DNA from: an uncultured Armatimonadetes bacterium
GTDB lineage: Bacteria > Armatimonadota > UBA5829 > DTJY01
Direction of reading: 5' to 3'
NCBI GenBank assembly: GCA_963717145.1
Contig: OY970325.1
Location: 512,001-576,000, forward strand
Length of the DNA stretch: 64,000 nt
Shown in pieces: positions 1-64,000 of the stretch. Position 1 is the stretch's first letter. Each line of letters opens with the position of its first letter. Under the pieces are notes generated by a model, which did not search any database, was not told where the DNA came from, and saw only the letters and a list, made by a program, of their open reading frames with translations. A program made the translations under genes and the position numbers.

Positions 1-793
1 GCCCGGGCTTCGTGAAGTTCATCCGCCCGTGGAACTCCGGGGTGAATCGTCCTTCCGAGTAAGAACCGAGATAGTACTGCGCGCCCTGGTTATGGCTGAG
101 GAAGAGGAGCATGTGTCTGTCGCCGATCGGGAAGAAGTCGGGACATGCGCAGTCCTCCCCCGGGTCCGTGAAGACGCCGCCCTCGTAGAGCGCGCCGGCG
201 TACCCCCAGTGATCGAGGTCGCTCGACCTGTACAGATAGGCGATGTCCTTGCCCCCGAACTCCTGGTCTCGTCCGTCGCCGTACTGAGCGCCGGTGATGC
301 GCCCGGAGGCGGAGTAGTATGTCTCGCCCTCCTTCCAGATGCATGGATCGTAAGTCATCACCGGGTCGAACGGCACGATAGGGTTCGATGGGAGCTTCAC
401 CCAGTCGGTGAGCAACTCATCGCAGGCGGTGGCGATGGCATTTCCGCCCTGGTGTGCATGGTAGCAGGCCACAACCCTGTCCTCTTCGACGAGCGCCGTC
501 CCGCTCCAGCAGCCCTTCTCGTCATACGTGCCGGGGGTCGGTGTGAGGGCGATCGGGAGGTCCCGCCAGTGGACCAGATCATCGCTCACGGCATGCGCCC
601 AGTGGGCGAGTCCCACTCCCGTTCGGAGCAGGTCCGGCGCGTATTGGTAGAATAGATGCCATCTGCCCCTCCAGTAGACCGTCCCATTGGGATCATTCAT
701 CCATCCGTATGGAGCGATGAAGTGATACGCCGGGCGATAGGGGTCCGATGCCAGTTCCTCTCGGCGCCGTGCGGAATCGGTATCGTATGCCAT
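1..793 (-). CDS. Glycoside hydrolase family 32-like protein, runs off the left edge of the window
   Basis: Manually translated, not in the ORF track. ATG at 793 after RBS AAGGAGG. Reads RPAYHFIAPYGWMNDPNG...WHLFYQY...HAVSDDLVHW, then YDP and EDCACPDFFP in frame. Confidence 0.85.
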   Translation of the reverse strand, partial: MAYDTDSARRREELASDPYRPAYHFIAPYGWMNDPNGTVYWRGRWHLFYQYAPDLLRTGVGLAHWAHAVSDDLVHWRDLPIALTPTPGTYDEKGCWSGTALVEEDRVVACYHAHQGGNAIATACDELLTDWVKLPSNPIVPFDPVMTYDPCIWKEGETYYSASGRITGAQYGDGRDQEFGGKDIAYLYRSSDLDHWGYAGALYEGGVFTDPGEDCACPDFFPIGDRHMLLFLSHNQGAQYYLGSYSEGRFTPEFHGRMNFTKPG

Positions 794-869
794 ATCTGCC
801 TCCTTCAAGAATGGGGTAAGGCCGGCTTCAGTTGGCAGACCGATCCCCTTTGCCAATGCGGGCGGGACT

Positions 870-1718
870 TCACACGTTCAGGAATTTCTGCAATACCAGG
901 CAGTAATTGAAGCGCTCCTGGTCAAACCCCACGAGGCCGTACCCATCGAGGAACCGCTGCCATTCCGCCTCGTCCCGCATGTACCAGTGGATGACGCTGA
1001 GATCGTAGTACGGATCGCCGATGTCGACGAACTGCCAGTCGATCACCCCGGCTATTCGTCCGTTCTCCCACAGCATGTTCTTGGGCCGGTAATCGCCGTG
1101 CAGCAGGCAGGTAGTCCCGCCTCGTGCGGGTCGGTCTGCCAGCAGCCAGTCCATGGCAACGCTCGGAGGTTCTTCCGGCGTGAACTCGTCCGGGTCGAAG
1201 ACATTAGCCGCCATGTTGCGAGCGGCGATATCCAGGCTCGCCTTGATCCACTCGTCCCAGGTCCAGTTGTCAGCGATGCTGGTCGAATGTATCGAGGCCA
1301 GCAGCCTCCCCATCTGATCGACGGCATCCATTCTGATCCGTTCGTTCGATTCCATCAGAATACTCAGCGGCTCTCCGGGAGCGTAAGCTCGGAGATGATA
1401 GCTCAGGTCATCGGACTCCACATACGCCACTGACTCAGGGATGGGGACCGGGCTGTCGTGCAGAAGTTGCAGTGCGGTATGCTCCGCCCGGAGTTCCTGT
1501 GACCGATAGCCGCCCCTTGCGATCTTCAGGACGAACGTGCCGTGCTCGGCTTCCAAGAGAAGAACCAGGCATGGGCCATCGGCTTTCATCGGCTCAGAGG
1601 ACTGTATGCGCCCGGTCAGGCTTCCCAGTTCCGGGGGCAGGGAGAGCGGATCGAACGATGGCGAGCGCTGGTTCTCTCTCATAGGCGGTTCGGTCAGATA
1701 TCGGGCACGGCGTATCAT
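870..1718 (-). CDS. Aminoglycoside phosphotransferase/choline kinase-like (APH family) protein
   Basis: VLK, LLHGDYRPKNML and GVIDW motifs. ATGA overlap with the upstream gene at 1715-1718; start uncertain. Confidence 0.8.
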   Translation of the reverse strand: MIRRARYLTEPPMRENQRSPSFDPLSLPPELGSLTGRIQSSEPMKADGPCLVLLLEAEHGTFVLKIARGGYRSQELRAEHTALQLLHDSPVPIPESVAYVESDDLSYHLRAYAPGEPLSILMESNERIRMDAVDQMGRLLASIHSTSIADNWTWDEWIKASLDIAARNMAANVFDPDEFTPEEPPSVAMDWLLADRPARGGTTCLLHGDYRPKNMLWENGRIAGVIDWQFVDIGDPYYDLSVIHWYMRDEAEWQRFLDGYGLVGFDQERFNYCLVLQKFLNV

Positions 1719-2326
1719 CGGGGTCTGCCACCCCCGCCATCCACGTGCGACGCCACAGTCTGCGCTATGACATCCATCGCCAGGCACAGCTTCTCCTTCT
1801 TGAGCCCTCCGTGCTGTTCGAACGGCGGTACATGGATGAAGCCGCCTACGATATCCGGACGGCAGCGTGCGATGTAGTCCATCAGCCAGTAGAACATGAA
1901 GCCGCAGATATGCGGTCCGGCCCAGTGGGACTCACCGCATGAGATGCTGTGCTCACGCAGGCGCTCACAGATAGCCTCGTGAGGGAGTCCCGTCCAGTAG
2001 GCAGGTGGCCCGCTCTTGCGCACGAACTCAGAGCTGTGAGGCTTATCATCCACGACAGACAGACCTGGGATGATCAGATTGGTGGCAATGCGCTCGGTCA
2101 GGACCTGGTCTCCGCCTGTCATGCCGAAGCAGATGACGGCCTTCACGTCCGGCTCGATTCGGGGTCTGAGCAGCCTTGGCGCCTGTGCCCATGAGACCGT
2201 CAGTTGCCTGATGTCATGACGCCAGCCAGCCGGGAGATGGAACTCCGTGCTGTTGAGGCCCTCCCATGACGAGTTGTACCTCTCTTGACCCCATGTGCCG
2301 AACCCGGTCATCAGTATGGTCTTCAT
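1715..2326 (-). CDS. pcp: Pyroglutamyl-peptidase I (peptidase C15)
   Basis: KTILMTGFG, NSSWE, ERIA, AGPHICG (catalytic Cys) and GFIHVP (catalytic His). Confidence 0.85.
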   Translation of the reverse strand: MKTILMTGFGTWGQERYNSSWEGLNSTEFHLPAGWRHDIRQLTVSWAQAPRLLRPRIEPDVKAVICFGMTGGDQVLTERIATNLIIPGLSVVDDKPHSSEFVRKSGPPAYWTGLPHEAICERLREHSISCGESHWAGPHICGFMFYWLMDYIARCRPDIVGGFIHVPPFEQHGGLKKEKLCLAMDVIAQTVASHVDGGGGRPR

Positions 2327-2328
2327 CT

Positions 2329-3795
2329 TCACCTCGGCCATGCCGACTTCAGCTTGTAGACCTTCATCGAGACCACCCTCGCCGAACCGCCTTGCGCCTG
2401 GATCGACAGCTCGGCCTCATCGACTGAGGGCAGGAAGCACGAGGTCATCACGACCATCCCATCGTTACCGAAGACCTCGACGCTGGTGCGGTCGACGAGT
2501 ATCCGCAGCTTGATCCTGCCCTTGACCGGCGACAGGTTGGCGGTCCGTCCGAGGCATGAGAGCTTCCGGTCCTTCGCGGAGTAGCTGATCGTCTCGCCGA
2601 GCGCCTTGATCTCGATCCCGGTGGCGTCCTTCATCTCGATCTCCGCGCTGATGTCGAAGAGGTCGCCGCTGATCCCCGCGAGCAGGTTCTTCCCCGGCTC
2701 GAGCACCTTGTCCTCAAGGGTGTACTCCTTGTCGCGCAGGGTCTCGATCTCGCTGACCGGCAGCCGGCATATCCTCAGCCCCTCGGGGAACGACCGCAGC
2801 TTCAGTTCGGTCGGGAAGTTCATCTGTTGGTTGAACGGCATGGCGGGGTACTTCCCACCGTTCATCCAGGCGATCTGGATGCGCCGGCCGTCCGGGGCAT
2901 CGCTGTACGTCTGGACCGCATAGTAGTTCGCGCCGAAGTTGGCGGTGTGCGGCCCGCTCTCGGTCGTGTACTTCTTGCCATCGAACGTCCCGACGTAGTA
3001 GTCGCCGTTCGCCGCGGTGAGGATCCACTTCGTCTTGCCGTCCACCTTCAACGGGAAGAAGTCCGGGCATTCGCTGTGGCCGGGGAACTCGAAGTCCTGT
3101 ATCCTCGTCCACGATTTCGTGTCCTTCGACTCCAGGAGGGCGAAGGAGTTGCTGTCGATGTACAGGATCATGATCCACTTCCCGCCATACCGGATCACCT
3201 TGGGGTCGCGGTTCGATCCGGCGATGTGCGGGACGACGGGGTTGCCGGCGTACTTCGTCCATGTGTCGCCCGCGTCGGTGCTGTAGGCGATGCACTGGGT
3301 GAACGGGACGCCCTTCGACTCGTCCGACGACCCACCGGCGGCGGTATAGAACGCGATCATCGGCTTCTCCTTGCCGGTCTTGAACCCGGATGTGTTGTCG
3401 GCATCGACCACCGCGCTCCCGGAGAAGATCGTCCCCAGTCGGTCGGGGAGGATCGCGTTATCCACCTGTGTCCAGTGCACCAGATCGGTGCTCACCGCGT
3501 GTCCCCATGTCATGTTCCCCCAGTCGATGCCGGAGGGGTTGTGCTGGAAGAAGAGGTGGTATCGGCCCTTGTAGTAGACGAGGCCGTTTGGATCGTTCAG
3601 CCAGTTGGTCTTCGCGGTGAAATGGAACTGTGGCCGGTACTTCTCGGCATAGAGCTTGTCGGTCATGGGAATGGCAACCTTTCCGTCAGAGGTGCAGGGA
3701 ACGCCCGTCGTCGCGCGGCACACCGAGGGGAATACCAACCACGTCAGGCACATACAGACCAGCAATCGCCGCATCAACCTTAGACTATCAACCAT
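2329..3795 (-). CDS. Secreted GH32 levanase/beta-fructosidase
   Basis: Canonical WLNDPNG, FSGS, RDPKV and ECPD motifs, C-terminal beta-sandwich (ILVDRTSVEVF), signal peptide-like N-terminus. Confidence 0.9.
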   Translation of the reverse strand: MVDSLRLMRRLLVCMCLTWLVFPSVCRATTGVPCTSDGKVAIPMTDKLYAEKYRPQFHFTAKTNWLNDPNGLVYYKGRYHLFFQHNPSGIDWGNMTWGHAVSTDLVHWTQVDNAILPDRLGTIFSGSAVVDADNTSGFKTGKEKPMIAFYTAAGGSSDESKGVPFTQCIAYSTDAGDTWTKYAGNPVVPHIAGSNRDPKVIRYGGKWIMILYIDSNSFALLESKDTKSWTRIQDFEFPGHSECPDFFPLKVDGKTKWILTAANGDYYVGTFDGKKYTTESGPHTANFGANYYAVQTYSDAPDGRRIQIAWMNGGKYPAMPFNQQMNFPTELKLRSFPEGLRICRLPVSEIETLRDKEYTLEDKVLEPGKNLLAGISGDLFDISAEIEMKDATGIEIKALGETISYSAKDRKLSCLGRTANLSPVKGRIKLRILVDRTSVEVFGNDGMVVMTSCFLPSVDEAELSIQAQGGSARVVSMKVYKLKSAWPR

Positions 3796-3979
3796 TCCCC
3801 ATCCCTCCAAAGAGCTTCGCGAAGAAGTGCTCGGGCTGCGCCGCCGTAGCCGCAGGCTTTGGACTGCGCCCTGAGGGGTCATCCGCCCGGCAGCCGATCG
3901 AGCACAGGAAGACGAGCAGCGCGATCGCGGGGCAGACGAGCAGAGTGGCGCCAAACCGTCCGTTTCGGAAAAAGCCCAT
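3788..3979 (-). CDS. Small exported or lipoprotein-like hypothetical protein (63 aa)
   Basis: RBS GGGAGG before ATG 3979, hydrophobic stretch ending SIGC, overlaps the GH32 start. Confidence 0.45.
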   Translation of the reverse strand: MGFFRNGRFGATLLVCPAIALLVFLCSIGCRADDPSGRSPKPAATAAQPEHFFAKLFGGMGNG

Positions 3980-4184
3980 AGCGTTAACCTCCCGGGATGG
4001 ATGTTCCGCCTCATTATAGCGCAGAGGTGCCGGAAAGGTAAACGAGGGGCTCACCAGTCGTTTCAGTGTATTACTCACTCCACCGTCTCGTACATTCCTT
4101 GGAGGGATAAGAACCTCCGCTGGTGAATACACATGCAGATAGAAGCAGTACCCAGATTCGAGTAGTCAATGCGAGGTCGTGGAA

Positions 4185-4373
4185 ATGCCCAGAAACCCAG
4201 CTTGGACTCGTGAGGAACTGATACTTGGCTTCGGCCTCCTATACCGCTCCAACCTCATCCTTGTACGAGGCAGGCCCTCAGAGATCATTCACCCTGATGC
4301 TGGTGGGCAGAGATCGGCATGTCAAGAAGTGGACCGCGTGTGGAAGGGGGTAAGCAGCATTGCGCAAGCATGA
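4185..4373 (+). pseudogene. Remnant of an HNH/McrA-like restriction endonuclease N-terminus
   Basis: MPRNPAWTREELIL resembles the RNPxWTRDELIL N-terminal motif of many HNH restriction nucleases, then decays; no HNH domain follows. Confidence 0.5.
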
Positions 4374-5982
4374 CAACACTCCCAACGCAGCTCGAACGTT
4401 AGATGCGCTCCGCAGCGTCGGCTATGATTTCAATGCCGCTGTCGCCGATCTTGTAGACAACAGTATTGCGGCGGGTGCTGTGAACGTATGGGTGTTCTTC
4501 TACAGGTCAGGCGACGACTTCAGATTGAGGATTGTTGACAACGGCCGGGGCATGACTGCGGATGCGGTAAAGGAAGCCATGCGTCTTGGCACAGAGACTA
4601 CCTATGAGCAAGGAAGCTTAGGCAAGTACGGGTTCGGCCTGAAGACTGCATCGATCAGCCAGTGTCGCAGACTCACAGTATTGTCGCGAGCCAAACGCGA
4701 CCAGGAGTATCATGGCTTCACACTGGATATAGACGAGGTGCATAAGTCCAACCAATGGGAGATCACCGAAACATCAGCCGGAGACATCGGCAAGTATGTT
4801 GAGACTCGAATGGTTCCGAGTGGCACCGGCACGTCGGTACTCTGGGAGAAGATCGATCGCCTTGCCGAGGAGTACAATTCATTCCAGCGAGAAGGTGCTG
4901 CAGATAACTGGGTTGGCCGAAAGCTTGATGAACTCAAACAACACCTAAGCATGGTCTTCCACCGCTTCCTCGACGGATCAGCGGAAAGACGCAAGCCACT
5001 TGTGATCAGCTTCAACGGAAACAAGCTTGTCCCCTGGGACCCCTTCTGCACTGCCGAGCCAAACACAAGACGGTTACACGAAAAAGCCTTCATTCCACGC
5101 GAGCATGGATGCAGTGCCCCGGTCCGCGTGAAACCGTACATACTGCCGGTTAGAGAAGGTCCCGGAGGCTTCTCTTCCAGACAAGCCTGGGAGTCGGCCG
5201 CTGGGCCGCTCAAGTGGAATGATTCTCAGGGATACTATGTATACCGTGAAGATCGCCTGATACATTTCGGGGGCTGGCTATGGACGAGGGCAAAGGACGA
5301 GCATGTCAAATGCGCGCGAGTGGCTTTGTTGTTTCGCTCGGAACACGATGACGCATTCGAGATCTCTGTGAACAAGGTGCAAGTGAAGCTTCCCGCGAGT
5401 CTTCGGGAGTTCCTTGTAAACGAGGTGAACCCGGAGGTCGTGAAGATCGCGAACGAAACGTACCGTGGAAGTGCCCGTGGAGGCGATACAGGCAACCGCC
5501 ACAAGCGCTCAAGCCAAGTTGTGAAGAGCACTGCTCCCACGGCTATGCAGGAAGACCGTGTGAGTGTCCAGCCTAATGGCGCGGGCCATATCGAGGTGCA
5601 CAATCCCAAGGGAAGATTCGTCCTGAACCCAGAACGAGATACCATCGATATGGGTCTCCAGCGTTTTGAGATAAGAACAGGCGTTGTTGAGGACGGCGCT
5701 GTCTGGAAACTGGTTGGCACCCCTGAATGCGGGTTTGCGGTGATTCTCAATAGCGACCACCCGTTCTACCAGCTTGCATACGAAAACGGCAAACCGACGG
5801 CAGCTCTTACCATATTGCAGGATGCGCTTCTCTGCGCTATGGCCTATGCCGAGCTTCGATGTGGGTCAACAGGTAATCTGAGCTTGTTCAATGAGATTCG
5901 ACATGCGGTGTCGCAATTCTTGGAAAAGTGGACTGCCGATGCTCTGCAGACGACGCCACTCTCGAGTAGGAAGTCATCATGA
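4360..5982 (+). CDS. MORC/MutL-type GHKL ATPase (HATPase_c_3), MzaA-like
   Basis: ADLVDNSIAA, DNGRGM, LGKYGFGLKTAS and GTGT GHKL motifs. Confidence 0.9.
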   Translation: MRKHDNTPNAARTLDALRSVGYDFNAAVADLVDNSIAAGAVNVWVFFYRSGDDFRLRIVDNGRGMTADAVKEAMRLGTETTYEQGSLGKYGFGLKTASISQCRRLTVLSRAKRDQEYHGFTLDIDEVHKSNQWEITETSAGDIGKYVETRMVPSGTGTSVLWEKIDRLAEEYNSFQREGAADNWVGRKLDELKQHLSMVFHRFLDGSAERRKPLVISFNGNKLVPWDPFCTAEPNTRRLHEKAFIPREHGCSAPVRVKPYILPVREGPGGFSSRQAWESAAGPLKWNDSQGYYVYREDRLIHFGGWLWTRAKDEHVKCARVALLFRSEHDDAFEISVNKVQVKLPASLREFLVNEVNPEVVKIANETYRGSARGGDTGNRHKRSSQVVKSTAPTAMQEDRVSVQPNGAGHIEVHNPKGRFVLNPERDTIDMGLQRFEIRTGVVEDGAVWKLVGTPECGFAVILNSDHPFYQLAYENGKPTAALTILQDALLCAMAYAELRCGSTGNLSLFNEIRHAVSQFLEKWTADALQTTPLSSRKSS

Positions 5983-8612
5983 TAAGCCGCACTGACATCG
6001 CTGTTCATGCCATACTTCTGCAGGTGCAGGGCGGGTCCGACCTTGGTGAGGCACTTGCGGCGTACACAAACCCCTTCGATCGTGAGCCACTTCTTCCCGA
6101 GGAAGCCGACGATGTCTTGGCTCGGGTAAGCCGTGAGATAAGGTTTCAGGGTGCTCGCGCTACAGCGGAAGTTGAGGATCCCATTGTCATTGCAGAGAGG
6201 CATTTGCCGTGGTATGAGGACTGGCTTCTGGAGAATCCAAACCCCGCTAATCGGTATTACTGGAACCGACTGGCCGAATTCGTGGGAAGAACCTTCCAAA
6301 GTCGTTATTCACCCGAGGAAGCAGGCGCAATCCTACGTTCCATTGATAACTCCTCCGACGCCATTCTTCATCAGATGGAATCCACAGAACGGGGCTACTT
6401 CTCCTCAAAGGGATTGGTGGTCGGATATGTTCAGAGCGGCAAGACAGCTAACTTCACGGCGGTGGTGGCCAAGGCATTAGACGCTGGCTATCGCCTGGTG
6501 GTTGTCTTGACCGGGATTCATGAGAACCTTCGTCGCCAGACACAGCAACGAATGGATTGCGAGTTGACCGGAGAACCCGACCACAGAGAGCTAGATCATG
6601 TACCCCTCCATAGCCCTAACAGGCGTTTCTCCAGGTTTACTACCAGGGACTGCGATTTTGCGTCCACAGGCCTGGGCCATCTAGACGTAGATGAGGGATA
6701 TCCCAATCCCATACTTCTTGTCATGAAGAAGAACCCCGCTCGGATGAGAAGCTTCATCCGCTGGGTGGAGCGAGCATCTGAGGAGACCCGTTTCCATCTC
6801 CCCCTCCTTCTCATCGATGATGAAGCGGACTTGGCGTCGATAGACACCCGCTACGGACGAGGTCAGGGACCAACAACTACGCCAACGCCCACCAATGAGA
6901 GCATTAGGCGGATCCTTGCTCTGTTTCCTCGCAATGTCTATGTCGGATACACCGCCACACCGTTCGCGAATGTGCTCATCGACATGAGCGTCGAACATGA
7001 CACATGTGGACGCGATCTGTACCCACGAAACTTCATCGTAGCCCTACCACGCCCAGAGGATTACTTCGGCGCGGAGAGGGTCTTCTCGCGAGGGCGTGAT
7101 AGCCATTACGTCAGGACCATCGCCACTGCCGAACTACCTCGGTTCGTCCCGACGACGACAACGCTCCATAGCATACCCCGTGATGTAACCGGATCGCTGT
7201 ATAATGCAGTATTGTCCTTCATCCTTGCCGGCGCGGCCAGGGCCGCAAGGCAGCAGGGCGCAAAGCCCATGACCATGCTCGTCCATACTACGCATCGGCA
7301 GGCAGGGCACAGTCGCATGCGTGAAGTCTTGGACCGCTACTGCAACTCGCTGAGAGCCTTGTGGGCTGATCAGTACGAAGGTCCTCGGCTTCGTCGTCAC
7401 TTTGCCTGCCTGTGGCATCAGGATTTCATGCGCACTACTCAGATGCTGGACGACGACTTTCCGGGACGGAGAATGGGCTTCTCTGCTATCGAGGGGCATA
7501 TTCCTACCTTTCTGGACCAGATTCATGTCCTGGAGCTGAACGCGAGCTCAGAGGATGAGCTAGATTACACCCAGTATCCAGACCGCAAGGTCATTGCCGT
7601 GGGGGGGAATCAGCTATCCAGAGGGCTGACACTGGAGGGCCTCGCTGTCAGCTTCTACTTGCGAAGGACCGGGGCGTACGATACGCTCTTGCAGATGGGG
7701 AGATGGTTTGGCTACAGAAGTGGCTACGAGGACCTAACTCGCGTGTATACGTCAGAGGTGCTCGCGAGCTGGTTTGAGGACTTGGCCCTTGTAGAACAGG
7801 AACTCCGAGATGACATTGGACGATATGAGGATGAAGGTCTCACTCCCGCAGAAGTCTCCGTCCGCATACGGGCGCATCGGACTCTTCGCGTAACGGCCCG
7901 AAACAAGATGGGTGCGGCGCAGGTCATAAGGGGTTCGTTTAGTGGCAGGTTAGCCCAGACTATCTGGTTCCAGTTGGATCAGCCTGCGGTGCTGAGGCAG
8001 AACTTGGCCACAGCAGGTAGCTTTGTTGATGAATTGCACCAAGCCTATCCCTGCCAGCAACGGGATGGAGCATACATCCTCCAAGGTATTCCACATGGTC
8101 CAGTCATGGACTTCTTGGAGGGCTACAGGTTTGACCCGAGAACACACGATGCGGGGCCCGGTCTCGACAGCGACGACATGCTTGAGTACATCAGGAGACA
8201 GATTGGCTCCGGGGAGCTGACCCAGTGGAATGTGGCTGTGGTTGGGCAGACGGAATCAAGGCCCCGCGAGAACACGCCCATTGAGCTGGGAGGCGTCAGC
8301 ATCATCCCGGTACGACGAACCCGGATGCAGAAGCATCGGTGGAAGATAGGTGTCCTGAGTGATCCCAATGATCTGACTCTGGATGAAGAGGGGGTACGAG
8401 GGAATCCCCACGAAGGACGACGACATCCGTTGTTGCTGCTCTACCCTGTCTGGCATGGTTCACAGCCCGACAGGCCTTCTGGCACCAGGGAGACTCTGTT
8501 CAAGGATATAGAGGAGCAAGTCGATCTTCTCGGTCTGGTCATCGTGTTTCCCAAGAGCCAATCTGAGCCTAATATTGTCATTTCGCAGCCTGATGGAAGG
8601 GATGCGGTCTAG
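5979..8612 (+). CDS. Z1-domain helicase-like/endonuclease protein, MzaB-like
   Basis: GYVQSGKT Walker A, IDDEAD Walker B, GYTATPFAN, LSRGLTLEGL and DTLLQMGRWFGYR. Confidence 0.9.
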   Translation: MISRTDIAVHAILLQVQGGSDLGEALAAYTNPFDREPLLPEEADDVLARVSREIRFQGARATAEVEDPIVIAERHLPWYEDWLLENPNPANRYYWNRLAEFVGRTFQSRYSPEEAGAILRSIDNSSDAILHQMESTERGYFSSKGLVVGYVQSGKTANFTAVVAKALDAGYRLVVVLTGIHENLRRQTQQRMDCELTGEPDHRELDHVPLHSPNRRFSRFTTRDCDFASTGLGHLDVDEGYPNPILLVMKKNPARMRSFIRWVERASEETRFHLPLLLIDDEADLASIDTRYGRGQGPTTTPTPTNESIRRILALFPRNVYVGYTATPFANVLIDMSVEHDTCGRDLYPRNFIVALPRPEDYFGAERVFSRGRDSHYVRTIATAELPRFVPTTTTLHSIPRDVTGSLYNAVLSFILAGAARAARQQGAKPMTMLVHTTHRQAGHSRMREVLDRYCNSLRALWADQYEGPRLRRHFACLWHQDFMRTTQMLDDDFPGRRMGFSAIEGHIPTFLDQIHVLELNASSEDELDYTQYPDRKVIAVGGNQLSRGLTLEGLAVSFYLRRTGAYDTLLQMGRWFGYRSGYEDLTRVYTSEVLASWFEDLALVEQELRDDIGRYEDEGLTPAEVSVRIRAHRTLRVTARNKMGAAQVIRGSFSGRLAQTIWFQLDQPAVLRQNLATAGSFVDELHQAYPCQQRDGAYILQGIPHGPVMDFLEGYRFDPRTHDAGPGLDSDDMLEYIRRQIGSGELTQWNVAVVGQTESRPRENTPIELGGVSIIPVRRTRMQKHRWKIGVLSDPNDLTLDEEGVRGNPHEGRRHPLLLLYPVWHGSQPDRPSGTRETLFKDIEEQVDLLGLVIVFPKSQSEPNIVISQPDGRDAV

Positions 8613-9649
8613 TGGATATCGAGGCGGTAACTCAGGCAATATGGGCGAATCTGCGAGGAAAGGAGACCTCGGATCTTTCCATGGCCCCAGCGGAGCCGCT
8701 TACCTTTATGAGTAAGGAGAGCCCGTATGTTTGTGTCATGGTATCACGTGATGGGACACTGCACCTCCTGCTGTCACCAGATTCGCCACTGGCTGAAAAG
8801 CTGATAGACCCCGGAGTTGTCGGCATACGCGTTGGCCTGTTGCCTGACTGTCTTGTGGTGGGCAGGCCGAGGCAGACCTACATTGACGTACGCTGCGATT
8901 CCCAGCAGTTCTCCGGACCGTTCACGGTAGTGATCAGGCAGGTCGCTCTCGCCATCCTACGCGATGGAAAGCCGCCGAGTGTTGCTGTGAATTCGGTTCT
9001 CCGCCTCTGGCGACGGTTCTGGATCAGACAGCCCACGGGTGCTCTGTCGGAGGCCGAACAACTCGGTCTGCTGGCGGAGCTAATGATGCTGCAGGCTCTG
9101 ATCGAGGCTGGTGTTCAGAACGCCGTCTTGGCTTGGACTGGCCCACTGGGTGGCGAACATGATTTCGAATTGCCGGGCATAGCACTTGAGGTCAAATCGA
9201 CTCTAGGCAATCAGCGAAGGCACCTGATCAATGGTCTTCATCAGTTGGAGATGACTTCCGGACGCGCGCTCCTGGTAGTCTCCACCCTTGCCCTCCGTGG
9301 CGAAGGAGGAGTTGCGCTGTCAGGCACGGCAGCCCTTCTCTTGAACATGATTGACACTCCAGAAGAACAGGAAGGGTATCTGGATCGTCTCGCCGCCGCG
9401 GGGTACTCCCCGGCACATGATGATGAGTACGCGATTTCCCTCTTCATCATGGGAGAGCCGGTGGTGTTCCATGTTGATGAAGGATTTCCCAAGATCACAC
9501 CAGAATCGCTTACTAAGCCCATATCCCCCCGAATCGATGCCGTACGCTACAGCGTTGATCTCGATGGGTTGCCACATTTCGGGATGCAGTCACAGGACTT
9601 TGTGAAACTGCTACGCTCAGGAAGTGACGAGCAGCATTCAGGAGTCTGA
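8612..9649 (+). CDS. PD-(D/E)XK motif protein (DUF4420-like), MzaC-like
   Basis: GLLAEL, WTGP, HDF...LEVKST, INGLHQL and FPKIT motifs; coupled to the Z1 gene. Confidence 0.85.
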   Translation: MDIEAVTQAIWANLRGKETSDLSMAPAEPLTFMSKESPYVCVMVSRDGTLHLLLSPDSPLAEKLIDPGVVGIRVGLLPDCLVVGRPRQTYIDVRCDSQQFSGPFTVVIRQVALAILRDGKPPSVAVNSVLRLWRRFWIRQPTGALSEAEQLGLLAELMMLQALIEAGVQNAVLAWTGPLGGEHDFELPGIALEVKSTLGNQRRHLINGLHQLEMTSGRALLVVSTLALRGEGGVALSGTAALLLNMIDTPEEQEGYLDRLAAAGYSPAHDDEYAISLFIMGEPVVFHVDEGFPKITPESLTKPISPRIDAVRYSVDLDGLPHFGMQSQDFVKLLRSGSDEQHSGV

Positions 9650-9688
9650 TCCTGGGGTACGGGATCGCCGTATTGATGATTCGGAGGT

Positions 9689-11317
9689 ATGCTCTTGCAG
9701 ATACCAGTGATCGACCTGTTCGCAGGCCCCGGTGGGCTTGGCGAAGGATTCTCAGCATACCTCGCAGAGTCGGGTGAACACCCCTTCCGGATAGCTCTTT
9801 CCGTTGAAAAGGATCCCGATGCTCACCGCACTCTCATGCTGCGTAGCTTCTATCGCCAGTTCCGCGAACAGCCGGTGCCGGAGGACTACTACAGCTACCT
9901 GAGAGGCGATCTCGATCCAGTCCTACTGTCTGCCAGATGGCCGAACGAGTGGAAGGCTGCACAGAATGAGGCTCTTCACGCCGAACTGGGCACCGCCGAA
10001 GGCGATAAGGAAGTGGCAAAGAGAATCAGCGGACTGAAGTGCACGTTGCGCCATTCGCCCTGGGTACTCATAGGAGGCCCACCGTGCCAAGCCTATTCCA
10101 TGGTGGGGCGGAACAGACGTAAGGGCTTGAACCCTGAGGAGTTCGAAAAAGATCACCGTCATTTCCTCTATAGAGAGTATCTGAGGATCCTCGCCAAGCA
10201 TTCCCCTGCGGTTTTCGTCATGGAGAACGTTCCGGGGCTTCTATCTACAGTGATCGAGGGCAAGAATATCTTCCAGAAGATACTGGAGGACCTGCGAGTA
10301 CCCTCGAAGGCCGTGGCTGACCAGAACAATGCAGTCGAAAGAAGTCTCCTGCCCTACAGATATGAGATATATTCGCTGTCAGTGAAGAAGGAAAGCCCGG
10401 CCGATCTCAAACCGAGCGACTTCATAGTGAGGAGCGAGGACTATGGTGTTCCGCAGACCCGCCACCGATTGATTCTGATCGGAGTCAGAAGCGATGTGCA
10501 TATGCAACCGGCATTATTGGCAAGGCAATCGCCCCGGATTCCTGTCGAGCATGTCATACGTGACCTGCCGAAACTCCGAAGCTGCTTGTCCAAGGAACCC
10601 GATTCTGTATCTGCGTGGACGGGCGTACTCAAGGCAATACCAACCCAGGAGTGGTTTTCCAGCATCTCCGATCATCGGGTGCGCGAGCAGATGTTGAAGC
10701 GGGTCGGCGATATAGGACCTGATCTAACTCCAGGCGAGCAGTTTCTGCCGCATACAGGCGGTCCCCATGATCTGCGGGAATGGATCCATGATGATAGACT
10801 GATGGGGGTGTGCAATCATGTGTCCAAAGCGCACATGCGGGCCGATCTCTACCGTTACATGTTCGCGGCATGCTATGCCGAAGTTCACGGCGTGTCGCCT
10901 CGCATGAAGGATTTCCCTGAAGCACTCTGGCCGTTTCACACCAATGTCAAAGAGGCCGTGAGCGGCGACAAGTTCGATGACAGATTTCGGGTGCAAGTGG
11001 CGAAGGAGCCTTCGAAGACGATTACCTCACACATCGCCAAAGATGGACACTACAACATACACTATGATGCCGCCCAGTGTCGCAGCCTGACAGTGCGGGA
11101 GGCCGCAAGGCTACAGACATTCCCGGATAATTACCTTTTTGAAGGTAATAGAACTGCCCAGTACCGACAAGTGGGCAATGCTGTGCCTCCTTACCTGGCA
11201 CGGCAGGTTGCGGCTTTGGTCTATCCTCTGCTAGTGAATGCGCCCTTGGCAAGGTACAATGACAGACACATTGACCAGCGACAAGCGAAGCTGGAATATG
11301 TCCCGTATCAGATCTAA
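9689..11317 (+). CDS. dcm: DNA (cytosine-5)-methyltransferase
   Basis: DLFAGPGG, GGPPCQAYS, ENVPG, PQTRHR, RLQTFPD and QVGNAVPP motifs. Confidence 0.95.
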   Translation: MLLQIPVIDLFAGPGGLGEGFSAYLAESGEHPFRIALSVEKDPDAHRTLMLRSFYRQFREQPVPEDYYSYLRGDLDPVLLSARWPNEWKAAQNEALHAELGTAEGDKEVAKRISGLKCTLRHSPWVLIGGPPCQAYSMVGRNRRKGLNPEEFEKDHRHFLYREYLRILAKHSPAVFVMENVPGLLSTVIEGKNIFQKILEDLRVPSKAVADQNNAVERSLLPYRYEIYSLSVKKESPADLKPSDFIVRSEDYGVPQTRHRLILIGVRSDVHMQPALLARQSPRIPVEHVIRDLPKLRSCLSKEPDSVSAWTGVLKAIPTQEWFSSISDHRVREQMLKRVGDIGPDLTPGEQFLPHTGGPHDLREWIHDDRLMGVCNHVSKAHMRADLYRYMFAACYAEVHGVSPRMKDFPEALWPFHTNVKEAVSGDKFDDRFRVQVAKEPSKTITSHIAKDGHYNIHYDAAQCRSLTVREAARLQTFPDNYLFEGNRTAQYRQVGNAVPPYLARQVAALVYPLLVNAPLARYNDRHIDQRQAKLEYVPYQI

Positions 11318-11708
11318 GAATACCGGTCCGGAGATGATTGTCCGCTCTGCACTTCACCGAATGGGCTACCGGTTTCGGCTGCATGTGCGCAAGCTCCCCG
11401 GAACACCCGACATCGTGCTGCCGAAGCGCAGGATAGCGATCTTCGTCCACGGCTGTTTTTGGCACAGGCATCCCGACTGTAAGTACGCATACACACCGAA
11501 GAGTCGCCCGGAGTTCTGGCTGGCCAAGTTTCGTGATAACGTGGCTCGCCACGATGTGGTTGCTCGCCAGCTTGCCGATCTGGGTTGGACGGTCTTGGTC
11601 ATCTGGGAGTGTGAGACGGTTGACCGGGAACAGTTCGCTGCCAGGCTTAAGCAAGCCATCGAGTCACTGTCCGCAGTCAGCACTTCAGCCCCGCCCAAAG
11701 CTGCCTGA
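11259..11708 (+). CDS. vsr: Very-short-patch repair endonuclease
   Basis: RSWNMSRIRSKNTGPE, LPGTPDIV, FVHGCFWH and IWECE; overlaps the end of dcm by 59 nt. Confidence 0.95.
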   Translation: MTDTLTSDKRSWNMSRIRSKNTGPEMIVRSALHRMGYRFRLHVRKLPGTPDIVLPKRRIAIFVHGCFWHRHPDCKYAYTPKSRPEFWLAKFRDNVARHDVVARQLADLGWTVLVIWECETVDREQFAARLKQAIESLSAVSTSAPPKAA

Positions 11709-11873
11709 TCGGCGACTGCATCCATGCTTCCTCCCTCCTGCAGCGGGTCAAGTCGATCCCGCGACTTCCTAGACAGCGGGTTCCGCTTCTTCTACGCACG
11801 CTCCTGCCTCGTGGAACGGGGCTGCCTCATTCAGTATCCACCAGTTTGTAGTTCCTGTCCGGGTTGGGAGAAG

Positions 11874-12062
11874 TTGTTTCCGGGCGGGGAGAGATTGTTG
11901 CGGGGGATTAGGAAGATGTTGTCGGGGATTAGGAAGATGTTTCCGGGCGGGAAGACATTGTTGCGGGGGATTAGGAAGATGTTCGCGGGGATTGACAACT
12001 TCCTTCCGGGCTGGAAGATCTTTCCGCCGGGCGATTGGAGGTTCTCTCCGCCCGGAATATTG
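11874..12062. repeat. Degenerate 21-bp tandem repeat (~9 units)
   Basis: Units such as TTGTTGCGGGGGATTAGGAAG and ATGTTTCCGGGCGGGAAGACA at 21-bp spacing (11874, 11895, 11916 ...). Confidence 0.8.
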
Positions 12063-12336
12063 ATATTCGACGCGTAATCGAAAATCCAAAATCCAATATC
12101 TAGATATTCTGGTTCGGTGTGCCAATAATAGGATTGGCGGTCGGAGAGAGCAAATGGTTGATCGCTGATGGTTCATCGTTCATAGAGAGACCATCGGCTA
12201 TCCGCTGTCTCACCGATCGCGGCCCGCATGGAGCAGAAAGGTCGAAGATAACGACAATCCTGCTTCCCAATGGCGGAGATTCGTTTTACCCGGTCCGTAG
12301 GATCGGAATCTTTACCTAGGAAAGGGAACAAGAAAC

Positions 12337-13005
12337 ATGAGTACCAGTTATTTCCCGTCCAATGATTCTGCGTTCAGCAGTTGGGCGGACACTTTCATCG
12401 CCTATCTCGAGCCGAACGTTGCGAGGTTCGGGCTGGCCATCCCCGACCTCGTCCCGCTCGTCGACGTTCATCCCCTGTGGGACACTATCCTCGGCGAGCA
12501 CTTCACAGCTCAGGCGACCGCGAAGAGCATGACTTCGCAGAAGAATGTGACGCGCGATACCTTCGAGGAGGTGATCCGCTCGCTCGTCAACCGGATAAAC
12601 GCGTATCCCGGCACGACCGACGCCGATCGTGAGGCGCTGGGGATCAAAAGCGCTCAGCCGGTCCAGACGACGGGCATGGACACCATCCCAGACACGCCCA
12701 TCGCGCTGATCGATGTGGGTGGCCGCCTGAAGCACGTGCTCCGGGTGCAGAACTCGACCGGCCAGGGAGTGAGCAGGAGCAAGCCGGCCGGCGCTCTCGG
12801 ATGCGAGGTCTGGCGGAAGGTTGGCGACGCGCCTCAGCCGGGCGAGGAGTTGCAGTACGTCGGGCTGGTGACGCGGAATCCGTTCCCGATCGAGTACACC
12901 TCCGTCGATGGCGGGAAGCAGGTTCACTACATGCTCCGCTGGGTGAACTCCAAGGGTGTCTACAGCAGTTGGAGCGAGACGGAGTCCGCCACCATAGCTG
13001 CATAG
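12337..13005 (+). CDS. Conserved hypothetical protein with helical N-terminus and beta-rich (FN3-like) C-terminus
   Basis: High-GC3 codon usage, purine-rich RBS, C-terminal YMLRWVNSKG...SSWS pattern. Confidence 0.7.
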   Translation: MSTSYFPSNDSAFSSWADTFIAYLEPNVARFGLAIPDLVPLVDVHPLWDTILGEHFTAQATAKSMTSQKNVTRDTFEEVIRSLVNRINAYPGTTDADREALGIKSAQPVQTTGMDTIPDTPIALIDVGGRLKHVLRVQNSTGQGVSRSKPAGALGCEVWRKVGDAPQPGEELQYVGLVTRNPFPIEYTSVDGGKQVHYMLRWVNSKGVYSSWSETESATIAA

Positions 13006-13136
13006 GGGGAATGGCTGATGGTTCATGGTTGATGGCTGATGCCGGAAACCGGGAACCACAGAGGACACAGAGAAGAGAAGTTCATATTGAGGAATAGCAA
13101 GACTCGGGCGGGGCGGATTGATTGCCTCGCCCTTTC

Positions 13137-13244
13137 GTTCATGTAGGAGGGATTTTGCGGGATGGTTCGTGCCCGCTAATCCCGAACGTTGGACTTCGGG
13201 ATTAGCGGGCACGAACCATCCCGCAAAATCCCTCCTACATGAAC
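13137..13244. repeat. Perfect inverted repeat (50-bp arms, 8-nt loop) between convergent genes
   Basis: GTTCATGTAGGAGGGATTTTGCGG...CCCGAA / TTCGGG...CCTACATGAAC; may act as a bidirectional terminator. Confidence 0.9.
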
Positions 13245-13249
13245 CTTCT

Positions 13250-13916
13250 CTAGTGCAACTCGCGGAAGACGCCGGTCTCCATGTAGGCTATGCGCTCGCC
13301 GACGTTGGTGATGTGGTCGGCGATCCTCTCCAGGTAGCGGGCGACGAGGATGAGTTCCACCGCGCGGAGGGCGACCTCGGGCTTCTCCTGTATCATCGCG
13401 ATCATCATGTCGCGGACCTCGCGGTACAGGGCATCCACTTCATCATCCTCGCGGGCGACCTCCGAGATCGCGTCCACATCGTGGTTGACGAACGCCTGGA
13501 GCGATTCGTGCAGCATCCTCTGAACTATCTGGGCGATGCTGCGGTATCTTCACCAGCGTCGTGATCGGCTCCATCGGCGCGAGCTTCTTCGCGGCCTTGG
13601 CGATGTCGAGGGCATAGTCGCCCATGCGCTCGACATCCTTGATGATGTAGAGCCCGGCGGCGATGGTTCGCAGGTCACGGGCCATCGGTTGCTGAAGCGC
13701 AAGGAGGTCGAGGCACCGCTGCTCGATGGTCAGGTTGTACTCATCGACAACGTCGTCCCTGGCGATGATCTCCTCCGCCAGCGCGGTATTACGCTCGCGC
13801 AGGGCCTTGATCGCCCCGGAGAGCATGTCCTCGACGACGCTCCCCATCTTGAGGATATCCTGCTTCATCTCCTGCAGTTGTTCATCGAAGCTTCTTCTGG
13901 TATGTCCGGTATCCAT
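13250..13916 (-). CDS. phoU: Phosphate signalling protein PhoU, frameshifted near 13535 (likely a sequence error)
   Basis: N-half QQPMARDLR...ERMGDYA and C-half EDDEVDALY...LERIADHITNVGE lie in different frames; removing one base gives ...KIPQIAQIVQRMLHESL. Confidence 0.85.
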
Positions 13917-13960
13917 CGATCCTCCGTATCTTCCCCTGAGGAAATCCCCGATCCCGGAGC

Positions 13961-14053
13961 ACCCCACCCCAACCCTCCCCGCAACGGAGAGGGAGTACCT
14001 CTCTTGTAGGCGGGGGCGCTCCCTCTCCGTTGCGGGGAGGGCTGGGGTGGGGT
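13961..14053. repeat. REP-like inverted repeat (~35-bp arms)
   Basis: ACCCCACCCCAACCCTCCCCGCAACGGAGAGGGAG / CTCCCTCTCCGTTGCGGGGAGGGCTGGGGTGGGGT. Confidence 0.85.
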
Positions 14054-14063
14054 TCTCCGCATC

Positions 14064-14861
14064 CTAGCCGAAACGCCCGGTGATGTAGTCCTCTGTCCGC
14101 TTGTCCGTCGGCGTCGTGAACATCTTATTCGATCGGTCGAACTCGATCAACTCCCCGAGGAGGAAGAAGCCCGTGAAGCCTGAGACGCGCGCCGCCTGTT
14201 GCATGTTGTGAGTGACGATGACGATGGTGATCTCCTTCTTCAGGTCGTGCATCAGTTCCTCTATCTTAAGGGTCGAGATCGGGTCGAGCGCCGACGCGGG
14301 TTCGTCCATCAGCAGGATCTCGGGCTCGACCGCCAACGCCCGGGCGATGCACAACCTCTGCTGTTGTCCGCCCGACAGCTCGAACGCGGACTTGTGCAGG
14401 ACGTCCTTCACCTCATCCCAGATCGCGGCGCGCTTGAGACTCTTCTCAACGATCTCGCGAAGCTTGCTGCGGTCCGTTATGCCATGTATCTTCGGGCCGT
14501 AAGCGACATTGTCGAAGACCGGCTTCGGGAATGGGTTGGGGCGCTGGAAGACCATCCCTATATCGCTGCGAAGATGCACGACGTCAGTGCCGGGCGCGGC
14601 GACATCGTGGCCCTCGATCCATATCTCGCCGGTGGTCCTGGCAGCGGGGATCAGGTCATTCATGCGGTTGATCGCGCGCAGGAAGGTGGACTTGCCGCAT
14701 CCGGATGGTCCAATGAGCGCGGTGATCTCCCTGAGAGGTATCTCGATGCTGACATCCCTCAGCGCGTGGGTGTCGGAGTACCACACGTTGAGGTTGCGGA
14801 CCGAGATGGCCGACTCTCGCTCCGATTCGGACGTTTCACCCGAGGGCACGTGAAGCTGCAT
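14064..14861 (-). CDS. pstB: Phosphate ABC transporter ATP-binding protein
   Basis: [32 protein letters not shown] and [10 protein letters not shown]. Confidence 0.95.
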
Positions 14862-14927
14862 CTTTTCTCCTCCGCTGCCGGTCGCCGCTACGCCGCATCA
14901 TCCGCGACACGCTCAAATGAGGCGCGC

Positions 14928-15004
14928 TGTCATTCTGAGCGAAGTGAAGAATCTGGCCAGACGATTCCTCAAACGCCAGATTCTTCACTTCGCTCAGAAT
15001 GACA
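14928..15004. repeat. REP-like inverted repeat (30-bp arms)
   Basis: TGTCATTCTGAGCGAAGTGAAGAATCTGGC and its reverse complement; partial copies at ~20479 and ~35024-35053. Confidence 0.85.
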
Positions 15005-15017
15005 TGGATGATACTGC

Positions 15018-15854
15018 CTACCATTTCCTCGCCCTCCGATATCTTGTTCTGATGATCGCCGCCACCAGGTTCATGCCCAGGACCAGGATCAGCAGCACGA
15101 GCGCCGTTCCCCACTGGATTCTGGGGGACGCATTCGGCACCTGAGTCGAGATCACGTAGAGGTGGTAAGGCAGCGCCATGGCTTGATCATATATGGAATG
15201 AGGCAAATCTCGTTGGTAGAACGCCGCCACAGTGAACAGAATAGGCGCCGTCTCTCCCGCTGCGCGGCCCACTCCGAGAATGAGGCCGGTGATTATCCCG
15301 GATACCGCATTGGGCAGGACTACCTTGGCTGTGGTCTGCCACTTCGTAGCGCCGAGAGCCAGGCTTGCTTCCCGAAACGACTGCGGCACCGAGGACAGCG
15401 CTTCCTCCGATGCGGTGATGACAACCGGGAGCGTGAGAATCGCGAGTGTCAATGATCCCGACAGCAGTGACGCGCCGAAGTGGAGCAGCATCACGAAAAG
15501 CCCGAGTCCGAACAGGCCGTAGACCACCGACGGGACTCCCGCGAGGTTCACTATCGAGAGCCGGATCAGCCGTGTGAACTTGCCGGGCCTTGCATATTCC
15601 GAAAGGTATACGGCGGAGAGGACTCCCATCGGCAGGGCGAAGATGATCGTGCCGATGATCAGATACACCGTGCCGACAATGGCCGGGAAGATGCCGCCCT
15701 CGCGCATCATGTTGACCGGCGGCTGCGAGATGAACGTCCAGTTGATCGCCGGAAGTCCTCGGGAGATCAGCAGATAGACCACCGCCAGGACGGGCAGCAC
15801 CACGAAGACCGTGGAAAGGCTCAACAGCGCGAAGATGATCTTCTGCTTGAGCAT
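15018..15854 (-). CDS. pstA: Phosphate ABC transporter permease
   Basis: AVYLSEYA, LAGVPSVVYGLFG, REASLALGATKWQT and GRAAGETAP. Confidence 0.95.
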   Translation of the reverse strand: MLKQKIIFALLSLSTVFVVLPVLAVVYLLISRGLPAINWTFISQPPVNMMREGGIFPAIVGTVYLIIGTIIFALPMGVLSAVYLSEYARPGKFTRLIRLSIVNLAGVPSVVYGLFGLGLFVMLLHFGASLLSGSLTLAILTLPVVITASEEALSSVPQSFREASLALGATKWQTTAKVVLPNAVSGIITGLILGVGRAAGETAPILFTVAAFYQRDLPHSIYDQAMALPYHLYVISTQVPNASPRIQWGTALVLLILVLGMNLVAAIIRTRYRRARKW

Positions 15855-15857
15855 CGG

Positions 15858-16754
15858 CTAGTTCCTCCGCCCGGTTCTTTGAAGCGCGAGATCGGCGATC
15901 AGATTGATCAGGAATGTCATGCCGAACAGAACGAGTCCTATGGCGAACAGCGAGTAATAGTGCGGTGTTCCCTGTGCGACCTCGCCCATTTCTGCGGCGA
16001 TGGTGGCCGTCATCGTCCTGACCGGCTGAAGGAAAGAGTGTGGGATCACCGCGGCGTTCCCGGTCACCATGAGCACGGTCATCGTCTCGCCTATCGCCCG
16101 GCCCAGGCCGAGCATTACGGCGGCGATGATGCCACTCTTGGCAGCAGGGACGGTCACGCCCGCTATCGCCTGCCACGGGGTTGCTCCGAGTGCGAGCGCT
16201 CCTCCCCCGTAATCCCTGGGGACGGCCACGATGGCATCCTCGGAGATGGATATGATCGTCGGCATCGCCATGAACGCCAGCATCACTGAGCCGGTCAGGG
16301 CGGTCAACCCCGTCGGAAGCTCGAAGATGTTCTTGATGTATGGCCCCAGGACGACCATCCCGATGAACCCGATGACAACGGACGGTATGCCCGCCAACAC
16401 CTCGACGGTCGGCTTGAGGATCTCCCGCACGCGAACCGGTGCGATCTCTGCGAGGTAGACCGCCGCCGCGATCCCGATGGGAACGGCGATCAGTATCGCC
16501 CCTGCCGTTACCAGAAGCGACCCGAGTATCAGCGGTAGGATCTGAAACTTATCGGAGAGAGGATACCAGTCTCTGCCGAACAGGAAGTTCGGGACCGACA
16601 CGTACCGGAATGTCGGCAGACCGTCCCTCAGGAGGAACGCGAAGATGAGCGCTACGATGCTGATCGTCAAGGCGCCGCACAGGAGGACGATCTTCTCCAT
16701 CGTCCAGTCACGGATGCCGGCAAGACTTCCCCTGGCTGACTTGGGAATCCTCAT
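15858..16754 (-). CDS. pstC: Phosphate ABC transporter permease
   Basis: LAGIPSVVIG, PTIISISEDA and GRAIGETMTV. Confidence 0.95.
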   Translation of the reverse strand: MRIPKSARGSLAGIRDWTMEKIVLLCGALTISIVALIFAFLLRDGLPTFRYVSVPNFLFGRDWYPLSDKFQILPLILGSLLVTAGAILIAVPIGIAAAVYLAEIAPVRVREILKPTVEVLAGIPSVVIGFIGMVVLGPYIKNIFELPTGLTALTGSVMLAFMAMPTIISISEDAIVAVPRDYGGGALALGATPWQAIAGVTVPAAKSGIIAAVMLGLGRAIGETMTVLMVTGNAAVIPHSFLQPVRTMTATIAAEMGEVAQGTPHYYSLFAIGLVLFGMTFLINLIADLALQRTGRRN

Positions 16755-17173
16755 CAGGCCCGTTCCCCTCGATTCACCAGCTCTTCGACTCGCGACTTGA
16801 TCTCGTCGCGGATCGCCCTTACCTCCTCGATGGGCTGCCCCTTCGGATCGTCGAGCGCCCAGTCCTCACTGGGGACCAGGATTACGGGGCAGACCGCGCC
16901 CTCAGCGGCATCCTCGAGGCTTACTCCACAGCCCATCGTGATCACGAGATCGGCGGAATCGGCCATCTCGTCGGTCATGATCTTCGGGTAGTGAGCGCTC
17001 ATGTCGTATCCGATCTCGTCCATAGCCTGGAGGACGGTCGGATTGAGACTATCGGCGGGAAGCGTCCCGGCGGACTGCGCCACTATGACTCCATCGCCGA
17101 GTCTTTTCGCGAAGGCCTCCGCCATCTGGCTGCGACCGGAGTTGTGAATACAGACGAAGAGCACTTTCTTCAT
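16754..17173 (-). CDS. arsC: Arsenate reductase, LMW-PTPase/thioredoxin-type
   Basis: VLFVCIHNSGRSQMAE P-loop, ITMGC...CP resolving cysteines, W-x-L-D-D-P. Confidence 0.85.
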   Translation of the reverse strand: MKKVLFVCIHNSGRSQMAEAFAKRLGDGVIVAQSAGTLPADSLNPTVLQAMDEIGYDMSAHYPKIMTDEMADSADLVITMGCGVSLEDAAEGAVCPVILVPSEDWALDDPKGQPIEEVRAIRDEIKSRVEELVNRGERA

Positions 17174-17174
17174 A

Positions 17175-18056
17175 TCAGACCTTTCGGATCGGAGCGAACC
17201 CGAGCTTGTCAACGATCTTCTGGCCCTCGGCGCTCAGCGCGAAATCGAGCAGGCTCTTGACCTCGCCTTCGGGCTGGCCCTTTGTATACCAGTAGAGTGG
17301 GCGCGAGATGGGATAGGTATGGTCGATTGCGGTATCGATGCCGGGCTCGACGAACGGCCCGGCGTCGGTCTTGCCAATCGCCAGTGCCTTGTGCTTCTTG
17401 GGATCGACATAACCGAGCCCCACATAACCGATGTCGGTTGTGTCCGTTGCCACCTGGGTTGCCAGGGCCTCTGAAGAGGGCATCATCAGAGTGCTCTTGG
17501 CAAACTCCTCCGGCCCCTTGTCATGGCCCTTTCTCACGACATGCTCCAGGAAGAAGACATGCGTTCCACTGTTCTTCTCACGGGAGAGCACCACGATCTT
17601 CTCATTGCGGCCGCCGACCTGCTTCCAGTTGGTGATCTTGCCGGTGAAGATATCGGAGAGCTGATCGATGGTCAGCTTGCTCACCGGATTCGTGGGATGA
17701 ACGATGACGCTGAGAGCGTCGAGTGCGACTTCGTGCTCCATCGGCTCCACGCCGTGCGTCTTTGCCAATGCGAACTCCTCATCCTTCATCGCTCGGGAGG
17801 CTTCGGCGATATCGGTCGTGCCCTGAATCATCGCTGCTATGCCTGTGCCCGATCCGCCGCCGGTCACCGCCACATTGGATTCGGGATGAGCCTTCATGTA
17901 AGCTTCGGCCCATGCCTGGCCGAGGTTCACCATCGTATCGGATCCCTTGATCTGAACCATCCCGGTGCCCTTCGACGAAGGTTTGGCACATCCCGCAAAC
18001 ATCACAATCGCTGCAAACGACAGGACAGCAACAATCATCGCAATGGTAGCGCGCAT
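17175..18056 (-). CDS. pstS: Phosphate ABC transporter substrate-binding lipoprotein
   Basis: Lipobox FAGC, GSDTM, GGGSGTG, SREKNSGT and YPISRPLY. Confidence 0.95.
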   Translation of the reverse strand: MRATIAMIVAVLSFAAIVMFAGCAKPSSKGTGMVQIKGSDTMVNLGQAWAEAYMKAHPESNVAVTGGGSGTGIAAMIQGTTDIAEASRAMKDEEFALAKTHGVEPMEHEVALDALSVIVHPTNPVSKLTIDQLSDIFTGKITNWKQVGGRNEKIVVLSREKNSGTHVFFLEHVVRKGHDKGPEEFAKSTLMMPSSEALATQVATDTTDIGYVGLGYVDPKKHKALAIGKTDAGPFVEPGIDTAIDHTYPISRPLYWYTKGQPEGEVKSLLDFALSAEGQKIVDKLGFAPIRKV

Positions 18057-18103
18057 CTACAATTCCCCTTTCCTTAACTCCAGGGCGAACGCATCAAAAC
18101 ACG

Positions 18104-18200
18104 ACGATGCTTCGGTAGCAGAGCGAAGTGGCGCTGCCGAAGCGGATGTACCGGCATGGAGCTTCGGCAGCGCCACTTCGCTCTGCTACCGAAGCATCGT
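18104..18200. repeat. Perfect inverted repeat (40-bp arms) in the pstS 5' region
   Basis: ACGATGCTTCGGTAGCAGAGCGAAGTGGCGCTGCCGAAGC and its reverse complement. Confidence 0.9.
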
Positions 18201-18267
18201 ACTCCCGAGTCGAGATGATTAGATGCGTTCGCCCTGTCTCAACTCTAGATCCTCTTGCCTCTTACCC

Positions 18268-18323
18268 AGTCTACCGGGCGAACCTTACAAAACGCTTACA
18301 TGCCGATTGTCGCCCGCCTAACA
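18268..18323 (-). promoter_or_regulatory. Putative Pho box promoter of pstS
   Basis: Plus-strand hexamers CTTACA (18284), CTTACA (18295), ATTGTC (18306) and CCTAAC (18317) at an 11-bp period; -10 TAGACT lies 10 bp away. Confidence 0.7.
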
Positions 18324-18346
18324 TTTGCGTTTCAGCAGGCCTCGGC

Positions 18347-19636
18347 TCAGAAGATGGTTATCATCTCAACACGCAAGCCGTTGTTGTCCACTGAGTTCTT
18401 CTCTTCGTTGTTGATCTCATAGAAGAGCTTGAGCCTCGTGGCTTCGTCCAGGAATCGAACGAGTCCCAGGTTCCATGTGCCGAGCTTACCGAACGTAGGG
18501 TGCAGTGCCCTGTCGTCGAGCAGATCGTACTGGGCTACGGCCTGGAGGTTCGGGCTTATGTTCTTCACCCCAACAAGATACCACCCGCTGACAGTGCGAT
18601 TCGTTCCCGACGTGGCATTGGCCGTGGTCGAGGTGTTCGAGAAGTACGGCTCCTTGCCGGACACGTATTCGCCCTTGATCGATGCGTCCTCCATGAAGTA
18701 CTGGAAGTCGAGTCCCAAACGCGTTTGGTCCACCTCTACGGCCGACGGGTCATTGGAGACCTTGCGCACCGCCTGGGTCCCGCTGAAGATCGAAGCCCCC
18801 ACATTGAGGTTCTCGCTAACCGGGTATCGCAACCGTCCGACAATGGTCTTGTTCGAGTTGTTATCCTCGAACCTCCCGCCGTTCTCGAGGAACGCGCTGC
18901 CGGCATCTCCCGCCTTGATGCCCGTGCCGTTGAACAGTCCGAGTGCCCAGTCGAGCTTGCTGGGTTCCGGGTTGATGAGAGCTATGCCCTTGTCACGTTC
19001 CCCGGCGAAGAGACCATTGAACGATGGGTAGCCCGACATGCTTACGGAAGTGCCCCCGAAGATCTTCGGACGCTCGGGTACTTCGCGGGCAGATGATGAA
19101 CGCTCGATCACGTAACCGAACGGCCAGTTCTGCTGTCCGAGCCTGACGAAGAATGGCCCCGGCACTCCCACGCCCCAGGGGTGATATTCGACATAGAGGT
19201 CCTTGGTCTCGATCTTGGCTCTGTCGTAGCCGGCAATGTCCAGTTGAATGACGCCGACAGTGTTGGATGTGGGTTGGCCGGTGATCTTGAAACGGCCACG
19301 GCGGACATAGAACCTGTTGTCCGGAGCCTTGTTGTCTGCCTTCTCGGCCACTCCATCCGGAGTCTGATAGGATTCATATCGAGCCTGCACGTACCCGGAG
19401 ACCTTGATCTTCTGACCCGCGGGCCTCGCGTTCTCGGTGGCCTCCTTCGTGGCCGACTGAGCTTTCTCCAGATCGTCGAGCCTCTTCTGCAGATCCTCTA
19501 CTTGCTGCCTGATCTCCGCGATCTCTGCGGTCAAATCCTCCTGTGCCTGCGCGATGGTGCTTCCCACGCAGAACATGCCTGCTATCAGGCACATAGCGAC
19601 TGCAATCCTTCTCACGCCATCTCTCCTTTCCGGCAT
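18347..19636 (-). CDS. Putative phosphate-selective outer-membrane porin (OprO/P-like)
   Basis: Signal peptide, N-terminal coiled coil, VSGYVQARY, FYVRRGRF, terminal Phe, pho context. Confidence 0.8.
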   Translation of the reverse strand: MPERRDGVRRIAVAMCLIAGMFCVGSTIAQAQEDLTAEIAEIRQQVEDLQKRLDDLEKAQSATKEATENARPAGQKIKVSGYVQARYESYQTPDGVAEKADNKAPDNRFYVRRGRFKITGQPTSNTVGVIQLDIAGYDRAKIETKDLYVEYHPWGVGVPGPFFVRLGQQNWPFGYVIERSSSAREVPERPKIFGGTSVSMSGYPSFNGLFAGERDKGIALINPEPSKLDWALGLFNGTGIKAGDAGSAFLENGGRFEDNNSNKTIVGRLRYPVSENLNVGASIFSGTQAVRKVSNDPSAVEVDQTRLGLDFQYFMEDASIKGEYVSGKEPYFSNTSTTANATSGTNRTVSGWYLVGVKNISPNLQAVAQYDLLDDRALHPTFGKLGTWNLGLVRFLDEATRLKLFYEINNEEKNSVDNNGLRVEMITIF

Positions 19637-19660
19637 TGTGACTTCCTTGCGTTCGAGTAA

Positions 19661-19715
19661 AGCATAACTGGGGCAGTTTACACAATGCTTTCACCGCGCT
19701 TGTCTGTGTCTTAAA
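19661..19715 (-). promoter_or_regulatory. Putative Pho box promoter of the porin gene
   Basis: TTTACA (19677), CTTTCA (19688), CTTGTC (19699) and CTTAAA (19710) at an 11-bp period; -10 TATGCT lies 10 bp away, the same geometry as pstS. Confidence 0.7.
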
Positions 19716-19785
19716 GGTGGATCGGCATCACCGCCGGGTGTTGCAGAATACCCTGTGCGGCTGTACAATGCCTTGGGAGGCGCGT

Positions 19786-20463
19786 ATGGCGAAGGTCCTG
19801 ATAGTCGAAGATGAAGCCCCGCTGGCCGAGACGATTGCCTACAATCTCTCCGAGGAGGGGTACAAGGTCTGTATCGCGGCCGATGGGCCGTCGGCGTTGA
19901 AGATGATGGAGCAGGAGAAGCCTGACCTTGTGCTCCTGGACATCATGCTCCCCGGCATCGACGGGCTGGAGGTCTGCCGATTGATCCGCCGCACGTCGAA
20001 CATCCCCATCCTGATGCTGACCGCCAAGTCGAGGGAGATCGACAAGGTGGTCGGGCTGGAAGTCGGCGCGGACGACTACATAACGAAGCCATTCGGGATG
20101 CTGGAACTGATCGCGCGCATCCGAACCGCGCTGCGCCGCTCGATGCAGGGCGCTCAGCCGCAGAATGTCCTCGCGGCCAATGGAGTCGAACTCGATGTCG
20201 AACGCCGGGCCGTCAAGATCGAGGGGAAAGAGGTGCATCTGCGCCTCAAGGAATTCGAGCTGCTTCACATCCTGCTCGCAAATCGGGGACGGGTGATGGA
20301 GCGCTCAGTCCTCCTCGATCGAATCTGGGGAGAGGACGAGTACATCGACGCGGGAACCGTCGATGTCCACATTCGGCGGCTCAGGGAGAAAGTGGAGGAG
20401 AACCCCTCCAGGCCCGAGCGGATACTCACCGTTCGAGGAGTTGGCTACAAGTTCGCGGAATGA
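19786..20463 (+). CDS. phoB: OmpR-family response regulator (PhoB/PhoP-like)
   Basis: VEDE, LLDIMLP, GADDYITKPF and VDVHIRRLREK...TVRGVGY. Confidence 0.9.
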   Translation: MAKVLIVEDEAPLAETIAYNLSEEGYKVCIAADGPSALKMMEQEKPDLVLLDIMLPGIDGLEVCRLIRRTSNIPILMLTAKSREIDKVVGLEVGADDYITKPFGMLELIARIRTALRRSMQGAQPQNVLAANGVELDVERRAVKIEGKEVHLRLKEFELLHILLANRGRVMERSVLLDRIWGEDEYIDAGTVDVHIRRLREKVEENPSRPERILTVRGVGYKFAE

Positions 20464-20531
20464 GATAGACAACGAGTGTGTCATTCTGAGCACATTACTG
20501 CACTGCATGCAGTTTGTTCCCTTGGGAAACC

Positions 20532-20646
20532 ACCGTCAGTCCTGAGTTCGCCGGTGAATGACGGCGTGTAACGAAGGACGGCCTTACTGCACCGAGCCGT
20601 CCTTCGTTACACGCCGTCATTCACCGGCGAACTCAGGACTGACGGT
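20532..20646. repeat. Perfect inverted repeat (50-bp arms) between phoB and phoR
   Basis: ACCGTCAGTCCTGAGTTCGCCGGTGAATGACGGCGTGTAACGAAGGACGG and its reverse complement. Confidence 0.9.
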
Positions 20647-20665
20647 TGGCAATCTGGAAACGACC

Positions 20666-22525
20666 ATGAAGCCATTTCGAAGTATTCGATGGAAAATCAC
20701 ATTCGCGTACCTGCTCGTCCTGGCATCCATCGCAGTGCTTGGCATCTATCTGTCGCGGTGGACCGAGGACTACTACGTGTCGTCACTCCGGGGGGAACTG
20801 CTCAGGGAGTGCCGCTTCGTGGGGAAGCTCGCCGAGCCGCTGGCAGCATCCGGGCCGAGAGCAGTCGATCCCCTCGCCAAGCAGGCGGGTACGGAGCTTG
20901 GACGCCGCGTCACGATCATCGACGTCAATGGTCGAGTGCTTGGCGACAGTGAGACCGATTACGCCACGATGCAACCCCACAACAATCGCCCGGAGGTCCG
21001 ACAGGCCCTCGCATCCGGGTCGGGATGGGCGATCCGATACAGCGACACCCTGCACATCAGGATGCTCTACGTCGCCGTTCGAGTTGGAGGGCAGAAGACT
21101 CTCGGGGTCGCACGGCTTGCCGAGGACTTGTCGCTTGTCGATAAGGCGACAGGGATCATCCACAGGGTGTTCTTCATGGCGGCCCTGCTCGTGTTCCTGA
21201 TCGCCGTGTTCGTCGGAGCGATGATCTCCAGGCACGTCTCAGCGCCCATCTCGTCCATGAGTGTCGCCGCCAGGAGATTCGCTCGGGGTGATCTCGATTG
21301 GCGGCTGGATGTACCTGGTGAACCAGGGAATGAGATCGACGAACTGGGCATCACGCTGAATCGAATGGCCGCCGAGCTTCGTCGCGCCATGGACGAGCTT
21401 GCTGCCGATAAGGGTAAGCTGCAGGCGATCCTCGACAAGGCGGACGACGGGATTGCCGTCGTGGACGCGAACGCCCGCGTGGAGATGCTCAACCCCGCGG
21501 CGTCGGGTCTACTCGGCGCGGACATCAGGCAGGTTCAGGGCAAGACCGTCATCGAGGCCACTCTGAGCCATGACATCTCCGAGTTGGTGACACGTGTCCT
21601 TCGTAACGGCGCTCCCGCAACACTGGAAGTTCAGCTCCGGGCGACGGAGCAGGCCTACGTGAATGTATATGTCGCCCCGCTGGAGCGACCCGACGGCCCG
21701 CCCGGCGCACTGATCGTTATGCACGATCTGACCGCCGCAAAGCGCATAGATTCCATACGCAGGGACTTCGTGGCGAACGTGAGCCATGAGCTGAGAACCC
21801 CGCTCGCCTCGATCAAGGCCATGGCCGAGACGATAATCCTCAGAGGGAAGACTGATGCCAAAGTCGCAGGCGAGTTCGCAGAGAAGATCATGACAGAAGC
21901 GGATCGGTTGACCGCCATCTCCGAGGACCTCCTCGATCTGGCGACGATCGAGTCCGGATGGCGCGCGATTCGGAGGGACGAGTTCCGAATCTCGGAGTTG
22001 GTCGGCCGGGTTGTATCCGAGTGCGCGCCGAGAGACGGAGAGATGCGGCACGAGGTCGTCGTCGATATGGCGGACGACCTGGTTGTGCATGGCGATCGGG
22101 ACGCGATCCACCAGGTTCTGGCGAATCTCATCGACAATGCGGTGAGATACACTCCCCCCGGCGGCCGAGTCACCATCTCAGCCGGGGTGGGGGACGGCCG
22201 GCTCTCGATTGAGGTGGCCGACACTGGGATCGGCATCCCGGCCGAGGACCTCCCGCGCATATTCGAGCGCTTCTACCGCGTAGACAGGGCCCGGTCGAAG
22301 GCATCGGGCGGAACGGGCCTGGGCCTCTCGATAGTAAAGCACCTCACCGAACTCATGGGCGGAACGGTCTCCGTCACGAGCGAAGTCGGCAAGGGAAGCA
22401 CCGTCACCGGTCACCCTCCCGATGGGCTAGACGAGTCCTGCCTGACTCCTCCTCCGGCCTGGAGATCACCCACCCGACTCGCAAGACCTCCCGTCTCTAC
22501 CGGCACGGAGTACAGGGAGGAATGA
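20666..22525 (+). CDS. phoR: Sensor histidine kinase PhoR (2 TM, HAMP, PAS, HisKA, HATPase); true end probably ~22430
   Basis: DFVANVSHELRTPL, NLIDNA, FERFYRVD and GGTGLGLSIVK. An extra base near 22409 masks the ending GSTVTVTLPMG*. Confidence 0.9.
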   Translation: MKPFRSIRWKITFAYLLVLASIAVLGIYLSRWTEDYYVSSLRGELLRECRFVGKLAEPLAASGPRAVDPLAKQAGTELGRRVTIIDVNGRVLGDSETDYATMQPHNNRPEVRQALASGSGWAIRYSDTLHIRMLYVAVRVGGQKTLGVARLAEDLSLVDKATGIIHRVFFMAALLVFLIAVFVGAMISRHVSAPISSMSVAARRFARGDLDWRLDVPGEPGNEIDELGITLNRMAAELRRAMDELAADKGKLQAILDKADDGIAVVDANARVEMLNPAASGLLGADIRQVQGKTVIEATLSHDISELVTRVLRNGAPATLEVQLRATEQAYVNVYVAPLERPDGPPGALIVMHDLTAAKRIDSIRRDFVANVSHELRTPLASIKAMAETIILRGKTDAKVAGEFAEKIMTEADRLTAISEDLLDLATIESGWRAIRRDEFRISELVGRVVSECAPRDGEMRHEVVVDMADDLVVHGDRDAIHQVLANLIDNAVRYTPPGGRVTISAGVGDGRLSIEVADTGIGIPAEDLPRIFERFYRVDRARSKASGGTGLGLSIVKHLTELMGGTVSVTSEVGKGSTVTGHPPDGLDESCLTPPPAWRSPTRLARPPVSTGTEYREE

Positions 22526-22535
22526 CCCTTTTATT

Positions 22536-22710
22536 GTGCCTGTCCCCATTTCTCCCTGTGAATATCCGTGCCTGTCCCCATTTTTCAGTCGACCCACTCT
22601 CCCACTCCCCATTCCGCATTCCGCATTCGAGTACGGCATGACGATATCGAGTCAGATCATTGACGGTTCTATAAATATCCGTGCCTGTCCCCATTTCCTG
22701 TCCCCATTTC
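22536..22710. repeat. Short intergenic repeats GTGCCTGTCCCCATTT (3 copies plus a partial)
   Basis: Copies at ~22536, ~22568 and ~22681, two of them preceded by AATATCC. Confidence 0.7.
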
Positions 22711-22719
22711 CCGTCGATT

Positions 22720-23091
22720 TCACCCTGAGCGTGATGCCGAGCCTGCCCTCCAACAGCACAGCCCGAACAGCGCAATAGCGCTGATCGCTAGAACGGCAAA
22801 CCATGCCTTTGGAAGCAGAACCGAGGGCGAGACTATCATGGCAGCAATTAAAGTCGGCCGCACGATTTCCCGCAATGTGACTCTCTCCCTGTCGGGTCCA
22901 AATCGCTGCAGTACATACTGAACGGCCACCAGGAAGATCGTGATCGCTAGCGCCGTCGCAGGCACAAGCTGCCACCATAGCAACTGACGTGTCGCATCGA
23001 TGAATGCGAAGAAGACCCATATCAGCACAAGGATGGCTGCCGCTCCCCACATATCCTGCCACCTCAGTTTCGATCCGCTGTTCATGCACAT
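22720..23091 (-). CDS. Membrane protein, putative immunity to orphan Rhs-CT 2
   Basis: RBS GGAGGA, 3-4 TM segments, directly downstream of the toxin tip. Confidence 0.6.
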   Translation of the reverse strand: MCMNSGSKLRWQDMWGAAAILVLIWVFFAFIDATRQLLWWQLVPATALAITIFLVAVQYVLQRFGPDRERVTLREIVRPTLIAAMIVSPSVLLPKAWFAVLAISAIALFGLCCWRAGSASRSG

Positions 23092-23164
23092 CCTCCCGAC
23101 CGGGAGTCGCCATCTACCCTAGGCCACGGCTCCCGTTGATGACCGATCCACGCCAGCATAGTGT

Positions 23165-24890
23165 TTACAATTGTAGAAGCTTGCGGTAACACTTGTACGT
23201 ACATACTGCCACCGCTACCTCAGCCACCAAGACGCATACCTGTGCACCGGAGGCACCTCCTCTCGTCGCGACGAGAGCCTTCCAGAACTTCTTGGCAGCT
23301 TCACAGAGCACCTTGGCGCAGCCCAGTGTGCCAAGCCAACTCCCTTGCCCGGCCTTGAAGCATTTCACGACAGCCGCTGTACCAGCTGCTGCCCACGTTG
23401 CCACGTCCTTCAATTTTAGGTAATCCGCTAGGCAATTGAGGTATTCCTTTTCGTAGTCCCAGTAGGAGCCGGAATGGAGACCTCTCGGATCGACCAGCAC
23501 TGTTGGACGGTTATCAGCATAGGCAAACCAGTTCCATCCATCCTTGATTGGGTCCCTCTGCGTGAACCGCCCGGTCTCGGGATCGTAGAACCTCACCCCA
23601 AGCTGGAGTAGGTCGAGGTTGTCATCCTGGTAGTGAGTGTAGTACCCAAGCTGCCCGACGTACTGGTAGGGCTGCTCGGTCGAGCCGTAGATATGGTACG
23701 TGTTTCCCCACGCGTCATACAAGTACACGTCGGTCATGTCGCCGGCGGCATCCGTGATCAGGTGGGTCGATCCCAACTCATCGAAGTAGTAGTACAGAAC
23801 CGGCGGCGCCTCGCCTGAGCCTTCGACCCGCGCGATCAACTCTCCTCCCGGTTCGCGCACGTAGTAGAACGAGCCGTCCGCCGGTGTGATCTCTTCCACG
23901 ACCGCCGGTATCCCCGCCGTCGTGTCATACACGAACTCGGTCGTCGCGTCGTCCTCTGAGCTTGTGAAGCTCACGCGGTTCGAGTCGGCATCCCAAGCCA
24001 TCTCAGTGGGATAGCTAGCCCCGACGTGGGTCACCGATTCGAGCAACTCTGCTGCCGTATACGTGTAGGTCTTCTGGAGGGTTCCGCCACTGCTCTTCTG
24101 CTCGTGCAGACTTCCGCTCGGGTAGTAGGTATACTGATGCTGAGTCGGCCACGTGACGAGCTTGTCGGTCGCATCATACGTCATCGGGTTCGACGGCGGA
24201 TACTTCCGGTTCCCGACCCAGTCGTAGTTGTAGACCGTGCCGCTGGAGTTCGACAGCCGGTTGTTCGCATCGTAGGTGTACGAACTCGTCGTCCCCCAGT
24301 CTACGTCTATGTAACTCGGATTCCCCGAGTCGTCTCGCTGCTGATACTCGACGGACGCGATCGCAGTCGCGCCATCGTAATGCGTGATCGCCTGTACGAG
24401 TGAGCGAGGGTCGGTCGCCCCGAAGTCGTAAGTCGTGCTCGTGCCGTTGACCAGATCGACCCGCGTGCGGTTGCCGATCTCGTCGTAGGTGTACTTCGCA
24501 AGCCAACTGTTGCCCTTGTCGACTTCCTTCAGCCAGCCGTTCGCATAGTAGAGGTAGTCCACATCGAGCTTGGGGGTGCCGCTCTGCTTCAGGGTGACAT
24601 TCGTCTTCTGCCCGAGGGCGTTGTATACATACCCGATCTCGCGGTTCGAGGGCGCTGCCGGTGTATAGGTCACAAGCCGGTCCTGAATGTCGTAGTCGTA
24701 GCCGGACTCACCGTTGGAGTCCGTCATCGTGTCCCGAAGCCGGCTCCCGCCGACGTATGCGTAGGATACATCGGGGCTGGTGATGGCCGCGACAGGCCAG
24801 GAGCCATGCTGGTAATCCACCTTCCTGAGACGGTTGAGTGCGTCATACTCATACGCGGTGACCGGTCGACTTGCGCCCACTCGCTTGCCC
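23165..24890 (-). pseudogene. Orphan Rhs module 2 (partial core plus distinct C-terminal toxin)
   Basis: ~1.35-kb near-copy of the main Rhs core, RFYDPETGRFTQRDP...DPRGL then a unique Cys/Ala-rich tip; no N-terminus. Confidence 0.85.
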
Positions 24891-24898
24891 CAGGACGG

Positions 24899-25888
24899 CT
24901 ACTTGGATGGTGGTTGGCGCAACAGCAGCTCCGCGATGTTGTTGTGACCCGCACGGCGTGTCAACTCCACAGTGGTGAAGCCCCGAGTCTTTACTGTTGG
25001 GTCTGCTCCCTGAGCGAGAAGATACTCCACCACAAGCCTATGGCCTTGCATCGCCGCCACCTGGAGGGCTGTGTACTGCGTGGACTCTCCGCCTTTGGAA
25101 TCGAGATCAGTGACCCTGGCTCGCAGGAATCTCACCATACTCAGGTTTCCGGACCTCGCAGCTTCCCTGAAGGCCTGTGCGTCTACATGTGCGCCATTCT
25201 TCGCTAGGAACTCAACAACCTCAAGATGGCCATTACGAGCGGCAAGGGACACAGGTGACCAATAGTTCTGCTGGGAATTGGCAGCCCGTGGATCACGTTC
25301 CACTTCGGCCCTCACCGCGTCCAAGTCGCCGAGTGCAGCGGCCTCGTGGATCTTTGACCCTGGTTTGACCCCAACCCTCTTCAACAGGCTGATGGCATCT
25401 CTTTGTCCACCTTCCACAGCAAGCATTATGGGCGTAAGCCCATGCTCGTCAGTGGCGTTGGGGTCTGCTCCTTTAGCCAACAGTAGGTTCATGACACAGA
25501 TATCCCCGCGCTCGGCCGCATAGTGAAGCGCCGTCAACTGACTCCAGTCCTTGTAGTTCACGTCTGCTCCCTTGCGAATCAGTAGTTCTGCGATTTTCGT
25601 ATGCTTCTGCTTGACTGATATTACCAGTACCGACTCCGGGAACCAGTTAAGTTCACCCTCTGTGATCTCTGCATTGGCTAGACTGGGGTAATGCTTCAGA
25701 AGTTGCTCTGCGGCCGCGTAGTCCCCAGTGTCAACGGCACGGATCATCGCACGCTCACGGGAAGTGTTTGCCCTGGAACACCCGCAGACGTTGGCAGCGA
25801 CTAATGCTACAATAGTTAAATATAGAATATGGGCACTACAGAAAGGCAGCTTCTCGGCGTTTCCCATGGTTTTGCCGTCCCTCTCCAT
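24899..25888 (-). CDS. Exported ankyrin-repeat protein, putative immunity
   Basis: TALHYAAERG, TPIMLAV, GADPN repeats and a lipoprotein-like N-terminus (NVCGC). Confidence 0.8.
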   Translation of the reverse strand: MERDGKTMGNAEKLPFCSAHILYLTIVALVAANVCGCSRANTSRERAMIRAVDTGDYAAAEQLLKHYPSLANAEITEGELNWFPESVLVISVKQKHTKIAELLIRKGADVNYKDWSQLTALHYAAERGDICVMNLLLAKGADPNATDEHGLTPIMLAVEGGQRDAISLLKRVGVKPGSKIHEAAALGDLDAVRAEVERDPRAANSQQNYWSPVSLAARNGHLEVVEFLAKNGAHVDAQAFREAARSGNLSMVRFLRARVTDLDSKGGESTQYTALQVAAMQGHRLVVEYLLAQGADPTVKTRGFTTVELTRRAGHNNIAELLLRQPPSK

Positions 25889-25922
25889 TACCTGACACCA
25901 ACCGTACCAGGTGTTCTGGTCA

Positions 25923-27794
25923 TCACTTTGGCTTGGGTGGATCTAGGATCTCCCATTCTTTCTGGTGATCCATGCAGCACTGCACACACGACTTACCCTT
26001 CTCATCTGCACAGGCCATGCCGATATTGTTATTGTGCTTGTCCATCCGGCACTCTTCTCCTCTGCGGGGCTTTATGAACTCGGGTATCGGAAACTCGTAG
26101 ACACCATTCAGGTACGCGCGCACACCCGTCCCACCAACGCAATCGAATACGCCCCTGCAATCTCTCATCGTCCGGCAGGCTCGAACGCAGTGACCAAGCG
26201 CGTTCCTCTCGTTTCTTCCCTTATCGCCACTGTTATCAATCGCTATCCTATATTTATACAGATACTCTTCTGTCTCCGTGTAGCCCTTGTCCGATGCGCG
26301 CCGAGAGCACGTATGACAGGCCGCAAACCACCTAGCTGCAGCACATACCAATTCAGTAACGATCTCTCCCGAGGGATCAACCAAGGCCGTCGGTCGGTCC
26401 TGGACATAAGCGTAGTTAGAAGCTGTCAGTGCAGGCACGGGATCCCTCTGCGTGAAGCGCCCCGTCTCCGGGTCATAGAACCGCACCCCAAGCTGGAGGA
26501 GGTCGAGGTTGTCATCCTGGTAGTGGGTGTAGTACCCAAGCTGCCCGACGTACTGATACGGCTGCTCGGTCGAGCCGTAGATATGGTACGTGTTTCCCCA
26601 CGCGTCATACAAGTACACGTCGGTCATGTCGCCGGCGGCATCCGTGATCAGGTGGGTCGATCCCAACTCGTCGAAGTAGTAGTACAGGACCGGCGGTGTC
26701 CCAGTCGAGCCTTCGACCCGCGCGATCAACTCTCCTCCCGGCTCTCGGACGTAGTAGAACGAGCCGTCCGCCGGTGTGATCTCCTCGACGACCGCCGGTA
26801 TCCCCGCCGTCGTGTCATACACGAACTCGGTCGTCGCGTCGTCCTCTGAGCTTGTGAAGCTCACGCGGTTCGAGTCGGCATCCCAAGCCATCTCAGTGGG
26901 ATAGCTAGCCCCGACGTGGGTCACCGATTCGAGCAACTCTGCTGCCGTATACGTGTAGGTCTTCTGGAGGGTTCCGCCGCTGCTCTTCTGCTGATATAGG
27001 CTTCCGCTCGGGTAGTAGGTATACTGATGCTGAGTCGGCCACGTGACGAGCTTGTCGGTCGCATCATACGTCATCGGGTTCGACGGCGGATACTTCCGGT
27101 TCCCGACCCAGTCGTAGTTGTAGACCGTGCCGCTGGCGTTCGCCAGCCGGTTGTTCGCATCGTAGGTGTACGAACTCGTCGTGCCCCAGTCCAAGTCTAT
27201 GTAATTCGGATTCCCCGAGTCGTCTCTCTGCTGGTAGTCGACCTGGCTGATCGCAGTCGCGCCATCGTAGTGCGTGATCGCCTCTACAAATGAGCGAGGG
27301 TCGGTCGCCCCGAAGTCGTAAGTCGTACTCGTGCCGTTCACGAGATCGACTCGCGTGCGGTTGCCGATCTCGTCGTAGGTATACTTCGCAAGCCAACTGT
27401 TGCCCTTATCGACCTCCTTCAGCCAGCCGTTCGCGTAGTAGAGGTAGTCCACATCGAGCTTGGGGGTGCCGCTCTGCTTCAGGGTCATGTTCGTCTTCTG
27501 CCCGAGGGCGTTGTATACATACCCGATCTCGCGGTTCGACTGCGCTGCCGGTGTATAGGTCACAAGCCGGTCCTGGATGTCGTAGTCGTAGCCGGACTCA
27601 CCGGTGGAGTCGGTCATCGTGTCCCGAAGCCGGCTTCCGCCCACATATGCATACGTGACATCCGCAGTGGTGATGGTCCCAACAGGCCAGGAGCCATGCT
27701 CGTAATCAACCTTCCTGAGACGGTTCAGGGCGTCATACTCATACGCGGTGATCGGTCCACTTGTGCCCACTCGCTTCCCGATCAGGTTTCCGAC
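25923..27794 (-). pseudogene. Orphan Rhs module 1 (partial core plus distinct C-terminal toxin)
   Basis: Core nearly identical to 28880-30235; DPSGE then a tip with NALGHCVRAC...MDKHNNNIG. Confidence 0.85.
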
Positions 27795-27795
27795 C

Positions 27796-28236
27796 CTATT
27801 CTGGAGCTTCCGTCCTCTCAGCTTCGCCACTGGCAGGCAGAAGTTCTTTTCGCAAAGCAAGGCGACCACCTATCCAGCCTCCGGGTACGGCAGCCAACAT
27901 GCCTACAAGACATTGATATACCGCCAAGCGCCATAGGTATACCCCATCCGGTCGCAACCGGATGAAGAGCCCAGTCCACACAAGCAGCGGAACTGCAGCA
28001 TAGGCCCACCCATGCCGTGGCAGCCTCCTTCCCACAAACAATCCGACGGCCAAGCAGATAAGCGCATAGACTGCTATCTCTGCAGTCCGCGGAGGTCTCC
28101 AATAGTTAACAAAAGCCCAGCCTACCCCCACGTAGGCGCACGCGAAGAGGATTTCGCTCAGCATGAGAGTCAGGAATACTCGCCTTACCGTATTCCTTGC
28201 CGGTGCAGCCTCCGCTACCGTGATCATTGTTGCCAT
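27796..28236 (-). CDS. Membrane protein, putative immunity to the main Rhs toxin
   Basis: RBS GAGGAG, ~4 TM segments, lower GC, downstream of the toxin. Confidence 0.6.
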   Translation of the reverse strand: MATMITVAEAAPARNTVRRVFLTLMLSEILFACAYVGVGWAFVNYWRPPRTAEIAVYALICLAVGLFVGRRLPRHGWAYAAVPLLVWTGLFIRLRPDGVYLWRLAVYQCLVGMLAAVPGGWIGGRLALRKELLPASGEAERTEAPE

Positions 28237-28387
28237 CTCTCCTCTTCCTGAATTGACCTATCATAGTCCATGCCAGGATGGCGCTATCCTTGTGGGGTAC
28301 CATCTGATTAGCCGCATGCGTTCCCAAGACCAGCCGCGATCTCTCTCCGCTAAACAGATGGATCGAAGAGAAACCATGTTACCTGCC

Positions 28388-31300
28388 CTAGTTACCACAA
28401 TGCTCGTGCTTTGGCTCCTTCACACACGCTCGGTATTCCTCCCCACAGGATTTCCTGTTGGCTTTCAGAGCTTTCTCATAGTCGTGCTTGGCACTCTTAA
28501 GACAGTCAGCTTCAGGGTCATAGCCCATGAGCTTGCAGGCTCTGTCAGCCCCCTTTGACCAGCTACCATCCGGCGGCAGCCACAACTCACCCTCCTTGGG
28601 CTTGATCTTGCTACACTCGCTCTGCAAGTCCTCCAGAAACCATTTTATCCACGGCCCGCATAGCGCCTTATCCAAATCATAGCCCAGCTTAGCAAGATCG
28701 CTACCGTTCTGGAGGCAACGCGCTTTATCCTTTCCACAGTGCTTCTTCCGCTCAACGCTGTTCGGCGGCCCTTGGTCTTTGCACCATGCATCCGGCGGCA
28801 TAAGCTCAAGGCCGGAAGGGTCCGTAGAAATGGTAGGCTGGTCATCGGTGTACGTATACCAGTTCATCCCATCTCTGGCCGGATCCCTCTGCGTGAACCT
28901 CCCCGTCTCCGGGTCGTAGAAGCGAACTCCGAGTTGTAGCAGGTCGAGGTTGTCATCCTGGTAGTGCGAGTAGTACCCAAGCCGCCCGACGTATTGGTAC
29001 GGCTGCTCGGTCGAGCCGTAGATATGGTACGTGTTTCCCCACGCGTCATACAGGTACACGTCGGTCATGTCGCCGGCGGCATCCGTGATCAGGTGGGTCG
29101 ATCCCAACTCATCGAAGTAGTAGTACAGAACGGGCGGCGCCTCGCCTGAGCCTTCGACCCGCGCGATCAACTCTCCTCCCGGTTCGCGCACGTAGTAGAA
29201 CGAGCCGTCCGCGGGTGTGACCTCCTCGACGACTGCCGGTATCCCCGCCGTCGTGTCATACACGAACTCGGTCGTCGAGTCGTCCTCCGAACTGGTGATG
29301 CTCACCCGGTTCGAGTCTCCATCCCAGGCCATCTCAGTGGGATAGCTAGCCCCGACGTGGGTCACCGATTCGAGCAACTCTGCTGCCGTATACGTGTAGG
29401 TCTTCTGGAGGGTTCCGCCGCTGCTCTTCTGCTGATATAGGCTTCCGCTCGGGTAGTAGGTATACTGATGCTGAGTCGGCCACGTGACGAGCTTGTCGGT
29501 CGCATCATACGTCATCGGGTTCGACGGCGGATACTTCCGGTTCCCGACCCAGTCGTAGTTGTAGACCGTGCCGCTGGCGTTCGCCAGCCGGTTGTTCGCA
29601 TCGTAGGTGTACGAACTCGTCGTGCCCCAGTCCAAGTCTATGTAATTCGGATTCCCCGAGTCGTCTCTCTGCTGGTAGTCGACCTGGCTGATCGCAGTCG
29701 CGCCATCGTAGTGCGTGATCGCCTCTACAAATGAGCGAGGGTCGGTCGCCCCGAAGTCGTAAGTCGTACTCGTGCCGTTCACGAGATCGACTCGCGTGCG
29801 GTTGCCGATCTCGTCGTAGGTATACTTCGCAAGCCAACTGTTGCCCTTATCGACCTCCTTCAGCCAGCCGTTCGCGTAGTAGAGGTAGTCCACATCGAGC
29901 TTGGGGGTGCCGCTCTGCTTCAGGGTCATGTTCGTCTTCTGCCCGAGGGCGTTGTATACATACCCGATCTCGCGGTTCGCGGGCGATGCAGGTGTATAGG
30001 TCACAAGCCGGTCCTGGATGTCGTAGTCGTAGCCGGACTCACCGGTGGAGTCGGTCATCGTGTCCCGAAGCCGGCTTCCGCCCACATATGCATACGTGAC
30101 ATCCGCAGTGGTGATGGTCCCAACAGGCCAGGAGCCATGCTCGTAATCAACCTTCCTGAGACGGTTCAGGGCGTCATACTCATACGCGGTGATCGGTCCA
30201 CTTGTGCCCACTCGCTTGCCGATCAGGTTTCCGACGTCATCGTACTCGAACAACTCGGATGCGAGGGCGTCCTGCCCCTGAGAAACTGCGGGATAGTCGA
30301 TCTGCACGACGCGGTCGTTCTTATCGTACGTGTACGTCGTCTCTCTCACCGTGCTGGAGTCGGAGCGAGTCTTGACCGTCGCCACGTTGCCAAAGTAATC
30401 GTAGGTGTATTCGACAAGCGGATAGGTCTCTGACTGGCCCGTCGTGCTCGTCCATACCTTGGTGACCCGCTTGGCGTCATCGTAGGCGTAGTAGGTGTAG
30501 CGCTCCTCCTCGTCCCTCGTGGAAGTCAGAGTGCAACAAGAGTAGTTCGATTGAGTGTAGACGGTCGGACTCCCACCCGACTTGGCATAGATCGTCTGAA
30601 GCTGCCGCCCCTGGGCGTCGTAGGTATTCCAGATGGTTCGACTGTCCGCATCGGTGGTGCTCAGCACGCGACCCATGACATCGTACTCCGTGTACTCCGG
30701 CGTGTCAACGTATGCGGGGGTCTGGAGGCTGCCGTCCCACCATCGGTAGGTCACCTCTGTCGGACCGGGTTCGAGGCGGGTGTCGTTCATGTAGTCATAC
30801 TTCTTGTAGTACGCGTACGATCCGTCGATGCCTTCGACGGTCTCCTGCGCGAGGAGGCCGATCTGATCGCCGGATGTGTGGTAGCTGTACGTCTTGAGGA
30901 CAGGATCCGTCGCCCAGTTGGCGTCATTGCTGTCCACCTGGATCTCATCTACCCGGTGGAGAGTATCATCATCCCGCACGTAGTGGGTGTAGTTGTCCCG
31001 CACGTTCTTGACGGTCATCGGCCAGAGCGTCATGCTCCCGTCATGCCAGTAGTACTCGTAGCTTTCCGTCGGGATGTCTTCGCCGACTTGCGGATAGGTG
31101 ACGGTGTCGACCGCGCCTGTGGCGTCATGGTACTCGTAAGTCGTCACCCGACCGAGCGCATCCACGACGGCGAAAGGCTTCCCGACCAGGTTTCTTCCGA
31201 TAACGAGGTCCGTATCCACCTCCGCCGAATCAGCGGTTGTCATCCCCTCGAACTCGGCGTCCGTTCCCTCCGGGACGTAGGTGCGGTAGGTCGTGGTGTT

Positions 31301-32926
31301 CCCCAGCGGATCCTCGACCTGCCACAGATAGGTCTTCTTTCCATTGCGCATGAAGAACCGGTATATGGTCGTTTGGTCGCTGTTGGTGCTCGGGCCCTTC
31401 CGCGTCACGGTGGTCACATTGGGGTCATTGGCATCGCCATACCAGTAGACGGTCACTATATCGGGATCCGCCGACTGATCGGTCACCGTGATAGTGTTCG
31501 CCTGGTCGTTGTATGCGTAGATCACCGTATGGCCGTTCTGTGTCACCGCGGTCAGACGCCCGGACGTATCATACTCGTATGAGGTCTGGGAGAGGAGCGT
31601 GGTGTGGGATGTGTCGTCGTAAAGCTTCACCGACAGAGGCTTCTCCGCCGCCCAGCCGCTCATAACATAGGTGATCTCAGTGTGCGTGCCGTCCGGGGCG
31701 GTGACACTGGTGATCTTGGTGTCGCCCGTAGCATGAGTGTATGTCCATGAGTCGTCGTTCGGGGTCTGGACGCCCTCCAGCGCGCCGTTCGCAGCGCGCG
31801 TGAATGTGGTAGTCCGACCATCGGCATCCTCCACCGAAGAAATGCTGGAAACATTCTGGTGCGGAGCGCCGTACTCTACCGTAGCGCCGGTCGAACCGGT
31901 CGAATCCGTCACAGTATAGCCGGTCGTCTGCCCTCCTGACTGGATGCGGGCCAGCTTCGCGGTGAAGCCAAGCTCTATCGGCTCTCCGCCGAAGATGGTC
32001 ATCACGCAGTTCCCGCAGGCATTCCGGTAGAGGGTGTATTCCGTGCCGTTACAGTCAAACGTGAATGTGCCGTCGCCGTTGCCGTTACCGGCGCCATAGT
32101 CGCCACCCGGGCCCGATTTGCCCCCGGCAGGGTCGTTTGGAACGACCGTCCCAATGTTTACCACGCCCCTCCGCAGGTCCGGCGGGACCATGCATCCGCC
32201 TGGGCCGCAGGACCCGCAGCCCCCGCCACCGGTCATCGGGGGAAGATCGTCGCAGGCATCCGTTGGATCCTTCACGGTGACCACAATGGTTTCGCTGCAA
32301 TCACCGACTTCGACTGTGATCTTGTGTTTTCCAGCCGTCCCCCAGCCTTCTTCTTTCGTGTAGGAGACCCCATTGGTCTGTGTGTACACTCCATCTTCAT
32401 ACCAGGCCAGCCAGCTCTCAGGACCGCCATCATTCGTGGTGGCGGTGTAGATCGCCTGCTGGTTCGTACATACCGTGCGGGGACCGTCTATCGAGCCAAC
32501 TCCAACCACCGTAAACGACAGAGTCTCATTCTCATCGTTGTCGTCATAATACTCATCAGTGTCAATCGCAGTTACGTCCAGGTTGACGGGACCGGGGGGA
32601 GGCGTCCACTCACCTGAGTAGACGCCGTCTTCGCCTCTGACTTTCGAACCCAACCATCCTCCGTCGAATTGCAGAGTGTCCATCTTCGGGGTGCCTATCG
32701 GGTGGTCCTCAAAGTAGCAGTCGCAATCATATGCATGCAGAGTCACATCCTCGCCACAGCGCATGTAACCATCCCAGATCGGCCCCGAGAGGCTCAAGTA
32801 GATCGGCTCCTCATCGTACGGGCCGTTGCATCCGCCCGACAGACACCCCGCAAGGACCATAGACGGCGCGCACACGGTCAGGGCGACTGTGGCTGCAATG
32901 AACAGCAGCATAAACCTTGCATTCAT
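28388..32926 (-). CDS. Full-length Rhs/YD-repeat polymorphic toxin with Sec-type signal peptide
   Basis: YD repeats, Rhs-associated core, DPSGL cleavage motif, Cys-rich variable tip, RBS GGAGG. Confidence 0.92.
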   Translation of the reverse strand: MNARFMLLFIAATVALTVCAPSMVLAGCLSGGCNGPYDEEPIYLSLSGPIWDGYMRCGEDVTLHAYDCDCYFEDHPIGTPKMDTLQFDGGWLGSKVRGEDGVYSGEWTPPPGPVNLDVTAIDTDEYYDDNDENETLSFTVVGVGSIDGPRTVCTNQQAIYTATTNDGGPESWLAWYEDGVYTQTNGVSYTKEEGWGTAGKHKITVEVGDCSETIVVTVKDPTDACDDLPPMTGGGGCGSCGPGGCMVPPDLRRGVVNIGTVVPNDPAGGKSGPGGDYGAGNGNGDGTFTFDCNGTEYTLYRNACGNCVMTIFGGEPIELGFTAKLARIQSGGQTTGYTVTDSTGSTGATVEYGAPHQNVSSISSVEDADGRTTTFTRAANGALEGVQTPNDDSWTYTHATGDTKITSVTAPDGTHTEITYVMSGWAAEKPLSVKLYDDTSHTTLLSQTSYEYDTSGRLTAVTQNGHTVIYAYNDQANTITVTDQSADPDIVTVYWYGDANDPNVTTVTRKGPSTNSDQTTIYRFFMRNGKKTYLWQVEDPLGNTTTYRTYVPEGTDAEFEGMTTADSAEVDTDLVIGRNLVGKPFAVVDALGRVTTYEYHDATGAVDTVTYPQVGEDIPTESYEYYWHDGSMTLWPMTVKNVRDNYTHYVRDDDTLHRVDEIQVDSNDANWATDPVLKTYSYHTSGDQIGLLAQETVEGIDGSYAYYKKYDYMNDTRLEPGPTEVTYRWWDGSLQTPAYVDTPEYTEYDVMGRVLSTTDADSRTIWNTYDAQGRQLQTIYAKSGGSPTVYTQSNYSCCTLTSTRDEEERYTYYAYDDAKRVTKVWTSTTGQSETYPLVEYTYDYFGNVATVKTRSDSSTVRETTYTYDKNDRVVQIDYPAVSQGQDALASELFEYDDVGNLIGKRVGTSGPITAYEYDALNRLRKVDYEHGSWPVGTITTADVTYAYVGGSRLRDTMTDSTGESGYDYDIQDRLVTYTPASPANREIGYVYNALGQKTNMTLKQSGTPKLDVDYLYYANGWLKEVDKGNSWLAKYTYDEIGNRTRVDLVNGTSTTYDFGATDPRSFVEAITHYDGATAISQVDYQQRDDSGNPNYIDLDWGTTSSYTYDANNRLANASGTVYNYDWVGNRKYPPSNPMTYDATDKLVTWPTQHQYTYYPSGSLYQQKSSGGTLQKTYTYTAAELLESVTHVGASYPTEMAWDGDSNRVSITSSEDDSTTEFVYDTTAGIPAVVEEVTPADGSFYYVREPGGELIARVEGSGEAPPVLYYYFDELGSTHLITDAAGDMTDVYLYDAWGNTYHIYGSTEQPYQYVGRLGYYSHYQDDNLDLLQLGVRFYDPETGRFTQRDPARDGMNWYTYTDDQPTISTDPSGLELMPPDAWCKDQGPPNSVERKKHCGKDKARCLQNGSDLAKLGYDLDKALCGPWIKWFLEDLQSECSKIKPKEGELWLPPDGSWSKGADRACKLMGYDPEADCLKSAKHDYEKALKANRKSCGEEYRACVKEPKHEHCGN

Positions 32927-32954
32927 ATTCGTATTCCTCCAGTTGTCTGTACAG

Positions 32955-34073
32955 CTATTTCCATGGCATCAGCGGAACACCGGCAGGCTCGCTGAAGACG
33001 CCTCCAGACAGATCCTGCAACTCCGTTAGATCCGGAGTTGGAGTATTCGGGCCGAGGTAGTGGTAGCTATAAACGCCAAACCCCACTGCACCGGCGGCCC
33101 TGGCATCGACGATATGCTTCATCGTGAGATCGGGCGCAAGGCGGTATGCTCCTATTCCTGCGTAGACGTGCCGCCCGTGAGCAGCAGCCAATGCCGCAGA
33201 AGCATACTCGGGCATCTTATCTTCGGTCAGGTAGAGCATCGCGATTATGAAATCGACCATGCTGTCCCTCAACCATGCCTCATAGTCCTGAAAGAAGAAT
33301 CCGGCGGCTGTCTCCGGCTTCATGATACCGGACACAGAGAGCTTGACAGAGGGCCTGACGGAGACGACGGCCGCATGCACATCGCGCACCAGTGCGGTTA
33401 CCTGGTCCCGCCGCCATTGGCACCAAATCGGATCGTCATCCTCCGGAACCTCCGAGATGGACTGCTCTTGTTTGAAGCGCGCAACGCTGATGGCATTGTA
33501 GCCATATTTCGCGACCGGATACCTGATGTTGTCCAGATGAATGCCGTCCACCTGGTAGTTGTTCAAGACATCGGTGACCACCGACACGAACTGCTCCCTC
33601 ACCGCCGGGATCCCCGGATCAACCCATATCTTGCCAGTTCCAACGATCGTCTTTCCATCCCTATCCGCCATCAGCCATTCGGGATGAGCGAGATGGATAG
33701 CACTCGCCGCCGGTCTGGACCACTTCGAGTCGAGGGCGACCTCATAGACCGAGAGCCAGGCGTGGACCTGCATGCCGACCGCGTGGGCTTGGGTGATGAT
33801 ATCGGCGAGGGGATCGTAGTCGGCGGCGATATCGGAGGCCTTCGGTTCGATGTGGGAGTTGTAGTAGGCGTCCCCGCGCTTGCGCACCTGGACGATGAGC
33901 GCGTTGAAGTTCGCCGCCCTTGCAGCGGTCACCATCTGAGTGACCTGCTCGTGCGTCTTGAATCCGGGGTGGAACGCATCCACATAGAGCCCGCGGAACT
34001 CGTTGGCATAGGAAATCGTGCCGAGGAGAAGAAGGAAGGCCGAGGCGGTGATGAGACGAAAAACATGTTTCAT
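32955..34073 (-). CDS. GHL10 (YddW/DigH-like) glycoside hydrolase-like protein, exported
   Basis: EFRGLYV, QVRKRGDAYYNS, DPLA, VHAWL, DGIHLD.RYP and QWRRDQV. Confidence 0.85.
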   Translation of the reverse strand: MKHVFRLITASAFLLLLGTISYANEFRGLYVDAFHPGFKTHEQVTQMVTAARAANFNALIVQVRKRGDAYYNSHIEPKASDIAADYDPLADIITQAHAVGMQVHAWLSVYEVALDSKWSRPAASAIHLAHPEWLMADRDGKTIVGTGKIWVDPGIPAVREQFVSVVTDVLNNYQVDGIHLDNIRYPVAKYGYNAISVARFKQEQSISEVPEDDDPIWCQWRRDQVTALVRDVHAAVVSVRPSVKLSVSGIMKPETAAGFFFQDYEAWLRDSMVDFIIAMLYLTEDKMPEYASAALAAAHGRHVYAGIGAYRLAPDLTMKHIVDARAAGAVGFGVYSYHYLGPNTPTPDLTELQDLSGGVFSEPAGVPLMPWK

Positions 34074-34352
34074 GTTGCTCCATACCTCCAGGGAGAATCC
34101 GAAATTCGAAACTCGAAACTTCAGGCAAACACTACTTCACGTAAACTCGCGCATATCTTCGAGGCCATCGAGGGTAGCGGGACATGATAGGCCTCATATT
34201 TGTGGTTCACCTACAGTATAACGCCAAATCGCACGAAACGATACGGCCCTCGCATGATGTTTTCGTGAACTCTTTGTGACGCCTTCGACACAGTTCGGCG
34301 TGCACTCGGGTTGCCTCGGTTTGCGTATCCCCGACCTTGGTTCGGAAGGGCT

Positions 34353-34999
34353 CCGGGAGCTAGCCGGACGTGTCACTTCTGCAGGAGTGGTCCACCACTT
34401 CTGCAGTCGGAGCCCTACACTACTGCAGTTGGTGACCACCACTTCTGCAGAAGTACCCTGCCACTTCTGCTGTCGGAAGGCGCCCGGGAGTCAGCCGGAG
34501 ACGACTTGTCTATAGAAGTATGACCACCGGGAGTCAGCCGGAGACGATACTTCTATGGAAGTATGACCACCGGGAGTCAGCCGGAGACGACTTGTCTGTA
34601 GAAGTATGACCACCGGGAGTCAGCCGGAGACGACTTGTCTGTAGAAGTATGACCACCGGGAGCTAGCCGGAGACGATACTTCTATGGAAGTATGACCACC
34701 GGGAGTCAGCCGGAGACGATACTTCTATAGAAGTATGACCACCGGGAGTCAGCCGGAGACGATACTTCTATGGAAGTATGACCACCGGGAGCTAGCCGGA
34801 GACGATACTTCTATGGAAGTATGACCACCGGGAGCTAGCCGGAGACGATACTTCTATGGAAGTATGACCACCGGGAGCTAGCCGGAGACGATACTTCTAT
34901 GGAAGTATGACCACCGGGAGTCAGCCGGAGACGATACTTCTATGGAAGTATGACCACCGGGAGCTAGCCGGAGACGACCCGTCTGTAGAAGTATGACAG
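34353..34999. repeat. Composite tandem array: one 21-bp A unit, five 22-bp B units, then twelve 43-bp (A+B) units
   Basis: 43-bp unit CCGGGAGYYAGCCGGAGACGA-TACTTCTATGGAAGTATGACCA at 34484, 34527 ... 34957; B units CACTWCTGC at 34374, 34396, 34418, 34440 and 34462. Confidence 0.95.
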
Positions 35000-35042
35000 C
35001 GTTGGGTTGCTGGTGACAACAGAGCCGGATTCTTCACTGCGC

Positions 35043-37734
35043 TCAGAATGACAGCGCTGTGATCTTCACCATGGCGCATCCCCTTCGGAGCGGCACGGTA
35101 AGGCGAAGGACATCGCCCTCCACCTCGGCGTTCACCGTTGCGGGGTGGGGGATGCCGGGATGGAGTGCCTCCACCACGGGATGCTTTGGCCACTCCTTGA
35201 GACTTGACGGCTTGCGGATGGTGACACGGACGCTCTCCGCCTTCCCGCCGAACGTGACCGGAACGATGTAGGCGCCGGGGACCTCGAAGAGGTTCGCCTT
35301 AGACGTCCCCTCGACCTCGATCACGTGCGGCTCGAGCACCCACTTCTTTCCTCGCATCAGGTCGAGCAGCGGCCCGTATTCGAGGTACCACTTGTCCGCG
35401 AACTCCGACGGGCGGATGGTGTGATCGTTCAAGGGGACCGGGGCTGTCGGGAAGACGCCGAGGTGGAGGTGCCGCTGGAAGAAACCGTCAGGGTCGTTGC
35501 CGAGCGCCCATGCCTCGGGAGTCCATGCTATCGCCGGCTTTCGGACGCAGAGGAACGCCGTCCCGTTCAGATAAACACCCTGATGGCCGAACTCATGATA
35601 GACACCATCCGCTTCCCTGAGCAGGTCGAGTCGCATGCTCGTCAACGGGTTGACGAAGATCACCTTGCCGTTGGAGTGCATCAGAGCCCCCAGCTTGCTC
35701 ATCGTGGACTTCCATGATTCGCCGAGACAGCGCATGGGCTTCCCATCGCGCCAGGAAACGCCGTCGTCGGCTTTGCTGTTGTAGCAGTTGAGCCAGTCCA
35801 TCCGGTCGATGCATATCCCCGACGATGCCGGCAGCTTCTCGATGTGACGGCGGGCCTGATCGAGCAGGAAGTTCTGATATGAGGGAACGCCGCAGTCGAG
35901 CAGGATGCTGTTGCCCCAACTCGAGAATTGGCCCCCGGACAGATCGGTCACGATTGCATCGCCGAAAGTGGAGAAGACGTACTTGCCTGGGTCCGACCAG
36001 GGCTTGCCGGGCACGGGCGGAGTGGTGGCGACCGTTCCCACCTCGGTCATGTTGAAGTAGTTCAGGACATGGAAGCCCGCTTCGCGCATCCTCTCGGAAT
36101 AGGCCAGCCATTCGGTTGATGGAGGTATCGTTATCCTTGCCAATCGGCGTGCCGTCTGAATAGAGGTCGAACCTCGGCCACGTCTCATCGTCGCTCTTCA
36201 CGGGAGGGAGAAACATGCCGATGTAGGGGAAGTCGAAGCTCGCCTTCCAGTTCACTCGGAAAGCCATCTTCTTGAACCGCTCGACATCGAGATCGCCCTC
36301 GTAATAGGAGTAGGCCCCACATCCGGCAATGTCATCGGCCTTTGGATTCGGCGGGTTGAAATAGACCGGGTAGCGGCTCACCATCCATCCGAGGCCCGCG
36401 CGCCAATCGGCTTTGTGGGGCACGAAATCGGCCGAGAACGTGACCGGGCTTGCGCGCCCTATGCGATGGTCCGACCTTGCGAACGTGATAGAGCCATCGC
36501 TGCCCGTGCTGAATGACGCACCGAGATAGACGTCCTCAGGGGAGAGAATCAGGCTCAGTCCGGCATCATCGGACGGCATGAGGATCGAGGCGATTGGAAG
36601 GCTCACCATGCCTATGGACATGCTCCGTGCGGCGAACTCCTTCGCGACCAGTGGATCATTCCAGCCTCCGGTCCCCCCGTCTCCCAGTCCCCGCGTCCCC
36701 GTGTCGCTGCCGGGGTCATCCCAGGCGGTCCAGAAGAGCGAGTCCTTCGTCTCCGGCCAGCGGAACTGCGAGATGATCGGCGTGGTCCACGGCCCGCCCT
36801 TGCCGACGATCTCGATCTCCCACCGGATGCTGTTCTTCGTCGGGATGAAGCGCTCGATCACCCGGCACTCATCCCCGGCGATCGTTCGGGCAGGAGTTGC
36901 GGCCCTCGTTCGGGCAGGAGTTGTACTCCTGCCCGCAGCACTGCCTTGGGAGTTCAACTCCCCCTCCAGTACTGCGGGCAGGAGTACAACTCCTGCCCGA
37001 ACGAGGGAGGTTGCCGGGTGAACGAGAGTGCGCTCGAACTCCATACCGCCGTTTCGCAGTACGATAGCCTTGACATCCCCATCCTTGCATCCGAGCAGTC
37101 GCAGTCTGCCCGCAATGGGATGCGTCGCGTTGCCCAGTATGACCGCGCAGACCTCTCCCTTGTCAGAGAGCTTGAGGGTGATCCCCGGGGCACGGACGGA
37201 GTACTTCGCGGTTGGAACAGGCATACTCCTGGGCGTACCGATCAGGACCGCGTCGGCCCAGTCGGCATGATCGCAGGTCGAGCCGTCGCCGGTATCTTCC
37301 ACGACGAGCTTCAACTCGTTCGCGCCGTAGATGGGGACGCTGACCGGCATCGCCGGGGAGTCGATCTTCATGACTCCGCTGGAGAACAGCTCCCGGCCGT
37401 CGGCGTAGACCTTGAAGACGATGCTCGGCTGCTTGTACTCCTTCATCTCGGCATCGACGCCGACGAGGGCCTTGAAGCGCCCATACTGCCCGTCGAGGTC
37501 ATAGACGATCTCGCTCCGGGCATGGGCGCCGAGTCCGCGCTCGAATACCCGGTCGCCGATCTGCAGAGGTTTGCCCTGGACGCTCTTGTTGACTCGAAGC
37601 TGCCCCCATCCCTGTGAGGAGTAGATCGGCCCGAGTGTGTCGAGCCCGATGGTGTCGGCGGCCAGAGGAAGAGGTAACGCCAGTCCGGCCAGGAGAGCGG
37701 CGATGATCAGAATTACGGTAACACTCGTTGTCAT
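35043..37734 (-). CDS. Exported NPCBM (CBM51-like) domain protein with a putative glycoside hydrolase region, frameshifted near 36110
   Basis: Signal peptide, GLGAHARSEIVYDL...DHADWADA NPCBM motif; ORFs 35593-37755 and 35043-36188 join across one indel. Confidence 0.7.
36903..37007. repeat. Nested palindromic element inserted in frame within a CDS
   Basis: Arms contain CGGGCAGGAGTTGTACTCCTGCCCG and CGGGCAGGAGTACAACTCCTGCCCG. Confidence 0.85.
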
Positions 37735-37791
37735 GTTTCCCTCCGAAGCGATCACGTCCGCTCCCCTGCCGACCTCAGTGCTGGAGCAGCA

Positions 37792-38529
37792 TCACTTGAT
37801 GGCGAGAAGCTCGATGTCGAAGAGAAGTGTGGCGTTCGGGCCGATGTCCGGGCCATTCCCCGCCTCACCATATCCGATTGCCGAAGGAACGACGAGCTGC
37901 CACTTCGAGCCAACAGGCATGAGCAGTAAGGCTTCCGTCCACGCGGGAATGACTCCACCGACTTGGAAGGACGAGGGGGCAGGGTGGCGGTCCGAGCTGT
38001 CGAATTCCGTGCCGTCGAGAAGCGTTCCTCGGTACTTGCATTCCACGGTGTCGGTGCGGGCCGGCTTCTTGCCTGTGCCTGCCTTGATGATCTTGTACTG
38101 CAGCCCGCTCGGAAGGGTGACAACGCCAGGCTTCTTCTTGTTCTCAGCGAGGAAGGCCTCTTCATCCTTCTTGTTCTTCTCAGCAGCAGCGGCCTCTGCC
38201 GCAGCCTGCTTCTGCATAAGCTCGTTAGAGAACTGAACCAGAGTTTTCTGCATCTCGTCGTCGGTCATGAGGAGCTTCGCGCCGGCGAATGCGTCCTTCA
38301 TCGCCTTCGCGAGGATGTCCACATTGAGTTCGGCCCCGTCCTGGCGGAGGCTTTTCGCTATCTGGATGCCGATGGCGTAGCTTACCTTGTCCATCTGAGT
38401 CGTCAGTGTCAGAGCCTTTGAGGGAGCAGGTTTGGCCTCCGCGGGCGGCGTGGCTGTTGTGGCGGTCTCAGCGCCTACCTGAACGGACAGGATGCCGAGT
38501 GTCAGAACTGCTATCCATATGAATCTCAT
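37792..38529 (-). CDS. FKBP-type peptidyl-prolyl isomerase (FkpA/Mip-like)
   Basis: KVSYAIG, LPSGLQY, YRGTLLDGTEFDSS, VIPAWTEAL and IGPNATLLFDIELL. Confidence 0.92.
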   Translation of the reverse strand: MRFIWIAVLTLGILSVQVGAETATTATPPAEAKPAPSKALTLTTQMDKVSYAIGIQIAKSLRQDGAELNVDILAKAMKDAFAGAKLLMTDDEMQKTLVQFSNELMQKQAAAEAAAAEKNKKDEEAFLAENKKKPGVVTLPSGLQYKIIKAGTGKKPARTDTVECKYRGTLLDGTEFDSSDRHPAPSSFQVGGVIPAWTEALLLMPVGSKWQLVVPSAIGYGEAGNGPDIGPNATLLFDIELLAIK

Positions 38530-38651
38530 CGTTTTCCCTTTCTTGATGAACTGCGCCCGGCCGACTGGTGGACGCATGGACGTATTTGGCATGGGTCATT
38601 TTACCATGAGGGGCGCGCAGTGGGCAAGGCGCGCGGACGAGTCAGAATCGA

Positions 38652-39899
38652 TCAACGGCCGCATACGGCCCGCATCTCATCCGTCGTGATGAACCCGGCG
38701 GCGGAGCGCATCCGGTTGCCCGCGCGCACGAAATCGACGATCGCCCGCTGGAGCGAGGTCGTGGGAGTCAAGGCCGTGATATCGAGGGTCCCACTGCCGA
38801 ACGCCAGGTCGTAGCACTGACCCTCCGAGCCGACTACCGGCAGCAGGTGGAACGGCGACTGGAACTTCACGATATTCGACTCAGGTGGCAGAATCTTCGG
38901 AAGGCTCGGATCGAGCAGCCACGACCAGCAGGTGAACGACGTGAACTTCATCTGGGGATAGTAGCTGGGGAAGAACTCGATCGCCTGAATATAAGATGCC
39001 AGGCAATCTTCCCAGAGCAGTTTGCCCCCGCTGGTCCGGCCGGGGATGTGCACCTCGACCATGTGGTCGCCGGGAGTAATGAGCGGTTGCCACTGGCTCG
39101 TTGAGAGTGTGATGGGTTCCCGTGCTGCCAGCGCGCCGGGCAGGACGGCATTCCCCCGCGCGAAATCATCGCCGATCTCGAACTCGGATTCCCAGGCGTT
39201 CGGATCGGTTACGCTGTTCGTGCCGTCCGCCACTCCATCGGTTCCATAGCGCTTTCCGCCTTCGCACAACGTCATCAGCTCGCCGGAGGTTCGATGCTGA
39301 TAGACGCGGAACGGCCAGGTGTAGTCGTTGGGGTTGAAGACCAGCCTTCCGAGGCGGAACATTTTCCCCTGGAAGTAGTTGCGCATCCATCCCAGGTAGC
39401 GCATGCCGTACACGCCGTATTTCGCATGGTAATCCCTGACCTGCGCTCCGCACTGCGCGAGTGAATCGACAGCGATCTGCTCCGATACACCCATCGCCCG
39501 GAAGACGTCAAGCGCGTGCTCCGTGCCGGAGACCAGAACGGCGATGCGGAAGAGTGGCGCACGCCCCCCGAGCACACCCTTCGGCGCGGAGAGGACATCC
39601 TCCGCCAGTGCTCGTCCGCCGGGCAGGTGGAACAGGAGGAAATGCCAGAGAAGCCCGAGTTCGATCAGGGCCGGGCGCTTCCTGATCTCAGCGCAGACCG
39701 ATTCGAGTTCGCCCATGCATTCAGTCGGCAGGGCGAAGACTTCCATCGCGTTCGGCGGAATCGAGCCCATCTCGACTCCGCATCCTCCGCCGGACCTCCA
39801 TTCCTCGAACGCCTGCCAGTGTGTCCTGCAGAATTCGTGGACCTGCTCGATGTCCAGTTCCCTGACGAGCTTCTCGATACCCGGGTTGCTGCTTTCCAT
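38652..39899 (-). CDS. Acyltransferase/GNAT-like domain protein (DUF5596-like)
   Basis: FRLGRL, VHIP, CWSWLLDP.L...LP..SNIVKFQ and TSLQRA motifs. Confidence 0.7.
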   Translation of the reverse strand: MESSNPGIEKLVRELDIEQVHEFCRTHWQAFEEWRSGGGCGVEMGSIPPNAMEVFALPTECMGELESVCAEIRKRPALIELGLLWHFLLFHLPGGRALAEDVLSAPKGVLGGRAPLFRIAVLVSGTEHALDVFRAMGVSEQIAVDSLAQCGAQVRDYHAKYGVYGMRYLGWMRNYFQGKMFRLGRLVFNPNDYTWPFRVYQHRTSGELMTLCEGGKRYGTDGVADGTNSVTDPNAWESEFEIGDDFARGNAVLPGALAAREPITLSTSQWQPLITPGDHMVEVHIPGRTSGGKLLWEDCLASYIQAIEFFPSYYPQMKFTSFTCWSWLLDPSLPKILPPESNIVKFQSPFHLLPVVGSEGQCYDLAFGSGTLDITALTPTTSLQRAIVDFVRAGNRMRSAAGFITTDEMRAVCGR

Positions 39900-39996
39900 A
39901 CCCCTGTCGGCCTCCAGTGCAGAATTAGGCGTCGGCAAGCAGTTGACCTGCCGGTTACCACATAAAGAACTGAGGGCCGGCGGATGCCGGCCCTCA

Positions 39997-40071
39997 ACGT
40001 TGGGGATGGAGTTGTACTCCATCCCCGCTGACCAGGAAAAAGGGGATGGAGTACAACTCCATCCCCAACGT
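39997..40071. repeat. Nested palindromic element, same family as 36903-37007
   Basis: GGGGATGGAGTTGTACTCCATCCCC ... GGGGATGGAGTACAACTCCATCCCC. Confidence 0.85.
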
Positions 40072-40075
40072 CTAC

Positions 40076-43000
40076 TCAACGATCACTCAAGCGATCAGTC
40101 GCCGCTGACCTGCTGGAATCTCGCGCCATCGGCGACGACGATCTTACCCGTCGCGCCGGTGCCGTTTCCGAGCTTGAGGTAGGCGCCCGTCCCGGGCCAG
40201 CGAAGTGCTTGCCGGTGAGCAGCGATCTCCAAGCTCCACCGTTCGTCGACTGGTTCCAGGCCACAGCCTGAGAACCGCCGTCCCAGTAGAGAGTGAACGG
40301 CGCGTTGGTCGCTCTGTTAGATCCTTGCGGATACCAGATGTAAGTGTCGAAGTTGCCGGCATAGGAGATGCTCGGCCGCCAGACAGCCGTCTTGGTCTCG
40401 CTGACAGCGGTGCTGGCGTAGTGGTAGTTGGTTAGGTACTTGTCGGCCGATGTGGTCTGAACCGTCCAAGCGCCGGTGAACGTGCACGCCGGGTTATCGA
40501 CAATCGCCTCCTGGTATCCCGGAGTCGTCGCACCAGCGCTCGTGCTCTGCGCCGAGTTGTTCTGGGCCGCGTCATAGGCCGACACCGTGTAGGTGTACGC
40601 AGTTCCGGGCGATCGGCCACCGTCGGAGTAGCTGGTGGTCGCCGAGGTCCCGATCTGTACGCCGCCTCGGAAGACCTTGTAGCCGGTCACGCCAACATTG
40701 TCCGTGGAAGCGGTCCAGGACAGGTTGATCCTCTGCGGACCGACGGCCGTCGCGGTGAGGCCGGTCGGGACCGTAGGCGGAATACCGTCGAGAGTCGTGG
40801 CGCTCGCCTGGGCGCTCTGGGCCGACTGATTGCCCATCGCGTCGTATGCCGCCACCTTGTAGGTGTAGAGAGTGCCTCCCGCGAGCCCGGTGCTCGAGTA
40901 GGAGGTCGTTGCGCTCGTCCCTATCTCGACGCCGTCCCGGAAGATCCTGTACCCGGTTACTCCCACGTTGTCGGTCGAGGCGGTCCAGGTCAGATTGATC
41001 TGGCTCGACGACACCGGGGTTGCCACCAGGTTGGTCGGCACGGTCGGAGCGGAGATGTCCGTCGACACGAGAAGGAATCGCACCGCATCCGCCATGACAC
41101 TCTTCGACACCTCACCGGTACCGTTGCCGAGCTTCACGTAGCCGGCCGTACCTGCGAGGAATCTCTTATTGGTGAGCAGAGTGTTCCACGCGCCACCACC
41201 GGCTGTCTGGTTGGCGGTCACGGTCTGCGAGCCGCCGTCCCAGTAGACGGTGTAAGGGGCCGCCACAGACCGGTTGCTTCCCTGAGGCCACCATCCGTAG
41301 ATCGTGTAGATCGCGGAGATGTCCATGGTCGGACGGAATGTCGCGGTCGCGGTCTCAGTCGCCTGAGTGGTGATGTACCGGTAGTCGGCGCCATACTTGT
41401 CCGTGGTTGCTGTTCCCGTGAACCACGAGCCCACGTAGGTTGCCGCCGGGTTATCAACGACGATATCCGTTGCATACGGAGTTGTCGCCACGGACTGGTT
41501 GCTCAGCCCGGAGTTGTTCCCTGCCGCGTCGTACGCGCTCACCGTGTAGGTGTAGGTCGTGTTCGGCGAGCAGGTGGTATCTGAGTAGGAGGTCGTCGCG
41601 CTGGTGCCGATCTGTGCGGCGTTGCGGAAGACCTTATACCCGGTGACGCCAACGTTGTCGGTCGAGGCGGTCCAGGCCAGGTTGCACTGGGTCCGGGAGA
41701 TCGCCGTCGCCACGAGTCCTGTCGGCGCGGTCGGAGCGATCGTGTCCGGAGTGGTCACGACTGCCGCTGTGCTCTGCGCCGAGTTGTTACTCGCCGCGTC
41801 ATAGGCACTGACCGTGTAGGAGTAGGTCTGTCCTGCCGAGCAGGTGGTGTCCGAGTAGGTGGTCGTCGCGCTCGTACCGATCTGCACGCCGCCTCGGAAG
41901 ACCTTGTAGCCGGTCACACCGACGTTGTCAGTGGACGCCGTCCACGAGCAGTTCACCTGCGTGCTCGAGATCGCCGTCGCGCTCAGTCCGGTGGGAACGC
42001 TCGGCGGAGTGGTGTCTCCACCTTGCGTCGTCACGGGGACGCCTGCTGTCTGAGCGGAGGTATTCCCCGACCCGTCGTAGGCAGATACCTTGTAGGTATA
42101 TGTGGTGTTCGCGGAAAGGCCGGTGTCCGAGTACGACGGAGCAACGCTCGTACCGATCTGGACGTCGTTCCGGTAGACCTTGTACCCGTTCACGCCCTTG
42201 GCGTCGGAGGAAGCGGCCCACGTCAGGTTGATCTGGGTCTGAGACGTCGCTGTTCCCCCCAGACCTGTCGGCACGCTCGGCGCGGTGGTGTCGAAGCCGT
42301 CGTGCTCGGACAATATGTAGTCCACGATCCAGCGGTTGCCGTGGTTTGTCTGGTCGAAGTCCAGCCGGAGCTGAGTGATATGTCCGGCAGGCCAGGTGGC
42401 GTTCCGGCCAACCGGCAGATAGACATCGGCCCAGGCATCCTGCGCGACGTAGGTGACGTGTGTCGACTTGGACTCGCTCCAGGTGCCGTCCGCGCTCGTG
42501 ATCCAGTATAACGCCATGTCATGGACGTTCGTGCTCCCGTTCTGTGGGAAGACACGTACGTGGATCCAGTCGTTGACGCCGCCGAGGTAGTTGTAGGGGA
42601 AGCCGCTGCCGCTGAGGCTGGGGCTCAGGAGAATGGCGTCATTCGCCGTCTGATCGGTTACGAGAATGCCCGGCCATCCGCCTGATGTCTGCCAGGGTGC
42701 CGTCAACGCGTTGCCGGCGTACCAGCCCATGACATCGCCGGCGTTGTCGTAGTGCCACCAGAGCGCATTCTGCAGCACGAAGTGGTTTACGATCCAGCGG
42801 TTGCCATGGTTCACCTGGTCGAAGTCCAGTCGCAGTTGGTTGATCGTCTGTCCCCACCACTTGGCATTGTTGATGTAGAGGTTGACGGTCGCCCAACTGT
42901 TCTGCGCATTGTAGTTGACGACGGGAGTGGACTTGGGCGCATCCCAGAAGTTCTCACCATTGGTCTTCCAGAAGAGCTGCAGGTCATGCGCTGCCGTGTT

Positions 43001-44356
43001 CCCGTTCTGTGCGTAGAAGTCCACATTGACGGTCTGAGGTCCCCAGACTCCGCCAAAGTTCGTGGCGGGGCTGTGAACGTAGGCGTCATTGCCGGTCTGG
43101 TCGAAGTACATCGATCCGTTCCAGTCGGCGCCGGTCCACCAGATCGCCGACGTGCTGTTGCCGGGAGTCCAGTAGTCATTGCCGCCACCGAACAGGTAAG
43201 GCGGATTGTAGTAGGTCGCGCCGTTCACGACTGAGATCATGTAGCCCCAGTCCCATCCGCCGCCTGGATCCCAGTGGGTCCCGCCGCAGACGCAGTTGTT
43301 GACGTCGACGTGCCCGCAGATACCCGGGGGGCAACCGTTATGCGCCTTCTGAATCCCCCAACTGTCGCAGATATCTCTGCACAGGAGTCCGACGGTATCG
43401 TAGAGCAACTGAGGGTGGCTCGGGGAACCGGCGTACCCCTCGTTCTCGATGCCGATCGCGCGGGAGTTCACGCAGCCCGCGTGCCATGCGCGGTACCACT
43501 CATCGACGCACTGCCATACTCCGCCGCCTTCCGATGTCACGTAGTGAGCGGACACCGAGGAGTTGCAGTTCTTGAACCATGAGCGGCATCCTGCGGCCGT
43601 TCCCTCGATAGTGTGGATGACGATGGTATCCTTCGAGGTTGAAGTGGCGGTGTAGTTGCAGGTAGCCGCTGCGTCCCACACGGCTGGACCGTACTGAGCG
43701 CTCATGGTTCCCGCCACCGCCGCTCCAGGCTCGAGGCTCTTCAGGTCCACCGATCCGATGGACTGCGCAGAGAAGCCGAACCCCTCTCCCTGGCTGTTCA
43801 CGTGTTCGAATCCGCGCTGCAGCTTCTGGAAGACTTCCATTGCGAACAGGCGGCTGTTCTCCTCATCCAGTCCCGCATACGAGATGACCGGATGGAGCCA
43901 CGCATCGATGCCGCCATCCCGGTTGATGCCCGCCGCGTTGGCGAACGAACTCAAGACCGCCGCTGCGGCATTGATATTGGCCTTGGGGTCGGTCTTGGTC
44001 GTCTCAGGCGATGCCCCGACCAGGGAAGCGCCTAGAACCAGGGTGTCCGATCCCAGGATATTGTCTCTGAGAGCCATGATCCCGTAGCCGCCCTCGATTG
44101 TGGGCGCGTCTCCCCGGTTCTCAAAGTTGCTTCCGAACCATCCGAGGGTGAGAAGCAGGTCAAGGGGAACGTTGTACTTCTTCGCCGCCGCCTTGAAGAT
44201 CGGGTTCAACTGGGTGCCCATTGCCAGTGGCTTGGCCACATTGGGATCTCCAGGTACTCTGGCGAGAGTTCCGCCCACCTCTGCGAATGCACAGCTCATC
44301 GCTGCGAGCAGGGCAAAGCCCAACAGCAGCGAGATGAGTGTCTTCGATCTTGCCAT
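40076..44356 (-). CDS. Multidomain N-acetylmuramoyl-L-alanine amidase (SLT-like, Amidase_2, beta-sandwich repeats, 5 FN3, 2 golvesin-like domains)
   Basis: Signal peptide, IVIHTIEG, SAHY, AWHAG, GIENEG, HWDPG and ASTDNVGVTGY FN3 repeats. An indel near 40195 suggests the true stop is ~40095. Confidence 0.9.
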   Translation of the reverse strand: MARSKTLISLLLGFALLAAMSCAFAEVGGTLARVPGDPNVAKPLAMGTQLNPIFKAAAKKYNVPLDLLLTLGWFGSNFENRGDAPTIEGGYGIMALRDNILGSDTLVLGASLVGASPETTKTDPKANINAAAAVLSSFANAAGINRDGGIDAWLHPVISYAGLDEENSRLFAMEVFQKLQRGFEHVNSQGEGFGFSAQSIGSVDLKSLEPGAAVAGTMSAQYGPAVWDAAATCNYTATSTSKDTIVIHTIEGTAAGCRSWFKNCNSSVSAHYVTSEGGGVWQCVDEWYRAWHAGCVNSRAIGIENEGYAGSPSHPQLLYDTVGLLCRDICDSWGIQKAHNGCPPGICGHVDVNNCVCGGTHWDPGGGWDWGYMISVVNGATYYNPPYLFGGGNDYWTPGNSTSAIWWTGADWNGSMYFDQTGNDAYVHSPATNFGGVWGPQTVNVDFYAQNGNTAAHDLQLFWKTNGENFWDAPKSTPVVNYNAQNSWATVNLYINNAKWWGQTINQLRLDFDQVNHGNRWIVNHFVLQNALWWHYDNAGDVMGWYAGNALTAPWQTSGGWPGILVTDQTANDAILLSPSLSGSGFPYNYLGGVNDWIHVRVFPQNGSTNVHDMALYWITSADGTWSESKSTHVTYVAQDAWADVYLPVGRNATWPAGHITQLRLDFDQTNHGNRWIVDYILSEHDGFDTTAPSVPTGLGGTATSQTQINLTWAASSDAKGVNGYKVYRNDVQIGTSVAPSYSDTGLSANTTYTYKVSAYDGSGNTSAQTAGVPVTTQGGDTTPPSVPTGLSATAISSTQVNCSWTASTDNVGVTGYKVFRGGVQIGTSATTTYSDTTCSAGQTYSYTVSAYDAASNNSAQSTAAVVTTPDTIAPTAPTGLVATAISRTQCNLAWTASTDNVGVTGYKVFRNAAQIGTSATTSYSDTTCSPNTTYTYTVSAYDAAGNNSGLSNQSVATTPYATDIVVDNPAATYVGSWFTGTATTDKYGADYRYITTQATETATATFRPTMDISAIYTIYGWWPQGSNRSVAAPYTVYWDGGSQTVTANQTAGGGAWNTLLTNKRFLAGTAGYVKLGNGTGEVSKSVMADAVRFLLVSTDISAPTVPTNLVATPVSSSQINLTWTASTDNVGVTGYRIFRDGVEIGTSATTSYSSTGLAGGTLYTYKVAAYDAMGNQSAQSAQASATTLDGIPPTVPTGLTATAVGPQRINLSWTASTDNVGVTGYKVFRGGVQIGTSATTSYSDGGRSPGTAYTYTVSAYDAAQNNSAQSTSAGATTPGYQEAIVDNPACTFTGAWTVQTTSADKYLTNYHYASTAVSETKTAVWRPSISYAGNFDTYIWYPQGSNRATNAPFTLYWDGGSQAVAWNQSTNGGAWRSLLTGKHFAGPGRAPTSSSETAPARRVRSSSPMARDSSRSAATDRLSDR

Positions 44357-44615
44357 TGCTGAATCTCCTTTCGATTGCATACATTGGGTCATTCCTGGTG
44401 GTTGCGCCTCGATGAAGTCTCCGCTCTCTACCCCCCTTCCTGGAGACGTGACATGGGTCGAGGTCTTCTGTGATCAAGATGACCCTGTCTCGGTTGGTGG
44501 CCGAACCAGACTATTCCACCCGAACCTTAGCGGCCACGTCACAAGGCATGGTGGCTGCCTCTGACATGGCGGAATTGTGGATTGGAGCAGTGTTTCTAAG
44601 CGTTCGGGTTGGTTA
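44357..44615 (-). ncRNA. Candidate structured cis-regulatory 5' leader, copy 1
   Basis: Conserved with 46977-47232 and shows compensatory stem changes. Confidence 0.65.
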
Positions 44616-44620
44616 ACATC

Positions 44621-44649
44621 ATACTAATGCGGTGCGCCCCATATGTCAA
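44621..44649 (-). promoter_or_regulatory. Sigma70-type promoter
   Basis: TTGACA-17 bp-TAGTAT. Confidence 0.75.
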
Positions 44650-44721
44650 GTAGTGATTTTCGCGAGTTTCGCGATTTCGTGAACGAATGGAGGACGAGGC
44701 CGCGGGGAGTGGACAGAGAAC

Positions 44722-44758
44722 CGAGGGTCGGCGCTCAATGAGGAACGCCGACCCTCGA
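44722..44758 (-). terminator. Hairpin downstream of amidase 2
   Basis: CGAGGGTCGGCG / CGCCGACCCTCG 12-bp stem; weak U tract. Confidence 0.55.
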
Positions 44759-44789
44759 TCTGTTACCCGAGTGTCTTCCCAGAGGAAGA

Positions 44790-46976
44790 TCAGCGCCGAA
44801 TCAACATGACGGCATCGGCGACCACTACCTTGCCAGTGGTGGTCCAGCAGGAGAGCTTGACGTTAGTGCTCACCGCGGCGAAGTTCCATGTGCCGAGGCT
44901 GTTCCACGTGCCCCCGCCGGTCTGCTGATTCCTGGTGACGATCTGACTCCCGCCATTGTAGTAGACCGTGTACGCGGCAGTCAGAGACCTGTTTGTTCCC
45001 GCAGTCCACCACGCGTAGACCTCATAGTTGTCAGCGGTCGGGATCGTGCAGTTCCACGTCGCCTGATCGCTGGTGGCGGCGGTGGGTCTGAACCGGTAGT
45101 TGGCTCCGTACTTGTCGGGCGCGGAAGTACCGGTCGACCAGTTCGCGGACGCGGTGAACCCGGTCTCGGCGTTGTCTACAATGATAACCGTGGACTCATT
45201 GACAGCCCCGCACTGTGCGGACTCATTGTTGGCTGCATCATATGCCGATACCGTGTACGAGTATGTAGTCCCCTCGGCCAGGCCGGCATCCGGGTAGCTG
45301 AGTCCCGACACGGAGGTCAGATACCCGCCGTTTCGGTAGATCTTGTACCCCGTCACGCCGACGTTATCCGTGGAAGCATTCCACGCGAGGTTGATCTGGC
45401 TCGTAGACTGAGCAACCGCTATGAGACCTGTAGGCACACTCGGAGGCGTAGTGTCCGCCCCGCCGGTGACCGTGATCCACCATGTAACGTCGCCGCCGAA
45501 CCATGTCACGCTTTCCTGGAGCGGCCGGTACTGCTCCGTGTAGTTACCGGGAGTCATTGGCGCTCTGAGAATGAATGTGAACCTGCCGACCTGACCGGTC
45601 GACACAGCGCTCTGGTCGACGTCGCTCGGGCGGCTGCAGGACAGCCAGTTGCCGTTCTCGAAGAACGGGCTGCAGCGATCCTGAGGGCCCTGAGTGCCGA
45701 GCCGTGTGCCGGCATGGCTCCAGGTTGCTGTCCCATCGTTCATGTATTCGGCCCATGCGATCGCGGTTGACCCGGCGACCATCGACGCGGGGTAAGACTG
45801 GCCGACGTAGTGAGCCGCATAGGACGGAGGAGGCGGAGCGCCTGCCACGACGCCGATGAAGTAGCCCCAGTCCCAGCCGCCGCCCGGATCCCAGTGCGTG
45901 CCGCCGCAGTGGCAGGCATTGGCATCGTTGTGGCCGAGGATTCCAGGGGCACAGCCGCGATGCTCTTTGGGAATACCCCAACTGTTGCAGATGTCTCGAG
46001 TGAGCAGTCCGCAAGCATCGTACAGACTCTGAGGGTGACTCGGTGAACCCGCATAGCCCTCATTCTCGATGCCGACAGAGCGGGGGTTCAGACAGCCCAC
46101 ATGCCATGCCCTGTACCACTCATCGACGCACTGCCAAACTCCACCGGCTTCCGAGACGACGTAGTGAGAGGAAACCTGGGAGGCGCAGTTCTTGAACCAC
46201 GACCGCGCGCCGGCCGCCGTTCCCTCGATAGTGTGGATGATGACGGTATCCTTCGAGGTGGAAGTGGCAGTGTAATTGCAGGTAGCCGCCGCGTCCCAGA
46301 CCGCAGGGCCATACTGAGCACTTTCGGCCGAGGCCAGCGCTGATCCAGGCTCCAGGCTCTTCAGGTTCACCGAGCCGATCGACTGGGATGAGAAGCCGAA
46401 GCCCTCCCCCTCGCTGTTCACGGCATCCAGCCCGCTGTTCAGTTTCTGGAATACTTCCATCGCGAACAGCCGGCTGTTCTCCTCATCCAGTCCCGCATAG
46501 GAGATGACCGGATGAAGCCACGCATCGATCCCGCCATCGCGGTTGATGCCCGCCGCGTTGGCGAACGAACTCAAGACCGCTGCTGCGGCATTGATATTGG
46601 CCTTGGGGTCGGTCTTGACCGTCTCCGCGGACTCTCCGATAAGAGAAGCGCCGAGAACCAGGGTGTCCGATCCCAGGATGTTGTCCCTCAGGGCCATGAT
46701 TCCGTAGCCGCCTTCGATCGTCGGCGCGTCGCCACGGTTCTCGAAGTTGCTTCCGAACCATCCCAGGGTGAGAAGCAGGTCAAGGGGAACGTTGTACTTC
46801 TTCGCTGCTGCCTTGAAGATCGGGTTCAACTGGGTACCCATGGGAAGGGGTTTCGCCACACTGGGATCTCCAGGTACTCTGGCGAGAGTTCCGCCCACCT
46901 CTGCGAATGCACAGCTCATCGCTGCGAGCAGGGCAAATCCCAGGAGCAGCGAGATGAGTGTCTTCGATCTTGCCAT
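44790..46976 (-). CDS. Paralogous amidase (SLT-like, Amidase_2, NBR1-Ig-like, FN3, golvesin-like)
   Basis: N-terminal ~380 aa highly similar to the 40076-44356 gene; different C-terminal modules. Confidence 0.9.
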   Translation of the reverse strand: MARSKTLISLLLGFALLAAMSCAFAEVGGTLARVPGDPSVAKPLPMGTQLNPIFKAAAKKYNVPLDLLLTLGWFGSNFENRGDAPTIEGGYGIMALRDNILGSDTLVLGASLIGESAETVKTDPKANINAAAAVLSSFANAAGINRDGGIDAWLHPVISYAGLDEENSRLFAMEVFQKLNSGLDAVNSEGEGFGFSSQSIGSVNLKSLEPGSALASAESAQYGPAVWDAAATCNYTATSTSKDTVIIHTIEGTAAGARSWFKNCASQVSSHYVVSEAGGVWQCVDEWYRAWHVGCLNPRSVGIENEGYAGSPSHPQSLYDACGLLTRDICNSWGIPKEHRGCAPGILGHNDANACHCGGTHWDPGGGWDWGYFIGVVAGAPPPPSYAAHYVGQSYPASMVAGSTAIAWAEYMNDGTATWSHAGTRLGTQGPQDRCSPFFENGNWLSCSRPSDVDQSAVSTGQVGRFTFILRAPMTPGNYTEQYRPLQESVTWFGGDVTWWITVTGGADTTPPSVPTGLIAVAQSTSQINLAWNASTDNVGVTGYKIYRNGGYLTSVSGLSYPDAGLAEGTTYSYTVSAYDAANNESAQCGAVNESTVIIVDNAETGFTASANWSTGTSAPDKYGANYRFRPTAATSDQATWNCTIPTADNYEVYAWWTAGTNRSLTAAYTVYYNGGSQIVTRNQQTGGGTWNSLGTWNFAAVSTNVKLSCWTTTGKVVVADAVMLIRR

Positions 46977-47232
46977 TGCTGAATCTCCTTTCGATTGCAT
47001 ACATTAGGTCATTCCTGGTGGTTGCGCCTCGATGAAGTCTCCGCTTCTTACCTCCCTTCCTGGAGACGTGACATGGGTCGAGGTCTTCTGCAATCAGGAT
47101 GACCCTGTCTCGGTTGGTGGCCGAACCAAGCTTCTCAGCCTGAACCTTAGCGGCCATGCTGCTGACATGGTGGCTGTCAGTGGCACGACAAGAAGGTGGA
47201 CTGCTGAGCATTTCTAAGCGTCCAAGCTGATA
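46977..47232 (-). ncRNA. Candidate structured cis-regulatory 5' leader, copy 2
   Basis: Conserved with 44357-44615 and shows compensatory stem changes. Confidence 0.65.
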
Positions 47233-47237
47233 TCGCC

Positions 47238-47266
47238 ATCATAATGCGGCGCTTCGAGGATGTCAA
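47238..47266 (-). promoter_or_regulatory. Sigma70-type promoter
   Basis: TTGACA-17 bp-TATGAT. Confidence 0.8.
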
Positions 47267-47270
47267 GCAC

Positions 47271-48398
47271 TTATTTTGCCTTTTTCCTCAGCGACAGCCC
47301 ATAGGCTCTTAGCTGCTCTGGGATGTCAACGATATCGGGGCATTCACCAAAGAGGTACGGGGAGCGGATATGACTACTGCCCACCAACCACGTGCCGCAG
47401 TTGTCGCAATAACCTAGTTCTCGATGATCCACGACAGTCGCTGTTCCCAATGCCTCATGTATGTAGAAATCCCCGATCTTCGCCCTACAGTGCCTGCAGT
47501 GATTCATCAGGTATCTTGATCTAACAGTGTGGCTGTAATCCAAGCGGATGTCTATGTGCCAATCACTCCTGAGTATGGTCGCCAGCGTCAGCCGCTTCCT
47601 AGACGGGATCTCGTCTGCTTCCTCACTCTCCGGTTGTATGGTAGCAATGGGTGTGGTACAGCCGCAGTTGTAGCACGAGTAGTCGGCGAGAACCTCCAGG
47701 GCAAAAGGGAAAAGCACTGAACCGCAGGCCTGGCACTGCGCGCGCGGGTCATCAGTAGTAGACGGAATCCGTCCACAGATGGCGAACGCCCTAGCGTGTC
47801 TCTCCATCAGACTCCTTCGCGCAGGACAGGTATGTGCTCCAGCCAATATTGCGGACAGAGTTATGCGGTCGATAATATCAGGTAGTTCCTCCCACGTTGG
47901 GCTGACAACGTAAACAGGCTTGTTCCATTCGCCCATGTAGTATGAAATGGCAGTATCCTCTGGAGCATGAGATACAACAACCTCTATGACAGCATGCGGA
48001 CTGCCGGAGGTATCCTTGAGTAGGATGTCGGGTATCACCGGCCCGATCTGCGTCTCTACCTCGATCTCGCCTGTCTCTACAATGAGATCAATCGCATGTG
48101 TGTCACGACAGTATGGGCACTTGTAGCTGGCGAGGAACGCGGGATGCGGGTTGATCTCAAGGCTTCGACGGAGGGCGCCAGCTATCATCTCTTTCGCGGC
48201 TTTGTGGAGCGCTGTTTCGCCCGAACACCTGCCATCATTGCTGTGAGCGAAATGCCAGATGCGTTCTTCTCCGCGTCTAGCGATCATGGGCTTGCCACAA
48301 CCAATACAGCGGAAGGGTCCGGTGGCACTGATATTATGCACCAGGGCTATCGTGCCATCTGGACTATAGGCTGCAGAATACACCGCCTTCTTCTTCAT
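47271..48398 (-). CDS. CoiA-like PD-(D/E)XK nuclease with multiple Zn ribbons
   Basis: CIGC...HFAH...ETALHKAAK, PDILL...IEVVVSH and several CxxC pairs; lower GC. Confidence 0.7.
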   Translation of the reverse strand: MKKKAVYSAAYSPDGTIALVHNISATGPFRCIGCGKPMIARRGEERIWHFAHSNDGRCSGETALHKAAKEMIAGALRRSLEINPHPAFLASYKCPYCRDTHAIDLIVETGEIEVETQIGPVIPDILLKDTSGSPHAVIEVVVSHAPEDTAISYYMGEWNKPVYVVSPTWEELPDIIDRITLSAILAGAHTCPARRSLMERHARAFAICGRIPSTTDDPRAQCQACGSVLFPFALEVLADYSCYNCGCTTPIATIQPESEEADEIPSRKRLTLATILRSDWHIDIRLDYSHTVRSRYLMNHCRHCRAKIGDFYIHEALGTATVVDHRELGYCDNCGTWLVGSSHIRSPYLFGECPDIVDIPEQLRAYGLSLRKKAK

Positions 48399-48471
48399 AG
48401 CCTAGCGCCTCGCCAAGTGCTTCATATAGCCTGTGCTCGATGCTCCCAGACCGTCAGATGATTGCTATCTG

Positions 48472-49644
48472 CTACTGACTCAGTTTCAGCAAGACTCCCT
48501 GTCCGGGAGCCAGGTAGTAGTAGAAGGGCGTCGTGTACGGCCGCAGTTTCCCGCTGATCGGATCGAGGTACTCCACCGACTTCACGGGCGCGTTGAACTC
48601 CGGCTGCACGGGTGACGAATGCTGGAGGTCCTTGTTCACGATCATCACCCAGCGCGAGCCGTCCTCATGGGTGAAGTCGCCTGCGATCCAGTTCACACCG
48701 TCCTTCATCGACTTCACGAGCGTCTTGTTGCTCGGGCCATGGTTCTTGTCCGGCACAGCCCCGAAGTGGTACACATCGTCCGATCGGAGCTTCAGGAGCG
48801 TCGGCCCCATGTTCAGTATCTGGCGGTTGATGTTTCTCAGCCAGTCCCAGACCTGCGTCTTCTCGCCGAACTGATCGAGCGGGCCCATGCGAAAGTTCCC
48901 GAGGTCGGGCGCGCCGACGATAGACCCGCTGTAGAACTTGTAGTAGCTCAATCCCTTGCATCCGTACACAAGCGAGCCGAACGTCTGCATCCGCAGGTCG
49001 GTCTGCGTCAACTCACGGTAATGCCAGTGGGGCGCGGTCAGGACGATGTTGTAGAACGGGAGGCCGTGTCTCAAGCCTGCCTCTCGGTAGCGGGCGATCG
49101 TCACCCAGAAGCCGTCGGAGAACCCACCGTCCGCCTGGATGGCGTAGAGGTCGTACGAGAGGATTGGCGGCTTGCAGATGACGCAGAAATCCTCGATGTA
49201 CTTGTCGTATGCATCACCACCGCCGGGCAAAAGGTTGATGTACGGCCACTTGCCGGGCGCTTCCTTCTTGACGAGTTCGACCGCCTTCGCTAGGGCAGGG
49301 TACTCGTCCGCACCCGGCTCGTCCTTGAGGTGATAGCCAAAGACCGCCGGGTGGTCTTTGGTCTGCTCGATCATCTTCGACACCGCCGGCAGGTCGGCGT
49401 AGGCATTGAAGTTGCCGTTGAAGACGATCGCCCGGATGCCGTGTTTGCTGCACGAATCGAGCATCTTCGGCGGCACGAATGCGACCATGTTGATCCCGCA
49501 GTCGGCCATCTTCTTCAAGGTGGCATCGTCGGTCGCGTAGTCCCACGCCATCAGCGGGAACAGCGGTTTCTTCTCAGCAGCACTTGCTCCTGTCATTGCC
49601 ATTACCCCCAGGATCAGTATCAGTGTGATCAGACTGTTCTTCAC
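48472..49644 (-). CDS. Exported hypothetical protein, glycoside hydrolase-like TIM barrel
   Basis: Signal peptide, HPAVFGYHLKDEP, YINLLP, LSYDLY and YGCKGLSYY. Confidence 0.6.
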   Translation of the reverse strand: MKNSLITLILILGVMAMTGASAAEKKPLFPLMAWDYATDDATLKKMADCGINMVAFVPPKMLDSCSKHGIRAIVFNGNFNAYADLPAVSKMIEQTKDHPAVFGYHLKDEPGADEYPALAKAVELVKKEAPGKWPYINLLPGGGDAYDKYIEDFCVICKPPILSYDLYAIQADGGFSDGFWVTIARYREAGLRHGLPFYNIVLTAPHWHYRELTQTDLRMQTFGSLVYGCKGLSYYKFYSGSIVGAPDLGNFRMGPLDQFGEKTQVWDWLRNINRQILNMGPTLLKLRSDDVYHFGAVPDKNHGPSNKTLVKSMKDGVNWIAGDFTHEDGSRWVMIVNKDLQHSSPVQPEFNAPVKSVEYLDPISGKLRPYTTPFYYYLAPGQGVLLKLSQ

Positions 49645-50113
49645 TTGGGAACCCCTCCAAGTTATCCCGGCCTATTCGCTTTGCCACGGTGAACCCGTAG
49701 CACTTCCGGTCCCCGTTTGTGTATTCGAATCGGGCGAAGGTGAACCCCATCTTCCACCAGAGACGCAGCGCTTCGGTACGGATGCTCTCGCTCCATGCGC
49801 CGACCTGCTCGATGCCGTTTTCCCTCGCCCAGTCAATGACCGATGATATGAGCGCCTCCCCGATGCCCCGCCGCCGGTAGTCCTCCTCGACCTCGATAAT
49901 GGATATCCACGCTTCGTTCATGTCGTCGATGGGATCGGCGAGTGGACGCATCTTGGCGGAGATGACGCCAACGGGCCGGCCATCAGCGAGGGCCACGATC
50001 GAGCAGCAGTCGTTCCCCAGGGTGATGTGGTCGCCGGCGTTGGTCTGCCAGTCGCGCTGGATCGCCGCCTTTATCTCTGCTGTTGCCGGTAGGAGCTTGA
50101 TGTCCTCACTCAT
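49574..50113 (-). CDS. GNAT family acetyltransferase
   Basis: VEEDYRRRGIGEALI acetyl-CoA binding motif. Confidence 0.8.
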   Translation of the reverse strand: MSEDIKLLPATAEIKAAIQRDWQTNAGDHITLGNDCCSIVALADGRPVGVISAKMRPLADPIDDMNEAWISIIEVEEDYRRRGIGEALISSVIDWARENGIEQVGAWSESIRTEALRLWWKMGFTFARFEYTNGDRKCYGFTVAKRIGRDNLEGFPSEEQSDHTDTDPGGNGNDRSKCC

Positions 50114-50125
50114 TGCACTCACCGA

Positions 50126-51850
50126 TCATCGCCTCAGAACTCTCTGGATGGTATCGTCGATCCACTGCTCGTTCTTCGGGAAATCGGCGTAGCTCTTGAT
50201 ATCGGCGAGCATCGGATCGTCCGGCTTGATACCGGCGGTCTGCAGGATCGCGTAGTCCTGGAGCGACTCGGCGAAGATCTCCCAGCGGATCGAGTCGATC
50301 GGCTTCCCGTCTGCGCCGGGGTAGACCACGAACGGGTCGCCGGGCGGAATGGTCGGGTACCACTCGTTCGTCGCCGTCTTGAAGGGATCGATCAGCCGCT
50401 CCTGCTCCATCGCGTGCCAGTAGTTGTAGCCCCAGTGAAGGAATCCCTGCGCGCCGAGCCGGTAGAAGAGGAATCCCGACATACGAATCTTGGGCAGCGG
50501 AGTGTCGAGCAGGCGCTGGAGATACGCTCCCCGTGGCGCGCAGCAGAAGTAGACCCAATGGGGGATCTTCTCGTCGATATACGGCTGAGCGGCCGAGATG
50601 ATCGGGATCGGGATGTCGTTCAGGTGCTGGCGGCCGTACTCGATGCTGCTCAGCGCGTCCATGACCTTCCCCTTCATCCAGGGCGCGTTCTCATTGAGGA
50701 ATGCCCGCGCCTTCCCGTAGTTCTCCAGGTGCTTGCCTTCACCCGGCTCGTCGCTGATGTGGAAGAACGACTTGTCGAGCACGCCTTCCTTCACGAGAAA
50801 GTCGTGGAACTGCGGAAGGAACTGCTTGAGGAAGCTGTGGAAGACCGGGCCGTGGCCGTCGGAATCCGGCGGCCAGAGCATGACCGCCTTGCCGTCCACG
50901 TACTTGTACACGCGCACGGGGTTCTCCGCGCCCCAGTAGATCCAGAAGTGCGACCACTCGAAGTACTCGAATCCACACTCCCTCGAGAGCTTGACGAACT
51001 TGCTCACGTCGCTGAAATCGAACTCATACTTCCCGGGCGAGGGCTCGGTGACCTTGAGGAGTTGAGGCGGTCGCTCGAACGTCTCTCTCCGGGCGACCAG
51101 CAGCGGAACCGTGACGACGTTCGTGCCGTGATCGACCATGTTCTGGAGGTAGTTGCGGCTGATCTCCCAGGTCTTCGGGTCCTCATACCGGCCGGTCTTG
51201 TACCAGTCCCACAACGCCTCACCCCGATACCAGTGGATGACCGGGAAGTCGTGTCGCGGCTTGACGACGAACTTGCTGACGGTCAGGTTCGCGGTCAGGT
51301 CGGCTTTTTGTGTGCCGTCGTGGAAACTCCAGTGGACGTTCAGCGTCCGAAGTCCCGGCTTGGCGTCCGTGGGTACCTTGATCGTGACCCAGAACGCGCA
51401 GTTCTCATACGGCTGAACGGCCGCCGAGTTCTCCGGGAACAGCGGATCGGGCACGAAGCCGGGGATGAAGTCGCCGCCCTCCAATTCGGACGCATCGGTG
51501 TCGCTCGTGACGTGCTCCATCGGCACGTATCCGACCCGCCGCACCTGAATCTTGAGGTCGTCCGCGCCGGTCACGGTGCACGTCGGCTTCAACTCCCACG
51601 GGCGCTCGTTCCTAAGGCAGGCTTGAAACGAAGCCGTCCCGCTTCGCGGAACGATGACCGCGAGCGGCCCGGACGATCCCGGCTCGGACTTCGGATAGAC
51701 GCGCTTCAGGGAGCTTTCGAGCCAGAAGAGCACCTTCGGCCCCGGCTTCCCGTCAGGGAGGACGACGAGCGGTTCCTTCGCGACTGCAGGTAGTGCGAGC
51801 ATCAGAACGATGATTGTAACGATCAGTGTGGCTGTCGGCAGACTTGGCAT
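50126..51850 (-). CDS. DUF4091/GH123-like glycoside hydrolase
   Basis: HISDEP, WVYFCC, GFLHWGYNYW, GDPFVVYPG and SIRWE...LQDY. Confidence 0.75.
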   Translation of the reverse strand: MPSLPTATLIVTIIVLMLALPAVAKEPLVVLPDGKPGPKVLFWLESSLKRVYPKSEPGSSGPLAVIVPRSGTASFQACLRNERPWELKPTCTVTGADDLKIQVRRVGYVPMEHVTSDTDASELEGGDFIPGFVPDPLFPENSAAVQPYENCAFWVTIKVPTDAKPGLRTLNVHWSFHDGTQKADLTANLTVSKFVVKPRHDFPVIHWYRGEALWDWYKTGRYEDPKTWEISRNYLQNMVDHGTNVVTVPLLVARRETFERPPQLLKVTEPSPGKYEFDFSDVSKFVKLSRECGFEYFEWSHFWIYWGAENPVRVYKYVDGKAVMLWPPDSDGHGPVFHSFLKQFLPQFHDFLVKEGVLDKSFFHISDEPGEGKHLENYGKARAFLNENAPWMKGKVMDALSSIEYGRQHLNDIPIPIISAAQPYIDEKIPHWVYFCCAPRGAYLQRLLDTPLPKIRMSGFLFYRLGAQGFLHWGYNYWHAMEQERLIDPFKTATNEWYPTIPPGDPFVVYPGADGKPIDSIRWEIFAESLQDYAILQTAGIKPDDPMLADIKSYADFPKNEQWIDDTIQRVLRR

Positions 51851-51877
51851 TCGGTTGTGCTCCCTTCGGAATGGAAA

Positions 51878-53149
51878 CTATGGCTTGGAGTAGCGTTCGA
51901 CTCGCACCTTCGCGGTGATCCCGTGGGCGAGCATGTGCTCTAGGTTGCACTGGCGCTCGGTGACCGCGCCGATCTCGCGGCTGGCCTCCGGGGTCATGCG
52001 CTGGTAGGTGCACGTCTTCAGGAACTTGCCGACCCAGACGCCGCCGGTGTATCGGGCCGCCCGGCTCGTCGGGAGGATGTGGTTCGTGCCGATGCACTTG
52101 TCGCCATATGCGACGGTCGTCTCCTCGCCGATGAAGAGCGACCCGTAGTTACCCAGTCTGTCAAAGAAGAAGTCACGATCCTGTACATGAAGCTCCAGGT
52201 GCTCGGGCGCGTAGTCGTCGCTGAGGGCGACTGCTTCCTCGGGGTTCTCGGCGGCATAGACGATGCCGTTGTTGTCCCATGAGATCGATGCCACGTCTGC
52301 GGTCGGGAGCGTCAGGAGTTGCTTCTCGACCTCAGCGATCGTCCGGCGTGCGAAATCCTCGCTCAGGGTGATCAGGCAGATACCGCTGTTCGGATCGTGT
52401 TCCGCCTGCCCGAGGAGGTCACATGCTACGAGGGATGGATCAGCGTGGTCGTCGGCGATCACCAGGATCTCCGTCGGACCGGCGAGCAGATCGATGCCAC
52501 ACCGGCCGAAGAGTTGACGTTTCGCTTCCGTGACGTACTTGTTTCCCGCGCCGCAGAGGACATCGACCGCCTCAACGTCGCCGAGGCCGAACGCCATCAT
52601 TGCCAGCGCCGGGACGCCCCCGAGGATGAAGACCCGGTCCGCGCCGGCCTTCCTGATCGCATTGATTGTCGCGGGATAGTATCCCTGGCCCTTGACCGGC
52701 GGAGTGCATGCCACGACCGTCTTGACTCCCGCTACTTTCGCCGGGATGATGCTCATCTGCGCGGACCCGAACATCGGGTATCGTCCGCCGGGGATGTAGC
52801 TCCCGACCGAGTTCACGGGGATGTGCCTGTGTCCGAGGACGACTCCCGGCCTGATCTCGGTCTCCAGAGGCCGCATCGTCTCCAGTTGGGCCTGAGCGAA
52901 CGCCCGGACGTTGGCCTGGCAGTAATCCGTGTCGGCGATGGCCTGCTCCGAAAGGCTCGATATCGCCTCGTCGATCTGCTCATCCGTTAACTCGAAGCTC
53001 TCGGGGCTCCAGTCGTCGAACTTGGCGCTGTATCGACGTACCGCATCCATGCCGTTTCGTTCGAGATCGGTAAGCATCTCGCTGACGATTCGTGTCGTCT
53101 CAGGATCGCTTTCGAACAGCCGATGAATACCCTGCTTGATGACCTTCAT
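51878..53149 (-). CDS. Histidinol dehydrogenase family protein (HpsN-like paralog)
   Basis: YIPGGRY, AGPTE, QAEHDP, APEHL and GTNHILPT motifs. Confidence 0.85.
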   Translation of the reverse strand: MKVIKQGIHRLFESDPETTRIVSEMLTDLERNGMDAVRRYSAKFDDWSPESFELTDEQIDEAISSLSEQAIADTDYCQANVRAFAQAQLETMRPLETEIRPGVVLGHRHIPVNSVGSYIPGGRYPMFGSAQMSIIPAKVAGVKTVVACTPPVKGQGYYPATINAIRKAGADRVFILGGVPALAMMAFGLGDVEAVDVLCGAGNKYVTEAKRQLFGRCGIDLLAGPTEILVIADDHADPSLVACDLLGQAEHDPNSGICLITLSEDFARRTIAEVEKQLLTLPTADVASISWDNNGIVYAAENPEEAVALSDDYAPEHLELHVQDRDFFFDRLGNYGSLFIGEETTVAYGDKCIGTNHILPTSRAARYTGGVWVGKFLKTCTYQRMTPEASREIGAVTERQCNLEHMLAHGITAKVRVERYSKP

Positions 53150-53185
53150 CTCCGCCTCCCATAGGTCCCATCGGTCCCATACGTC

Positions 53186-54442
53186 CTATCTCCGCCGAAC
53201 CTTCTCCGCTGTGTTGCGAATCCCGGTGACCGCATCCTCGATCTCGCGGTCGGTCAGGCGGGGGTGCATCGCGATGTTGAACTCGCGGTGATAGAAGAAC
53301 TTCTCATGGACCGGGCAGAGATGATCCCCGTAGCCGAGCTTCTTCAGGGCGTCGAAGTGATACGTCGGCTGATAGTGGAGTATCCCCTGGACGCCTTCCT
53401 CCCTATAGAGCACGCGCATGAAGTCGTCCCGGCTCGCACCAAGCTGACCCTCGTCGATGCAGACCGTGTAGAGGTGATAGACGTGGTAGCAGTTCGGGTC
53501 CTCGTAGACCGGAGTGACGCCCTTGATGCCCTTCAAACCCTCGCTGATCCGCCGACCGAACTCGCGGCGCTTCTCGTTCAGCATCGGGAGCTTCCGCAGT
53601 TGCGCGCGCCCGACCGCCGCCTGAATCTCGTTCATGCGGTAGTTGTTGCCCCACTTGCCGTTGACATCGACGATGTTGAAGTGCGACGGAATCCAGTAGT
53701 CGGTCTGATCGGGCCACGGCTCGAGGTTCATGCACCTGAGCTTCTCGATCGGATCGACCAGGTCGTCGCGGTTGGTCGTGATCATGCCGCCCTCGCCGCA
53801 GGTGGTCATGTTCTTGAGCGAATGGAAGCTGAAGCACCCCACGTCGCCGATGCTCCCGGCCTTGCGCCCCTTGTACTCTGCGCCGGGAGTGTGCGCGCAG
53901 TCCTCCAGGACGAACAGCTTGTGCTTGCGTGCGATCTCCATGATCGGGTCCATGTCGCACATCTGCCCGCCGTAGTGGACGACGTAGATTGCCTTGGTCT
54001 TCGGCGTGATCTTGCTCTCGATCTCCTTCGGGTCGATGTTGAACGTCCGCGGATCGATGTCCGCGAAGACCGGTCGCGCGTCTTCCTTCAGGACGACGAG
54101 CGACGTGGCGATGAACGTGTTCGGGGTGACGATCACCTCATCGCCCGGGCCGATGCCGAAGGCCTGCGTGCAGATGTGCATCGCCGTCGTGCAGTTCGAC
54201 GAGGCAAACGCGTGCTTCGTCCCGCACATCGCCGCGAACTCCTTCTGGAATCCGGCGACCTGCGGCCCCATGGTGAGCGTGTCCTGCTGCATCGCCTCCC
54301 ACGCGGCGTTCTTCTCGTCGTCGTCGTAGATGGAGCCGAAGAAGGCATAAGGCACCTTCAGCACGACCCCATCGTCCATTGCATAGCTGCTCGTGATACC
54401 GCCCTCGGTATCCGATCCGGTGAACTTCTCCTTGTCTTCCAT
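53186..54442 (-). CDS. DegT/DnrJ/EryC1/StrS PLP-dependent aminotransferase
   Basis: VHYGG, EDCAH, FSFHSLKNMTTCGEGG and NYRMNE. Confidence 0.92.
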   Translation of the reverse strand: MEDKEKFTGSDTEGGITSSYAMDDGVVLKVPYAFFGSIYDDDEKNAAWEAMQQDTLTMGPQVAGFQKEFAAMCGTKHAFASSNCTTAMHICTQAFGIGPGDEVIVTPNTFIATSLVVLKEDARPVFADIDPRTFNIDPKEIESKITPKTKAIYVVHYGGQMCDMDPIMEIARKHKLFVLEDCAHTPGAEYKGRKAGSIGDVGCFSFHSLKNMTTCGEGGMITTNRDDLVDPIEKLRCMNLEPWPDQTDYWIPSHFNIVDVNGKWGNNYRMNEIQAAVGRAQLRKLPMLNEKRREFGRRISEGLKGIKGVTPVYEDPNCYHVYHLYTVCIDEGQLGASRDDFMRVLYREEGVQGILHYQPTYHFDALKKLGYGDHLCPVHEKFFYHREFNIAMHPRLTDREIEDAVTGIRNTAEKVRRR

Positions 54443-54656
54443 TTGACGTAGACCTCCATTCGGCTGATTCTGATTGCACTTTACGACGCCTCCTGCACGA
54501 TGTCATTCTGTGTGGCTCGCCAGTGTGGCGATGTTCTCGGCGGAATATGAGTGCCGTCTGCCGATACAGTGCCCGCCTGGGAAGCGGTATGGACATTAGC
54601 CTCGTGGCATCGAGTTATCAGTAACAAAGAGCAACGGCAAGGCTGCGCGAGAACGG

Positions 54657-56213
54657 CTAGCACGTGACAGGAGCGAAAACGTACCAAACAAAGAACTTGT
54701 CCAGACTATCCTTAAGCGTAGCATCGCACATCAAGGTCATAGGGACAGACTGAATGCTGTTAAGCGCGGTATCCAGCGACTGGGGGATGACAGGTGCAAC
54801 GGGCAAGATATACGTGGACAGATCGTCGGTATTGTCCCGGAAGATGATGAATCTGACCGGCGGCCGGCTCAACTCAGCGACTGCATACCTCAGGTTGTTC
54901 TTCTTCTGCTGCAGCCACGAAACAAACTTGCCATAGTGACCGAAAAAGACGTAGATGACTGGCCGTCCTTTCAGTATCTGCTTGACAGGCTCCATCAACC
55001 CACCTCCGATGCCTTCTAGTAGATCCCATGTGAAATAGACGACGATGGTCTTGCCATCTAGCAGATGGGAACCCGCCAGCGCGTAACAGGGATGCACCAT
55101 AGAGAAGCTCGCCTTCATAGGTGGGGACAAGGTAGTGTAGAAGTTGATGTTAATGCCACCGTATGTCACATTCTCCGGATTGGCCGCTAACCCCAGCTCT
55201 ATCAAGTCGCATTCCTGACATGCGCTGTTGTCCATGTGGAATACATAGGTGTCAGGCGTTACATAACGAGTCGGTTGGCTAGCGAAGAAGATACTCTCGC
55301 CCAACTCACCAGGAAAGCCCTTGGAGTTGTCACGGGCCTGCTTCAAGACGAATACGTCGATAGGGCTCAGCCCAAGGGAATCCGCATCGTCAAGCAGAGC
55401 GTTGGCAATCAATCTTGGCAAGTCTCTGCTGGAGACTTGTGACCGACAGTTGTACTTATTCTCAAGTGACTGCTTCACGGAAGGGGGCAATCCCCCTTTC
55501 TTCATCGAGACTCGGAACTCCTGGAAGAGACCAGTGAATCTGCTGTCCGCCGATTGCTCAGAACAGCCGCACACCTGTCTGAAGCTGGGCAGGTCACCTA
55601 AGACTCGAGCGATCGCATCCATGTCCACATTCATTGCAAGCGAAGCCAAGAAGGCAGTATAACCTAGCCATTCCTCAAGGGGAACCCCATTTCTACTGAG
55701 CAGATCGATGGCTGGTCTTGTGAACGCAAGGTAAGGTGACGGCTGATCAGGTTCACTGTCTCGATGCCCGGCGAGATACCCCTCTGCAGTTTCCTTGCCG
55801 AACACAGTGTGAAGTGAGACATAGGCCGACATAGTGGCGTGCGTTTCCTGGGCAAAGATGCTGGATCCCGTCACGACGCTTAGGTATTGGCGAAGTAGCT
55901 CGGCCAACTTATTAAATGGTGGGCTTTTCGGGGCCGTCTCATATATATTCCTGAGGTGGAGTTGCAGGTGTCCGGTAGCTGTAGCCAGTGTAAGCGTGCT
56001 GTGCGCATTTTCGTGTACTAGTGTGGCCGCTAGGAGTTCAGGCGTCAGGTGCGGCCAGGCGAAATAGCGTGCCTGAGCAATCAGGAAGTCATAAGATCCA
56101 AGGGTGATAAACTCACGATAGGAATCGGCGATTGGCCCAGCCAAGTCTGGATCATCTGTGCACGTATCATAGAAGACCCTTGGTATCTGAATCTGATATG
56201 TGTCCTGTTCCAC
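54657..56213 (-). CDS. Hypothetical protein with HExxH motif, lower GC
   Basis: 518-aa open frame with LVHENAH...QETHA. Confidence 0.65.
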   Translation of the reverse strand: MEQDTYQIQIPRVFYDTCTDDPDLAGPIADSYREFITLGSYDFLIAQARYFAWPHLTPELLAATLVHENAHSTLTLATATGHLQLHLRNIYETAPKSPPFNKLAELLRQYLSVVTGSSIFAQETHATMSAYVSLHTVFGKETAEGYLAGHRDSEPDQPSPYLAFTRPAIDLLSRNGVPLEEWLGYTAFLASLAMNVDMDAIARVLGDLPSFRQVCGCSEQSADSRFTGLFQEFRVSMKKGGLPPSVKQSLENKYNCRSQVSSRDLPRLIANALLDDADSLGLSPIDVFVLKQARDNSKGFPGELGESIFFASQPTRYVTPDTYVFHMDNSACQECDLIELGLAANPENVTYGGININFYTTLSPPMKASFSMVHPCYALAGSHLLDGKTIVVYFTWDLLEGIGGGLMEPVKQILKGRPVIYVFFGHYGKFVSWLQQKKNNLRYAVAELSRPPVRFIIFRDNTDDLSTYILPVAPVIPQSLDTALNSIQSVPMTLMCDATLKDSLDKFFVWYVFAPVTC

Positions 56214-56257
56214 TGTGACCCCCGCTAGAAGGATGGCGACAAGTTGCCTTGCATCAG

Positions 56258-56286
56258 ATCATAGCCCAGTGGAGCGCGCATGTCAA
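56258..56286 (-). promoter_or_regulatory. Sigma70-type promoter
   Basis: TTGACA-17 bp-TATGAT, 44 bp upstream of GTG 56213. Confidence 0.75.
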
Positions 56287-56376
56287 TAGAGCAGCCGCAA
56301 GCCTAATCTGATGCTGAGGTAGGTTTCACTCTCACATACGTGATGAGGGAGAGCTGAGGGTGGCCTGGCCGAGACA

Positions 56377-57930
56377 TCATCTTGTGACTCCGAGCAGCGT
56401 AACAATCGACCTTGGGGGGATGCGGATATCATCCGCAGGAATAGCGCTCTTCCGCAGGGACTGCGTCTGGGATGTCGTGTAGGCATCGAATGTGTCTCCC
56501 TTCATCCCGAGTCCCGAAAGACTGACGGCCTGCATCTGCATCGTGCAGTTGACGGTGACGATCACCAACTGCCTCGTCTTCTTGTCCAGGTAGGCCGAGA
56601 CCATGAGGCTGGTGACGGCGTCGAGAGGCGAGCGATGATCGTCATAGGTCACGCCGACGCGCATCATGCCCGGCCTCACGAACCGTGAGAAGTTGCCGAG
56701 CGCCCAGAGCAACTTCGAAGGGAGCACCTTGCCATCGTTCATCGGATCGTCGCCCTCGATGTAGATCAGCCCATCCTTGTAGTCGGCCTGGGAGACCGCG
56801 AGCCACCAGGACCAGTGGGTTGCATCGGCGATCGTCAAGTCGCTGTGGATCACCCGCGCGACGTAGAGCGCCGTGTCCATGCCGAGATCGCGTCCGTGCC
56901 CGTGAGTGATCTCATCGTTCGCTTCCAGAATGCAGAACTCGGTCTGCCAGTACCCAAGCTTCGGGTCGATGCGCTTGATCGAGTCCCGCAGTTCCTCGCG
57001 TTTGCTTATCTGCGTTGAAAGCGGCCAGGTCGTGAAGTAGCTGTGCCCGGATATCACGCGAGCAACGTTTTGTATCTTGCCGAGGTACTGCTCGGAAGAC
57101 GGGTTCCAGAATGCGTCGATCTGGTCGCCACGGGGATTCTCCTTCGTTGCATCAGTGAGGTAGTCGAGACTGGCCGCCTCAGCGATCATCACCTTCGACG
57201 GCAGCCCCTTGTCGTGCAGTCCCTTCGCGATCAGACTGGTCAGCTCGTGGACCTCGGCGTTGCTCGCGGGAGTGCCCTCCTGCTTCTCACTATCCCAAGC
57301 CCATTGTGGCTCGTTAACCGGACTGATGTAGTCGAGATCGAGGCCCTTGTCATGGAAGTGCTCGGCGACATCGGCGAGGAAGCCGGCGAACGACGGCATC
57401 GCCCCGTCGCGAATGTTCATGGTCGATCGTCCGGCGTCCGAATGAGCGATGCCGTTGAGGGTAAGGTGAACGGGTGCGGAGATCGTGAACCCCAGCAGGT
57501 AAGGCACGCCTCGTGAGTGCGCGGCCTCGAGGAACCACTGCTCGCCCTTCTGCTTGTACCAGTCGTAAGAGCCGTCCGCGTTCAGGAAGCACTCGGCTCG
57601 ATGCCAGGGTGTGTGAATGCTGCTGGCATCTCCCTGTTCCGCGCTTCCCGCCCCGATGTTGAAGCGCCACATCGAGAGCGCGATCCCTTTCGGGTTGCCC
57701 TTGCTGTCGACCTCCTGGCTGAACAGCAGATCAGCGATCTCCTCGCGCTTTTCGATCGGCCAGTTCTTGCCGACGAACTGGCATGTCCACGCGTCCGATG
57801 CGCCAAAGCTGTGCATGACCTGCTTCTCGTCGTGGAGATCGATGGTAATGCCGACGGTCTTTGCTTCAGCTTGAGTCATCATTCCGACCAGTATCCCGAG
57901 GGCAGCGAGTATCAGTCTGCCATCAACCAT
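56377..57930 (-). CDS. Glycoside hydrolase family 30, exported
   Basis: FGASDAW, WRFNIGAGS, ISPVNEP, GHSY, WQTEF and GNFSRFVRPG. Confidence 0.88.
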   Translation of the reverse strand: MVDGRLILAALGILVGMMTQAEAKTVGITIDLHDEKQVMHSFGASDAWTCQFVGKNWPIEKREEIADLLFSQEVDSKGNPKGIALSMWRFNIGAGSAEQGDASSIHTPWHRAECFLNADGSYDWYKQKGEQWFLEAAHSRGVPYLLGFTISAPVHLTLNGIAHSDAGRSTMNIRDGAMPSFAGFLADVAEHFHDKGLDLDYISPVNEPQWAWDSEKQEGTPASNAEVHELTSLIAKGLHDKGLPSKVMIAEAASLDYLTDATKENPRGDQIDAFWNPSSEQYLGKIQNVARVISGHSYFTTWPLSTQISKREELRDSIKRIDPKLGYWQTEFCILEANDEITHGHGRDLGMDTALYVARVIHSDLTIADATHWSWWLAVSQADYKDGLIYIEGDDPMNDGKVLPSKLLWALGNFSRFVRPGMMRVGVTYDDHRSPLDAVTSLMVSAYLDKKTRQLVIVTVNCTMQMQAVSLSGLGMKGDTFDAYTTSQTQSLRKSAIPADDIRIPPRSIVTLLGVTR

Positions 57931-58000
57931 GAACCATCAACCATTCCCCTGGCCGGCATCACAGCCTGCGCTGACTTGAGCAGGTCATGAATAATGCGGG

Positions 58001-59296
58001 CTAGCTGTATGCCCTGAGGTCGTCCGGCATGCCCCGTAGCATGTATTTCGCGAACGGGAAGAACGCAAGCGACACCCCCGCCATCAGCAGGAAGACCGTC
58101 TTGTACGGAAGCCAGTCGCACATGTAGCCGATCATGATCGGGCCGATGGTTAGCGCGAGGTACATCAGGATGATCTGCACCGTGAAGTGCCCGGCCCGGT
58201 GCTCCGGTGACGGAAGGCCGCAGATGAGCGCGGTCTGCGCGGATATCAGCCCGGTGACGCATATCGTCCCAAGCGCCATGCCCGCGTAGACTCCGAGCGC
58301 GCCGGGGATGAGTATCGGCGCGACCCAGGCGGCCGCGGCGGTGAAGAAGATGTACGGCAGAGTGCGCTTCGGAGTCAGGCGGTCGATGAAGAGGCCCATC
58401 GGTGCGCTCGTGACCAACTTCGATACCTGGGCGACGATCGTCATGATCGCCGCCGTCCACAGCGCCATCTTCACCTGTTTGAAGCCGTAGATGCTGATGA
58501 AGTTGAACGTTGTCGTGTAGAAGAACGTGCTGTAGAGCCCGTAGAGTATCAGCAGCTTGACGTAAGGCTTGTCGCGCCAGAGAGCCGCGAACATCTCGCG
58601 CGAGTAGGGTGGCGGCGACTGCTCCACCGGTGTGCGCGTCTCCTTCGCGAAGAGGGCGCTCGTGTATCCCAACTGGCAGAACGCCCACCCCAGGAGGAGC
58701 ACCAGCCCGAACGACGCCGGCTTGGGCTGAGTCTGAAGTATCCACTTCCCGAGCAGCGCCGCGCCGATCGCAGTCCCGCCCGCCGCACTGTACGCGTATC
58801 CCGTGAGCCGTCCGCGATGGCTCATTGGGATGCAGGCCGCGATGTACTCGGTGCAGGGCAGGGTGACGAATCCTCCGAAGAACCAGTGTGTGAGATAGAG
58901 CCCGAACACCCAGAGCAGGAGCGTGTGATGGCTGAATCCCAGCCGGACGCTGTAGACCGCGAGAATCCCCATGACCGCGATGGCCGTGAGGTAGGGGATG
59001 TTGCCGCCGAAGAGATACCATTTCTTGAACGGAAACCGCCTGGTGATCCACGGCGAGAGTAGCACGCCGATCAGCCCCATGAACACCGCGCCGTTGACGT
59101 AGCCGATCATCGCGTTCGATGCGCCGAGGAAGACGAGCAGTGGCTGGAGCGCGAGGTTGATATCCGCCGATCCCGTCCAGAAGGTGGTCTCGAGCATGAC
59201 CAGCGAGATCATGTTCCGGCGGATTACCTTCTCGGGCATCACTTCCGGGCCGGGCGTATCCAGGCATGCAACCGTCGGGCTGTCGATCTCAGTCAT
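58001..59296 (-). CDS. MFS transporter
   Basis: ~12 TM segments, RGRLTG motif. Confidence 0.8.
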   Translation of the reverse strand: MTEIDSPTVACLDTPGPEVMPEKVIRRNMISLVMLETTFWTGSADINLALQPLLVFLGASNAMIGYVNGAVFMGLIGVLLSPWITRRFPFKKWYLFGGNIPYLTAIAVMGILAVYSVRLGFSHHTLLLWVFGLYLTHWFFGGFVTLPCTEYIAACIPMSHRGRLTGYAYSAAGGTAIGAALLGKWILQTQPKPASFGLVLLLGWAFCQLGYTSALFAKETRTPVEQSPPPYSREMFAALWRDKPYVKLLILYGLYSTFFYTTTFNFISIYGFKQVKMALWTAAIMTIVAQVSKLVTSAPMGLFIDRLTPKRTLPYIFFTAAAAWVAPILIPGALGVYAGMALGTICVTGLISAQTALICGLPSPEHRAGHFTVQIILMYLALTIGPIMIGYMCDWLPYKTVFLLMAGVSLAFFPFAKYMLRGMPDDLRAYS

Positions 59297-59409
59297 CCGT
59301 CTCTCCCTGAAACAGTCGGTGATTAGAATGATCTTCGACGCGTGCGGCCCAGTATCATCCTTTGGAGTGCGGTGGCTCGACACCGCCTTGCTGGTGTTTC
59401 GGCACGGCC

Positions 59410-59565
59410 ACAACGCTTGTGGTTAGGCCCACAGCGCCCGTGGTTGCATTCGATTCGCTTGTGGTTACAACCTCAACGCTTGTGGTTGCATTCGATTCTC
59501 TTGTGGTTACAACCTCAACGCTTGTGGTTGAGCCCACAACGCCTGTGGTTAGGCCCACAACGCTT
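59410..59565. repeat. 21-bp tandem repeat (~7.5 units) with core CGCTTGTGGTT
   Basis: Units at 59410, 59431, 59452, 59473, 59494, 59515 and 59536. Confidence 0.85.
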
Positions 59566-59620
59566 GAGATTCCGGCAAGCCGGCTCGAATGAGCTATCCC
59601 ATGGCCGGCGAGGCATTGAG

Positions 59621-61687
59621 CTATGGAGGAGATGGGCCTGGCGTGCCGTGCTCGGTTCTTGCCAGGATGTCCTCCTGCACGACTCGGTCGAGCGTAGCGA
59701 AGTGCGCGGAGAAGCCCGACACGCGAACGACCAGGTCGCCGTAGTCCTGCGGGTGCTCCATTGCCTCGCGAAGTATATCCCCATCGACCGTGTTGAACTG
59801 CAGTTCCGCGCCGCCGAGCTTGAAGCATGTCCTGATAAGCACCGCAAGCGCCCTGAGGCCCGCCTCGCCCTCGATAGCGGACGGGTGCAGCTTGATGTTG
59901 ACCACGTTGCCGCCGTGACAGAGCCGGTAGGGGAGCTTCGAGATCGAGCGGATTGTGGCCGTGATGCCGCTGACATCGCGCCCGAATGTGGGGCTTGCAG
60001 CGTCCGATACCGGCTGTTGCGCCAGACGTCCGTCGGGACTTGCGCCGAGTTCCGCGCCCGCGGAGATGTTCTGCACGTTCGCGGCCATGAGCCCCCAGTA
60101 GTAGCCGCCCTGCGGGGTGCGGTACTTCAGCATCTCAGTACCGAAGTCGCCGGCAAAGCGAGCCGCGATGTCGTCCACTTCCGCGATGTCGTTGCCATAC
60201 TTCGGCGCGCCCCTGAGCAGGAGTTGCCGCTCGCGCTCGCAGCCCTCGAAGTTCGCGCTGAGCATGCGTCGCAGATCGTCGAGCATGAACCGGCGCTCGT
60301 CGTAGACGAACCGCTTGACGGCCATGAGCGCGTCGGCGGTGACCCCGATCCCCATGCCAGCGACCCCGTGATTTGCGGGATAGATTGCGCCTCCATCGTT
60401 CAGGTCCCGCCCTCGTTCGATGCAGTCCTGAGTGAGCGCGCTCATCAACGGGCTGGTGAAATCGGCGGCCCGGGCGTGGCTCGGCGCTTTGGCGGCGTCC
60501 ATCTGCTCGATGTGTTCTCGCAAGTCCGACCGCATCTGCTCGAGGCAGGCGTCGTAGAAGGCTTCCCACGTGGGCGGATTGCCGTGCGAAAGCGCCGAAT
60601 CGACGCATTTCAGCAGGTTGAAGCGGCTGTCCGACCACGGGGCGGACTTGCCGGGGATCGAAGTCTCGATGCAGCCGACGAAGCAGTAGTCGCGCGCGTC
60701 CTCGATCGGGAAGCCGAGGTCCGTGAGCGCGGGGATCATCACCTCGTCGTTCACGACCGCGGGGTATCCGATCCCGGTCCGTATCACCTCAGCGCACTTC
60801 TCGACGAAGGGCAGGGGAGTGTCGTGATTGATGCGCGCGGTGACGTTGCCGCCGGGCCGACCGACGCGCTTGCACGCTTCGAGGATGAGGAAGCTCAACT
60901 CGTTCGTCGCGTCCGAGCCGTCCTCGGGGTTCACGCCGCCGATCGCGATGTTCTGCACATCCCCGTACACAGCGGTGATCTTGGCGAAGAAGTGCTCCAG
61001 GATGCGCAGCGTCTCCTCCTGTGCAAGATCGTCCGCGCGGTAGAATGGATACAGGTACTGGTCGAGCCGCCCGAAAGCCATCGCGTAGCGGTCGTCGATC
61101 TGCATCAGGGAATGGAAGCTGTAGACAAGCTGTAAGGCCTCCTGGAACGTGCGGGGCGTGCCCTCTGCGAGGTGCTCCATCATGTCGGCATGGGGCGAGA
61201 CCTCCGAGTAGCGCCGCATGAACGCCGATGCGCCCTCGACCGCGATCTCCATCGAGCGGAGGAAGGTGATCTTGTCGCTGTCCGTCTGCCCTTGGATCGA
61301 GTCGCGGATATGCGTCTTCAGGCCGCCGAGCCCAAGTCGGAGGAGCGTGGGATAGTCGGGTGCATGGTGATCCGAGTGATCGCCGAAGCCTCGCGCGCCG
61401 ACCGAACTCAGGCACTCGGCGTCCCGGGCCTGGTCGGCGGAATCGTACTCGTGTCCGAGGCAGTGGAACTTCCCGCATCCGACGAGGAGTTCTCCCGGCC
61501 AGACGGGGAGTTCGCACCGGGCGAGGACGGCGTTCAGAGCCTTCGCCCGGCGGATCGTCATCGGCTCGCCCTCGGTCGAGCGGAACGACTCCGCGCGCCA
61601 GTGTGCCGAGATCAGATGCGGCCGCTCTCGGATGTATCGGTCGACGTGCCCGGTAAGCTCTCGATGGGCCAGGGCATCATTCTGCAT
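59621..61687 (-). CDS. Glycyl radical enzyme (PFL superfamily, non-PFL type)
   Basis: FGRLDQYLYPFY, GYPA, GCIE thiyl loop, PKYGND and LVVRVSGF glycyl loop. Confidence 0.92.
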   Translation of the reverse strand: MQNDALAHRELTGHVDRYIRERPHLISAHWRAESFRSTEGEPMTIRRAKALNAVLARCELPVWPGELLVGCGKFHCLGHEYDSADQARDAECLSSVGARGFGDHSDHHAPDYPTLLRLGLGGLKTHIRDSIQGQTDSDKITFLRSMEIAVEGASAFMRRYSEVSPHADMMEHLAEGTPRTFQEALQLVYSFHSLMQIDDRYAMAFGRLDQYLYPFYRADDLAQEETLRILEHFFAKITAVYGDVQNIAIGGVNPEDGSDATNELSFLILEACKRVGRPGGNVTARINHDTPLPFVEKCAEVIRTGIGYPAVVNDEVMIPALTDLGFPIEDARDYCFVGCIETSIPGKSAPWSDSRFNLLKCVDSALSHGNPPTWEAFYDACLEQMRSDLREHIEQMDAAKAPSHARAADFTSPLMSALTQDCIERGRDLNDGGAIYPANHGVAGMGIGVTADALMAVKRFVYDERRFMLDDLRRMLSANFEGCERERQLLLRGAPKYGNDIAEVDDIAARFAGDFGTEMLKYRTPQGGYYWGLMAANVQNISAGAELGASPDGRLAQQPVSDAASPTFGRDVSGITATIRSISKLPYRLCHGGNVVNIKLHPSAIEGEAGLRALAVLIRTCFKLGGAELQFNTVDGDILREAMEHPQDYGDLVVRVSGFSAHFATLDRVVQEDILARTEHGTPGPSPP

Positions 61688-62789
61688 GGAAGACCGCCTT
61701 CACGGATTCGCCGCTGCTCGCCGCTCTGCATGCCTCGTTCGCCTCTGCGATCGAGTACCTGTGCGTGATGCACGCCGCGAACTTGCCTTGCAGATCGGGG
61801 TGCTTCAGGAGGGAGTCGAGATACGTCGCGATATCCGATATCTTGTACTGGCTGCTGCCGACGATGCTGACCGCCTTGAACGTGATCATCTGCGGCTCGA
61901 TCTCGATCGCGCCGCTGTTGGAGTACTGGCCCGGCACGATGTAGCGTCCGAGTGTGCGCACGAGTCGCAGGCCCTCAGGTATGGCCGAGGGGGAGCCGCT
62001 CGCCTCGAAGACGACATCAGCGCCGTCCCCTCGGTTCATCTCCTTCGCGAGGTGTCTGACAGTCTCCAACCGTTCGTCCGGGGGCGTTTCACGGTAGTCG
62101 ATGACCACCTCCGCGCCGAGGTTCCGTGCCAACTCCATCCGCGCCTTGTTCTTCCCCGAGCCGATCGCCACGACGCGGCATCCACGGGCCGATGCCCATG
62201 CAATCGCGAAGAGCCCCACCGGCCCGGTTCCCTGCACGACGACAAGCTCCTCCGCATCTAAATCGCCGGCCCGGTCGAACGCTCGAATAGTCGTCGGGCC
62301 CGCGCACGGGAATGCCGAGGCCGCGTCCACGTCGATGCCCACAGGTAGCTTCACGAGACAGGCCGAGGGGTGATGAACGAACTCCCCGTAGCCTCCGAAG
62401 AAGTGCGGCGGCTCCTCGGGGTCGCGCACGTAGGTCACGCCGAAGTTGAGGCAGTTGGCGGTCTCGCCGCGCATGCAGCTGAAGCAGTCGCCGCAGGGCA
62501 TCGCCACGCACGCGATGGCAAGGTCTCCCGCGCTGATCGGCGTCCCCAGCGCGTCAGTGCGTGCGTGCTCCCCCGTCTCAGCGATCTCCCCGATGAACTC
62601 GTGCCCAGGGATGAACTGCGGAGGGATCGGCAGCCGGCCCTCCAGGATATGAATATCCGTCCCGCAGATGCCGCTACGCACCAGCTTCATCAGCACGCCC
62701 GCATCGCTCGGGGGAACGACGGGATACTCGCGGATCTCCATCTGCTTGTTTGGACCAACGAACACCACAGCCTTGCCTGTCTGACTCAT
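61677..62789 (-). CDS. Zinc-dependent alcohol dehydrogenase (MDR family)
   Basis: GICGTD, GHE, CGDCFSC...C and GTGPVG. Confidence 0.92.
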   Translation of the reverse strand: MSQTGKAVVFVGPNKQMEIREYPVVPPSDAGVLMKLVRSGICGTDIHILEGRLPIPPQFIPGHEFIGEIAETGEHARTDALGTPISAGDLAIACVAMPCGDCFSCMRGETANCLNFGVTYVRDPEEPPHFFGGYGEFVHHPSACLVKLPVGIDVDAASAFPCAGPTTIRAFDRAGDLDAEELVVVQGTGPVGLFAIAWASARGCRVVAIGSGKNKARMELARNLGAEVVIDYRETPPDERLETVRHLAKEMNRGDGADVVFEASGSPSAIPEGLRLVRTLGRYIVPGQYSNSGAIEIEPQMITFKAVSIVGSSQYKISDIATYLDSLLKHPDLQGKFAACITHRYSIAEANEACRAASSGESVKAVFHAE

Positions 62790-62944
62790 CGAAGCGTCTC
62801 CAATCTTCTGGTCACTTATGACTCCGTTCCACACGCGGGCCCAGGCTTCCTTTTGGACAATTCAGCGCCGGCCTGACAGGATTTCTGCAGAGGGAAGGCG
62901 AAACGGTACGCAAAGATCACGTCGCTCTGCATGAGGTGGCCGAT

Positions 62945-64000
62945 TTGACTTCCCGCGAGAGAGTGAACCTTGCGCTGAACCATCGCGAGCCCGACCGCGT
63001 GCCCATCGACCTCGGGGCATGCGCGGTGACCGGTATGCACGTCAGCACGGTGTACAAGCTCCGTCAGGCGCTCGGACTCGATCCGACGGGCACAGCCGTG
63101 AAGGTGATCGAGCCGTACCAGATGCTGGGCGAGATCGCGCCCGACCTGATCGGAGCGCTCGGCGTCGATGTCGTCGGTCTCGGCGGCACGAGGACGCTCT
63201 TCGGGTTCGCGAACGAGGGATGGAAGCCGTGGACCTGGTCAGACGGGACGCCGGTCCTCGTGCCGGAGGGGTTCAACACCGATCCCGAACCGGACGGCTC
63301 GATCCTGATGTACCCCGAGGGGGACAGGTCCGCGCCTCCGAGCGGCAAGCTTCCCAAGGATGGCTTCTACTTCGATACCATCATCCGCCAGCCGCCGATC
63401 GACGACGACCGCCTCGATCCAGAGGACAACCTCGAGGAGTTCGGCCCGATCACCGACGCCGACCTCGAGCACTTCCGCACCGAGGCCGAGCGCCTATACA
63501 CCCAGACCGACAAGGCGATCCTGGCGAACTTCGGCGGAACGGGCTTCGGCGACATCGCGCTCGTCCCGGCTCCGTGGCTCAAGCACCCGAGAGGGATTCG
63601 GGACGTGGAGGAATGGTACGTCAGTACGGCGATGCGCCGCGACTACGTCTACACCGTCTTCGAGCGCCAGTGCGAGATCGCGCTGGCCAACCTGACCCGG
63701 CTCCATCAGGTCGTGGGTGATCGCGTCTCAGCCGTGTTCCTCACCGGCACGGATTTCGGCACTCAGCGAGGGCCGTTCATCTCGATCGAGGCATACCGCG
63801 ACCTCTTCAAGCCGTTTCACAAGGCGTTGAACGACTGGGTCCACGCGAACACGGCATGGAAGACCTTCATCCACTCCTGCGGCTCGGTCGCCGCGCTCAT
63901 TCCGGACTTCATCGACGCGGGCTTCGACATCCTGAACCCGGTGCAGTGCTCGGCGTTCGACATGGAAGCCCGCAGCCTCAAGAGTCGGTTCGGCGATCAG
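62945..64000 (+). CDS. Uroporphyrinogen decarboxylase/MtaA-family protein, runs off the right edge
   Basis: Manually read TTG start after GAGGTGG: TSRERVNLALNHREPDRVPIDLG...GTDFGTQ...HSCGS...DAGFDILNPVQCSA. Confidence 0.85.
   Translation, partial: MTSRERVNLALNHREPDRVPIDLGACAVTGMHVSTVYKLRQALGLDPTGTAVKVIEPYQMLGEIAPDLIGALGVDVVGLGGTRTLFGFANEGWKPWTWSDGTPVLVPEGFNTDPEPDGSILMYPEGDRSAPPSGKLPKDGFYFDTIIRQPPIDDDRLDPEDNLEEFGPITDADLEHFRTEAERLYTQTDKAILANFGGTGFGDIALVPAPWLKHPRGIRDVEEWYVSTAMRRDYVYTVFERQCEIALANLTRLHQVVGDRVSAVFLTGTDFGTQRGPFISIEAYRDLFKPFHKALNDWVHANTAWKTFIHSCGSVAALIPDFIDAGFDILNPVQCSAFDMEARSLKSRFGDQ

Follow-up and report, generated by a model that had tools for sequence, protein, structure and literature searches.

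A lineage-restricted structured leader, probably a cis-acting regulatory RNA, upstream of two Armatimonadota amidase genes

Background

Cell-wall hydrolase genes repeatedly attract RNA-based control. In the passages of Weinberg et al. 2017 (PMC5737381) that concern such genes, c-di-AMP and c-di-GMP riboswitch leaders often precede peptidoglycan hydrolase genes, and c-di-AMP riboswitches and the orphan lysM and M23 motifs are usual before cell-wall hydrolase genes. The locus described here, from the poorly studied phylum Armatimonadota, raises the question of whether two similar leaders, each preceding a cell-wall amidase gene, represent control of this kind. An initial annotation proposed an undescribed regulatory RNA, possibly a riboswitch. 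From sequence comparison, we conclude that the leader is probably a cis-acting regulatory RNA, structured, uncatalogued and lineage-restricted, which is inherited with one subgroup of SLT+Amidase_2 genes in one Armatimonadota family. If the leader regulates, it is one more orphan RNA motif before cell-wall hydrolase genes. In the following sections, "the window" is the whole stretch of DNA analysed (64,000 nt), and W1 and W2 are its two leaders.

Genes and predicted promoters

The genes and their upstream signals are as follows.

40076..44356, minus strand: gene 1, 1426 aa, secreted; SLT-like domain, Amidase_2, five fn3 and two Golvesin_C domains
44790..46976, minus strand: gene 2, 728 aa, secreted; SLT-like domain, Amidase_2, fn3 and Golvesin_C
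44621..44649, minus strand: predicted gene 1 promoter, TTGACA-17-TAGTAT, 10/12 consensus positions
47238..47266, minus strand: predicted gene 2 promoter, TTGACA-17-TATGAT, 11/12 consensus positions
44364-44370 and 44354-44356, minus strand: ribosome-binding site AAGGAGA and ATG of gene 1
44357..44614, minus strand: leader 1 (5' UTR), 5' end guessed
46977..47231, minus strand: leader 2 (5' UTR), 5' end guessed

The near-consensus sigma-70 promoters that had been noted about 260 nt before each amidase gene were confirmed; they lie about 262-265 nt upstream of the two SLT+Amidase_2 genes, and the region 44200-47400 contains three promoter-like sites, against 0.7 expected from shuffled sequences. 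The start codons are ATG at 44356 (gene 1) and ATG at 46976 (gene 2), each with AAGGAGA 7 nt upstream. Since the 5' ends of the leaders were guessed as lying 7 nt past the -10 hexamer, the leader length is about 258-262 nt. No terminator was found inside the leaders; a terminator hairpin is present outside them, at 44651-44770. The neighbouring genes encode CoiA_N, GNAT, GH123, FKBP, NPCBM and RHS proteins, among which there is no hint of a regulator.

Predicted structure of the two window leaders

RNAalifold, applied to both window leaders, predicted 66 pairs. The main elements are listed below.

44518..44609, minus strand: leader 1 helix P1 (5' strand 44596-44609, 3' strand 44518-44530; RNAalifold columns 14-27 with 93-105)
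44533..44570, minus strand: leader 1 hairpin P2, GCCACCA loop at 44549-44555, three compensatory pairs
44487..44511, minus strand: leader 1 hairpin P3, GUCUGGUU[CGGCCACC]AACCGAGAC, loop at 44496-44503
44479..44485, minus strand: leader 1 P4 5' strand, GGGUCAU
44417..44447, minus strand: leader 1 hairpin P6, GUCUCC[AGGAAGGGGGGUAGAGAGC]GGAGAC
44396..44402, minus strand: leader 1 third ACCACCA motif, in the single-stranded joint from P5 to P4
44386..44392, minus strand: leader 1 P4 3' strand, AUGACCC, 29 nt before the ATG
47214-47231 with 47135-47150, minus strand: leader 2 P1
47153-47189, minus strand: leader 2 P2, invariant GCCACCA loop
47112-47127, minus strand: leader 2 P3 core
47099-47105 with 47006-47012, minus strand: leader 2 P4, GGGUCAU/AUGACCU
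47051-47060, minus strand: leader 2 G-rich element
46984-46990, minus strand: leader 2 ribosome-binding site

In leader 1, P1 encloses P2 and a 25-nt single strand, and the P6 loop contains a G-rich GGRGGU element. The hairpin with the invariant GCCACCA loop, which had been described from inspection, is found exactly at 44533-44570 and 47153-47189, and its arms indeed differ between the copies while still pairing, three P2 pairs being changed on both sides. Together with two pairs in the long-range P1, this gives five pairs doubly changed yet still paired between W1 and W2, and none broken. The multibranch domain (GGGUCAU/AUGACCY enclosing CCUCGA/UCGAGG and GUCUCC/GGAGAC) was likewise recovered in the minimum-energy folds.

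The two copies are 92-98% identical in the 3' half of the leader and 62-100%, mostly 78-96%, in the first 1.1 kb of coding sequence; the high-identity tract begins at P3 and continues 500 nt into the coding sequence. Fold stability is ordinary compared with shuffled sequences (z-scores of -0.52, -1.41, -1.47, -1.49, -1.93 and -3.16), and the window leaders fold little better than shuffled ones (-1.93 for leader 1 and -1.41 for leader 2).

Relatives of the leader

Seven members were collected: W1, W2, a third copy in the same genome (G000:C1:5021413-5021760), one leader from each of three related Armatimonadota genomes (G001:C8, G005:C30 and G010:C30), and one from a metagenome contig (L120). 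They amount to about four independent lineages, with close kinship between W1 and W2, between G005 and G010, and among the three G001-type leaders (G001, L120 and the third own-genome copy). All seven lie upstream of a single paralog subgroup with an M/V-x-R-S signal peptide; the motif is present in 5/37 upstream regions of paralogs in these genomes, and the other paralogs are without it. The proteins of the other members are just 53-70% identical to the window protein, so that unconstrained DNA would be expected to have diverged. Across the members, a strong sigma-70 promoter is predicted 215-400 nt upstream of the gene; TTGAC(A/G)-17-TAxxAT stands at the matching place in 4/5 relatives, with a slightly different sequence in G005, and that of G010 is weaker (TTGCAG-17-TAGCAT).

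The distribution is narrow: 4/53 genomes of the class and one metagenome contig. Blastn of leader 1 gave no match outside its own genome among 60 relatives, and within its own genome it found only the two window copies; the third was recovered through the P3 motif. A covariance model spanning 106 positions from P3 to the G-rich element found only its six genomic seeds in the 53 class genomes (E <=7e-23), the next match (E 0.004) being noise. In 401 genomes of the phylum, a motif search allowing two mismatches gave counts seemingly no higher than those of a reversed-pattern control, and these were treated as noise. Motif matches in genomes of the family (an exact 16-mer in G007:C109 and 1-mismatch matches) were rejected as chance, all eight being in open frames of 141-466 aa.

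The metagenome scan used the pattern TGGYTCGGCCACCARCCRG, which does not match the window type (..AACCGA), and its scope is therefore relatives of the other types; GGYTCGGCCACCARCC with a downstream GGU would take in the window type as well. Among at least 80 loci (at least 120 stretches), one true member, L120, was recognised. The remaining loci, among the matches listed, were read as coding-sequence matches; in L092 and L110, the P3-like motif is inside a short open frame. Separately, the sequencing runs listed for this locus included no RNA run; contigs assembled from soil-metagenome DNA runs span leader 1 and differ from it in 7 to 27 places. Some other paralogs (L023, L044, L057, L007 and L060) also have long leaders with long folds, some with CCACC-like and G-rich elements; homology of these to the present leader could not be shown.

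Conserved core

P3 is the most conserved element of the family, with the consensus UUGGYU[CGGCCACC]ARCCRG and an invariant CGGCCACC loop. Its stem has UU/AA in the window copies versus CU/AG elsewhere, a change from U-A to C-G, and 98% of the cells are paired. Against shuffled controls this one compensatory column does not reach significance, and it would fit a palindromic DNA site too. Everything upstream of P3 differs between lineages, P1, P2 and the GCCACCA loop being confined to the two window copies.

Directly after P3 comes the long-range helix P4, with 21-31 nt separating its 3' strand from the start codon. Its strands in the members are as follows.

Window: GGGUCAU/AUGACCC (copy 2: AUGACCU)
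G010: GGUUGUU/AGCAACC
G005: GGUUGUU/AACAACC
G001: GGGUCGUC/GAUGGCCC
Third own-genome copy: GGUUGCCCA/UGGGCGACC
L120: GGUUGUCCAU/GUGGGCGACC

Over the seven sequences, 96% of the P4 cells are paired, and double changes occur in 4/7 columns. The paired fraction was reached by 22/5000 shuffles, and slid registers pair 24-61%; note that these controls flatter P4, because MAFFT could not align the 3' strand and its register was picked by hand for best pairing. In single sequences a helix of this length is not rare (P 0.015-0.80, G-U allowed), and G010 and G005 each offer an equally scoring 7-bp alternative. P4 appears in the minimum-energy fold of 6/7 full-length leaders, and for G001 in a core-only fold. 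One soil-metagenome variant carries an uncompensated change from A-U to A.C at 44391.

The interior of P4 varies by lineage in both sequence and length, with 86 to 202 nt between the strands, and encloses nested helices capped by the G-rich GGRGGU element. Whichever of the three sequence types is taken, the distance from the P4 5' strand to this element is about 42 nt, although the intervening sequence differs; the spacing was counted on alignments that are nearly gap-free over that stretch.

These data bear on an alternative in which there is no RNA function: the likeness of W1 and W2 would reflect recent duplication or gene conversion, and the conserved TGGYT-N8-ARCCA, located inside the transcribed region, would serve a dimeric transcription factor as its DNA operator. 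The high-identity tract is conversion-like, P3 is a DNA palindrome whose lone covarying column is not significant, and the z-scores are ordinary. However, neither a DNA site nor conversion explains the paired changes of P4 strands 86-202 nt apart, and the five compensatory pairs in the diverged 5' half are left unexplained too, as is the persistence of the core between proteins of such low identity. We consider this alternative quite unlikely.

Regulation by short upstream reading frames (leader peptides) appears very improbable. Both window copies contain a putative 8-codon AUG frame with its stop codon (UAG/UAA) right behind the G-rich element, and in the three G001-type leaders this element is followed by a putative 9-codon UUG frame (..A-T-stop). 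However, the AUG and UUG frames are not homologous in position, neither is found in G010 or G005, where the UUG frame continues into the main gene, the window frame is without a ribosome-binding site, and the same nucleotides are in predicted hairpins.

Alternative pairing and access to the ribosome-binding site

The 3' base of P2 (GUGGC followed by CG in leader 1) has the P3 loop as an alternative partner. The mutually exclusive UGGCCG/CGGCCA pairing that had been pointed out exists in both copies, and GGCCG/CGGCC recurs in the G001-type leaders. RNAduplex gave -14.1 kcal/mol for copy 1 and -10.9 for copy 2, and in neither copy did the P3 loop have a better partner. Five of the seven leaders have GGCCG, at -32 (window copies) or -45/-46 (G001-type) relative to the P3 loop, against 0.053 expected per 21 nt, and in each of these it ranks first or second among the duplex partners of the loop; it is absent from G010 and G005. 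The letters of the GGCCG/CGGCC and the G-rich/C-rich pairings are invariant, so these pairings offer no covariation test.

In both window copies, GUCUCC of P6 could alternatively pair with GGAGAU of the ribosome-binding site, judging from base complementarity. Members do not agree in how accessible the ribosome-binding site is predicted to be (unpaired probability 0.06-0.82); both window copies leave it mostly open (0.74-0.82), so that a default OFF state is not seen.

Folded 5' UTRs such as the ompA and aprE leaders stabilise mRNA or tune translation. The present leader might likewise be a constitutive structure with no sensor, which only stabilises the mRNA or tunes translation of an abundant secreted enzyme. 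The mostly open ribosome-binding site of the window copies fits this, as do the lack of a terminator in the leader and the retention of helices around a variable interior. A stabiliser, however, needs neither an invariant 8-nt loop nor GCCACC repeats nor a conserved competing pairing, and the first helix of the window copies is set back about 13 nt from the guessed 5' end. On balance, a purely structural role seems unlikely.

For a regulatory leader, the preferred reading, we propose that it would set the amount of hydrolase post-transcriptionally, through translation initiation or mRNA life, by toggling between two folds. In one of them the P3 loop would be free and the hairpin ahead of it (P2, called PA in G001-type leaders) closed; in the other, GGCCG from the 3' base of that hairpin would pair with the CGGCC stretch of the P3 loop, forming a pseudoknot or else an alternative helix. 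Ribosome entry could be gated in the window copies if GUCUCC there alternated between two partners, the decoy GGAGAC and the GGAGAU of the ribosome-binding site.

Comparison with known RNAs

The novelty of the leader was checked against Rfam 15. At the gathering threshold there was no match in the whole 64-kb window, and at E values up to 10 nothing fell in the leaders, the three junk matches (E 3.9-7) all being on the 44651-44770 hairpin. Among eight related loci, the only matches were two to miRNA models, on one hairpin of L044. The reported lack of c-di-AMP and c-di-GMP riboswitch motifs is borne out by the absence of any Rfam model match; the Rfam searches gave no T-box match, and ARAGORN found no tRNA or tmRNA in 44000-47500. 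No publication pairing Armatimonadota (either spelling) with riboswitch, ncRNA or structured RNA was found in a full-text literature search. The claim of an undescribed regulatory RNA thus stands insofar as the leader is structured, was duplicated with its genes, matches no Rfam family, and has relatives in which the P3/P4 pairing is kept; its regulatory character we hold to be probable.

The closest parallels are lysM-Actino, lysM-Prevotella, lysM-TM7 and M23, which the relevant entries of PMC5737381 describe as orphan structured motifs, obtained by comparative analysis, with no assigned ligand, in presumed 5' UTRs of cell-wall-degrading enzyme genes and restricted to one phylum each. Unlike these motifs, which are in Rfam, the present leader matches no model, is much longer, and occurs in Armatimonadota before SLT+Amidase_2 genes. 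With the ydaO-yuaA c-di-AMP and the c-di-GMP riboswitches, as presented in the same entries, it shares the cis-regulatory position before peptidoglycan hydrolase genes. Its architecture consists of a small C-rich hairpin and one long nested stem. This is unlike ydaO, whose fold is pseudo-symmetric.

In a small-molecule riboswitch, a cell-wall signal (such as c-di-AMP, c-di-GMP, cGAMP or a muropeptide) would be bound by an aptamer made up of P3, P4 and the G-rich element, and the ligand would decide whether the hairpin-base fold or the P3-loop pseudoknot forms. Several observations are in its favour: loop and joint nucleotides are invariant while stems covary, the G-rich element follows P3 at a fixed distance, the mutually exclusive pairing is kept in five of the seven leaders, and cell-wall hydrolase genes are a usual place for c-di-AMP riboswitches and the orphan lysM and M23 motifs in what PMC5737381 reports of them. 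On the other hand, no known riboswitch model matches, the topology inside P4 varies with the lineage, as a ligand pocket seldom does, and the element is very large (215-400 nt) with a very narrow distribution. It precedes one paralog subgroup only and was not found before other genes of a pathway, so nothing points to a regulon, and identical single-stranded repeats resemble sites for macromolecules more. A riboswitch is therefore possible but rather unlikely. The riboswitch label of the initial annotation is unproven: a ligand pocket is not definable, the P4 interior is variable, P1 and P2 are limited to the two window copies, and the family is tiny.

Repeated motifs and a possible reader

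RCCACCA had been noted three times per leader; our count agrees, against 0.045 expected in 265 nt (Poisson P about 1.5e-5). This genome contains 11 clusters of at least three RCCACCA, mostly within 265 nt. The nine besides the leaders are all in open frames of at least 161 aa, eight of them in frames exceeding 250 aa; the open frames across the two leaders are 152-158 aa, aside from the amidase gene adjoining one end of leader 1. Over the seven leaders, CCACC was observed 16 times versus about 2.5 expected, and each member has one to four single-stranded GCCACC(A) repeats.

Leaders titrated by a protein carry repeated short single-stranded motifs, as with CsrA (GGA), TRAP (GAG) and HutP (UAG). 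The present leader resembles these in that its long 5' UTR displays several GCCACC copies, within loops and joints and close to the ribosome-binding site, although GCCACC is none of the known motifs. A trans-acting reader of GCCACC, an RNA-binding protein or an sRNA, is in our view somewhat more likely than a small-molecule ligand. CsrA-type sites are not enriched (GGA 5-12 times per leader, against 4.4-8.3 expected); CsrA is encoded in this genome, as is Hfq, and both are candidate readers.

A more far-reaching model, which we regard as a long shot, would have the leader sense cell-wall state as a new class of RNA: the C-rich CGGCCACC loop would dock with the G-rich GGRGGU loop, GGCCG of the upstream hairpin would compete for that C-rich loop, and a ligand or KH-type protein would read the GCCACC repeats. 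If true, hydrolase synthesis would be coupled to envelope status in a phylum for which the literature searched holds no regulatory RNA. The reach is small, because the leader is known from four genomes and some soil-metagenome contigs, always before one paralog subgroup. The P3 loop, P4 and the GCCACC motifs provide a defined core for a signal search. The available text of PMC13015501 yielded no RNA motif preference for KhpA/KhpB; KhpA-like and Jag/KhpB proteins are both encoded in this genome.

Amidase genes and their promoters

The minus strand holds two paralogous genes in tandem, and both products carry a signal peptide, an SLT-like domain, and Amidase_2, fn3 and Golvesin_C domains.

Features of the amidase region
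40076-44356, minus: gene 1, SLT+Amidase_2 paralog, 1426 aa, ATG at 44356 with a ribosome-binding site
44649..44621, minus: gene 1 promoter, TTGACA-17-TAGTAT, 10 of 12 consensus positions
44703-44770: strong GC-rich hairpin, GAGGGUCGGCG...CGCCGACCCUC, just past the gene 2 stop and ahead of the gene 1 promoter
44790-46976, minus: gene 2, SLT+Amidase_2 paralog, 728 aa, ATG at 46976 with a ribosome-binding site
47266..47238, minus: gene 2 promoter, TTGACA-17-TATGAT, 11 of 12 consensus positions

The hairpin is probably the terminator of gene 2. With translation starting at the ATGs of 44356 and 46976, each preceded by a ribosome-binding site, the predicted untranslated leaders are about 258-262 nt long; three promoter-like sites occur in the region of both leaders, against 0.7 expected. 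Immediately upstream of the gene 1 -35 hexamer, TCGCGAAA is present twice (44653-44676), and the palindrome TTTCGCGAAA occupies the equivalent spot at locus L059 of genome G001; this element, which is not seen before gene 2, may be a transcription-factor site. Secreted hydrolases are abundant in the neighbourhood, with GH123 and GHL10 glycosidases close by, and two large secreted proteins are encoded on the minus strand, one with RHS repeats (1512 aa, 28388-32926) and one with an NPCBM domain (720 aa, 35593-37755).

Comparison of the two window leaders

A sequence check of both copies recovered all the leader features described in the initial annotation, at the positions given there. RNAalifold on the two leaders gives 66 pairs, of which five are changed on both sides with pairing kept and none is broken. 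Three of the five are in P2, the hairpin with the GCCACCA loop; the other two belong to P1, a long-range helix that had not been described. The copies are 62-72% identical 5' of hairpin P3 and 92-98% identical over the 3' 150 nt; across the initial 1.1 kb of the coding region, identity is 62-100%, mostly 78-96%. Fold energies are ordinary (z -1.93 for leader 1 and -1.41 for leader 2). Soil-metagenome contigs cover leader 1 at 94-97% identity, and the differences listed among these variants include a pair of the long-range helix P4 changed from A-U to A.C in one and a U.G pair changed to C-G in one.

An architecture shared by seven leaders

Five further leaders were compared with the window copies: those of genomes G001, G005 and G010, a third copy in the source genome (locus L220), and a metagenome locus (L120). 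L220 and L120 are of the G001 type. In all seven, a promoter lies 215-400 nt upstream of the start, the ribosome-binding site is GAAAGGAG, and a hairpin, P3, has the form UUGGYU[CGGCCACC]ARCCRG, in which the second pair of the stem is U-A for the window copies and C-G for the others. P4 opens with its 5' strand 3-6 nt past P3, and its 3' strand lies 21-31 nt ahead of the start codon, with 86-202 nt between the strands. Helices nested within P4 carry on top a loop with GGRGGU, which reads GAGGUG in the third own-genome copy. Each of the three sequence types has this G-rich element about 42 nt past the 5' strand of P4, and the sequence between differs.

P4 strands (5'/3')
Window: GGGUCAU/AUGACCC(U)
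G010: GGUUGUU/AGCAACC
G005: GGUUGUU/AACAACC
G001: GGGUCGUC/GAUGGCCC
Third own-genome copy: GGUUGCCCA/UGGGCGACC
L120: GGUUGUCCAU/GUGGGCGACC

MAFFT failed to align the 3' strands and the register was therefore chosen by hand; in this register, with seven sequences representing about four lineages, 96% of cells are paired and four of seven columns are changed on both sides, whereas slid registers give 24-61% and 22 of 5000 shuffles attain the paired fraction. A helix of this kind is not rare when each sequence is judged singly. P4 is within the minimum-energy fold of six of the seven full-length leaders; the exception is G001, whose core-only fold contains it.

Distribution

The relatives of the amidase protein are Armatimonadota MAGs, which places the source organism in that phylum. 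Among 401 genomes of the phylum, 53 have SLT+Amidase_2 matches at E 1e-20 or better, and full-length matches are confined to one class, where the family is multi-copy across three families. Of 37 upstream regions oriented for comparison, five contain the P3 motif GGYUCGGCCACCARCC, each ahead of a paralog whose product begins M/V-x-R-S.

Motif searches added two members. One is the third own-genome copy (C1:5015945-5021760, outside the window; locus 5021100-5022200; P3 at 5021639-5021654), with promoter TTGACG-17-TACAAT and about 345 nt of leader ahead of an 1822-aa SLT+Amidase_2 paralog, which is missing from the protein-search results because only four of 13 candidates were scored. The other is the metagenome contig L120, found among the non-window-type matches listed; the search pattern ended in RG, where the window type reads GA. 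A covariance model spanning P3 to the G-rich segment, searched against the 53 class genomes, recovers only the six genomic copies, all at E 7e-23 or better, and the match ranked after them stands at E 0.004. True members are present in four of these 53 genomes, all within the window's own family.

Known RNA families

Rfam 15 gives no match in the whole window at gathering thresholds, and none within either window leader at E up to 10. The permissive matches touch only the hairpin at 44703-44770 (E 3.9-7) and are spurious. In eight related loci, nothing appears at E up to 1 except miRNA-model matches on one hairpin (L044), and ARAGORN finds no tRNA-like gene around the leaders. According to PMC5737381, the orphan lysM-* and M23 motifs and c-di-AMP riboswitches are located before cell-wall hydrolase genes. 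These are the nearest analogues; the amidase leader, having no Rfam 15 match, belongs to none of them. It forms a small new family within a known class of elements, and our full-text literature search listed no paper joining the phylum name (Armatimonadetes or Armatimonadota) with a riboswitch. Of the undescribed regulatory RNA or riboswitch initially proposed, the first is the more probable. A metabolite riboswitch is less likely, given that the interior of P4 is not conserved, that the element is large, and that its distribution is narrow and limited to a single paralog subgroup.

Repeated motifs and alternative pairing

The leaders combine conserved helices, an invariant loop and repeated motifs with a tie to one gene subgroup. 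RCCACCA does occur three times in each window leader (0.045 expected). The 5.37-Mb genome has 11 such clusters, and the nine outside the leaders are all within open frames of at least 161 aa; each leader is crossed by frames of 152-158 aa, leaving aside the amidase gene that adjoins leader 1 at one of its ends. CCACC occurs 16 times in the seven leaders, against about 2.5 expected in total, and is enriched in each.

The mutually exclusive pairing noted earlier is present as a predicted pairing and recurs outside the window. The hairpin preceding P3 has GGCCG at its 3' base, offset from the P3 loop by -32 in the window copies and by -45/-46 in leaders of the G001 type; G010 and G005 lack GGCCG. 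In the other five leaders it ranks first or second among the duplex partners of the P3-loop CGGCC. Because both sides are invariant, this pairing is beyond covariation testing, as is a possible contact between the G-rich and C-rich loops.

We suggest that the leader acts in cis to tune hydrolase output post-transcriptionally, probably by alternating between the closed upstream hairpin and a pseudoknot of the P3 loop. The GUCUCC strand of the window copies has two possible partners, a decoy GGAGAC and the GGAGAU of the ribosome-binding site. A simple OFF switch is disfavoured, since the window copies are predicted to keep the ribosome-binding site mostly open and since its accessibility ranges between 0.06 and 0.82 among members. 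The genome encodes CsrA, Hfq, a KhpA-like protein and Jag/KhpB; since GGA motifs are not enriched in the leaders, a CsrA-type reading finds no support.

Both window leaders contain a short AUG frame of eight codons ending in UAG or UAA (44428-44454 and 47048-47074, minus), and the three G001-type leaders (L059, L120, L220) a nine-codon UUG frame ending ..A-T-stop past the G-rich element. The two kinds are not homologous in position, and such frames are absent in G010 and G005.

Possible control elements of other amidase paralogs

Ahead of the promoters of amidase paralogs without the leader described here (L016, L061, L043, L014, L046, L058), a conserved palindromic motif, approximately GGTAT-AAATACCTGATTT, lies about 60-70 nt upstream of TATAAT and may be an operator through which this gene family is controlled in another way. 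In a different family of the class (f4; L004/L049 and L006/L053), amidase paralogs have a conserved leader of their own, ACGTAAATTGC ... TGCGCCGATAATGTT, which is shorter and lies about 130 nt ahead of the start. The paralogs at L023, L044, L057, L007 and L060 have strong promoters and leaders of 250-370 nt that are unrelated.
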